DNA of 64,000 nucleotides, from NCBI GenBank assembly GCA_021613535.1, contig CP075492.1, forward strand, positions 8,308,001-8,372,000. The letters run 5' to 3'. Every line of letters starts with the position of its first letter. Position 1 is the stretch's first letter. The position numbers were made by a program, and so were the translations under genes. Below the pieces are notes generated by a model that ran no database searches, had not been told where the DNA came from, and was given only the letters and a program-made list of their open reading frames with translations. Below, piece after piece: positions 1-64,000 of the stretch. Origin of the DNA: Adineta vaga (taxonomy: Eukaryota > Animalia > Rotifera).

Positions 1-2906
1 AATATGAATAAGAAAAGAAAAAAACATCATAGTTTTCAAAAGAAAACGAGAGAGAAGAGATACCTTGATTTACAAACATATGTCTACCTGTCTGCACTAA
101 TCGATCGCAATTATAAAGATTTTTTACAGAACTAAAACTGCATACAACTAGAAATAAATCGAAGCAATGAACAAAGCAAAAAGGAGAGACAGAAACAGAG
201 AGAGAAAAAAGACGACGAGTTTTTCCCTTTTTCGCTCCTATGCGCTCATTCATAAAAGATTTGAGTAATTTGCACACAGATTTCTTTTCTTCTCTCTCTC
301 CCTCTCTGTCTCTCTCTCTCTTTTCTTTGAGTGATCAGAAGACAGCAATAGCATAGGAAAAGAGGGAAGGAAAAATTTTGAACAAAGAACAAGGCACAAG
401 CGCGCATTGTGTAGCGAGAACATATTATTATGATTGTGTGTGTGTGATTGCACAAGCGAGAGAAAGTGATTGACGAGTGAGAGAAAGAAACGAGAACGTC
501 GAATGATCAGGTTGTAATAGCGGTAGTGCGTATTAATTATTCTCTTCTTTTTCCTTCTAGTTTTTTTTGTCATTTCAAATAAGAATTTCAAATTGATGGT
601 CTTCACCTACTTCTCGAGATTTCCAAGTGCAATACATAGGCACTACTTGAAAATTTATAATAAATATATGCGTAGTAGTTTGGCCAAGAAAAGAGAAGAA
701 AAGAGAGAGAGAGAGTGGGTGAAAGATTTCATTTATTAATTAGCAAACACAAACGTTTTTTCTTCTGCTTCTTCTTCTGTTTCTTAACAAAGAAAAATTA
801 ACAACAAAAATCAATGTTCTCATTGATGTTGATTCTTCTTTGATTTCTTTTCTTTTATTTACTAATGTTTGAGATTGTCAAATACGAGATAAACCAGAAG
901 CAAAAAGAATTGAACTAAGTTAGTTCACTAAAACACGAACTATTTACTGCGAAGAGAAAAATACGTAAAATATTTGAAGAAAAAGAAATGTCATATTTCG
1001 TTGTTGATTATTTTCGGTTGGATGGACGATATAAAAAGAAATTCTTGCCTTTTTTTCTCCTTCTTCTTCTCCTTCTTCTTTTTCTCTTGGTTCGTTCTTT
1101 CCTTTCTCATTCAATTGAATGACAATTGTTCACAAAGTTAATCGATACATTTTTTTTTTATTTAGTCAATATAAAGAAAAGAAAGAAGAAAATCCTTGAA
1201 AAGCTGCTTACTAAAGCTGACTCGTTCGAATACATATCGACATGCTTTTCAAACAATATTTTTCTATATACATACATATATCTTAAAAAGATGACGGTGA
1301 TGATATTATCAATATACGAAATCATTCAGCATGCTAGTGATGATCGTCGATGTTGACGACAACATGCTTTTGTGTGCACTATACATTCGTCTCCTGAGAC
1401 AGTATAAAATGTATTGACGTATGCAGGAAATAGTAACAGCAAAAAAATCATTATGATCACCATCTTATTTTATCGTTTTCCTTCATCATTCTATACCCAA
1501 AGAGACTATTATCTGATTATCTTAACTATTTGCGCATTTCTCAATATAAAATACCAACTATTACCTCTAGAGCATTCTTCTTCTCATGTTCAAGAACAAA
1601 CACGATTACAAATGACTATATATATCTCTATTTCTATTTCTATTGAAATCATTCAACAAATACATCGAGCGATTCTCTAAGAAAAGACAATGTCAATATC
1701 GAACTTAAATAAAGTTTTTGTACAACGAAATGGATACTTCCATGTTTGCTATCATCATGAGACAAGCACTTGCTAGATTACATACATACAAATATATGAA
1801 AAGAGGAAGAAGAGTAGATCCGTTCCGGAATAATTCGAAGAGGAAGACATCTAGAATTGATAATTGACATCATGAGGAAAAGAGGAAGAAGCATGCTTGA
1901 CAAGAGAGAATATGTACGCTCTCTTACACTTGACGAAATCGATGATCGACAACGATGATCAATAAGAGAGCGTAGTTCAAGAAAAAAAAGTTAGTTTCTT
2001 CTCTTCGGTTTCTTCATCTACATCGATTGATTATGCAAAAAGACAATTTCATTCCTAATTCACTTATTTCCTAACTAATCTTCTAATTTTGCATAAAATT
2101 TACTTCGAAAAATCTATTTCAAGTCTTACACTTACTTTTTCGCTTGTCTGCATATTTGCTCCAAATAAAGAGCAAATGCCGGAAAAATTAGGAGAGGAAG
2201 TGCTGAAAAAAATCAAAGCGATGTTAATCTTTATTCTTTTTTCTTGCTAATAATAATAATAATAACAAGACTTTCCGATTAACTTTTATTCATAAGATAC
2301 AATTGAGTTCATTCAAATAGTTCGTATACAAAAGCTTGTATACCTTCTTCTTTGATTTGAATTTGTTCTCAATAGAAGAAAAAAATGAATAAACTTGCTG
2401 TCTTAATTGACGAGATAGAACAGAGTACTCCTAATTCGATTATCTCGGATTGCAGTCTTCAAATTAACATGTTTGATTTTTTCAACGATTAAATAACATT
2501 CTCATAATTTATAGAGATCAAAGTGATGAGGACGGCGATCGAACGATCAAATACTTGGAATAAGTAATTCTCGCTCGCACCCACTTATTTCTATGAGTAA
2601 ATCAAAAAAAAATAAATCTGTTCTACATCAATAATAGAAACAGCGTTAAAAGGCCCACTAACAACATCATCTTGTAAACGTATGTGTGCACGCAATAGAG
2701 AAAGAGAGAGAGAGAGAGGGAGAGAGGGAGAAAGATGGAAAAAGAAAGTCAGAATGAAACTACATATAAGAGGTAGATGACGGCGTCACTATTGTTTGAT
2801 GTCTTTATCTTTCTTGATAATATTGTTCAAAAAAATTGAATGAAACGAACAAATTTGAAAAGCAATCATCTTTTACCGGAAGAAAAACCTTCTTAAGAGT
2901 TTTGCT

Positions 2907-5089
2907 TTAATTGATTCTTTTATCTTTACCTGAAAGATTGATTGGAAGATCTTGACTACTTGCATCTGTTTCTTGTTGTTGCTGCTGCTCGGCATATTCC
3001 AAACTGAAATAGAAGTTCAAGAACAGATTCAATAAGAAGACTGGTTTTTATTGACAATGTCATAGTTTCTGTTTGTTTTCATTGATGAAGAAAAAACAAT
3101 AACTACAAATTCTTTTCTAATAAATTGAATAAATGAAAGATGATTAACTCAAATAGTGATAGAGAAAATATCTCGATTGATTGAATTTCAATTAAGATAT
3201 GACTTAGAACTGAAATCTTACCAATCATCTGCAATATGTGTGATACCAGTAAGACGATGTACATAACGTTGAATAACATACCACATACTTTCAATAAAGT
3301 ACGGATATCGAAATCGATCAGGAACTCGAACTTTTCTTTCAATTGTCCATACTTGAATTTGCATGGGAATTTTGAAAGAATTTAAAAAATTGCCACCAAA
3401 CACAAGAGAATCTTCTAGTGTATATACCGCATGTATCCAACCTGATGGTAGAAAAAATGTCCATCCAGCTTCGAGAATAATCATTTGACAATCATTGGAT
3501 GCGCATATATCAGCAAAAAAACATTCATTTTGTCTGCCAGATAAAATCCATTCTTCATACAAACGTAAATGAGATTCAGTTGGAGGTAATAACCAAAAAA
3601 CTTTCTTTCCTTTCAATACATGATACCATACAGATGATCCACCTGATGAAATAGAATTCAGTTAGTCAATCATAACAGATCATCATTTATATATATATAT
3701 ATATATACCCATATCAATATGAAAATCGGTGAAACATTTGGCAACAGACATGAGAACATACCTATAAAACGATATTTATATTCATAGAGAATTGATTTGT
3801 TTTTACTTTCGAGTTTTTGGATAATACATATGATCTTGTTTGAGATTCTTTTGCAATTGTGCTTGAACATCTAACCAATAATCAGGCCATGTATTTGTTA
3901 TCCAATCAATTTCACGTACCTGAAAATGAGCTTATTCAAAACTTTTTGAAATAGAAACATGTCTATTAAACTTACAATGGACGGTGATTCAACATATTTT
4001 TCTAATGCTGTATGACTAAATTCTAATGAAATAACATTTAATAGTTTCGTTCGTTTTTCTGCTGGCTGATCATAATAATCTGTCCAAGATTTCATGGTCA
4101 TTTGTAAGGATTCTTGTGTATCAACATTGACAACATCAATTAAACGTTGAGAACCTATACATGTTCGAACTTCATGGATACTAAATTGAGATGTTGGAAG
4201 CCGTAAGCCCAAACCACGATGTTGTTTAATTACAACCGGATTTGGAAAACCAGTACGTTGGATATACGATATATTGAATTCTATATAGAATGAATATATA
4301 GTTCATTATCGATGGTGATTCTCGAATGAGTGAGACAGTATCCTGCTATATGATGTCAAAAGGTATGAAGAAATTTGTTTTCTCGTTTTCTAAAGATCTA
4401 TACTGACCATCAACAGTGAGTTCTTCAACAAATTTGCCTTGATAATTATTTGAAGCAGCAAATTTCTGTTCAATATTCCATGTTTGTCCTTTTTCCAATA
4501 TTGCTTTAAAGAAAATATCATTGTCATCGTCTGTATAATTCTTCTTTTCCCGTGTACGCTGAAAAATTAAAATTAAATTAATAATCGTATGTATTTACGA
4601 TATGTTAGTTTGTTTCTCTATATAGAACGGATATCTTTATCATTTAGAAAAAGAACACGAATGTACCCGTTGTGATTCGCAATATCTGCTATTAATCATT
4701 TCAAATGCATCTGACCTTTAGTTACTCTAACAGATTCCTTCTTTATCTTAAGAGAGTGTTCTGAAATGAAGAAAGAGAAGTTTTCATATGGACATTCTTG
4801 CTGTTCGTACACTGAGTGATTCATCAATGTCATTGATCGAGGATTTCGGATAGAAAAACCTTGAGCATATACAGAGTAACTCAAAATAACATCTTATTGT
4901 ATACAACGCGCTTATAATTCTACTTAAAAGACGTTTTTGAAAATGTATTATCCTTTAATTAATGTGAACTCTTCTGTTTTAACTGGTTTATTTCTCTCCA
5001 ATCCACTCGATAATTTACTATTTATTTAATTTTCCTTGAAAATATTATATTATACATACCAAACGACGACCTTCTTTATTCGAAGACAT
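2907..5089 (-). CDS. KDM2: JmjC-domain histone H3K36 demethylase, KDM2/JHDM1-like (N-terminal JmjC part; gene probably continues past the left window edge)
   Basis: Spliced exons read MSSNKEGRRL|RTREKKNYTDDD...GLRLPTSQFSIHEVRTCIGSQRLIDV...LLNVISLEFSHT...[39 protein letters not shown]...SGWIHAVYTLEDSLVFGGNFL...RFRYPYF. The HxD...H Fe(II) ligands are intact. The last clear exon either runs to TAA at 2907 or splices at TCAG|gtaaag (2930). Confidence 0.9.
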
Positions 5090-7057
5090 GATAAGAGAGA
5101 TTGTTGATTTTTAAAAATTCATTTTAATACTCATTTTTACAAAAAAGAAATAGTTAAGAATATTTTTCTGTTTTTGCTATGACTCAATATATTATTAACA
5201 AAAACAAGTCTGTCTACACGAACAGACGAAGAAGGAAGATATATCTGAAGAATTTAATTATACACCTGATAAAAAAGATTAGTTATCACTTGTTTGATGA
5301 TATTAAAGAATTAGTTTTTTGTACAAAAAAATTGAATCTTAGTTTTTCATAATTCTTATTGAGTGAAAATAAACGAAAAATAAACAGTATATTCAACTTA
5401 ATAGGGGGCGCTAGTCAACAGTAATAGTCATTATTACTAAATGTCATTAGTATAAACAAATAAATACAAGTAACTTTTGTATTAAAAATACACATTTTAT
5501 TAGTTGTGACAGTTACCTTCTGAAATCATATAAATCTAAACAACATCATCATCTATAATCGAATAGGACTCATTTAATAGTGTGCACTATGTTATCTCTC
5601 ACTTCTTGGATGCAAGATAATTTCAATCATAGTAGCTTATAATCAATATGTGAAACGTTAGTATGGAAATGTATCTGTAACGATCGATTGCAATTTTCAA
5701 ATCCATCAAGCACGCAACAGATTTAAACATGACACAGATCATTCAATTTTAAACGGGAGTTATTCTCGACAATAGTTGAACTGGTGTTACACAAACGAGG
5801 GATAATGTATCAATGTCAGAATAGTACTATTTTATAACTTCACACATTGTATCATAAATACCACATAAAACTCAAAAGACTAGAAAAGTTTCTTATACCT
5901 CTATAAATGTCAGTATCAGAACATAATCGAGTTTGAGAAATTCTTGAAAAGTACTATTGGTTTCAAAACAATAACCACCTGTCGCAAACAGAACACGAAA
6001 ATATTGGATATAATCAAAAGATATGATTGGTCTATACCGTTCGTTTTGGTTGATTGAAACTTGAGTATCTATGGTTATCTTTCATAAAGATTTGTCAATA
6101 TCTATGTGTTATATTTAGATATTTTATTGACTTGGTGGTATCTAGAATGTCTTTTCGATATAGATCGTTTTTATGTTATATGTTCTTCATTGTATCCATT
6201 AATCTAGATAGAAAAACTATCCGAGATGAATAGTAGCTGAGCATATTTGTTAGCTCTAAAAGTTTCTGATTTAGGTGACAATCTGCTTCTTTAGGATGTC
6301 TGCTGAAATTTAAAACACATCTTTTGACTTATGTTTATTTTCAAAAAGAGTTGATCATGACGAGGTGTCATTATGATAAATCATTCATTGAAATCGTACA
6401 GGGACACGATACAGTGTTCGATTTCGAACATTTTCGACGAGTTCATATAACATTGTATTGACTATATGATATGATATTCATTATCAGATACAAATATTGA
6501 CATTCGTCGTTCTTTCAATTGTTTTTCATCTATGCAAAAGTCTAGTTGCAAAAAGCTTGAATCGGATTCCATTATGTCATACAGTTTATTTTTTATATTT
6601 TCCAAAAATTTCTGATTTGTAGACCGACTACAAAAAGAGAGAAAAATATAATCATATGTTATATTACTTATTGTAAGGAAGCATAAACTTTTTGCGTTTC
6701 TTCTAAATTTCACTCTTCGATTTTTGTAATTAAAAAACTTCTTTCGACGAGTCTCAGACTTTAATACAATATTTTTTGACAATTTCTCTTGCAAATCTGT
6801 ATTTTTAACAACATAAAACAATTGAAAGTCTTTTTTACACAAGTATGAGAGGCCGTTTCTGAGTAGAAGTGTATTTAACTCCGCAATATTTCTGTCTTGG
6901 ATTATAAATTGGTTCACATTTCTTCTTTAGATTCCTCCTTTTTTCAACGATAGTCGATCATTTCAAAAACATTCTTCTTTTTTATTCAGGTGAAATATAA
7001 TCGATTCTTTCTAGAAACACCGAAAGGCATTCATTTCTCCGTCGCAGACCATACAAA

Positions 7058-10000
7058 ATGCTTCACAGGTAAGACAGTTACGCAGGTATTTTCATGGTAA
7101 CAGAGAGTAACCGCAATAGATGCGAATATATTTATTTTAGTACAATGTTTTATAATTTTCACTACTAGATTGTGAAATGTTACTTCTTGAGATAATAATT
7201 CTGTCTATTCAAATAATTTGAATTCAAGGAATCGTAAAATTATATAGAGCTTGTATATGTACGTAAATGTTAATCTGACGAAGACTTTGAATTCTTTTGA
7301 AACTATCGTTTTGTTATTTATGTCTATCGCATTAGTTATGATCAAGACATAAGAGTTCTCAAATTCATAAAAATATATGACAAACAATCGGAGACACTTT
7401 CTTCTTTGATACTGTCAAAAAAAACAATTTACTTTGCTATCCAATATTGACATTAGAAATTCATAAGTGCTGAAGAATTGACAAAAGAATTTTTACCGGG
7501 AGGAATAGATTTACTCACAAGAAAGCGTTCTCAAAACCACTACATCCACACATCCGGTTTGAGGAGACAGCTAATTTAGGTTAATGGAAGTTTTAAAAAC
7601 ATATTTGAGTAACGAGCCTTTTGAAAGTATATAAAAAAAGGTTTGAAAGAACGATTCAGATATTGAGATCGATAATTATGACCAAGTATTAGAAACCATT
7701 ATTGCAAAATCAGATGTATAAATTGTAGCTATTGTATATATTAATGATAAAAGATTACACTTCTATAAGACAGATGGAGAATACATTCTGTAATTTCTCT
7801 ATTGTGAAAAAGTGATTGATTCAGTTTTAAAGTATACAAACGTCGTCTTTACAAAATACGATCTACTAAGTAGCTTTTTGGATACTTTGGTGTGATTCGC
7901 TCTAAGGACCTGTTCTCATGAGCATTTTAAGGAGAAATTAGACACTTGTTTTTTTTCTTTCGAATAGAAGTCGATCAGTTGATGGTGATTCTGTACCATG
8001 TGAATTTAAGAATCTTCGTATAAATTCAAATGCAAGTTATATGATATGCAAAAATATTAATACGAAATTAAGATCACAAAGAGAAATTAAAGGAGATCCC
8101 ATAGAGCAGTCTAATATAGAACAATTAAGCAGTTATGAACGTAAAATGGCATATTTTATACGTTTTCATCTACGAGATATTTTAACCAGTGATCATCTTC
8201 ATGTTTGGTTTAATATTCAGACAAAATCATTAGAAGAAATTCAAGATCGAAGTCAAATATTGAGAAATGTTCCGGAAGACATCGATGTTGTCTATTGTTT
8301 TGGATCGATGCTTTCATATGATACATTTATTGAACACTCTAATGATCGTTCTCTTGCTCGTATTTGTCTTCAAAAACGCTCTAAAGCAATTCAATTAAAA
8401 ATAGGATCATGTGTTATATTGATTGAACTCAGAAATATTGATTCACAACTTCTAATCAATCATTCAACTAAGGATAACTCTATACAAGTTATTTTTATGC
8501 TTAAATCACCACCGATTATCGAACAACTACAAGGACAAATTCATCGGTAAGTTAGAGAAGTATTTCATTGGATATAAATCATCTTTACTAGACTGTGTCT
8601 TTTCTCATCGTAAATTCGAACGTAAAAACAAAATACGAAATATTTTCTTCTTGAAGTTTTTATATCTTCTAACTGCATGACATCATTCTTCAAACTAAAA
8701 TCCTAAAAATGTCATAGGTTAATTTCTATAATTTATGTATTTAGTGATAGAAAAGCAATGATCGAAGGAATTCCACATTGCAGTGATTTGCTCATTCGTT
8801 TCTTTCCAGCAAGTCATGCATGGATATTCTTACGAGAATTACCAATTGCTGGATATACTCGCAGACCATCCGGTAATTTATTTCATATAAATTTTGCTAT
8901 ATTTGCATGGCAAAAAGATCCCAGTTATTTACTTCCTATGGGTAAACCAACGTACAATTCGTACTATGAATCTTATGCTATGGAAATGCTCTGGTCATTG
9001 GGTTATATCTATCAAGATAAATACAATGCTGATTCACAAGTGATGAACAATATGCGAAATAAGAATTTCTATGATTTAGGTTGTAAAATTTGGCATAATT
9101 TAAAAATAAATCACTGTTATCGTCTTCGAGATGCATTAAATGATCGAAAATCACAAAATAATACTAAGAATTCAAGTGGATCATCAGAATTGAAAGAAGT
9201 AGCATTTGTAATATTAACACCATCTCGTATTGAATATCAACCAATGCCAACAACAATTTCTCATCGAGGTTTTAATTTTTACGATTCTGAACAGTGGTTG
9301 CTTGTTCATATACGAGATCATAATGGAATGGATAAGATTCGTGAATTAGATTTACAGAATAAAGTACGATTCAAGAATTTCATGATACAAGGTATTCGTC
9401 GAAATGATCGTTTGTATCGATATTTTGGTTCATCGAATAGTCAAATGAAAGATCAAGCTGGTTGGTTTTTATCTCTTCCTCAAGGAGAAACGATAGAAAA
9501 AGCACGTGAAAAACTTGGTGAATTATCAAAAATACCCAATGTATCTACATACACGGCAAGACTTGGTTTGTATCTATCAACATCACGATCTGCTGAAGTA
9601 AGATTACTTTTCAATTAACTTGATTCTTTCTAAAAGATTATATGGTATGATAATTAATATTCATTTTTCACATCTAGATCAAGCTAGTGAAGAAAGGCGA
9701 AGCACAAGATAAAGACGGAGGATCATATATAAACCAATCATCAGGATTCTTTTCTTCTCTGATAACGTTCCAAGAAGGTATTATAAATGAAGTCTGAATG
9801 AAGTATTTCTCAGGGAGATATTTTTAGGTTTTTAAATCTGAAAATAAACCAATAGAATATATGGCTATTATTATACCGGATGAGAAGCATAATGACTTTA
9901 ACTTTACTGATGGTTGTGGTAAAATTTCATGGGCTCTTGCCAAAAAGGTTGCGTTGAATATCGGTATAAAAATTAGCGAGAATGTAAGTTGTATCAAAGC

Positions 10001-11557
10001 TTTTCAAACATTCTACTCAATGTATGATTCTAGTCGGATGTACCATCGGCGTTTCAAGTTCGAATAGCTGGCTGCAAAGGCATGTTATCTATAGATCCCA
10101 AATCAAAAGGCAAAGGCAAATTGTACTATATTTTGGTTCGAAAGAGTATGGTCAAGTTTGATAGTGATGATTGGACTCTGCACATTGTCGACCATTCGCG
10201 TCCTAGTAAGTGCTCAATAAAGCAGACAATCTTCATAAACTTTCTATTTAGTGCCACTAAGCTTGAACAATCAAGTTATTCGTTTATTGAGCGACTTGGG
10301 TATTAGTAATGGTATGTTCGAATCGATTCAACAACGATGTATCGACCAGAAAGAATTCTGGCATCCACCACCAAAAAGTTATCTGAATGCAATGGATTCT
10401 CTTGATCAACAAGCAATTGAGGATAAACGAAAACAATACAAAAATGCGTATGTTTCTTGTTTTTTTTATAGTATCCATATACTAGAATGCAGTTGAAACT
10501 TTTCAGAAAACATTTTCTTGAACGAAATAAAATACCATTACCATTAAATGATGGTCGATTCCTATTTGGAATTGCAGATGAAACAGGAACATTGAAACCA
10601 GGACAATGTTTTATCCAGTATCGGGATCTCAGGAATTCACCAAGATCAAAAATATATCATGTACATGAAGGTACAATTGTAACAGTCCATATTTCTAAAA
10701 CATGATTCATTGTTCGAAACAAATTTATTCTAGGAACTGTTATAGTGACAAAAAATCCATGTCTTCATCCTGGAGATGTACGTAAACTTGAGGCAGTTTG
10801 GGTAGAAGCACTAGAGTCTTGTATACGCGATTGTATTGTATTCAGTACACAAGGTCTTCGGCCAAGTTTCAATGAAATGGCTGGTTCCGATTTAGACGGC
10901 GATCAATACTGGGTCTATTGGGGCGATGAACTCAAAGTTACACGACCCGTTGAACCACTATTATATCCATCAGCCGAGAAAAAGCCTAGCGGTTCTATAA
11001 CTAATGATCTCATTGTCGATCATGTACTTAATTCATTTACAAATAGTGTCGTCGGTACGATCGGTAATTTACACAAGGTTATTGCTGACAAAGATCCACG
11101 TGGCACCCTCTCTCCAGAATGCAAAGAATGTGCATCACTCTTTGCTCGAGCAATTGACGCATGCAAAACCGGTGAAGAAATTCCCAAAAATCGAATTAAT
11201 CAACTGAAGGAAAAATATTATCAAACATGTCCAACCTGGATGATGAAATTTGATAAACCAGTTATGGATCCACCAAGTACATCAATCAACGAAATTCTTT
11301 TTCGCAAAGCTCAAGAATCATGGCTAGATGAAGATTGCTATCATGATATTGTTCGACCATTTCAAGGTGTTGAATTTCCTGAAGAATTAATTGCAATTGA
11401 TATTGACGATACAAATGAAACAGAAGGAACTCAAGATGAAAGTCAAATCCAACGTATGGCTATTATATTATGCTGCAAATCATGCTGTTTATGCATATTT
11501 TGGACTGCAATCGTAATAGTCCTTTTATACGGTATTTTAAATTGGTGGAAAAAGTAA
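7058..11557 (+). CDS. Eukaryotic RNA-dependent RNA polymerase (RNAi RdRP family), about 984 aa, with a C-terminal hydrophobic tail
   Basis: Phase-consistent exons 7058-7068, 7968-8546, 8745-9597, 9828-9983, 10034-10205, 10252-10447, 10507-10670 and 10734-11557 (2955 nt). Motifs: YFGSSNSQMK, ARLGLYLSTS, FTDGCGKIS, PSAFQVRIAGCKGML, RKSMVKF, LNNQVIRLLSDLGI, FGIADETGTL, TKNPCLHPGD and catalytic GSDLDGD (DLDGD at 10889-10903). Exon 1 is the least certain. Confidence 0.93.
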
Positions 11558-12983
11558 CAATAATACACTGTTTGGTTGATTTCATTAGTATGTTAAATAT
11601 GTCGCATGGATTGAAATTTCATATAATATACAAAAAATCAGAATTCTTTAGCATTTAGATTCCTCTCACATAATTAATTGACCAAGTCTTTTTTTTCTGT
11701 ACTAATGAGTATTATTCAATAAACTTATTCATAAATCTATAGTTTTCACTGTAATAAAACGGTTTTAAAATACGATAAAAGACAATTCTTGCAGCTCATG
11801 TATATTATCATGCAAGAAAAGAAAAGAATATCCTTATATCATATAGCAGTTGGTGCCTCTGTATAAATGCAAATGAACTACATCATCATTGATACAACAG
11901 CAGTAGTCACCACATATATAAGTGTTTCACTTCGCTCATTCTTCATTTTCTTTCGGTCACGTACGACACTTAACTTGATAGATATGGTTCATTAACAGAT
12001 CAACCACATCATCTTAAAATCATAAACAAATTGTCAAAAAAGATGAGCATGTCTTCGAAGAAAAACGATTAGTCAATTTTTCTGAATAATCAACCTGTCT
12101 TCGTTTATTTATCTAAACGAGTTCATCTCTTTTTCGTTGGTGAAAAGAAATCAATGATGCAGCAAACGTTGGCACTATATAAATAGCTCAATTTTTCTTC
12201 AATATTTCAGAATCAATTGTCAATCCGTAAGTACCATTCAATATGAGGTTAATCTTCGAACAGGTTCACATTTGTTTGCTGATGATTAACAAAAAATTCA
12301 TAGAAGCAAGGATCTGTGTACCTGCACGATATTAGCCGAGATTTGACGATATACTTCTTTTTAAACCATATAATTTATCCGAAAAAAATTGGAATTAAAC
12401 AGATTTTCAAGAAATAGGCTCATCACCTGTAAACTGAACGGATTCGATCTATTTTCAGTTGCCAGGTCTTTGGCCCTCTTGCGAGAATCTCTTTGCATCG
12501 ATGATAGATATATTTTCTTTTTCTTTCTTTAATAGATCATTGTCTGAAAGAAAATCTGCGCTTAAAAATGCTAATTTTTTTAAGAATATATATACAAACA
12601 GATGTATTTTTACATATGATCAAGGAAAGATGGAAATCAATTGTTCGTATAGATTTGCTGTTGACTTTATTTTATTACACAACATTGTCGAAAGTAGATA
12701 TTTAAATTTTTTTATTTTTGAATAGCAAATGATGAAACTAATGAATTCTTCTTCTTCTTCTTCGTCTTTATTTACAATCAAAAAACCATTGCACATGAAA
12801 AAATGTTCGAAAAACACGAAGGATAAATTGATTCTATTTACAGACAAGAAAAACGAGACAAACAATGAGAATTAGGCTCAGATAAACACATTGTTATATA
12901 TATATATATTAATTACATTCAATAACAAATTTGACAATAGATATCACAAGATGGAGAATTCAATTGATTTTTAGTCAGAAAAA

Positions 12984-15266
12984 TTAACCTTGTGATGAAA
13001 TTTGTGGTGGACGTAATAATTCTTTCTCTTGATCTTTAGTTAGTGCATACAACAGATGTTTATTAACTTGACGCTAAAAAAAACACCGAAAGATATAATT
13101 ATAATATGCACTCGAACGAAAATCTTACTCTTCGGTTAAAAAAGAATAATTCTATGACGACAATAATAGCAATCAATGATAGTAATGCAATGATGATGTA
13201 AACTAATTTCATCGATTCATAGCCGTAACGACCTTTTTCAAGAATCATACTAGCACGTTGCAATCGATGTAATGTTTCATTGTTCAGTGTAATTGTCTGA
13301 AAAGATAATCATAAAAAAAACAGAAATAGTAAAAGAAATGATTGATCCAATCTTTACTTGATCAATCCACATCATTGGAATCAATCGTCGAACAGCACGT
13401 GTATGAGTAGGTCTAAACATACCAACGAATTCGGTGTCTTTCTTGAGAAAAGAAAAATCTTTCGTCTTACTCAGTCGATCCATCTGGATTAAGTCTAAGA
13501 CGATCAATCCAAGCATTTGTACTTAATTGAATACGTAATTGAGCTCGAACTGGTGTACCAGAGATTGGTTCGAAATATATAGTTGATTCATGTTTATTAA
13601 AATCCGGTTGAAAATTAATATTTGTCAATGATGAATTATGACCATACATATGTGGTTTTGATAAAAAGACAGTTTCCGTAGGAATTTCAGCTATAAAGAC
13701 AAGTATGAATAAATAATTTAGATCAAGAAATTTTCTCATACCAGAAAGACATTTTGTAATATCGAGTTTATCTGCTTCGGGACAAGTTTCATCCATTTGT
13801 GGACATTGTTCTACATCAATTAATTTTAAAACATATTCATGTAACATATCAAAACCAAATTTAGACACTGTTCGATTGTATCGAAGTTGGACAGGTCTAA
13901 AAGTATCAAATTAAATATTAACGAAATTTTCTATTCTATCTGTACAAACCGACAAAAATCAGGTTGAAATACATTGAGAACTTTTCGATTGGGTGGATTT
14001 CCCAATGGTGGAAAAGTTAAACCATCTAAAATCAAACCAAACAAATTCTTTTCAATCGTTCGAAATATATATTTTCTTACCAAAAATATCCGTTCGCCAA
14101 TCGTGATTTGTTGTTTTAAATGGTGTACTAAATTAAATATTATATTCATATAACATAAAACTAGTAAATCAAATTATATTCTTTACTATTCAGTTTCAAA
14201 ATCAATCATTTGTCCTTTCATTGAAGAATTATTAATACCAGTATGAATAGTAAAATTAAATCCATTTGTTCCATTGTACTAAAGAAGTAATGATAATCAT
14301 TAATCGAATTTTTCGTATTTGATCGATTCTTACTCGATAGATAAATCCATATTTATCTCTGTTAGGTCCTTGCATTCGTGATGAAATTGCAGCAAATATG
14401 GGAGAAATATATCCTTCTAATTTATCAATCGCTTTTGAATAGTTAAAGGCATTATTTCCACCAAGAATATAGAAGATAGGATCAGCCACACGACCAAATT
14501 TTGTTCGAAACATCTATAAAAATCATTGCTTTTTCTTCAACAAAACAATTATGTGTCTTTAAGAAATTAACTTACAACACGAAGTATATCAACGAAGGCA
14601 CCTTCTTGGTTGAGTATAGTTTCATTGTAATCACCAACGAGTGAATATACGTTCAATTGAGTAATGAATTTTCGAATTATTATTTAACCATTTAACATTA
14701 TTCTTTTTAACGGTAACTCTATAATATACAAAAATTGCAATCATAATACTTGTTCACAATTTCATAGCAATCTAAAGACAACTTACCTGTACATAAACGG
14801 CAGTGTCTCTTCAAAATTCATCATTGGATTATTTGTATCGGTCATAATATCCATATAATTTGTTATATTAAATAGCCGATAAGCACGTATGGTTTGAATC
14901 GGTGGAATAGTCCAACTCTCATTTCCATCGGATGAGGGTGCTAAACGTATTTTCTAAACAATGATGAAAAAAAAAGAATCAATTGCTTTTCATCTGAAAA
15001 AATGGATTTTGATTTACTTGAAGAACTTTTTCTTGAATAATATGTTCGACACGTGGCCATGTTGATACAAAAATAATAAAAGGTACAAAAAGTAACAGTA
15101 GAAATAATACTTCACATGTTACACGAGCAGGAAGTGAACATATTCTTAGATTTCTTTTCGTTGGAATTGTACTATAAAAAGAAGAAGAGAAAAAAACGAA
15201 TTACAATTAAAGAAAATCTTCAGAAATAAACACTCACGGAGTAGTCGATTGTGATTGTTGTTCCAT
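12984..15266 (-). CDS. CD36/scavenger receptor class B (LIMP-2-like) membrane glycoprotein
   Basis: N-terminal TM (VLFLLLLFVPFIIFV), then WTIPPIQTIRAYRLFNITN, NGTNG, DGLTFPP, VFQPDFCR, VFLSKPHMY, KHESTIYFEPISGTPVRAQLRIQL, LIPMMWIDQ, a C-terminal TM and tail ...KDQEKELLRPPQISSQG*. Multi-exon. Confidence 0.88.
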
Positions 15267-17401
15267 TGTGTTTTTCTATAGATGTGCTTTAACCTTATGC
15301 TCGCTGAGGTTAATGATAAGAATAGGAAAAAAAGTACATACACAGATACATACAGTATATCTTGAAAGAAGAAAAGAAAGTTATTGTTTTCACTGTAAAT
15401 ATCAGAATGTATATCAGCGACACTCGTTATCCAGTAGAATAGGTTTTCACATCAATAGTCTCAATAAACAAAAAATTACACTGACATTTGTGGATTAAGA
15501 TATTCTGTTTAATCTTTACTTTCGGTTCATTACATACAATTGAAAAAGTCTGGATATCATTATGAAGTTTATCAGAATTATATCTTTGAACATGAATCAG
15601 ATACTAAATACAAGTTAATTTTTAGATCTGTGACATTACAATATAGAATATGAAGATACAAACTCGAGTATACTGAGTAATTCGATCTATATTTCAGCTC
15701 ATATAACAAGACACAACTAAGTGTACGTTGTCCTCGTTCTTCTTCGTCTTCTTCTTCTCCTTCTCCATTCACACATACATGTCTATTGAAAATTCGAGAT
15801 GCAATCTATCCTTTTCTTTCTTAAAACTTATCAATTGTGGAAAAAAGCATCTTCTTTCGAGAGTTACTTAATCTACATACTAATTGTGTTCCGCAATATA
15901 ATCCTTGAGTGTATGTTCTGTTAGATGAAATAAGCAAACAAAGCGAATAGCAGAGGTCAAAATACATCCGTTTTATCTTTCATATAATGAAAAGGAAGTA
16001 TTAGAGATAATTCAATCAACATTAAAGCGCTCAATTGATAATAGAGATCTTCTACTTAAAGTAGTTTCATGGTAGATTGTTCAAAATTTCTTCATTGGGT
16101 TCAAGTAATCGGATCAATTGTATTGATTAGTACATTCATCTTCTTTTTTATACTTCTTTGGCATGCTGATTGTTTACTCATATTAAATTCGATGAGTAAT
16201 GTGGAACAATCTGAATGTTTTTGGTAGATAATAAACAATTATAGTGTTGAAAATATCGATGTTATTTTATATTTCGTTAAACGAATACTAATCTAAGTTA
16301 AGATAGATCTTTGAATCTATCATATACAAAGTAATCTCAAGCAAAACCATATACTTAGAATTCAAGTTTGACAAGCTGTCAAGTTTCATATTTATTATCT
16401 TGTAACAGATCACATCGTAATTTTGTGTAGTATTTGTTTATCGATATTCTACGCGAATGTTTCTTTCCTTAGTCAACATGAAATATCTGTATTGTGTCAC
16501 ATATACTGTTATTTATTGTTGATTATTTCGCGGTACTCGGTAACTGTCAGTTTTCTCGGATTGATTTCGAAATACTTAGACACATCTTGACATATATCAG
16601 ATTTATCTATTTATTTATAGGAACTAATCGAGTGAGTTATACTATATGGATGATATGATTTCGCTTGACTACGTTACTATCAATTGTGTCCTTAATTTGA
16701 CAAGGTTTTCAAACAGATCTATAAGTTGATTAGATATAAGTATCAAGTTTCATCTTTCATGAACGAGATTGGTTTTCGAATCTATGAACATATGAATCAC
16801 TAAACAGCTTTTGTATTGAGAGGTTTTTTTTTGTATCTTAGATAAAATCAATAGATTTCACTGCAACATAAATCTTAATCAGTGTTTAGGATTTCAAAAA
16901 GGTAATCGTTATTTTTAATTATATAATAAATTTTATCAAGTGTAATCATTCACTTTTTATAATAATCAATCTTATAATTTCAAGTGTTATAAATAAACAA
17001 ACTATCTCAAATTCGATTTTTTCCAATAAATATATCTATCTATATTTCTCTGTAACTCCCTCTTTCGTCATAATGTTTACCAGCATTCTAATAATTCTCT
17101 TTTTTATCTATCTGTCCCTCGCTCTCTCTCTCTATACACATAAATACATCTATCTTTCCATATATATATATATCATCTTGTTCTTTTTCCATGGTTTGCT
17201 TTTATCAACAATCTCGAGACGATATCAGAAGAAAAGAGAGAAAAAACCTCTTCTCTGTCGTCATTGCACATGAAGAAAAGAAAATAATGAGGTTAGAGAG
17301 AATAGTACATAGCAATAATCGACGTCAATAACTAGGAAATATCTTCCGTTTTTTTCACTGATACAAGGTCAGAACGAAATAAACTATTTGTTCAGATTAT
17401 C

Positions 17402-18514
17402 ATGGAAAAACAACAATCATTGCAAATTATTTGTCTTCAAACACACTTGTCTCAATCCCATTATCAATCCTATCCAATCCTTAAGCAATATCTTCTTCAA
17501 CGTATTCGTCTTAGCCTAAAAACTCAATCATCAACAAGTAATACACGATCCATTGAAGAAAATGATCAACAACCGACTTTAGTTATACTTCCAGAGTGTA
17601 CAGGTACATGGTTGTATTATATGTGTGTGCCGATGCCGAATTTTCTACATAATTATTTCTTTAATCCTCGTAATAATCGAAGAATTCAACCTTTATTATT
17701 TATTGCATACACATTAATCACTCATTTACGATCATTTTTCAAAGAAATCTATAGAAACTATCATTCGAAAAAATCATGGTTAAGTATACTTCGACATTCT
17801 TGGCTTAGTCTTTTTTCAGAACGAACATTTTCAATTTATAAACGATTATTTAGTGAATTAGCTGTAGAAACAAATTCTACTATTGTGGCTGGTTCGATTT
17901 TCTATCGTGGAGATTCGAATGAAGGAAAATTATACAATATGTCGTATGTTTTTGAATCAAAAAATGGTTCGATTTGTCTGCAAGCCGGTAAACGATATCC
18001 TGTTGCTGATGAAAGTGATTTTATTGATTCCTATAAACATTCACCAATGATTTATTCCATTCCAAATACAAATATTGATATTGGTATACTTATATGTGCT
18101 GATAGTTGGATGCCAGAAGTTTATCATGAATACAATCGTTTAGAATTAAATTCTCATCGACGTTTTCTTTTTATTATTGTTGCATTGAATACCGGTGAAT
18201 GGAATATTCCATGGCCTGGTTATGATACAAATGTTGATGTTCCAAACGATGTGGATAGGAAACATTTGATGACGTATTCTTTACCACAAGCATGGTTTCA
18301 ATATGCAGTCAAACGTGCTTTTAATGTCTTGAACGAACGAAATGATTTACTTGGATATGGTGTAATTTGTTGTCAAGGTGTATTGAATCTAATGAATGAT
18401 ATTCATGCTCAAGGAGAAAGTATTATTTTAATAAAACGTTCGAGAAATGAAGAAGAAGTTTTATATGAAGCAAAAACATGCATTGATGAAAAAATATTAA
18501 CATGTGATTTTTGA
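17402..18514 (+). CDS. Carbon-nitrogen hydrolase (nitrilase superfamily), intronless, bacterial-like
   Basis: Single 370-aa ORF with the Glu-Lys-Cys triad contexts LVILPECTG, AGKRYPVADE and IGILICADSWMPE, plus TIVAGS...LYNMSYVF. Confidence 0.88.
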   Translation: MEKQQSLQIICLQTHLSQSHYQSYPILKQYLLQRIRLSLKTQSSTSNTRSIEENDQQPTLVILPECTGTWLYYMCVPMPNFLHNYFFNPRNNRRIQPLLFIAYTLITHLRSFFKEIYRNYHSKKSWLSILRHSWLSLFSERTFSIYKRLFSELAVETNSTIVAGSIFYRGDSNEGKLYNMSYVFESKNGSICLQAGKRYPVADESDFIDSYKHSPMIYSIPNTNIDIGILICADSWMPEVYHEYNRLELNSHRRFLFIIVALNTGEWNIPWPGYDTNVDVPNDVDRKHLMTYSLPQAWFQYAVKRAFNVLNERNDLLGYGVICCQGVLNLMNDIHAQGESIILIKRSRNEEEVLYEAKTCIDEKILTCDF

Positions 18515-18577
18515 TTCTAGATTCATTTTTTCGTGTCGAATGAGCCGGTGACATACAGAAAAAACAAATTCAACATA

Positions 18578-20260
18578 ATGAATAAAGAAGCATTGATCGA
18601 TATTGGATCACAATTATCCCGTTTACGATTATATCCTATATTTGATATATGTCATTATTTAATAACTGCTTTACATGTACGAGAGGATATACAACAATAT
18701 CCAACAGGTAAGAAATAATACTAACATAGACAGATATGAGAAGAAAGTACTCGTTTATACCCATGTCACAATAATCGAGAGAAAAGTCATTTTTCATGAC
18801 AAATACAACTGTCTGTTCTGATTTTGATTGTATATTTTCAGTTACTCAAAACTTTACACGTCGACATCCATTCTCATGTTGGTTATCAACAATGTTGTTA
18901 TGTTTTTCCAATACAATGTTAACGAATTTTTTACTTGGTGAAAGTTTAATACAAGATTTTTTACAGCATCAACATCTTCTATTAGCTACAATTTGTTGGT
19001 ATTGTGTGTTTTATTCTCCATTGGATTTATTAGGTCGTTTTATTCGATTTCTACCCATTCGTCTTGTGATCGGTGTTGGAAAAGAAATTTATCGTACAAG
19101 AAAGATCTATGATGGAGTTCGTTCAACATTAGTCATATATCCGGAAGCTTATATTGTTATTATTCTGATTGGAGCTATTCGAGGTCAGAAGAAAATTCAC
19201 GATAACAAAAAAGGAAAACGATTTCATTTAGGTTGTGGTGGATCAATAATGTCATCGATTGATCGATTTATTCGAGGTATTTGGTTACCTACACAACATG
19301 AATTTCTATTTCCATCATTGTAAGTCTATTTCAAGATATGTTTTCTTTTATAACTATTTACGACAACGTATGCTCGATAATTCTTTCACAGAACTCATCA
19401 AGTTCTAATGATGTGTGGAAAGCTGTACTGTCACAGATGTCATACGAGAAAGTTTTTAGTTAAATTAAATAAGATTTTGCCTTTATTTTAAACAGTAATG
19501 CAATGCATATGATTGATAATATCAATGAAATTATAAATCAATAATCTTGTCTTGTCTCTTCTCATTGGATTTCTGTCAATCTCGATAGGAAGTCTATTGA
19601 TTGTACATATTCTCAAAGAATCTATGTACAGTTTGATATTCGTTAAATAGTAATTATGGCGCAATCACAGAAGAAAATGTTAATAGTTTTGTATTCTTTG
19701 ATATATCAGTAAGAAAATATTATGATGCAGTTCGTAAAGGTCATCAAGTTGATATTTTATGCTTAGTGATGACGTATTGACATGTTGAAAAGCACTTTTT
19801 TCTTTCGTATAATTCTAGTACAACAAAAGCATGTTTTCTTTCATCAGTAATCTTCTTATTATCTCAATTACAAATACTCAAATTTGAACATGAATTAATC
19901 TATTTATGTATTGCTTCGATGTTTATTTACGTTCGAATTATCACTTTATTCTTCAAACAATATGATCCATTTATGCCATTTGAAAATATTATATCAGGTT
20001 TATTATTCAATAGTTGGACAGAATTATTTGTACGTATTGAAAATTCTTTCGTCAAACATCAAGATATCTAAGATTTGTATTTCTAGGCTGATGCATATCG
20101 ACGTGCAGCTATGCCAAATACATTACCGGCACCACAAAATGCTGCATTACCAGCAACGATGTCATCATTGACTAGTACGGCTGGTATGGCGAATATAAAA
20201 AAAGAAACGATGTCCAACGAAGCATCAATAAAAGGATTTGATGGAAAGAAACGAGATTAG
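18578..20260 (+). CDS. TMEM38: Trimeric intracellular cation channel (TRIC/TMEM38)
   Basis: YPIFDICHY, FTRRHPFSCWLSTMLLCF, NFLLGES, LATICWYCVFYSP, KEIYRTRKIYDGV, RGCGGSI, RGIWLPTQHEFLFPS, DPFMPFEN. Spliced; stop TAG at 20258-20260. Confidence 0.9.
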
Positions 20261-20818
20261 GAAGATAATTTCATTTGAATTTTTCTATTTATTTTGTTTA
20301 CAATGCAAAAAAAATCTCATCCTGTTTAGACTTAGTTCGAATTCTTTTTTTTTCTAACCTTTTGATATTCTTATAATCTCATAATAATATAAAAAATAAA
20401 TAAAGAACATTATTTTAATAGATTGTTAAATCTTTCTCGTCATAGACATTCTGTTCCTGTGTTATGCGTCGAAATGTTTACGTAATATTACATGCTTCGA
20501 GCAACTTTATCATTGCCAAATCTATGCTGTAATTTGGTACCCATGTACTTAAGACAAGGATGATTGTATATCTCTTGACAAGTATAGAATTAATCTTGTA
20601 CGAAGAACAGATTTCACTATTTGTTCTTGCTCATCTTGCAATACTTTATTTAGTTAATTGCAGAAATGCAATTATTATAGTCAAACATTAGCGTCATCTT
20701 CTCGATGTTTTACAATAAGCTCACCTTTATATATATATATAATATTTGTCTTTCAAGATAACATAAAATATTTATCATCGACTGTTTTCTTTTCTTCTTT
20801 TATTGTTATAATATTGAA

Positions 20819-23800
20819 ATGTCTGTATATCTGAATAATTGCTGTTGTTGTGGTTATTATTTAATACCACGATATAAACGATTAGTGAATAATATCTTCT
20901 CACAAAATCCACAAGTAGATTGATGATTTGCTTCATGAAGAAATCTGTTTTATCGTTTTCAATTTGTTTAGCATGGTCTTGATAAGAATAACTTAGAATG
21001 TTTACGTTTTTATGCGGTACTTAAACCAGAAAAACTTGATAAATCATTTCGATATATGTCTGAAAAGATTGCACGTTATTTACGTCATCGAGATCGACCG
21101 TTTGTAATTAATATTCATCAAATTCCTCTTGAAATCCTTTTGTTTTCTATTTTATTTAGTTATGTTATACTTGGTATAAAAGCAATGACTGATACGATGA
21201 AATCTTGTTATCAACAATTAAATACATTTATTGATTCGTATTTAGCTACACTTAATTTAATTCTTGAAGAACGAGATGATTATGAACTAACTGAACATGC
21301 GATTGATTCGGTTTGAATAGAATTTAAAAAAAACAACAAATGGAAAACTTGTTTTCTTTTTAAGTTTGAATCATTTTGTGAAATTCGTATTGAAGCACCA
21401 AATTATCAACGAGATTATGAATTCTTAATTGATCGTTTTACACAACTTTGTCATAATAATGATCCACAAGATAAAATAAAGTTTGCATCAACATTTTCGA
21501 TTTAAAACTTTTTTTATTCATGAGAAAAATGTCTCTTTGTTTAGATTTCGATATCTCGGTCTTCGTGGTCATCATGCATTGATACGAAGAACATCCGGTG
21601 ATGAATTACATAATGATATTTGGAAACATATGAATCAAATTATTCCATCAATTGTATTCAATATGGAACGACAAGAATCACCATGTAGAACGACAACAGA
21701 TACAATAGCACCTGATCAGATCATTGTTATGACAGAAAAATTAACGAAAGATGATCTTTTCTCGCTAGCAGATACAATATTGAAAGATTTATTTTGTCGA
21801 GCACATTTGAATAATATACCTGCATGTGTTGAGCCACTTCTTATGTATGATTGAGAAAAAGAATATTTTCTTGTCTAAAATTATTCGTGATTTTAGTCAT
21901 TTAGATGAACATAACAAATGGATACCAGTCGATTTTCCACTATTTGTGTTCTCGGAGATAATGAATTCTATCAAAGTATGTTGCTTGAAACATCGAGGGA
22001 GAGTTACCTATTTTTATATGTATATAGCGTTATAATAATTATGTGGTTATTGATTTACTTCTAAATCATCTTGAAAAACATTTGGAATACAACGATCCAA
22101 AATATATCAAAACTTCTGTGATGAATATTCTTCGTCAATGTTTAGTTTTTGCTGCGACGAACAAGGAAGCGGGTATGAACATCATCGTTAAGAAAAAATT
22201 ATTTTCAATTGACTTTCTTGACCGTTTGTAGGCTCAACCATATTTAGTGGTGTATCTCGTTTATTAAAATGCTTAAAAAAATCGTTCTATAATGGAGCTA
22301 AACTTGCCGGAACATCGACAAGTCAACGACAGGAAGAAAAATTTCAAAATACAGTTATTGACGGAATTAGTAACGGAAAGAAGAGAATATTAGAATTTTT
22401 ATATTCTCTATGTATTTTTCAATAGGAGACTTTGCTGAAAACTTACCTGATTTTCAAATGATGGAAATCATGTATAAAATTATCACATCATTACCATCAT
22501 CAAATCAACAATATGAAGATCAAACAGAACATATCCGGTAGGGTAATGATACTTAACACTTGAATGAAACATCGATGTCATTTTACTTTAGAGAAACAAA
22601 TTTCCGATTTCAATTACTCTTACTTGAAATAATACAAAAAGTAAATGAAAAAAATATTGTTGAAGTAAATGAGAAAGAATATTTAATTGTCATTTAGATC
22701 GCTATAACTTATCAATCAACTCAACATGATGAAACAAAATCAACTCAAACGACTTTTCCTAAGCAATTATTTGATCCATTATTAAAACTTATGGGTACAT
22801 CAATTGCAGAAATTCGTTTGATTATATTGGAAATTCTCATTTTATTAATTGATAAACGACGTTATGCTCATAAATTACGTAAAATCAGGTACATAATCAA
22901 TTGAATATCATTTTAAAAATCATTATGTTTTCTTTTCTAAGAATATCCAAAGATATTTCTCAACTAAATTTATCAATAATAACAAAAACTACTCATCTAG
23001 TTGATCTTTCATTTATGAAAAAAGTAATGTCATAATTTTAATCTCAATTCAATAGAACATCTGTTTTCTTTCGTTAGTATGGTTCGAAATTTCTCACTCA
23101 GTTATATAACTGTTTGTTAATGGATAATAATACAAAAGATATTTTCTATACAATCTATTGTCTAATGAGTCTAATCACATTTGAAGATGGAGACAAAGAT
23201 ATTATTGTTGATATGATACATTTTTGCGTCAATATTCAAGTAAATTTTCATATATGAAAATTGAAATTTCTTTTTTTATACGTTTTTTTTTCTAGACTCG
23301 AATATTGAAAACCTCTGATGAGGACTCGATAAAATTATCAACTACAACTTGTTATTGTATACATGCTTTGATTGCTGCGTTTTTTAATCTGATATCAAAA
23401 TCATATGAAATCACTACTTTCTCACAGTATGTTGACGATGTAAGTCAATCCAATGACGCAAAATCTCCTATCTAACATTTATACATTCTGAAAAAGTCCT
23501 GAGAATTTAGTTCGATCATTACTCATTATATTGACATATCGAAATATCATGAAACTCCGAGTCGATTAATCAAATCATTCTCGAGACTTTCATATTGATC
23601 TAAAAGTTTCTTTTTTCTATTTAGGTAATTAATCATCGTGAACAATGTACACCGTACCTTCTACCACCGAATGCATTTCATTCTTCAACTCGAGAGAATT
23701 CATCAAAACACATACCAAAAGAATGTTTATTTTCTGAACAAACAATTCTTCATACATTAAAAGCATCGGATTACGATATATCACGATTCAAACGTACTAT

Positions 23801-26086
23801 ATGTTACGAATCAGGTTAGTTAGTTAGTTAATTATTATAAATATTTAAATTCGGTGACACATTACTCGAACTATTTATCGTCATAACACGTGATCGTCGT
23901 CGTAAAATATTCGGTAACATACGAAATGGTTGACATTGAAGAATAGCTAAGACATGAAAACGATATTTTTCATTAGTTGACATATAACAAAATGGTTTCA
24001 GTACATGACATAATAAATAGATATCTTTGATATCATAAGACCAATGAATAATCGATAATTCATCAAGCCAATAGGGTATATGAACAAGAGCATAAATTAA
24101 TAGAAGAAGATTAGTTGATTTCAGTAATGTATGACTATTTTCAATAATAGTTAAATAAGTTAAATAATCAAATACTTGAAATGAACGTTGAGCTGTTGGT
24201 GTTATATCTGTAGCAATAGAAGTCGTATTGGAAACATTATGTGTTGGAGGTGTGTACATTGATCGACGATTGATATTTTCAAGATTATTCTAAAAAAAAA
24301 CAAAAGAGTCAAATTAATAAACAAGATTCGTTCTAGACTTGAATTCAATGATATTCATACATTGATTTTCTTCTTCTCATTTCAAATCATCATGATGACT
24401 CAAACGATACATTAATTTCATCTTTTATCCCTCTTGAGAATAGCATGTTTTAAAATAATATAAGAAATTTAATCGAACGTAATGACATATCCTTACTTGA
24501 TCGTATGATAAGATTTCTTGTTGAACACTTCGAGTTAAATTTGCTGCTTCAGCTATATTTTTTAAACTACTTCGTTTATATCTTTTAATTGACCATTTCA
24601 TTTGAATAAGCAATACAACTTGTACGAGAATAATTAGATAAGTAACAGCACAACAAATCATATTCAATGTACGATATGTTGAAATAGTAACATAAAGAAA
24701 AATTTGTTTACATGAAGGTGGACGTTTATTATATTCATATTCATTTATATCAAGTTGTGTTAATGTTGTTGCTAAATACATAATAATCAATGGTGTCATA
24801 CCAAGTAAACAAAAGAAACATAATTTAGTTGTGGAAAAATGTTTTTTACAAAAAAATGCTGTAGATGTAATAACAAGTAATGTAATAACAATGATTTCAA
24901 TAAGTGTTGTTAATTTATCGAAAAATTTCAATATAAAACAAAGAAATACACATGGTAAACCTTGAGATAAATCGATGAAACGTAATGGAATAATGAAATT
25001 ACAAACGAATATATCATTCATTAATAATGCTAGAATATATTTATCAAATGTTGATATTGATGAACGTAAAGCAGGTAGTAAAGGTGCTCGAATCATTTGA
25101 CCATTCATTGATGGATTTGGTCGTAATAGAGATATATTTGTTGATGGATTTGGAATTCGATGAGATTCTTGATAATGATATGTTTTACGTTGAATAGCTA
25201 AGATTAGAAGCCAATTGAATATGATCCCAATCAAACCGATCAAAACTAAGAAAATCAAGTGAATTATAAACATCATTGAGTGTCAAGTCGTAGTGATAGT
25301 CTAGTGTGTTATTTATTTTCTCTTCGTCTCCACTTTTTATGGTGATATGTGAACTGAATTGTCGTTGTTAGTATTTTCTTCTTTTGCATTCGTTTGCTGC
25401 AAAAAAACAAGAACAAAAGAAAGTCTCATAAAGGAAGAGAAAAAAATTCCTCTATGAACCACTCCTATTTCTATTTAATCTCCTTCGTGCTCATATTAGT
25501 AGCCACCACAAACACGACAGAAGCACATTCATCATTTCTCTATATATGCGGGTAAACTTAGCTTTCTTCCCTTTCTCTCTGTCTCTCTCTCCTATGTCAT
25601 CTAATATAATTGAATTGGGAATGTATTTTCATATTATAGAAGCTGATGTTCCTGGAGGTGAAAACCATGATGAAATAGAAACAGACGATTCCATAAGTAG
25701 TCAACTAGATCTACATGTAAGATAAGATTTGAAACTTAAAAAAAAGAAATGATAAACATGTTCATTCTAGAATGAAGACAAACAAGAAGAAATACCACAT
25801 GTTTCCATACATCAAATCTTGAATTCGAATCAGAATCATCGTTTTATCAAAGATTTCCATTCAAAACCACTGCACGAATTGAAATTTCTTGCAAATGCAA
25901 AAGTAATTTGTTCATATTTCCTGTTTCTTTTTTTTTAATTTGTTTTGCTTTTAGCAAAAACATGTTAATCAACATATTGAACAAGTATTAAATGTTCGTT
26001 ATTCTTCAAAAGATAATTCATCAAACAATGAACAATTGCGAATGCATAAAGATAAATTTCATTATCCTGAACTATTCATTAATTAG
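20819..26086 (+). CDS. EFR3: EFR3 homolog (PI4KIIIalpha plasma-membrane anchor)
   Basis: N-terminus MSVYLNNCCCCGYYLIPRYKRLVNNIF (palmitoylation Cys cluster plus PRYKRLV), LRFYAVLKPEKLDK, IWKHMNQIIPSIVFNM and C-terminal FHYPELFIN*. Many short introns. Confidence 0.9.
23828..25276 (-). CDS. Divergent class A-like 7TM receptor nested antisense in an EFR3 intron
   Basis: Two exons (24497-25276 and 23828-24289). About seven hydrophobic segments: IGLIGIIFNWLLILAI, YILALLMNDIFVCNFIIP, C..LKFFDK.., LLLIYALVHIPYW, LCHVLKPFCYMSTNEKYR (NPxxY-like plus helix 8). Confidence 0.7.
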
Positions 26087-28641
26087 ACTTTTTGTATGGA
26101 AATAGAAGATGCTAAATTTAGTTGTTCTGTTTTTTAGTTACAATGTAATCTGGAAAAAACGAGATTTTTTTGCCGGAAAGAAAAAGTTTTATTAATGATG
26201 ATTAAATAATCACCTGCTATTCTTCTGAAAGAAAAGAATGCCATTGTATATAAAAAGTCTTTTTTTAACATCGTCATTAACTAATTGATTATGAACTAAT
26301 GAGTAGTTAGTAGTAAAATTGTTGTGTTTATTGAATTTACGTCTTTGTGTATTACATGAGTGATTCAAATCATATATATTTCACTTATTCTCTAATGATT
26401 CAACGATGGTTGAATACTAGACTGTACTTGATATTCATTGTTCTACAATCATTCATGTTCATGTATAGAATTGGAAAAAAAAGAAGTTATCATGCATGTT
26501 AAATGTTTAAGTGTATTACTGATTCATTCTTGGATGACGATGACTCAAGAGTAGAGTGGAAGAAATGAATTTATGTATTATATACATCGAGATATTTCAA
26601 AGACACTTTTGTTTGTATTAACAACTACTAGATTTAATTGATTAATGTAGTCTGTCAAGTACGTCTAATCAGTGTCTTTGTAGACAAGGTTTAAGCGTCA
26701 GTTATATTGACATTTATTTTAAGCACTTCTGATGTAAGATATATAAACAAAGATTGAATTTGTTTCGTGTATATTACTAAGCAATTCCATACGGATATCG
26801 TGACACTAGCAGAAATGGCATTAAGTAGAGGTAAGTATTTACATATCTTTCGAGTGGATAATAGGTCATATATATTGCATACATCGTAGAAATCTTCCTT
26901 CTCCTTTGAAGTTCTGTTCAGTGAATATATTCCTGACTAAAATGTAATCTCTCTCATTGTTTCAGGGATTAACTAATATATTGAATATAAAATTAGAGAC
27001 TGTATTAGACTCAAAAGATAATTTCGTTGTCTTAAGAAAAAAAAACATTTGCGTATCAGTTTCTTCTTCATATAAGAGTTTTACTTTATATTTAGTTCAT
27101 TTCTTATTTTAATACATGAGAAAAAAAGTCAAACGTTTGTTGTTTGTATACTTACAAAAAATTATTTTCCATACTTGAGTTCCACTAGACCATAAGATTT
27201 TGAATCATTTTTAGAAGAAAAAGAACTCTTCAAATTATTTGATGATCGCTAAGTATTCTTATCTTTAATAGTAATAGAATTTCATGATGAAGGCAATCAT
27301 TATTGATTCACATTTTTACTATTATACTGACTCAAGGTTAAAGAATACATTACCATTGAAGTTCGACTATATCAGATGCCTTTATCAATGATAAAATCGA
27401 ATCTGATAAGATCGATTATCGTTTCAGTTAAAGATTTGTTCATATGATAATCGCATTACAATAACGGAAAACACTATTTTCAACTAATTTTCGTCAAAGA
27501 TGTACTATTTAACGTGAACAAACGAAATCTGTTCTATTAGATATTGATAATTTCAATTTAGTGACTTTTCTTGACTTGTTGTATGAGCATTGCAATATTC
27601 CTCCTGTTGTTGATGTTGTTCTCCTGAGATTTTTTTTCTTTATACAAGAGTAGTATGACCATCGTTTCCAATCTTAATCGAGAGATTCTTTTTTTTTGGA
27701 GAAGAGACGAACGTCTTTTAAGTGTTCAGCTCATTTCGTATTCAGATGTACATCTAATAAGATTTATCATCGATCAAATTATCACACATTTCTCAACAAA
27801 TATATAATTAAATCAACCTTTACTCTTTTATATTGAACGATAAAATAGAATTATTCCGATTCTTTATTGCCCGAAGCTAAATACTTTCCTTCTTTTCTTT
27901 GTTTGTCTTTTATAATTTTCACTTCTTCAGGCATGGGTTCTCTCTGCCTCGTTTTCCTTGTATCTTTAAAGCTTCGGAATACATTGGAGAACAACTGTCT
28001 TTCTCTGGACTATTTCTTCTTGTTCAATAATGATTCTTTGCATTTCTGTTCTATTCGTCGATCATCGGAAGTGAAAAATTAGAAAAAGAAAAGAATAGAA
28101 AAGAATAAGTTATTTCCGCTTGTTCATCAATCTATTGATCATTGAATGTTGCTCAAGACATCCTTCTTATGTGTGCGTTTTCTTTATGTATGTATGTGCG
28201 TGTAGCGAGGTCATTTAGAATAGGGAGAACATTTTCTGGGAATCGAACTTCACTTGATAGGCTTTGATGTCATGATTGTATATTCTGGAGGATGGAACAA
28301 TAGATCCCTAAGAACAATTCCCGTTAAAGAGAAGCATTACAAGGTCTTTACAAGTTCCCTATATTAAAGAGCAGGAGGGAAAAAAGGAAAGGCATAATAC
28401 CGGGGAAAATGTTTGGAAGATCGCTAATGGTAGTGTTCAATAAGAAAGAGAGAAAGAGAGAATTAGCTAAAGTTATATAATCATTTGCACCGGTGCGATG
28501 CTAGAAAAAGAGAAAGAGAGAAAATGGCAATAGTAAAATCAACAACTTTTTTTTAGCTATGATTTACTCAGATAGAAAGAATGTCTGTATGAAAGAACAA
28601 ACGTAAATAATCATTGCATCGATATGGAAGATAGATGTTCG

Positions 28642-28642
<1 letters not shown>

Positions 28643-28672
<30 letters not shown>
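28643..28672. repeat. (GAT)n microsatellite
   Basis: About 10 tandem GAT units in intergenic DNA. Confidence 0.85.
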
Positions 28673-28673
<1 letters not shown>

Positions 28674-29569
28674 ATCAAATGAAACATTATTAAGTTGATA
28701 TTAAGAAGAAAACATAGGTAAGATCATATATACATCTATTCTGTTGATATACAAATGAAAAGAAATCATTATCTAGAGATGAATATTACATGTTATATTG
28801 ATGATGAAGAAGAAGAGAAAGAAAGTATGAATAGTTGTTCATTTGCGTTTCACAGATATATATGTATGATGTAACTAATGTGCATGATCATGTCTTTTAC
28901 CAGTCTCACTACGAGATGAATGACAGGCAAGTCAGCAGTCATTCAGAGAGACAGAGAGAGAGAGAGATGAGTAGAAATGAAATGATCCATCTGCATTTCT
29001 CAGTTGGTAATCTTTACTTCTGTTATATTCCAAGGACAACTCAATTCCATACTTGAGAATTTTCTCTATTAGATGAAAAGGAGAAGAAAAAAGTTTTTGT
29101 CCTTGTTAACTTTCATTTCACATATGAGTTAGTCAAATTTTTCTCTCTTTTAAACATGTAAGAACAAGCTAATTCTCTTGTTTTGTCTAATGCTGTGCTA
29201 TATTTGTTTAATGAAGCACATAACAGTGCTCATTGCTGTCTGATGTATATATGAGCACACGTGGAAAGAGAATCGATCATAGCTACTATTCTTAGTATTA
29301 TTATTATTATTTTAGCTTGATCTCATCATCAAATGTTTCTGTTTGACTAGTCAGATTAGACAAACAGTCATTCTTATCCATTTTTTTTGCTCCCCTCTTC
29401 TTCTTCTTCTTCTTCTTGCCTGATGGTGAACACTTGAACCATTGTGATTGTTTTATTTTGTTCATATTTTTTTAGGAATAAGAACGTGATGCATTTCCAC
29501 CAGATTAGGTGGATTTATCAACAAATACGAATATCGCATGTTGTCTAATCACTGCTTTCTCTTCAATTT

Positions 29570-30836
29570 ATGATCATTATCGTTGTCGTCGTCGTCGTCG
29601 ATTTTGGAGACAATACATCGTGTACTCCAGCAAAACAAATTCTTCTTTCCAATTGTTCATTTCAACATTCTCAAAATTCTTTACTAATGAATAAAACGAC
29701 GAACGATAATCGAACATTAACAATGATCATACCATATTCATTAGATCGAAATCAACAAGATGATTTCTTCGTAACAATTCTCACAAAAAATCAATCATTT
29801 ATACGTTTAAATTTAAATTTTATTCAATGTGAAAAGAAAAGTTCGTTATTAAATTGGACATCATTAGAATCGTCATCAACATTACAGGGTGAATTTCTTC
29901 GAGTATCGTCGATTCATCAAAGCACAATGTATTTACCATCGGGAAAGATTTATTTAAGAAATCTTTCAACAATTGATTGTTCAACAAAAACAATTTATCG
30001 TACGGATCCAAATCAATTATTTCAACTTGATTTACGTATTGAATCAACATTAAATGATTATTGTTTAGATGATACATCATGTTATCCTCAAGATACTTAT
30101 CAATGTGATCCAATTGAACAACATTGTATATGTCGACAACCTTTTCAACCATATTTGATTAAAGAACATCATTCGATATGTATTCAAGCTGTTGATATTC
30201 TAGATCGATGTCCTCGAAATAATCAACGATGTTTACCATGGTGTCATGAAAATAGTTCATCCACAGTATGTTTATGTCCAAAGAACTTTGCAATTAAAAA
30301 ATTTTCATATGATCATCGAGGTAAGAGAGAAAACTAATGATCTTTTTTACGCTTTCTTTTTCTTGTATATCTCTTCATTAGCCTATTGTGAAAGTCAAAT
30401 GGGTGGAATATGTAATGGATTTCTTCGATGTCCATTAGGAAATATCTGCGTACATGGTACTTGTCAAAAGATTAATAATGAATTCTATCAATCAATTTCA
30501 ATGAATATTGTTACAATTTCCATTCTTGTCTCATGTCTGATCATATTTATGATAAGTGCTATTTTGGGAATTGGTATATACATATTACGTCGTCAACGAT
30601 GGAAAAAACATTATCATTCACCAATTAGTTCTATTTGTGGCAAACAACATCCAATGACTCTGCCAGCCATAAGTGATTATGATAATGTGACCTATGAAGC
30701 TTTTCGTGCTAATGTTCAACTTTCATCAAGTGATGATAATGATAGTTCACCAATGACGACATCAGATGAATGTTCATATGAACCAAAAATAGTTTATCTT
30801 GGCGGTGAACAACAATTAACAGCAATATTTGCCTGA
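29570..30836 (+). CDS. Single-pass membrane protein with Cys-rich (EGF/EB-like) modules, function unknown
   Basis: Exons 29570-30320 and 30382-30836 join in phase. Hydrophobic N-terminus, Cys modules (YQCDPIEQHCICRQP; CNGFLRCPLGNICVHGTC), TM ILVSCLIIFMISAILGIGIYIL followed by RRQRWKK. Confidence 0.72.
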
Positions 30837-31885
30837 AATCAAATAGGAAAAGTTCAGTTCCGTCTCTCTTTTCTTCTTTATGTTTTGTCCTTGAAATAAA
30901 TTATTTCATACTTTTTGTGTCTGATCAAACGAGCCTTTGAAAAAGATTAACAAAGAAATGAACTTGAATAATAGAAAAGATTACTAGCTAATAATGAGTA
31001 TTCAAGTATTTATTCTTTTAGAAGAATTTAGTTCTCATTTATTGAATATCTCAAAACAATTCTGTCACTTTTATCTTATATAAATCTTCTAATAGATATT
31101 AAAATAACTATGATGACCTTAACACGTATGAAAGTATTGAAAACCAAGAACATATTTTGAGAGAGTTGAACTTTTTAATAAATGTGCACTTAGGATCAAA
31201 TAAATAGATATAGACAGACTGTCATCAACACTTCTCAGATCCATTCAAGTGTCACTTTCTTCTTTTTTTCAAGGATTTAATGATATTTTCAAATGATTAT
31301 TATAAAAGAAAAAAAACAACAACTGATCTCTAGTAATAATGTTTACATAGATTATAATTATTTTCATTTAAAGAAATCGTTACGTTTTCTTTATACTCTA
31401 TCTATGAATCATCTCATTAATGTGAAAATAATATTTATTATGTTATGACATAGATTTGTCCTGGTGAAAGGAACAAGTGTCTTCAAAATCGGTCGAGGTA
31501 TAGTTGAAAACTTTCTCAGTTCGATCAGTTAATATGATAAATATTCGAACTATCTCTACTCTATTTACAGACAGAATGTCAATTATTTTGTATATAATTA
31601 CGAAAAACAATTCCTCGGTGAATATAATTTTTTAGAGACATTGCATGTGTTTCAAACAATTTCGTTAGAGTAAATTTTTGACAAGGAAAATCTTGTTTTT
31701 CTATACAATTATCGAAGAAACATAACGCAGTTTTTTACACTTTTTCTCTCCCACACGGAATAACATTTGTTCTATTATTTTGTTTTTTCTTCTTCTTCTT
31801 CTTTTCTCTTTCTAGAATCAAAACAACCATTCGACAGTTGGTTTCTTAATTGAATGAGAAGAATATCCGTACTGATATATTCAAA

Positions 31886-34325
31886 ATGAATATTACTAAT
31901 CATACAGATGATGACGATAGTGATTTTTCTTCTAAACTTGGATTTCTTCAAGGATTTATTTATATTCCGATTTTTTGTGCTGGAATTATCAATAATCTTT
32001 CTACTATTATAATTCTGTTATTAAATCGAGAAATGTATACTGTAACTAATTGTTATCTACTTAATTTAGCTATCAGTGATACGTTACCATTAATTGTCAG
32101 TTTACCATTTGAAATTACGGTAAAATTTTTTGATACGAAATTCTTTATTCTATTTCAATCGATCATAGTTCTTACCAATTAAACTTCCATGGAATGAATT
32201 TGTTTGTAAACTTCGAAGTCTTCTTGCTGAAACATCCACAAATGCATCAATTTTAACAATCAGGTAATAAAACAAAGAGAAATTTTCCTAATTCTATTCA
32301 TATTTGTTTTCAATTCAAAGTGCATTTACTATTGAACGTTATTTAGCTGTCTGTCGGCCATTGCATACATCCTATCATTCAACTAGACGACGTGCTATTA
32401 AAATTCAATTAATTATTTGGTTTATTGCTATCCTTTCTTCTATGCCTTATTTCTATTTCATAGAAAGAACCAATGATCATTGTGATTTCGATACCAATTT
32501 TCATTTTTCTGTTCAAATATGTTTTCATATATCAGCAACAATATTTTTCGTTTTACCGGCATTTATTCTCTGTATATTATATGCATTAATGGCACAGCGA
32601 TTGTATTCTGTTGGATTAATTAATCGAATACGATGGTCAAAATCTAGTACAACAGAATCATATTCATCACCGATATGTTTACAAAAAATCGAATATGATA
32701 ATCTAAATTTTCAATTGCAACGACATTCATCAATCTTTCGAAATACGAAACATTCTCGTTCGGCATCAATAAATCCAAGTCAATCAATGAAAAAATCAGC
32801 ATTTAAAATGCTTTGTAAGTACAAGAATTATTTAATCTAGTTAAAACGCGTGACTGAGAAGGTTTAGTTTATAAATGGGTACATATTTCTAATCCTTTGT
32901 TGTCATACTAGGAAATAGAATCTAGCTCTCATAGAGCTCTTAACGAAAACAAGTTGTGCTCCTTGAACAATATTGTTCTCCTTTTTTTTTGCTGTTGATT
33001 AATATTTGAAGGACAACATGTCATTGAAATCTTCTTGAAATAATGAGAAGATCGTATCCCTCATTAATTTTCTAATTAAAATTCTATTCTTTTCACTCTG
33101 AGACCACTTTTTGGAATAATAAACATTTATGTTGAATACTATGTCTGGAATGTGATATTTGTAACTATCAAACAATTAATATATAAATCGAGATAAATGG
33201 TTATCAGATAATAACAAGAAAAAGATCAGAATTCAAGACGTAGATCATTTGTTGTATATTGAAATGAATTACACGATAAAATGATCGTAATAATCTAGTT
33301 AGAATGCATACGATAATTGATTTTTTTATTGGATTCGAGAATGAATAGATACTTTGATCGTTAGAATTGTTCCTGTCAAGTATAGTTTTATGAGTGAACG
33401 ATACTTGATATTTCTAGAAATTTAGTATTTCTTTGTTCACTAACGTCTAACTTGACGGGTTTATTCTTCAATGCAGGAAAAATCATGAGTAATAAAAATA
33501 AGATTTCATTCATAACTACAAAATAAAAAGATCGTCTTCAAGACGCTTTTTCTATATCGTCTGAAGTGAGTACTACAACATAAACACAATGTGTCATTGT
33601 TGGAGAAACAGAGATTATAAACAAGAAATAATCATTACCATATTTAATAATACTTGAATATTCATAGAGGTTTTCCGTTAAATTTATTGTTAATAATTAT
33701 GTGAATAATAATGATAAAGTGAAAGTTATATATGATATGAATGATCTTATTTAAAAAAAAACGAAGAAGAGAATTTTTATTTGTCTGAAAGAAAGATTAT
33801 TATTCGAAACTATAATAATTTTCCTAATGCTTCAACTTCATTCTATATGTTTATACTTTTGATTAATATTTAGTTGCTGTCGTTATTGCCTTTATTATCT
33901 GCTATGCTCCATTTCATGTACAACGGTTAATAACAAGTAGTTTACATGTTCAACACCTTTCACGTCTTCAACGACGTGCTATAACGATCTTTTATTTTAT
34001 CAGTGGTATTCTTTATTATCTTGGTGCATCAATTAATCCAATCTTTTATCATTTGTATTCACGAAGATATCGAGAAGCATGTCGACGTACAATCAAACGT
34101 TTTATCTATTGTCAAGATCATCAGTATCATCAACATCATCATTATCATCGTCAGACTAAACGATGTCAACCTTTTGAACGTCTTGTTCTACATACCAACA
34201 ATCATTCGATACCATTATATAAAAATGACTCAATCAATCGATTAGAAAATAAATATCGAAGTTGTTTTGATCTAAGTAATAAGAAACAATGTGAATTAAG
34301 GCATTCATTACCAATAATGAAATAA
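31886..34325 (+). CDS. Rhodopsin-class neuropeptide GPCR, pyrokinin/CAPA/neuromedin-U receptor-like
   Basis: [94 protein letters not shown]. Four exons. Confidence 0.88.
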
Positions 34326-34424
34326 ATAACGTATAGATTTATAGAAATCATACGAGCTTTTTTTGTTGTTATTTTTATAATTTATTTTAAGAATAAAATT
34401 GAAATTAAAAATGAATAATTGATT

Positions 34425-35093
34425 TTAATTACCATAAGTGCTATTGACTGAAGCTGCATCATCGAAATCATCATCACCAGCTGTTGAATTTTTTCGTCGA
34501 GTATTGGAGGGTGGTGGAATATTTCTTCGACGAATAGGATCAAGTGTTGAATATGTATCTGTTCGATTTGATTGTTGATTCAATGGAATATTGCTATTTC
34601 TCCCTTCTCTATAATTTAAATTACCTTGATTTCGATTTCGTCGTGAAGAACCTGTATTTCTTGATGTATTTCCGTACTCTTCGGATTCATACGAACTTGC
34701 ATCACCACCATCATCATCATCATCATCATACTCATAATCATAATCGTAATCATCCATATCATCTCCATAGATATAATGACGATAGAAATCACCAATTGGC
34801 ATTGGTCCATCAAGTGTAACAACAGCAGCATCTTCATGAATAACATTAAATCGTTGTTTCGGTGGTCGATACCAATCAAATGGTGCATGACGATAACCTG
34901 GTAATTCACGTTCAACATGTCGAAATCGACCATACATTCGTGAATCACCTTCACTTGACATTGTCGTTGTCGAACACAAATTCATATAGTTTGGTGGACA
35001 AAACATAGGAGCAGCTTGAATTGGTACCATTGGTACGAACATCTGTGGTACAACTGGCATAAGCATTGGTTGAGAACTACAAATAGGTAACAT
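34425..35093 (-). CDS. Intronless 222-aa orphan, largely low-complexity/disordered protein
   Basis: Long open frame in AT-rich DNA with a Met/Pro-rich N-terminus, Asp/Tyr-rich centre and Arg/Asn/Ser-rich C-terminus. No domain recognised. Confidence 0.65.
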   Translation of the reverse strand: MLPICSSQPMLMPVVPQMFVPMVPIQAAPMFCPPNYMNLCSTTTMSSEGDSRMYGRFRHVERELPGYRHAPFDWYRPPKQRFNVIHEDAAVVTLDGPMPIGDFYRHYIYGDDMDDYDYDYEYDDDDDDGGDASSYESEEYGNTSRNTGSSRRNRNQGNLNYREGRNSNIPLNQQSNRTDTYSTLDPIRRRNIPPPSNTRRKNSTAGDDDFDDAASVNSTYGN

Positions 35094-35587
35094 TGAAATA
35101 ATTGCTACTCGTTTTTATTCTTGTTTGTTCATTGAAATATTACAAAGAATGAATCAAGAGCATAGAGAAAAAAAAATCATACATCAGAAGAAAGAGAATA
35201 ACTCATCCGTAACATGACATTCATATTTCATTTCATTTTTTTATATTATACAGAATCAATATCAGTACTTGATAATAAATGACGTTTACCAGGTTCATAT
35301 ATGTTCAATAGAAACAAAAGAAATATAGATTGAATAAAATTACTAGCGTGAATAGCACCTTGAAATATGACAAGAAAATCATTTTGTACTTAACATAAGA
35401 AGAATCTCTACCTGAAACATAACCAATCGAGCAAGAAATACCCTAATAGGAGGCATACGAAAAGTCTACAAGAATTCAATGATAATTATGATGAACAGAA
35501 GTAAAATCTTTTCAATCAAATGGAAAAATCATGTTAAAATAATAGGAAGAAAAGAATCTAGAAAACGAAAAATTTTTCATTTATTTT

Positions 35588-36140
35588 TCATTTAAAATGT
35601 CGTTGAAGCCAATCTCCACTAGGAATTTTTGTCCAAGTCTTATCGGAGATTTTCAATTTTGAAACATAAACATAGGCATATTTTATTCCATTATCCTTGA
35701 CTGATACTTCGACTATTTTTCGTTCATACTCATCACCTTCGATCATATCTGCCTGTATTATTTTCTCAGCAAATTCTTCTTTCGATGGCCAACTTAAAAG
35801 ACGAACAACAATCGTATCATTTGGATCGCCTAAGACGGTTAGTAAAAAGAGAGAATTATTCAAGAAAAGAAAGCAGCGCGTCATACCTGTATGAACAGCA
35901 AATGGATAGTTCATTTTTGGATGACCATAAAGTCGATATTCAGCAAGTTTTCCCGTAACAGCATGACTTATATTCTTGAAATAGATTCAAGATAAGTTAA
36001 AAAGTTTCATTTGAATGAAAATGAAAAGATACTTTAGTAAAATCTTTTGCCCATGGTGCATAGGAATCATTGTCATCTCGTAGAGTACCATATGTAGCTA
36101 AGAGTTGTATATCAGTAGGATTTTTTATGTTAGTCGACAT
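35588..36140 (-). CDS. Gamma-glutamylcyclotransferase/AIG2-like (YtfP-like) protein
   Basis: Three exons: LLATYGTLR...|...YRLYGHPKMNYPFAVHTG|DPNDTIVVRLL...ADMIEGDEYERKIVEV...AYVYV...KIPSGDWLQRHFK*. Confidence 0.85.
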
Positions 36141-37021
36141 GAAATAGGAATGAGTAAAAGTCAAATAAGAAACAGGTGTCAATTTTCTAAACATAATAAT
36201 ATAACTATCTTTTCGTTCGTCACGATGATAAAGTTGGTATTTTACGGAGAGATGAATGTTTTTGGATTTTTTTAATGCTAAACGACAACTTTATATATTT
36301 TGATGTGATTCTATATAATTTAATATTTTCATAATTCCTATTAGCAGAATACTTTTGTTAATCGGGTAGTTGTATATGTGCACAGAAATGTTACATTCTA
36401 TGAAAGTTAAATAAGAGAAACCGAATGATAAAACTTTTGAAAATTGAACTGTTTGTTTGTCTTGTGTTTTAACTTCAATAAAAAGCAATGAACTATCATG
36501 TAAATGAAGCATTTTAGCATCTCTTGCATATTATCAGACATTATTTGTTAGTAATTTAGAAAATAATGAAACTTTTCTGAGTAAACGGTTTTCTGTAGAA
36601 CTCATTGTCGTATTTTACCGAAAAATACTTCTACTACTACTACTACTACTGTGCTGTCTGTCACGTCATATTAATAGATTATTCATACATAGTATGTATC
36701 GAAAGAAATCATTGGCTATGTGTTACCAATGATTGCAATGAATAATAGAATTAAGAAATTAACTACTATAAAAGTTTGATTATGTTTATTTTATCAATCC
36801 CTTTCTTTTCTTATTAAAAATCGAGTCTAAAATATGATAATATTCCGAAACTATTAGTGTCCTCTATATGAATAAGAAAAAGTAAACGCATAGTGGTGGT
36901 CGAAATCCTTATTTTTCATCGTCGCTACTATCAAGGCTAATCATTTGTTTAGTTTTGATCAAATCATTTGTAGAATGTTATATATGTAGTATTGTGTTCG
37001 AATCTTTTCATCTAATTACAA

Positions 37022-38403
37022 ATGAATCGTGCATTACAAACAATATGTACTCGTTTACTTACCCGTCCTCTTCTTCCAGTTACAAATATGAATTTCATTC
37101 CATGTGCTGGAATTCGACATCACAAACTTACTGATCAAGAAATGAGATTACGATATAAAAAACTTCATTGGCATAAATTTTATGATGATAAATGGGTTCA
37201 ACGACGTGGAGGCGGGTTGGTCTGTTTAATTCGAATATATTTGAAATGACTAATTCTAATTTCTATTACATTTCTAGATGGGATGAAAAAATTACTCCAG
37301 AAAATCTTTCTTTCATGCAAGAAGTTGTTTACGATACATATAGTAATCAAGAAAGTCCATTAAAAGATGGTCCATGGAAACATGGCGACAACAAATCCTG
37401 AAACAATTCGCACTGGTGTCATTGGACTTAAATTAGGAACATTACCACAATGGGATAGAAAGGGTAACAAATTCTATGTTACATTAGTTCAAGTATGATT
37501 TAACGATAACAAATAAAAAAGAGATGTATTTTTTAATGAATACTTTAGATTATTGATAATCATGTTATTAATTATACTCCACCTGAGATGATTAATTTTC
37601 GAACATTATTTACTACTCGTCCATTACGTCGTGATTTACATGGTAAAGTTGGTATGATAGTTGTTGGTGCCTTATCGTCTGATCCTAGAAAATTTACTCG
37701 TGCATATAATGGTTTATTTGAACAAGCTGGTGTCCCACCTAAACGTAAACTTTCTCGCTTTTTTATTACACCGAATAGTGTAATTAAACCTGGTACACCT
37801 CTCTATGCAACTCATTTTCGTTGTGGAGATTATGTCGATGTTCAAGCACGTTCTATAGATTATGGTTTTCAGGTAAGAATATCATTTCCATTCTATAGAA
37901 AAATTCAATAGGAGGAATAAATTTTGCAGGGTGCTATGCGTCGATATGGTTTTCGCGGTGGTCCTAGTGATAAATATGGTGCAACCAAATTTCATCGTAA
38001 ACGTGGTACTGTTGGTTCTGGTCGTAAACATAAAATTCTACCTGGAACACGAATGCCTGGTTTTATGGGTAACAAATTAGTCATGATGAAAGGTTTAAAA
38101 GTTTGGCGAATAAATACAAAATACAATGTTCTCTATTTAATGGGTCCAGCGGTACCTGGACCTAATCATGGTTACATGCGTATACAAGATTCAACACTAT
38201 ATGAACGAAGACAAAAATTAACTAACGATGATCATCCACCATTTCCAACCTATTTTCCCGAAGATGGAAAAGTTTTACAAGAAGAAATATTTGCCGATGA
38301 TATTTATCGTTTTGATCAACCAACATTAACATTAGATGATGTACAAATATCTCCGTTAACAAGTCGTCGAACAGCAGCTAAAACTGCACAAAAGAAAAAA
38401 TGA
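37022..38403 (+). CDS. MRPL3: Mitochondrial ribosomal protein L3 (uL3m); apparent frameshift in exon 2
   Basis: Mitochondrial-presequence-like N-terminus, then WDEKITPEN...[93 protein letters not shown]. Confidence 0.9.
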
Positions 38404-38559
38404 GTTTTGTTTGATTTTATTTGTACAGAAGAGAGAAACTAGAATGTTGTACTACATAGAATCAGTTATTTTCTTTCATTCTATTAAGTTTGTTTGTTTG
38501 GTTTTCAGATCGAACAGATTTCTCTATCAACTTTCGTTCGATAATAATCTTCTTCTTCA

Positions 38560-38898
38560 ATGGCTAAACGAACTAAAAAAGTCGGTATTGTTGGAAAATA
38601 TGGCACACGGTAAATGAAACTATATTTCTTTTCAATAACAAAAAACAAATCTTTTTCTTATCTGATTAGTTATGGTGCGTCATTACGTAAAATGGTTAAA
38701 AAAATGGAAGTTACACAACATTCGAAATATACATGTTCGTTTTGTGGCAAAGACAACATGAAACGATCTTGTGTTGGCATTTGGAAATGTCGTTCATGTC
38801 AAAAGACAGTTGCCGGTGGTGCATATGTCTATTCAACATCAACAGCAGCTGCTGTTCGTTCAGCTGTACGTCGTTTACGTGATATGCGTGAACAATAA
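38560..38898 (+). CDS. RPL37A: 60S ribosomal protein L37a (eL43)
   Basis: Exons 38560-38609 and 38670-38898: [44 protein letters not shown]...GIWKCRSC...AGGAY. Confidence 0.97.
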
Positions 38899-39092
38899 AT
38901 ACATCATTTATTTAAATTTTGTTCGTTTTGATCACAATGAACAGTTTTGAGGAAAATAAGAAGAAAAATAAATAAAGTGTTGAAACATCACACCAAAAAA
39001 CGATTTTCATTTTCTTCACAAAGAATTTATATCAGATAATAACTCTTCTTGCTTACAAAACAAAGCTGTACATCACTATTTATGTAGTTTTT

Positions 39093-40508
39093 CTAAATAC
39101 GATACATTGTTTCAATGGAACGTGCAAGATCTAATCGGTTTAGCCTATTCGAAGAGACAACTGAATGGAGTTCGGCAACGGTTGGTGGAGGTGATGTACA
39201 ATTACACCAAGTAGACATAACTCTACCGGCAGGATATTGAAGACTTTGGGATAACCAGTGTTCAATTTCTGATTCGTTGATTCCAGTTAATCGTGCAAAT
39301 TCGACCCATTTCAATGATCGATTCTGCTGTTGATAAGGCATGGAATTTGTACGATAGATTGAACCTATATTTAAATGATGATAGAAAATAATAGAAGATT
39401 AGATGACTGATTAATTTACTCATTTTAGAAAGTGGTTTTGGAATTTGACTGTCTTTACTTAGCTCTTTAATAATTAACATGCGTAAATTAGAATCCATTT
39501 TTTCGATTAATGTTTCACGAGCTAATGGAAGTAGAGTTTTCCCATTCGTTTGATCTTCATCATTGGTATGTGTATCATCGGTAATTATATCAACTTTATC
39601 AGCAAATGAAACACGACGTTTAATTTTATCACATGTACTACTCGTTGGTGGTACGTTCTCGTTCACGTCTACTGAAACAACTGGTTCAGACGTATCGACA
39701 ACATTAGGATCAGTAACTATTTGTGGTGGTTGTTCTAGTTCACTGGGTATCTTTTTCACATGTCGTTCAATAACTAAACAAATTCGATTTCATTTCATTT
39801 ATGAAAAACATTACAACTTACGTGATCGACTACTAGGTGATAGAAATATTCGGCAAGCATCTTCAAGATTTAATCGATGTGCTTGAAGAATATCCGTGGC
39901 ATTTGGGTTTAACTTTTGAAACACGCCCATTTCCAATTGATCAACTAAATAAATGTTGGAAAGATCGATTATATTAAATTCGATTCTTTGGCTTTACCTA
40001 TAGTAGCATACATCATTTGTAGAAATTCAGCATTTTCTTTCCATAGATCACGTTCTCGTGCAACGAATGTTAATCGTTGATCTGATGTAAGAAATTTTCG
40101 AACTAATTGAGGTTCTTCAACTGATAATTGAGTAATTCTATCTTGAATTGGACGTTTTTGTTCATCATCTGTTTCTTGAATAAGATTGAGAAAAGCATTA
40201 CGAAAATAACAGAGTTCATCAACCATAGACAATATTTTATCCAAAGACATATCCGATGGTTGTTGTTTGGATAAATCAATATCATTTAGATAATCTTCAA
40301 TATTGATATTTTCAATAATTCGTGAACAGATCATATTCAATTTCGAACGAATCTGTTCTTGTTCTCGAACTAATGCATTGATTTGTTCTTGTTGTGGATC
40401 GAGAGTTTCTTCATCCGACAAATTTTTTCGTCCTTTTTTCTTCGATGCAGCAGAATCTTTTCTTTTGCCATGAGCTTTTTTTCCAGCTGATAAAGATCGC
40501 ATCGGCAT
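39093..40508 (-). CDS. Coiled-coil protein with C-terminal death domain
   Basis: Basic N-terminus and helical middle. The last exon reads KWVEFARLTGINESEIEHWLSQSLQYPAGRVMSTWCN...PTVAELHSVVSSNRLNRLDLARSIE, a death-fold pattern. Confidence 0.7.
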
Positions 40509-41525
40509 ACTGAGTAAGATCAAATATCGATCTTTTCTTTTCACCTCTATTGTAGTTAACTGTCGAGTAAAAAACAACTCAGATTCATCCGAAACTTTTT
40601 AATTTTATGAAGAACGAGAAGAGAGAGAGAAAAGGTAATAAAAATTTGATTCTATAACTTTATGTCGATGTTTGTGTATATATTTGAACAATGCATGTCT
40701 CTGATTTTAATGAGAAAAAAATGTCGAGAATCGAAGAGAAAAAAGAAATCGAAGAGAAAAATAGTTGATAGATCCTCACAAAAATAGTAATCATTATACA
40801 CTTGTTTTAGTAAACAAAGTATGGATTCATCGATCGGACAATTCAAATGAAAAAGAAATTGTCAATTATTTATACATGAGAAAATTTTTGAAACCGGTGT
40901 CTCAAATGTATTGACGAAAGAAAAGTTGAATAAAACATGATGTAATAGTACACGTACAATTGTCACTTAGAAACTACTGTTATAAACGATTGTAAATCAA
41001 GAGAAACGAGAATTTGTAAGGAGATTATATTGCAACGTCAATTGACTTGACATTATAAAAAAAATTATCTTCGTCAACCACTAAAATAAAATCGACGAAC
41101 TGTATTTGATGTTGTTATTGTCAAATTTTTTGACCATCTGTTTATATTTAAACAAGAAAAGTAGCAATTATGTTCTCCAGTAAATAGAACTTATACGCCA
41201 TCAGATGGTCATAAGAGAGAGAGAGAGAACAAAAAAGTTCAATCCTTATTAATAGTAAGTATAAGAGTTCTTAATTCTTCGTCGTCGTTTCTTATCTAAC
41301 AAATGAAGAAATCTGAACAGATTTGATTTTTCAAATGCAGTTTTAAGTTTACAATAAAATCTTCGCAGTTTCAATTCGAACATAAATGCACGCCATCTAC
41401 GATTAAAAAAACTTTCTTTTTTGCAATGTTTCTCATATTGTTTATTTAATCCGTCGTAGCTGCGGTTGCATGCATCCCCAAATTCTCTCCTTTTTTCTTT
41501 TCTCGATCGAGCTTTATATCTAGAT

Positions 41526-44500
41526 ATGACTTCATTATTGATCGGTGAACAAGAAGAAAGTTTATTCCTTCTTCATGAACAACCACCTACAATTCTTCAA
41601 CAATCCGAAAGTTTAGATGGGATTAAATCGATTCAACATCTACTCTCAGCATCAACGTCATTAACATCAACCACATTACCCAATTTAGCACAGTACTCTC
41701 TCCGTCCCTCGACTTCTTCTCATGAAGTTATTCCACCACCTGTAAGATTTTCTTCAAATCAATCTCGATATTCGAATTCCAATGAAGTTGATTCGTTCGT
41801 TCGACAATTCGAACGACGTTTGGATGAACATCGACATCTTTTACAAAAAGATTATGATCGAAAAATTCAACAAATGATCGAAAGTAAAAACAATGAATTC
41901 GATTCTTTAAAACTTCGTTATGAAAATAAATTACACGAACTCGAAGAATCGAATAGACAATTGGAAATTCAATCGGGTCAAATCGTTGAAGAAAACAAAC
42001 GATTAAAAATCGAATTAGAACATAAAAAACAACAACATAAAATTGAATTAGTAAGAAAACACTTTTGCAAGGAAAACTATTCTTCTTATTTTTTTTCTCT
42101 TCAGACAAGTTTACAACAACATTCAAAAGAATCAGAAACGGATACAGAACGTAAACTTCATGAATTAAAAATTTTTCATGAAACTGAAAAACAAGAAATG
42201 AAACGTTTGCATTCACGAACATATCAAGATCTATTAGACGAAACAAATCAAGTAAAATCCTATCTCAGGTCGATTGAAACGGATCCGTTAGCAGTACATT
42301 TTCGGAATGTAAACTGTTGCTATACGGCTATGTACCGAATCAGAACGGATCGTATTACTGTATCCGCTACTACAGCTAGTATACGTTTCGTTTTGATATC
42401 GTAAATGACCGTATATGGACTGTATCGTTCGACCTGTGATTGAGATCAAACATGTTTTCATCGGATATACTTGTTATTCTTTTAGCGTTTGAAAAAAATG
42501 GAAAATGAATATAAATATCAACAATCAAATAATGAATCAACAATTGAAGAAATGGAAAAACGTATGATTGATTTACGATCGAATATTGAACATTTACAAC
42601 AACTTAAACAAAAACTTGATGATGAAAAAATTCAATTGATCAAAACGAATGAAAAACTACAATTACAAGTATGATTAAAATTTAATCTCATCATGCTTTG
42701 AAAGAATAACAAAACGTTGTAATTAACGTTACGTTTTATTTGATCAGAAACCATACAAGTAATGATTTGTAACGAACGATTAATTCTAGTCAAATCACAC
42801 GTGTTTATACCTCGATCGATCATGAAAGTGTCATACTTTGTATTATGATGTGTGCCATCTTTGAATGGATCAAAATGAATCAATAACTGAAAACATAAGG
42901 AGTCTGCTGTTGAATTCTCTGATAAAAGATAACCTTTGTTTGACTTTGAGATATACTCTTCAAACTTCTCATAAAAACCTTTCAGTTAATTAAGTACAAA
43001 TCCGAGTTCAGTTCGTAACATTTTCTTCCCGACGGGCGCATTACTTCTCACACAATAGCGTTGAATGTCTTGTTCAAGGTTTTCTTCGTGATTATATAAA
43101 CATTTCAAATTGTTCTTAAGGTTCAAGATTTAACAAATAAACAACGTTATCTTGATCGTGACCATGCAGATAAAAGTCAACGTTATGAAAATGAATTAAA
43201 ATCGGTTCGTACTCGTTGTCAATCAAGTATTGATTTATTAGAAAAAGAAAATGATATGATAAAAACGAAGTCCTCAAAAACAATCGATGAATTAGAAAAG
43301 AAATTGCTAACTATAACGGAAAAATTTCATGAATTAGAAATCATTTTTGAGAAAAAAACTTTCGAACAACAAGAAACTTTTCATAAAAATTTCAAACAAT
43401 GTGAACATGAATATGAAAAGAAAATTCAACTCATAAATGAAGAACATCGTGAACAATTAGAAAAAGAATTACAACGACAAAAAAATCAAATGCAAATCAA
43501 TTTAGAAAATCAGGTAAATTTCATTCGGTGAAAAATTCGGGTTTTATTTTCGACTTCGAATTGTTTAGATGCAAGAAATGAATGATCAAGCACGAGAAAA
43601 TGAACAACAATTAATCGAAAAAATCAAAATGGAATATGAACAGTTACTACAACAGTTTGTTTTTCGTACCTCACAAAGGAAAACGATGATTGAATTCTAT
43701 TTTAGAAATGAAGCCTTGCTACGAACTAATTTTAATAAAGAACTTGAAGAAACAAAACGTCGATATGAACAAACGATTGGAAAAAAAGATGAAAAAATGA
43801 AAACTGATTTACAAGATATGAGTAAATTATCGGGAGAAGTCAAAGTTAAATATGAAAATGAAAAACAAAAGGTTTGTATAGATACAAAATGACTTGCAAA
43901 ACGTCAATATGTCCTTAAAAATATATTCTAGCTAAGCCCCAGGTCACGACTCATGCTAATCATGAGTACTATTTTTAATGAGCTGTCAAAGAGTCATTAT
44001 TCAGAAACGAGATTCTTTATATTAATAGAAACCAACGTGTTAGATCTTTTTTTTTCTTGTATATAGATTATCAATGAATATGATGAATTCATTCGTAAAC
44101 TTGAAAAACAGTTTTCTCAAAGAGCTGATGAATATGAAAACCGTATTGAATCCTTGATATCAACTACGAATAAACAACTGAAATCTATTGAAGGTTTGTC
44201 TCATCACAAATTTCTTATTTGCACCTGTCAGAATTCCATCTAGATGAATTTGAAGTTCGAAATGATAAACAAGAATCAATGATAAATGAACAACAAAAAC
44301 TTATTGCAAAACTTGAAGATGAAAAAATTCATTCGAAAATCTTACATGAGAAACAAACGAAAATCTTCAATGAACAGCATCTACGCGAAAAAAATGAAAT
44401 GAAGTCAGTAAGTATTCTATTACACCTTTCTGAATCATCGTTATCTATGATTAACTCGTAAAAGTAAACTAAAGATCGTATCTTGTCCTTGACGATGATC

Positions 44501-44956
44501 TACAAGAAAAAATACTTTATCTATTTTCAACCTCAATGATGTCATATTGTCCTGCTTTTCTTTCCATAGGAAATTCGATGTTAGAAAACAAAACCAAGAA
44601 CTTAGTCCAACTGTCTTGATTTGAAAAAAAAATTCTTTATTTCATTTTAGCAATCAGAATTATATATGAAAAAATTCGAGAAAAATTTCAATCTTTTAAA
44701 ATTAAAAAATGATCAATTAGAACGTAAAATAACTCATTTAAATGAACAACATAAACATGAATTACTTGAATCTCGTTTATCTCATGAAAATAAAATCAAA
44801 GATCTTCTTTCACATGATGTTCGACTCGATTTAGAAAATACAATCTATTCATTAAAACAACAAGTCATTTATTTACAACAACGTATTTCTTTTCTTCAAA
44901 AAGAACTTCAACAGTATATTCAACAATACGGTCATCGACCATCTTCCCATTCATAG
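41526..44956 (+). CDS. CEP112: Centrosomal coiled-coil protein, CEP112-like
   Basis: Long E/K/Q coiled-coil over many exons. The C-terminus KDLLSHDVRLDLENTIYSLKQQVIYLQQRISFLQKELQQY resembles the CEP112 C-terminus as I recall it. Start codon uncertain. Confidence 0.7.
42263..42439. mobile_element. MITE-like non-autonomous element in a CEP112-like intron
   Basis: Imperfect terminal inverted repeats tctcaggtcgattgaaacggatcc ... ggactgtatcgttcgacctgtga. The interior is GC-richer than host introns and the intron is longer than the typical 50-60 bp. Confidence 0.6.
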
Positions 44957-45547
44957 GGAAGAAATAAGAAATAAATTTACGAGTTCCTTTTATGTGATAT
45001 AATAATCTCAGGTTTGCACTCTCTTTTTTTTGTCATTCTTTCGTTGTGTGCTTTCAAATAAAAACAGCTTGTTATAGAGATCGTACATGTACAATCTTTT
45101 CTTTTCTTTGAAGTTTTACATATACATTCGTGTGTTTTCTATTTTCATTTGACCAGTTGAAATAAAGATCGTGCGTAACCACACACATATACATAAACAT
45201 CTTCTTGTTTTATTTCTCTCTCTCTCTCTTCTCTTGCAGTCTAATACAACTTGTTTCGTTTCCTTTGTATTAGTTTCTATGGTGTTCTACTTTCTACTTA
45301 TTTTTGATGGCGTACATGAGAACAGCCTTTTTCTTTTCTTTCTTTCTTTCTTTCTTTCTTTCTTTCCTTTCCGTCTTCTTTTCATATCGACAAATGTGTG
45401 TACGAGAACACCTACATTTTCTTTCTATTTATGATGCGTGTAGAATGACGACAGCAGTTTTTGTCATATAAAGAAAAAAAAGAAAAACTGATGTTATACG
45501 ATTTAGTCTTGATAAAAATAATTCTTCTTTTCTAGATTGTTTCATCA

Positions 45548-46633
45548 ATGGAAGTTTTCGAAGCAATCTATCGAAATCCGATCGTACAAGAATATTTGAA
45601 TCCGAAACAATTTCAAATAACATCATGGGTACGTGATCCAGTTGGTATTTATCATCCATTGGTTTTTGATTTCGAAAAAAAATTCTTCGATAAAACATAT
45701 GCTCGTCATATTTATGAATGGATGAATAAATGGTGGTGGTTGAGTATTGTTTACTCGATTATCTATGTGGGATTAATTTATTATGGTCGATCATTAATGG
45801 AAAAACGTGAACCATATCAAATACGTGGTGCATTGATTCTTTGGAATGTGTCCTTGGCTTTATTTAGTATTTTTGGAATGATACGTTGTGTACCAGAAAT
45901 GATCTTTGCTTTAGATAAAAGAGGATTACAATATACTATTTGTGACAATTCTAATATTTATGGTGTAACTGGATTTTGGTAAGAAAAAGAAAGTCTGTCT
46001 CCTCATCTATTATAATTGAGTTTGCATTAGGATCACAATATTTTGTATTTCAAAAGTTCCAGAACTTATTGATACATTATTTATTGTACTTCGAAAACAA
46101 AAACTAATCTTTCTCCATTGGTTTCATCATGCTACTGTTTTGATCTATGCTTGGTATAGGTAAGATTTTCCTATAAATATTCTTTTCTCTTGATATAACA
46201 TCATCTTTTCAATAGTTATCATGATTGGACAGCAAGTGGACGTTGGTTTGTTTTTATGAATTACAGTGTTCATGGTAAATCTTGAAAGAAATACTGATTT
46301 GATTTCTTTAAATAACTATTCTTTATTTTAGCATTAATGTATACATATTATGCATTTCGTGCAATGAAATTTCACATTCCAAAATGGATCTCAGTAACAG
46401 TAACAATGTTTCAATTATCCCAGATGGTTGTCGGATGTTTTGTTAACTATAAAGCCTATGTTTACAAACAAAATGGTGCCTCATGTACGGTAGCTTATTC
46501 GAATATATTCTGGTCATTCGTTATGTATGCTGTTTATTTCGGTTTATTTCTACATTTCTTTTTCGTATCATATTTATGGAAAAAACCCACTCCAAAATTA
46601 AACATTGAAAATGAACGCAAAAAGAACAAATAA
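45548..46633 (+). CDS. ELOVL6: Very-long-chain fatty acid elongase, ELOVL6-like
   Basis: [42 protein letters not shown] (HxxHH), [31 protein letters not shown] and a Lys-rich C-terminal tail. Confidence 0.9.
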
Positions 46634-46884
46634 AATTTCGGAACACTGGAGATTTAGCTTAATTTCATTTTTATGTCTTTATTGTTGTTCATGTTCTTGT
46701 TGTTGCTCTCTTGGTGTTCAACAAATAAAAGCAAAAGAAAGATCAGGTAGTTTATCAGATGAAAATAAACATTATACTTTTATATGAAAGTAAAAACAAC
46801 AAAAAAATCAGAAGCAAAATAAAGGTCGATATGTTGTTATCTATTTCATCATTTTTATTTTACCTGAGGAAGAAAAAAAGGATT

Positions 46885-46958
46885 TGGTCCCTATGAGGAT
46901 CGAACTCATGACCTCCGCGTTATTAGCACGGCGCTCTAACCAGCTGAGCTAAGGGACC
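46885..46958 (-). tRNA. tRNA-Ile (anticodon AAT)
   Basis: Reverse complement GGTCCCTTAGCTCAGCTGGTTAGAGCGCCGTGCT-AAT-AACGCGGAGGTCATGAGTTCGATCCTCATAGGGACCA folds as a cloverleaf with A and B boxes and is followed by a T-run terminator. Confidence 0.96.
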
Positions 46959-47604
46959 GATGTCATTGAATTAGAAAATTAATAAATATATATTATTAAT
47001 CCCTTTTTATTACGAGTTATAACTCTGATCTACGTTTAATACGAAATTACAAAAGTCACGTATAACATTAAAATAATATGAAAGATACGTGTTGATATAT
47101 AAAAGATGTCAGTCCCTCCTTACTCCATCGTATACTATAACATTTCTCATGAGAAGCATTTACTTGACAATGGATTATCATGATAGTAGAAATCTATTCA
47201 TAAGATTATGAGAATTCAATCGATCATTTGTTATTCCTGGTGACATTGATATTTATTCAATTCATTAATAAACAATAATATGATACACATTGAATCATTT
47301 AAAAAAGAAAAGAAGCGCGCCGAACTGTTGGATTTCAATGGACGGATAAGACATTGAAACAAAAAACCGGCAATGAATACAAAAAGAAAACAAATCAGAG
47401 TTACACCTGAGACAGAAAAATCACACAAACAAACAAACAAACAGACAAAGATCTACTAAACTATCAAGAAGAAGAAGAAGAAGAAGAAGAGGCAATTCAA
47501 TGAATAAGAATCTATCAAAAGAGAAAAATATATAATTGTGTATTCACATGAAAACATAAATTCATCTTGATCAGAAATCAAAGAAAAACGACATAATCGA
47601 TGAT

Positions 47605-50600
47605 TTATTTGTTTGATTTTTTATTCTGTTGTTGAGATTGTGGTTGCATAGAAAATAATTTTAATCCATTTCGAACAAATTTCTTAATTCCAGTACTTTG
47701 CGTTGGAGTTTGTTGAGGATGTTGAGGCCATGTCAAGTCTTCCTCAGAATTTTCTTCCTGTTGTTCATTGATAACTGTTCGTGTTGTTGCATAATGTGTT
47801 GTTAATGAATGATCAAGATTTCGAGTTTTTGGACGATTATGACCTGGTAAAGAATTTGTTTTCTGTTCAAATTGTCTTGCTAAAGCTCGAACATTGGGTT
47901 GTTGTTGTTGTGGTTGTTCGTCATTCTCACATAGTGTAATGGTGTCTGCATCATCATCATCATCATTCCCATCAGTTTTATGTTGTTGTTGATGATGTTG
48001 TTCTTCTTCTTCTTGTTGTCGTTGAACAGCAGCCATAATATCATCTTCACTTCGATAAAGTTTCATTTTGGAATTTTTATTGGCTGTATAGTGAGATTTA
48101 TGCATGCGTGTTAAAAGAACTGTTGGTGTCGAAGAATGTTGGCTAGCTAATGCCATAGTTGATGCAGATTTTGGACGACGATCATCATCAAGTGATGATT
48201 GACAATGTGGAGCTAGTGGTGCAGTTTGTTTTGGTGTTGTTGGAGTAACATAAAGACATTCGATCGATTTTCTTAATGGTGTATGATGATTTTCCGATAG
48301 TTTTGATTTTGATAGAGATGAAGATGAATTTGAATCGTAGACAATCGAACGAGGTAATTGACGTTGCGAAGATGATAAGGATGTAGTAGATGATGAAATA
48401 GAATACAGTGATGATGATGTTGATGAAGGTGAAGTTAAAGAATTTAAACAATCTTGAGCCATTTGTGATAGAAGACGATCAAGTTCGAATACATGCATAT
48501 CGATAGTTGTATCTGGTCTAAAATTGAGGAAAAACAAACAAACAACCAGAAATGGAAAAAAACATGCATCAACTTACACTCCTTGACTTCTCATAGCAAA
48601 TGTCATTTTTTCAAAAAGTTCACGACGGATTTCTTTAATCATTGAATTACGACTTCGAACTAGTTCATTTTGAATTTGTTTTTTTACAGATATTTCTAGA
48701 CTGTCCATGTAATGAGCTATTCCCACTTGAACAGAAAAACAAATTAAATAAATGATGTGTAAAAGAAAAAAAAGAACGAGAGTTTATACAAGCTGATACA
48801 ACATGCGTTAGAAATGTACGTAAGAGAAAGAGAAAAAACATCTTCTTCCGTACATTTCTATGTATTTTGAAAACTATACCTCGATGATGAACATCAAAAA
48901 TCATTCGGCATGTTAATCGTAATAGCGCGAGCATTTCATTTGTGAATAATTCTAGAATGGATGCAGCAAAAACAAATATTTAAACATACATACAACAGAG
49001 ATAATCTAGAAAATGTTAATCTCATGCAGCAAAACATTCAAACAAACTTTGCTTTCGTCAGGCAAAATAGCATCGAGCATTCACGAGCATAAACATGCAT
49101 TTTGGGTTGCTTTTAAGCCTGTCTACCTCTCTCTTACTTGAACAATCGCTGCATTCTTTTTCAGTATCGGATTGTTACCTCGAAGTTTTTCAACGGTAGC
49201 CATATAATCTGTTTTAATATCATTAAAAGAAAGATCAGTCTAAAAAGAGAAGGAACGAATTACGTTTTTGTAAATGAATGGATTGATTGATTTCATACTT
49301 GAACGTATTCGGGAACAGAGATTGGTCGTGTAGTTAGACGTTCTTGAGCAGAAACACGTTCTTGATGAAGTTCACGTTTTATTTCATCTGTAGCTTTAGT
49401 ATGTTGTTTGATCATATCGGCAATTTTCTTCTGTAAAGAAGAGATCGTTTCTTGATATTCATTTTCTTGTTTTGTATGTAATGCTCGTTCTTGAGTTAAT
49501 CTTTAAAAGAAGAAAGACATCAAGTCAATTGATCTTCTCGAAGAAATATGACTTACGTCTCATTTGATTGTTCGACTAATTTTACAAGATGATCAAGACG
49601 ATTTTGTAAATTCTCTTGTCTATTTCGATGATCTTGTTCAACAGTAAATTTTTCTTTCATTTTTGTAACATCATCCAAATGATTTTTCTTCAATTGTTCA
49701 TTTGTTTGTTCAGTACCATTTAATTGTTGTTTTAATTGTTCACAACGTGTTTGTAAACGTGTTTGTTCAAGTTGAAATTCATTGATAACATTATTATAAC
49801 CATCATCTAGATCTTTCTTCATAATTTGCATTTGTTTTTGATGTGTATCAATAAGTTTTGCTTGATTTTGATTCAATTCAATATTTTCACGATATAAACG
49901 ATCAATTTCTGTTCGATACATCTTCTTCACCTCTTCAATATCTTGAGCAGATGTATTCGATTGCATAACTGCTACAATTGGTTTTTGTTGTTGTTCAAAT
50001 TCATTTGTTAATTGTTGTCGTAATTGATTTAATTCTTGTTGATGTTGTTTTTGATCACGTTCATAACGACGATTGTATTCTTGTTCAAGACTGATTTTGA
50101 TTTTTTCAATTTCTTGTTTTAAATGATTATCAGCAAGATTAAGTGCACGATTTGCTTCTTGTAAACGTTGTTCGAATTGATTCTTTTCTGTTTGAATCGA
50201 TAAGAGTTTTTCACGATATTCAATTTCTTTGTCCTGAAAAATAAACATAGATTATAAAAGAATTCTATTTCGATCTCATATGAATTATACATACTTTCAG
50301 ATCTTTTAATTTAACTTGATTGATTTCTATGATTTGTTGCTCATACTGTTCGATTTGTTTCTTTACTTGTGCATCATTCTGTCCTAAACATTCTTTATAA
50401 CTTTGTAAATTCTTTTCAGTTTCATCGAGATGTATTTTCAACTGATTCAATTCATTTTCTTTGCTTGTTAACATTTCTTTTGCTAAGCGTAGATCCATCT
50501 TATTTGTATCACGTTGTAGTGTAATTTTTTGTAAATTGGTTTCTAATTTCAATCGATATTCTTCATATTGACTAACGGCATTTTCATAATTTCTTATACG

Positions 50601-53600
50601 AGTTCGTAGATCTTCGAGATTCTGTTGAAGTTCATTTTGATTTTGATCTGTTTGTTTCAATGAATGATTCAATTCTTTCAAATCACGTATTTCATTGGAA
50701 CACTTTTCTTTCATCTTCTCATAATTTTCTTTCAATTGAACTTTCTCTTGATCAAGTTGTTCAATTGTTTGTATTAAATTTTGATTTTCATCTTCAAGAC
50801 CTTTACAAGTATTTAATAATTCTTTTTGTTTAGAATGTAAATCTGAATAATCATGTTTTAATTGTTCAAATTCTTTTTCTACATATGTTAAACGATTCTT
50901 TGCATCATCTAAATCAAATATATTTACAATAATACGATTTGCAAAGAAGATTAATTCATGAGATTCTATAAGTTTCATATATGAATTATTTACATACCAT
51001 TTGTTCGTAATCGATCAAGTTCAATATTTAATTCATTGATCATTTTCTCATGATGAATTTTCATTCGTTCATTCTCTTGTTTCAGATCTTTACTTTGCTC
51101 TTCTAAATTTTGATAATATTCTCCTTTGATAACTTGTTGATCTTGTTCAAAATTGTTTTGATGATGAGATAATTTTTCATTATAATCTCGTTCTAATGTT
51201 CGACGTAAATCATCTATTTTGAGTTTTATTTCATATTCGAATTTAGCACGAAGATTATCTTCAATAGAATTTTTCTCTTGACAAACATCTAGTTAGATAA
51301 AAAAAACAAAAATATCGTACAATGAATCGATATCTTTTTCTTCTCTTACCGATATAAAGTTGTTTAGTTTTATCTAAATCAACAATATCTTCACGTAATT
51401 GTTCGATAATCGTTTGTAACTCTTGCTTTTCATATTCATATTTCTCTTGTAAACTTTCATATTCATTTTTAAGTTTTTCAATCTCTTTTGTAAGACTATG
51501 AATTTGTTCCATATGAACACTTGTTGAAATAACCATATCATCTGAACTAGTACTATCTTGACGTGTTAATTCTTGAATTTGACGTTGTAAATCTTCATTA
51601 ATCTCGATTAAATTCTTTTCATTCGATGCAAATTCATCGATACGTTCTTTTAAATGATGATTTTCATTCATTAATGATTCATTTGGATTATCGAGACTAG
51701 TGGAATTATGAGGAACAACTTGTCGATTATGACTAAACAAAAACAAATAATTCGTTTTTCTTTTTTGTCATTGTTTATCAAACCTGGATAATTCATTCAC
51801 AGTAATATTTGATATACCAAATAGATCATTATTTAATTCATGCTCTGTCACACCAAGACGATCACGTAATGTTCGAATTTCCGACTAGAAATAGAATAAG
51901 AATTGAAAGAACTAATGAATACAAACGAATATTACCTACCCATGTAGTTAGCATTATATCAGACTAATATAAGTGTCTTTTTTTCTCTCTATCGTGTCAA
52001 CCTTGAGATACTAGATTATTTGTCGTATTTTAGACGAATAACGAAGAAAACAAATCGTTGGATATTTGTCGATTTTGATTTTAAAATACACTACAAATCA
52101 GTAGTAATAGTACTTCAAAAAAATATATAAAAGGACAACTTATTTGGTTTCAAACGATCTCTATGGAATGTTATCTTATCTAACGTTGTGATGGCGCAAC
52201 TTCACTCTATCTCTGAAAAAAAATGCGTTTCGTTTTACTCTTTTGTATGAAGTGAAGATTTTTATGTTATACATTCATCAACTCATGTAAACGAAACATT
52301 GTCAACAGTACTAAATTTCTTTTCGAACAAATGAATTTTACTAAGTAAGTGTGTATATATAACTTATAATTTTGAACACGCAATGTTCGTTTTATTGTTT
52401 AAACTGTGAAATTTATCATTATCAAAGTATTGTTTTGCTCGTCATCGACATACCTGTAATTCTTGGCACGTATATTCCAGTTTTTCTTTTTCGTCGTTTA
52501 AACGAGTAAATTGTCGTTTGGTTTCAGTTTGATTAAAGCTATCCATTGATTTACTCGTTAATAATTCAGTATATTGTCGTTGACAATCATGTAATTGTTG
52601 ATTTAAATGACTAATTGATTCCATACGTTCGAAAATAGCCTAAAAGATATTGATTTCAAAGTAACTTTCCAATCTTAATTATAAATCATACTTTTTCATT
52701 GTTTTTGCATGCAGTTTCTAATTGAATACGAAGTTCATCCACTTCAGTAGTCTATAAATATTGTTGTAGAAAGAGATGAAATTCTTTTTTTTTCTTTGAA
52801 AAATTTCTAGCAAACCTTTTCTTGTAAGTTCATTTGTGTAATTTGTAGTTTTTCATTGAGATTCAACATTTCTTGTTCATGTTTTTCACGTGTACTGGCA
52901 AGAAGATGTTCACAATCTTGTTGTGTACGTGCAATTGTATCAAATCTTTGTAATTCATTTACTTTTCGATGAAGTGAATCAATTAATGATTCGGCATCAT
53001 CCAATTTCTTTTCTAACTAGAAAAGAAAAACAACGAAAATCATTAGAATCGTAAATGAAAATCGTTTTCTCTATCTTACTTGAGTTTTATTTCCTTCCAA
53101 TTGTTGAATACGTAATTCAGCATCGTTAACTGTACGTTGTAATTGATTATTTGTTTCAATTAATTCTTCACATTGTCGCGTTATCGATTGATAACGTTGT
53201 TCACAATCATATTTAGCACCTGTAAATTAACGAAAATTTTCAGTTCGAAAGAAAAAAGAATACTTGTTTCTTATTTGCTTACGATCACTTAATTCAATTT
53301 TATGTTTAAGAGCACGTAATTCACTATTATATTTTTCATGATATTGAGCACAACGATTTTCTAATTCGGTTATTTTTCGATCTTTGGCATTGCATAAAAT
53401 GCGAAATTTTTGAATTTGATTTTGTGCATCGGATGCATTGAATGCTGATGTTTGATACATATATTGAGCTTGCATTGGATCGATCATATCTATTGTTGGT
53501 AAGGCATCAAAATATTGAACAGCAGCGGCAGCAGCTGCAGCATGATTCATTTGTCGATTTGGATTCTGATAATGAACTAGAGCTGAACTTTTCGACGATG

Positions 53601-54537
53601 AAAATTGAATGTCTTGTTCAGTTTTATTATGATCATCGAATGGTTGATAACGTGATTGAGTGTAGTGACTATGATCATCAAACTGAACGAACGAAAAAAA
53701 TTGAAGATTATATCAAAAAAGATCGATGAATAACATACTCGACGAACATCTGTTGAACCTGATGGTGGAACTAATGGTGGAGGAGTAGAGACAGCGGGAG
53801 TGGAGTATATCGGTTGTTGATATAAATGATTTCGATAAAGTAATCTTAATTAAAACAAAATAAAAAAGATTATTGAAGGTTCGATGGAACGTGACATTGT
53901 CATCAACATTTATTCTAGTGAGAAAACCACTTTTTATTGTGAATGGAAAAAAATGTTTGTTTGTATTAGTAAATCCTTCGAAGTGTTTAATGACATGAAA
54001 AAACAACATTTTCTTTTTCAAGTTCAAATACAACGTCCTCGAAAGATATTTACGGTTTACTTTTCAAGAAACCTCAAAACAACATATAACTATGTCAATT
54101 ATAAACACATCTACTTTCGTCTATAAAAACAAACAAGAAATTCTTACTCGTGTTGTAGTTGTTGTTGTTGTTGATGTTGAACATAATTTTCATTGTTATT
54201 ATTATTATTATTTTTATTTAATAGCTCATGTTCATTCAATAGATGATGTTGACCTCCATTGGATGTATTTAGAGATTCATCATCATCGTCATCTTCTTCA
54301 TCATCGTCTTCACCATCCGATGGTTCTTCATGTCCTTCGAATGCTGCCATAATCAATTCAACAATCTAAATAAAGAATTGTTTTTCGAAAACATGTTTTC
54401 GTATTTTTTTTCTCACTTACTTCATTTTGATTCGTTTGCTCATGAACAATATCTTCGTGATCTTCTTCGTCGAAATCATTTTCATTGAGCCCCATTGAAT
54501 CAGGCAAAAACATACTAACACCTGAATTAAATTCCAT
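47605..54537 (-). CDS. CEP152: Centriolar coiled-coil protein, CEP152/Asterless-like
   Basis: Acidic N-terminus (MEFNSGVSMFLPD...DFDEEDHED), QKFRILCNAKDRKITELE, ESLIDSLHRKVNELQRFDTIARTQQDCEHLLASTREKHEQE, a long coiled coil and an S/Q-rich tail. Many exons. Confidence 0.7.
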
Positions 54538-55027
54538 TTGAAATATCTAGTTTATAATAGCACCATGAAAAAATGTCTTCTTTTTCTTTTTTTTCTCTTC
54601 TCTTTTCTTAACCACATTTTCTGTTCATGCAATTTTCTCGTCTGACCTTGTTACTATAGTTACCGTCAGTAAAGAGGAAAGATAGACTTAATTTTAATAT
54701 TAATAAAATCTATTCATATTTTTATTTTGTAAATATTTAAATTCTTAAAATTTCAAAAATTCAAATCATAAAGCGACATCTTTTCTTTCGAACTGGACAA
54801 TCAGTTTAACGTGGTTAACTTGAATGAATGAATGAATTAAATTAAATTTATTTAAAAACTTTGAAAAAATATGAAAGTTTAACGTTAGATATTTTTTCAT
54901 AAAACGAAATGGTCATACGTCATTAAGTTCGCATTTTTTTTCGTTCGTTTTATAGTCAGTGTGAGTTTAAGCAGATAATGAGGTAATCTTACATCAGAAA
55001 ATTTCACCTGAGGAAGAAAAAAGGATT

Positions 55028-55101
55028 TGGTCCCTATGAGGATCGAACTCATGACCTCCGCGTTATTAGCACGGCGCTCTAACCAGCTGAGCTAAGGGAC
55101 C
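55028..55101 (-). tRNA. tRNA-Ile (anticodon AAT), second identical copy
   Basis: Sequence identical to 46885-46958, with the same terminator. Confidence 0.96.
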
Positions 55102-56896
55102 GATGTCATTAAGTAGTAAAAATGATGGATCGATATGATTTATTTTTATGACACCCTACTTCGTTACTATAAGCTTATTATTGATGAGTGCGTGGTGTTG
55201 GAAATCAGTCTTTCAGTTTATTTTGATATCAATCATATTACAATAGAACGAATCATCAAGGTTAATCCACAATCTTTTTTGCTTACTAGAAACGATATTG
55301 TGATACGGAACGTGTGCCGTCTTTAAAACTATTTGTGAAACAATTTCTGCATGATTTAACTAAACTTGTTTTTTTTTCTAGAAGGACGTCGATCAGATTA
55401 CAGGTGCACTCTTTGTTAGAACAGTCTCGTCAATTTCATTGGGAATTAAGATTATACAAATACAAAACGTTCATCTAAATCAAGATAGTAAAGTTTCTTG
55501 GTGAACATGACTAAAAAATGACCGGAAATATGTTGGCAATTTCCTGTCTCTAGCACTTCATCGTCATCACTCGTCAAATAAGATTTTTTTTTCTTCAATA
55601 GTCTTAAATGATCATACATATCTATAAATTCAGTTAATATCATCATTGTCTCTGTTTGAAGTGTCAGAACACATGTGCCATCTTTTCTCTTCTCTAAGAA
55701 TATAATCCTATGTGATCGTTTTCTTTTGGAATTTTTTTTTATTGCAAAATAGAACAAATAAAAGCTTGATAGAACTGATATACAGACGAGAAAAATAAAA
55801 ATCGATCTGTTTCTATCATTTACATACAATTAGAATGGAAATAATCCAATCTTTTCTCTAGAGAATTAAAAAAAAAGAAAATAGAACAACTATTTTAAAA
55901 TGTTCATTGCATATTATTTATTGATGATAGTTATCAAATTGAAATCTTTTGTCTTCTCTTGTTCTCATCGTATATAAATATCTTTTCAAAGAGATGACAT
56001 CATTGCAAAACGACCTTGCTATTGACTATACAGGAAATTAGTCTTCTGTGAAAATCACAACTGAAATTTTTTTTTCAATAAGGGCATCATTATTTCCTTT
56101 CTTCTTTTGTATTACATACTAATACTATCATCATTATCGATACTTATAATATAATGAACTAAGTTCTTGCATCTCTTCAAAGATGAGCAAATTCGTTCAC
56201 TCATTCATACAATTTTTTAGCAACGATATATGATGCACATGAATGATACAATTAGAATTAAAGATCATCCAAACGAGTAGAAACAAAAGTTGATCGTCTA
56301 GATTCTTTTCTTTTCTTTTCATGCTTAAAAACGGCAGGCATGTGTCAGTGTCCGGAATCTCAATCTGTTGAACACATAGACAAATATAGACATTGGGGTG
56401 CGTGTGTATTTAGTTTTCAATGACACATTAGACGAATGAAGAATAAAGATTGCCCCGGGTAAATCTTCTTGTTGACAATAACCTTTGATTACAGACATTT
56501 ACTTCTAATATAATCATTACCTGACAGTGAAAAGAAAAAATGAATTCGAAATACATCTCTATGAGACGTACAATTTTGTACGTCTATGATTTTCTTCTTT
56601 TTTTTCTCTCTGATTCGCTCGCGATGTGCACGATTGCCATTTCCTCTTTATCTACACTCTCTTGTCTTCCAAAGAGAAGAAGAAGAGGGAGAGAGAGAGA
56701 GAAAACGAACGAGGAAATAGAAGCAAATAAATAGATAGCATAACCCGTCATAGACGTATGCAAGCGTTGGAATGATCCATGATCGGAAATGATACACTTA
56801 ACAAAACTTTTTTCTTCAATCTATTAGAAATTATCTCTCTTTTTTTATTGTTCTATTCTTTCTTTAATGTTATCTACCTGATGAGATAAAAAAAAC

Positions 56897-58594
56897 ATGG
56901 CTGATGTCGTTCATCGAATAAATGAACTAACACATACACGTCTCTCATGGTTTGGATGTTCAGATGATGATGCTTGTAATCGTCTCAATCATCGTCATAC
57001 GGTTTTAATGTTATTAATCTTTTCAGCTATATTAACTTCACGTTTATTTATATCGGATTTAATTATTTGTTGGACACCGGGTGAATTCACAGGTAAAAGA
57101 CAATCATCATTTTGTATTCTGTTCTTTTTTTCAATTGATTGACAGATTAATTAAAGTTGAAGAGAAAAAGAAAATGAACTATTGTAGTCTATATGTCTCG
57201 AAGCATAAACAATAACGAGTCAAATATGACAGACTTGACACATACATATATCGATGATGAGTATGTTCATTATGAAGAAGATAAATGGACTAAAGCTTGA
57301 CATGACATTTAATAGGTTATCTATTTATCTCTCGTCATTAAAATCCCTGAGGCAATGATCTGAACTTTAAAATCTAATAATAAAATAAAATGATTAAGTC
57401 ATTTTTCTTTCTTGTCCAGGTAATTTTGTTTCCTATACACGTCATTATTGTTATGTAACAAATACTTATTATATATCGGTCAATGAAACAATTCCGACAT
57501 TAAGTAATGCTCATATACGTCGGAAACGTTCGATTTATTATTATCAATGGTTACCAATATTACTTGCATTTCAATCTTTATTATTTCTAATTCCACGTTT
57601 AATCTGGAGTAGTTTTAGTTCACGTTGTGGAATTAATTTACAACATTGTCTATCACCTCAATTTGATTATCGTACAAGTCGATATAAAGTTCATCATTTA
57701 ACAACCATGCTTCGTTTATTATCTCGTGCCAAACAACATGATTTCGATCGTATGACTACAACAAATCATGTGAATAAGACAAGTCTAACAGCAAATATTC
57801 ATTTATTAAAAACATTTTGTATTCCATTTTTCTTTCTTAATGAAAATCCATTTCATGGTTATTATCTTGCAAATCTCTTTCTTATTGTAAAAATACTTTT
57901 TCTTATTAATTCATCTTTACAATTACTTTTTTTAAATACGTTATTAACGAAAAATTCTATTTTTTATGGTTTGGAAGTTATTGACAATTTCTATCGAGGC
58001 GAATATATTGTTGGATCAAGAATCTTTCCCATCAGTGTCTATTGTGATTTTAATATTATCAAAATTGGTCAACCGACACTTTATACAGTAATAAAAATAC
58101 AAACGATCTTTTCAAAAAAATTTCATTGTTTTTGTTTATTACAGGTTCAATGTTTATTACCAATGAATGTTTTCAATGAAAAAATCTTTACAATTATTTG
58201 GTTTTGGTTAGTTTTTTTAACTTTAACAAATTTAAAAAGTGTTCTTTTAACAATTATACGAAGTAATTTTCCACAATTTAATTATGGTTATGTAGCAAAT
58301 TATTTAGATTTATATTCTAAACAAGAACGTTTTAAAAAACATACTCTTGTTAAACGTTTTATATTTGATTATTTATCAGCTGATGGAATCTTAATATTAA
58401 GATTAATCTCAGAAAATATCAGTGATTTATTAACAAGTGAAGTTATTAATGAACTTTGGAATGAATATAAGAAATTATCAAATTTATCGCCAACAAATCG
58501 TGAAAAATATCAACGTTTGAAAGGAACTAATCCTCCAACAACAGATGTGATTACAACAACAAAAAATATTCATTATCGTCATATGTTCCGATAA
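56897..58594 (+). CDS. Innexin gap-junction protein
   Basis: DDDACNRLNHRHT, IICWTPGEFT, YCYVTNTYY, YYYQWLPILL, PRLIW, IFPISVYCDF, VQCLLPMNVFNEKIFTIIWFW, YLSADGILILRLISEN. Confidence 0.95.
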
Positions 58595-59584
58595 ACATAT
58601 TAACAAAATACATTGACACATGTCTCGATTAATATCAGAAGAAATTATTTTACAGTTGTTTTTCAATGGATTCTAGTTGTGATTGAACATATAACAATAA
58701 ATAGCGCAGAAAATTTGTTGAATAAGTTTTTTTTTCATCTTTCCAAGTGATACTCGATACTAGAAGAGAAATGGAATCTAATGCCCTTGATCATATAAGC
58801 GTGCTTACTTTTAAGTAGAACAATTGATTAAAGTCAACATATTCATCTTGCTTTCATATACGGGTGTTCTTTTAACTAGAGAAGAATGAATGATAATGGA
58901 TCTTTTAGAATTGTCAATAGTTAATTATTTCAAAGAATATATTGACGTATATATATATACTAAAGTTGTTTACTCAGATAACATTTGTGAAATATTTAGA
59001 ATATAAATCATTGTCTGAGTAATTGAAAGAGATGACGATTTTGATGAAATCTTTGATTTGAAGAGATAAATGACGTCTAGAGACATCTAATCAAGCGAAA
59101 AGAAAAAGAATTTACAAATATATATGTCGCTAAGTAACATTGTTCGGTTGTTATTGAGAATGATAGAAAAGGTAAAGAGTCGTTAAAGAATCGAAGAAAA
59201 AATATTTGATCAACAATCAAATGAATTTGGTGAGTGAAAGAAAATAAAACAATCCATTGTTAAACAAAATATTATTTTAATGTGATAGCAGTATATTTGA
59301 TCTACAATGAAACACCAGTTAACAAAACTCAATATCAGTGTGAAAGGGTTAGAAAGAAAAAGAAGAATTTCATCTTCGATCATTGAAAATTTTATATGTA
59401 AAAGAAGGTGATCGATGTGTTTACATTTTGTGATTATAAGATGCCATCAACAAATGTTACTCTACTAAGGATTCCAATTAATTGATCTTCAATATTCGAT
59501 ATTTAACATCAAATAATAAACATAAATTCTTCAGAAATGAACTGAAGATTGTTTTTGTTTAAATTTTAGATCAGTAGTTGTAAC

Positions 59585-60733
59585 ATGACATCGAAAAACG
59601 ATCGATTCTTTGATCCAAAAGATGGAACATATGCCAATGTACCGATTGTACCAATTCATCGTGAAATATTTCGTGGAAAACGACCATTTAATACTAAAGT
59701 TTTAATCAGAAATTGGTATGAAGATCGATCGAAGGTAAATACATTTCTTAGTCAAAAAATGAAACGCTTTCTAAGTAAACATGAATGGCATGTAACTAGA
59801 ATCTCTTTTTGCATAATTGAAATTCATACCTTCCGATATGAAGTATGTTTATTCTTTATTTAGTTTAAAGAATCCAGTCATCGATCTAAATCATTCTATC
59901 GTATTGAATATCCAGCTCATGTTGGATCTGTACCTGATACTGTTTTTAGACGGCGAGTTCTTACCTCAAAAGAACAACGACCTGATCGATTGATTCTTGA
60001 TCACCATGATATTGATCATCAAAAACAACTCATTAGCAGGTAGGAATATCAAATCAAGTCATAGTATTCATTCTTATTTGTTTCAATAAAGTTATGATGA
60101 ACAATACAATAGACGAGGAGCTTATGGTGAACATCAAGTAAATTGATTAGTTTCTTTGAATTCTTAATAATATATTATAAAGGATACATCCGAACGTAAA
60201 TGGGCCTTACAAGACAATCATTGGTTACCTGAACGTAGTGATCATCCACTTCAAAGTACGCCCACAAGTTGGGGTTTAGTAGAACATAAACGTGCTCAAA
60301 ATCAATTTCTTCAACGTCAACGTACAATGCCTGATCTAAGGTATTTATCATCATCTCTATTCATTCTTCATCTAATGTTTTTAGTGAATATACGAATAAC
60401 TATGTGCCTTATCGATCAAATGAATATCTTTCAGCAAAACATACTAGTATACCACGAATATATTCATCAGGAATGAATCGTGCTAGTTCTTTAAATAATA
60501 ATATAATCAATCGTCGAGAACCACCTATTCCTGATCCGACGGATATTGATCATGTCTTTTCAGTACGACGAAATGCGCACGTACCACGAGCTTATTTTTA
60601 TTCTTCGCCAACATCAATTCAAAATGATCATTCGATGATAAAAACTGATTCTTGTCGAATGGAATCTAATCATCCAATACGATCTGCAAATCTGTCATTG
60701 GAACCAATTCAACGTCAAGAACAAACTGTTTGA
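59585..60733 (+). CDS. CFAP107: Ciliary microtubule inner protein CFAP107/C1orf158-like
   Basis: FNTKVLIRNWYEDR, SFYRIEY, LISSYDEQYNRRG, WLPERSDHPLQSTPTSWGL. Five exons. Confidence 0.8.
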
Positions 60734-61306
60734 ATAGTCTTATTAATCAATTGCGCATTTATTCAAAGCTTTTTTTTTCTATTTTTCAATAAAATCAACT
60801 ATAGACATACTCGATAATTTACGTTCGTAGTTTTTCTACAATCATTTCAAACAAATGTTATGAATATGATAAACAGAAACATATAAAAATATTTTTTCTA
60901 TTTTAATCTGTGAAACTATGTAACTATGATGGACCGAGAAAAAAAGTAACGTAGATTAAATATTTTCTTTTTTGCGATCAACAATTTCAAGTTTGGTATA
61001 CTATTTCGAAGATTCAAATATTGTTTCAATCGTATAATCCTTCAATTTATCTGATCTAGAAGCGTCACATATCTTTGAAGATTATCAATCATATACATAT
61101 ATTATAAGCAATTAAGATATCTCATGCATCATTTAATCTCTTCGTTTTTCATGTACCTATGATCTATGTCGCATCTATGACATATGAAACAATTCAATCA
61201 GATATAATCGATATTTTATTAGATCTTATATGAATACATAAGAGATAAGCAAAGGATTATTAAAATTTATTCCCAATCGTTTGGACATTATCAGGAGAGA
61301 AGATAA

Positions 61307-61592
61307 TTATTTGAGTGTAATAATACATTGAAATTGTTTATGATTGGGTGTACGACGAAATCTTAATGGTAATGGTTCATTCACAGGTACAACACGAGCA
61401 CAATCACCTAGTTTTAAAGCTTGCATGAGTAATGTTTGAAGTTCATCATGATGATTCGAAGATCCTATAGGAATAGACAAGTAAGAAAAGATTGAACTTC
61501 ACTGGGAACATAGAAATCTTACCTAAAGAAACTTCAGCTTGAATTACAAGCATGACAATAAGGACGCATAGAAGGCTCTTTCCAGAAATCAT
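61307..61592 (-). CDS. 75-aa secreted peptide precursor (absent from the ORF track)
   Basis: Exons 61523-61592 and 61307-61464 with a 58-bp GT-AG intron: MISGKSLLCVLIVMLVIQAEVSLG-SSNHHDELQTLLMQALKLGDCARVVPVNEPLPLRFRRTPNHKQFQCIITLK*. Confidence 0.75.
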
Positions 61593-62395
61593 TGTTCTTA
61601 TTTTCTGTCACAGAATTAACATTGACAGTCGAATATGGAATAGTATATCGTCCTAAATAGAATAGAATAGAAAAGAAGAACGATGATTATTGCATAAAAA
61701 CTCAATGAGGATTAACTGGATTGATATATATATATATATATATATGATAGTATTATGCTTCTTTAAATAGCAGTAAGAATACGTAAAACCCGATAAGAGA
61801 AACAGTGAAACATATTTTCGTCGGAGATTAAATACGTGAAAACATTTTCGAAGATGAAAGTAAAAAATTATGTAGTGGAGGAGTCAAATCCGGTGGATGA
61901 AGGTTAAGCCATAGTAGTATTTGGTCTCTTGTATCAGACATTTAAAAACGCACTCGAAAGTATGCCGAATATGTTTTCAAATAATGATTGTCTATCAATT
62001 ATTTTCAATAAAGTTTTCGTTTTCATACAATAGAATTATATTTGTTTACGATCTTATTCTGTTTAGTCTTGATTAAAAAAAACGAACGACAGATGATACA
62101 CACGCACACAGAAAAAAATGAACAATGATGGTACAAATAGAATAATAGAATCGATTAAAGCAATGAAACAAATGAACGAAATGCGATGGCTAGAGAAAGA
62201 GAGAGAGAGAGAGAGACAAAAAACAAAACAGGGAATAAATAGTGCAAACAATTTACAACATACACCCTCATAAACAAAAACAGATATCTGATGTCACATA
62301 CATGGAATGCAGTTCGATGGGGAAAAATGAAAGAAAGACGATGAATATGAATGTATATCTGACTGCTGAATTACACAATTGATTCGTTTCTTTTT

Positions 62396-64000
62396 CTAGG
62401 ATGACCATGTGTGATTCTGAAAGAGAAATTATATTTGATAAATTATATTGCAAAAACATATGGTAATGATATCTTACTTCTAAGATTTCTGGATGTTGAT
62501 GATCGAGATGATTGAGGAAGTATTGTCGATCATTATTTACCGTATAATTACATTTTGAACATTTATAAACAATGGTACGAGCTTTTTGTTGAACTATATG
62601 GAAAGAGAAAATTGTTTATAAAAACTAGCAAATTATTATTCTTACTTGTAGTAAATTGTTTAGTTAATGGATTATTTTCCAACCAATGTAATTCTAAATT
62701 ACAAGAAAAATGTTTCTGAATATGTCAAGTAAAAACTTTTAGAAATATACCATAGTCAAACATTTGTTCATCAAATTGAATATCGCGACTTTTTTCTTCC
62801 TGCAAAAAAGGAAAAGAAATCTTAGAATTCATATGATTCTTAAGTCGAATATCATACTTCTTGTTCATCGTCATCGTTTTCAATATCACTAGTATTAGTT
62901 GACGGTTTTTGTTGTTGAAAATCTTGTTCAAAATTATGAGTGTATTTCATTGATGCATGTCCTTTACGATGAACAAGTAAATCAGATAAATCTTCAGCTT
63001 CATAATCACATTGTCGACAACGAAGATGATTATTTTGTGTACGTGAATTATTTGCAATACGTTTTTGTTTTTCATCTGTTTCATCTTGTTGATGATTTTC
63101 ATCAACGATAATTAAACTATTATTTTCATCATCTTCATCTTCATCTTCTTCGACAATTTCTTCTTCATCATCGTCTATTTCCAAAGATTTCTGATGTTGT
63201 TGTTGTTGCTGCTGTTGTTGAGCAAAAAATGTTGACATTTGCATGGCAGCTGCAGCAAATGCAGCAGCATTTTGTTTATCAGATGATACATTCTTATGCA
63301 CATCATTATTTCCAATGACTAAACCAAGACTCTGAAATAAAAGAACAATTTATTCAATCCTTGTTTTCTTTTCTACGAAGATTGTTTATTTACCTCCATA
63401 ACTTTAGCCATAGCTTTTCGTCCAACTAAAACAGGTCCATGATGATTACATAGCCGCATGTGTTTTTTAACATCACATTTCCACTTCGATTTATAATCAC
63501 AATTGAAACAATGATATGGACTTTCTGCTGAATGAACAATCAAATGTCGACGTAATTCAGCCATTGAATTTGCAGCAAATGGACATTGTTGACAAGCTAA
63601 TGTTCGATCACGTGTATATTTCATTGAAGATAATTTTTGTTGAACATCAAGTCCAAAAAAACTATAGTCTTCATCGGTTAATGGAGCTGGTGCTAATGCT
63701 CGATCATCAGTTCCTTCATATTTCGCTTTCAATGTTGTTTGAAATAAATATTTATCCGGTAATTCAACAATTTTTGCACTATCATGAGCATGTTGTTTTT
63801 TTACATGTTTCTACAACAACAACAACGAAAAATTCCGTATTCATTTAATATTTACTAAAAAAAACCTAAGAACTTACTTGAACATCCCATTTCCAACTCG
63901 AAGCATATGGACAAGCTGAACAATGATATGGTTTATCTCGAGCATGATGACATCGCATATGTTGAATTAATTCACTTCTCCAGCGTCCGCGATAATCACA
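62396..64000 (-). CDS. Multi-C2H2 zinc-finger transcription factor (3' part; 5' end lies beyond the window)
   Basis: Fingers CDYRGRWRSELIQHMRCHH, YHCSACPY, CQQCPF...LRRHLIVH, YHCFNCDYKSKWKCDVKKHMRLCNH, CRQCDY...LLVHRKGH and CSKCNY...HLDHQH, with poly-A/Q/E tracts. Confidence 0.88.

What the first reader, a model, noticed from the sequence alone, without database searches (positions are those of the whole stretch)
11290..11557. Catalytically intact RdRP ending in a Cys cluster plus transmembrane tail anchor: candidate membrane-tethered small-RNA amplification system
Seen in the sequence: after the last RdRP-like block (PTWMMKFDKP...STSINEILFRKA) the frame runs through an acidic linker (DIDDTNETEGTQDES) into MAIILCCKSCCLCIFWTAIVIVLLYGILNWWKK*. 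That is five Cys, a hydrophobic stretch of about 17-20 residues and a short basic tail, all in the same exon as the DLDGD active site, with AATAAA at 11718. Established: QDE-1/RDR/RRF-EGO-type RdRPs are soluble and normally carry further helical sequence after this block. Animal piRNA biogenesis factors (Zucchini/PLD6, GASZ, TDRKH/Papi) are anchored in the mitochondrial outer membrane. Inference: this is a tail-anchored, possibly palmitoylated RdRP that places dsRNA/secondary siRNA synthesis on an organelle membrane. I know of no described cellular RdRP with this architecture.
Basis: partly seen in the sequence, partly recalled or inferred. Interest (0 to 1): 0.85.

Follow-up and report, generated by a model that had tools for sequence, protein, structure and literature searches.

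The report
Membrane-anchored RNA-silencing polymerase of rotifers
Bdelloid rotifers have an RNA-silencing polymerase that lacks the usual end domain and instead ends in a conserved membrane anchor with nearby cysteines, so they probably copy silencing RNA on a membrane surface; I found no paper describing this for a cell's own enzyme of this family.

Summary
Observation confirmed. This is an Adineta vaga cellular RdRP (PF05183, DLDGD at 10889-10903). Spliced transcript contigs run through the tail unspliced. All eight orthologues with a readable end finish the same way: a hydrophobic-acidic motif, acidic linker, Cys cluster, Ile/Val-rich helix, basic tail. Three NCBI models had spliced the tail out. 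A sister group has the helix without the Cys cluster. The catalytic residues are kept; the C-terminal head domain is missing.

The window's own haplotype is frameshifted in that exon; the transcripts seen come from an intact allele.

The anchor is well supported. The mitochondrial/Zucchini analogy is weak: Zucchini appears absent, and the helix is ER-like. Localisation, acylation and activity are untested. The scan reached the same idea earlier on other DNA of this genome (s1-505278, probably the chromosome-2 paralogue).

The parts
7058..7068 (+). Coding end of exon 1 (ATG at 7058; donor after 7068)
   Evidence: 5' loose end of transcript contigs maps here; the joint to 7968 is inferred from frame and GT-AG
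7968..8546 (+). Exon 2, N-terminal region
   Evidence: Spliced contigs
8745..9597 (+). Exon 3 of the gene: PH-like/helical region and start of PF05183 (slab)
   Evidence: orthologue model aligns to RDR2 from residue 101
9678..9777 (+). Exon skipped in the 984-aa model; insertion with a basic amphipathic helix (about 9738-9777). 100 nt in the window (frameshift), 105 nt in the transcribed allele
   Evidence: Joints 9597-9678 and 9770-9826 with extra letters; translation; orthologue inserts; helix 503-522 in the orthologue model
9828..9983 (+). Exon with the TDGCGKIS motif
10034..10205 (+). Exon with first-barrel motifs (AFQVR, GCKG, SMVKF); transcribed allele has 6 more nt after 10109
10252..10447 (+). 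Exon with LNNQVI motif and short neck region
10507..10670 (+). Exon, start of second barrel
10734..11737 (+). Last exon: second barrel, active site, bridge helix, trigger loop, linker, tail, 3' UTR
   Evidence: One unspliced piece 10732-11685; a further contig reaches 11737; PF05183 E 7.5e-44
10889..10903 (+). DLDGD catalytic Asp triad
   Evidence: aligned to RDR2 DLDGD
11390..11410 (+). Conserved IAIDIDD motif at the start of the acidic linker
   Evidence: 4-7 of 8 residues identical in five orthologues against 2-6 of 15 in the next linker stretch; function unknown, loosely like the IxM ER-export signal
11411..11455 (+). Acidic disordered linker
   Evidence: Low pLDDT coil in both models
11471..11494 (+). 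Cys cluster CCKSCCLC on the cytosolic side of the helix (candidate S-acylation sites)
   Evidence: 2-6 Cys in every group-A orthologue; acylation is inference
11480..11548 (+). Predicted transmembrane helix, 23 uncharged residues
   Evidence: KD19 2.65; confident helix in the model; conserved character
11549..11557 (+). KK tail and TAA stop
11718..11723 (+). AATAAA poly(A) signal
   Evidence: contig end at 11737; same flanking context in the A. steineri orthologue

Best explanation
A bdelloid-specific, head-less cellular (two-barrel) RdRP that is a tail-anchored membrane protein with its catalytic body in the cytosol. Shown: gene structure, transcription of the tail, intact catalytic motifs, loss of the C-terminal head, a conserved Cys + hydrophobic helix + basic end, and an internal basic amphipathic insertion that goes with membrane-type C-termini. 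Inferred: the helix is inserted after translation, most likely into the ER and perhaps passed on to Golgi or endosomes; the neighbouring Cys are S-acylated; the amphipathic helix lays the enzyme on the bilayer; there it copies membrane-associated RNA (membrane-bound mRNA, transposon or viral RNA) into antisense RNA that feeds the animal's Argonaute/Piwi pathways. The membrane may take over the template-positioning role of the lost head. The window's haplotype is frameshifted and may be a null allele or an assembly error; the transcribed allele is intact.
For: Tail in spliced contigs from three studies. Tail in 8 of 8 readable orthologues, three recovered from genomic read-through. Sister group and a Didymodactylos copy also end in a hydrophobic helix; groups A+B form a 100/96 clade. 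Only 2 of 165 other RdRPs over 700 aa end in a hydrophobic stretch. Allelic changes in the helix are all hydrophobic to hydrophobic. dN/dS 0.18-0.31 against orthologues. Motifs matching QDE-1 Q736, R738, K743, K767, P964 and the Asp triad are kept. Orthologue model matches RDR2 (Z 36-40) and ends at RDR2 970 / QDE-1 1183; QDE-1 cut at 1192 is monomeric and active (PMC9508822). Insert hydrophobic moment 0.44-0.58 and mostly +2 to +6 in tailed lineages against 0.15-0.38 in the long-tailed bdelloid copies. Hydrophobic helix with low tail charge favours ER (PMC5450235). Plant phasiRNA synthesis is membrane-associated (PMC5207768).
Against: No localisation, acylation or activity data. No dedicated TM predictor was available; I used hydropathy and AlphaFold. 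Head nonsense mutants of plant RDR2/RDR6 abolish silencing. The targeting rules come from mammals and yeast, and tail charges of +2 to +3 overlap the mitochondrial/peroxisomal range. The insert and tail are shared by kin, so their co-occurrence is one or few events, not many. One copy inside the clade (P0008) lacks the helix. The RNA nature of the runs is a guess by the tool, though the contigs are spliced.
Confidence: 0.66

Rival explanations
1. Same enzyme, but anchored in the mitochondrial outer membrane (or peroxisome) as part of a piRNA-making platform.
For: Basic tails of +1 to +3 lie near the mitochondrial and shared means of 1.1-2.5. A. vaga lacks ping-pong and RdRPs are proposed to replace it.
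Against: Helix hydropathy 2.5-3.9, higher than typical mitochondrial anchors; group B tails carry -1 to +2. Zucchini reported absent and not found by my scan. Juxtamembrane Cys clusters are typical of secretory-pathway proteins (own knowledge).
Confidence: 0.15
2. Membrane-anchored but catalytically weak or dead: a scaffold, RNA trap or regulator that has lost function with the head.
For: Head is needed for silencing in plants. The RPH motif varies (RPS, RPT, RPN) in group A. The reference haplotype is frameshifted and the two alleles differ at 11 of 16 changed codons by amino-acid changes.
Against: All catalytic motifs kept in six species, core about 70% identical, dN/dS at most 0.31. Head-less QDE-1 is active. 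Soluble-looking bdelloid relatives also end without a head, so head loss is older than the anchor.
Confidence: 0.12
3. The helix is not a membrane span but packs on a partner protein or lies on the membrane surface through acylation only.
For: Related bdelloid copies end in short amphipathic helices or in a Cys pair without a helix (P0008).
Against: Group A helices are 15-23 uncharged residues, hydrophobic all round and with low sequence identity (5-11 of 22-27): the pattern of a bilayer span, not an interface.
Confidence: 0.05
4. Artefact: read-through into an AT-rich intron or UTR that happens to translate as hydrophobic.
For: 9% of open frames in the window end in a moderately hydrophobic stretch; NCBI models of three orthologues splice the tail out.
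Against: Unspliced in transcripts; same architecture and stop position (214-222 residues from DLDGD, one longer by a local duplication) in all orthologues.
Confidence: 0.02

Closest known systems
Arabidopsis/maize RDR2 (PDB 7ROZ, 7RQS, 7W82) and the RDR-alpha type
   Same: Fold from the PH-like domain to neck 3 (Z 36-40, 734-750 residues aligned); DLDGD; KNP Pro-gate
   Different: No C-terminal head; membrane tail in its place; 20-40 residue amphipathic insertion before the first barrel; about 23% identity
Neurospora QDE-1 (PDB 2J7N, 7Y7P)
   Same: Two-barrel catalytic core and product-binding residues
   Different: QDE-1 is a soluble dimer with head and regulatory C-tail; this protein ends at the equivalent of 1183, like the active monomeric 377-1192 truncation (PMC9508822)
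Expanded bdelloid RdRP clades RDR I/II (Nowell et al. 2021, PMC7943196)
   Same: Bdelloid-specific, divergent, multi-copy (about 24 loci here)
   Different: The paper does not mention membranes or transmembrane segments (0 occurrences); I could not assign this gene to clade I or II
HCV NS5B (PMC13306062)
   Same: A tail-anchored RNA-dependent RNA polymerase with a cytosolic catalytic body
   Different: Viral right-hand fold, unrelated; an analogy of architecture only
Plant RDR6/SGS3 siRNA bodies and membrane-bound polysomes (PMC5207768)
   Same: Secondary siRNA synthesis near ER/cis-Golgi membranes
   Different: RDR6 has no membrane span; the association is indirect
Mitochondrial piRNA platform (Zucchini/PLD6, GASZ, TDRKH)
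   Same: Small-RNA enzymes held on an organelle by a single helix (own knowledge)
   Different: No polymerase in it; Zucchini appears absent from A. vaga

Membership tests
Eukaryotic cellular RdRP (PF05183) | Profile match above cut-off | tested here: met
   150.8 and 60.7 bits for two exons against 23.8; 376-381 bits for whole orthologues
Eukaryotic cellular RdRP (PF05183) | DxDGD triad and barrel residues Q/R/K/K, Pro-gate | tested here: met
Eukaryotic cellular RdRP (PF05183) | Two double-psi barrel fold with slab, bridge helix, trigger loop | tested here: met
   On the R. socialis orthologue model, pTM 0.82; RDR2 Z 36-40, QDE-1 Z 31-33
Canonical RDR2/QDE-1 architecture | C-terminal helical head domain | tested here: not met
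   Structural match stops at RDR2 970 of 1133 and QDE-1 1183; then disorder and one helix
Eukaryotic cellular RdRP (PF05183) | RNA-templated RNA synthesis | not testable with these tools
   Needs an assay
Tail-anchored membrane proteins | Single hydrophobic helix within about 30 residues of the C-terminus | tested here: met
   23 uncharged residues then KK; KD19 2.65; helix in model
Tail-anchored membrane proteins | No signal peptide or other membrane span | tested here: met
   Highest KD19 elsewhere 1.26 (on the model from 8041; the 28 upstream residues are polar); hydropathy only
Tail-anchored membrane proteins | Post-translational membrane insertion | not testable with these tools
   Needs fractionation or insertion assay
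Mitochondrial outer-membrane tail anchors | Moderately hydrophobic helix with a basic tail | tested here: inconclusive
   Tail +1 to +3 fits; hydropathy 2.5-3.9 is ER-like
Zucchini-based piRNA platform | Zucchini/PLD6 in the genome | tested here: not met
   Eight PLDc_2 matches, none Zucchini-like (the search gives lower bounds); reported absent in PMC12256650
SNARE-derived tail | SNARE motif before the helix | tested here: not met
   Only sub-threshold PF05739 hits on the helix itself in two orthologues (15-16 bits against 26.8); none for the window's tail
S-acylated juxtamembrane Cys cluster | Thioester-linked fatty acid | not testable with these tools
   Cys conserved in position; needs acyl-exchange chemistry

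The most novel reading that the evidence does not exclude
Bdelloids run small-RNA amplification on an organelle surface with an integral-membrane, acylated, head-less polymerase held by two membrane contacts; different paralogues (Cys + helix, helix only, amphipathic helix only) serve different membranes, for example ER-bound mRNA or the membranes where incoming foreign and viral RNA appears, in place of the missing Zucchini and ping-pong steps.
Probability: 0.3. Interest if true: 0.85.

Novelty: new variant of a known kind. Interest (0 to 1): 0.66.

Why it matters
Cellular RdRPs are known as soluble enzymes that reach membranes or granules through partners. An integral-membrane one would mirror how RNA viruses such as HCV tether their polymerase, and would show where an animal without ping-pong or Zucchini amplifies small RNAs. 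It gives a first handle on why bdelloids keep about 25-40 RdRP genes (PMC7943196 leaves their functions open): paralogues differ in how they would meet membranes. A natural head-less family also tests what the head domain is for, which the RDR2 structure paper calls unclear. All of this is testable with GFP-tail fusions and a soluble tail-less enzyme.

Tried and rejected
Splice at the 11454 donor: no such joint in four runs. Exact look-up of the last-exon protein: not on record. Pfam on the tail alone: nothing; SNARE origin not supported. ESM Atlas by features: only generic RdRP clusters, none informative on tails. Literature searches for a membrane-anchored cellular RdRP: none found; the library lacks most subscription papers. 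Polarising the allele differences with orthologues: mixed, no clear sign that the window's allele is decaying beyond the frameshift. The three orthologue proteins that seemed to lack the tail were gene-model errors. The A. ricciae orthologue's contig ends before the tail. IxM-type ER export signal for the IAIDID motif: only a loose resemblance (M present in 3 relatives), left as a lead. The joined, spliced model was not sent to any search tool; searches used single exons by reference or database orthologues, and joined models were built only inside scripts.

Full report
Setting. The genome is 100.8 Mb in six contigs, about 30% G+C, with short introns. The nearest paralogue, on contig 2, is recorded as Adineta vaga UJR27363.1, so this is the bdelloid rotifer A. 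vaga. It holds about 24 RdRP loci. The gene lies at window 7058-11557 on the + strand, between a JmjC-like gene and a CD36 gene; the A. steineri orthologue also has CD36 downstream on the other strand.

The observation. Spliced contigs from two studies give seven GT-AG-type joints and cover 10732-11685 in one piece; a third study reaches 11737, just after AATAAA at 11718. There is no joint at the 11454 donor. The runs are only guessed to be RNA, but the contigs lack the introns. In this AT-rich window 9% of open frames end in a moderately hydrophobic 19-mer and 0.5-1.5% in one as strong as this; only this gene adds a Cys cluster and a basic end.

Gene model. Both spliced contigs include that exon. 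In them it is 105 nt and in frame (1021 residues, with 6 more nt after 10109). In the window it is 100 nt and leads to a stop at 9833, residue 517. Frame could be restored by skipping, by a donor after 9791 (36-nt intron) or by an acceptor at 9856; none was seen. The contigs differ from the window at 17 coding SNPs, so they represent another allele. The window's copy is either a frameshifted allele or an assembly error; I could not tell which. The tail changes between alleles (C to S, W to V, L to F; V to A and L to F in a second organism) keep the helix hydrophobic.

Conservation. A phmmer search with the last exon and two searches with full-length relatives gave two orthologue groups that form one clade (100/96). 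Group A is this gene. R. socialis, R. sp. Silwood1 and three metagenomic proteins (P0001, P0002 with its near-copy P0152, P0151) end in an acidic linker, 2-5 Cys, an Ile/Val-rich helix and a basic tail. The A. steineri, R. sp. Silwood2 and R. sordida proteins seemed to lack it, but their genomes read straight through to the same tail; the NCBI models had spliced it out. That makes 8 of 8 readable orthologues. Helix hydropathy is 2.5-3.9 and tail charge +1 to +3. Identity is about 70% in the core and 5-11 of 22-27 residues in the tail; an IAIDID-like motif at the start of the linker is better kept than its surroundings. Group B (the contig-2 paralogue and copies in A. steineri, A. ricciae, R. 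sp. Silwood1) has a helix without the upstream Cys cluster, and a Didymodactylos copy has one too. Of 165 other RdRPs over 700 residues, two end hydrophobically, each a lone case. dN/dS against four orthologues is 0.18-0.31.

The enzyme. Motifs matching QDE-1 Q736, R738, K743, K767, the Pro-gate P964 and the Asp triad are present in the window and its orthologues. An AlphaFold model of the R. socialis orthologue (pLDDT 82, pTM 0.82) matches RDR2 at Z 36-40 and QDE-1 at Z 31-33, and the trimmed match ends at RDR2 970 and QDE-1 1183. After that come about 45 disordered residues and one helix; the window's own last exon models the same way. So the C-terminal head is gone. QDE-1 cut at 1192 is a monomer with higher activity in vitro (PMC9508822), so activity is plausible. 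Against this, nonsense mutations in the head of plant RDR2 and RDR6 abolish silencing (bioRxiv 2021.08.31.458351). Other bdelloid copies without a membrane tail also stop early, so head loss probably came before the anchor.

A second membrane element. The skipped exon encodes an insertion between the RxGLYL and TDGxG motifs. That interval is 38-46 residues in plants and tick, 50-57 in the long-tailed bdelloid copies, and 65-84 in groups A, B and a third, short-tailed group (two shorter NCBI models may have skipped the exon). The extra part is a basic amphipathic helix, for example SSLFSSIKRLFRKPKK in A. ricciae: hydrophobic moment 0.44-0.58, mostly +2 to +6, against 0.15-0.38 in the long-tailed copies. 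It is helix 503-522 in the model. The third group ends in short amphipathic or aromatic helices. Insert and membrane-type C-terminus therefore go together, but among kin, so this is one or a few events. I could not measure whether the helix and the tail lie on the same face of the model.

How it most likely works. Shown: a transcribed, conserved, head-less RdRP with one C-terminal hydrophobic helix. Inferred: tail-anchored insertion with the enzyme in the cytosol; acylation of the Cys; docking by the amphipathic helix; copying of membrane-associated RNA into antisense RNA for Argonaute/Piwi proteins. For the membrane I favour ER and the secretory pathway. In mammals a hydrophobic helix with low tail charge goes to the ER and high hydrophobicity overrides moderate charge; mean tail charges are 0.2 (ER), 1.1 (mitochondria), 2.5 (shared) and 6.0 (peroxisome) (PMC5450235). 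The charge here is ambiguous, the hydrophobicity is not. The mitochondrial analogy is further weakened because Zucchini is reported absent from A. vaga (PMC12256650) and my scan found only other phospholipase-D types. A. vaga lacks ping-pong, and RdRPs have been proposed to replace it. Plant phased siRNAs arise on membrane-bound polysomes (PMC5207768). I put the anchor at about 0.9, activity at about 0.8, and ER/secretory over mitochondria at roughly three to one.

Comparison and novelty. It is a member of the cellular RdRP family by profile, motifs and fold, and it fails the canonical architecture test for a head. It works like HCV NS5B in layout only (PMC13306062). The survey of bdelloid RdRPs never mentions membranes, and five literature searches found no membrane-anchored cellular RdRP, within a library that lacks most subscription papers. 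Verdict: a new variant of a known kind, interest 0.66.

Limits. No TM or acylation predictor was available. The joined model was not searched against databases; exons and orthologue proteins were used. One reads call was allowed, so the frameshift could not be checked in DNA.

Noticed in passing
window 9770-9833: The reference haplotype is 5 nt shorter than the transcribed allele at the end of exon 9678-9777, giving a frameshift and stop; heterozygous null or assembly error.
   Followed up: partly
L054 385-1119 (P0008): A relative inside the A+B clade, on a long branch, has no membrane helix and ends in LRLLCCQNL, a Cys pair that could take a lipid instead.
   Followed up: partly
L067, L068, L069 (P0172, P0162, P0186), P0007, P0010: A third bdelloid RdRP group ends in short amphipathic or Trp-rich helices and has the internal insert; no A. 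vaga member was identified among the loci read.
   Followed up: partly
L040, L042 (P0230, P0168) and P0173, P0179: Sister bdelloid RdRPs carry a 430-540 residue C-terminal extension with no Pfam match in place of the head.
   Followed up: partly
L051, L052, L053: NCBI gene models of three orthologues splice out the membrane tail with spurious introns, which hides the feature in protein databases.
   Followed up: yes
P0160, P0161 (Rotaria sp. Silwood1): Group B models carry an N-terminal LRR region; real fusion or merged neighbouring gene not checked.
   Followed up: no
L043 (G000:C3 about 2.885 Mb): Partial RdRP copy: only the 3' part matched, with a further fragment near 2.879 Mb.
   Followed up: no
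L064-L066: Three phospholipase-D genes with two HKD-like motifs that differ from animal PLD1/2; possibly foreign genes.
   Followed up: no
window 3218-3616 (-), 13467-13868 (-), 17402-18514 (+), 18796-19323 (+), 57707-58594 (+): Neighbours: JmjC/JHD-like, CD36 family, carbon-nitrogen hydrolase-like (370-aa ORF, just under cut-off), TRIC channel, innexin.
   Followed up: no
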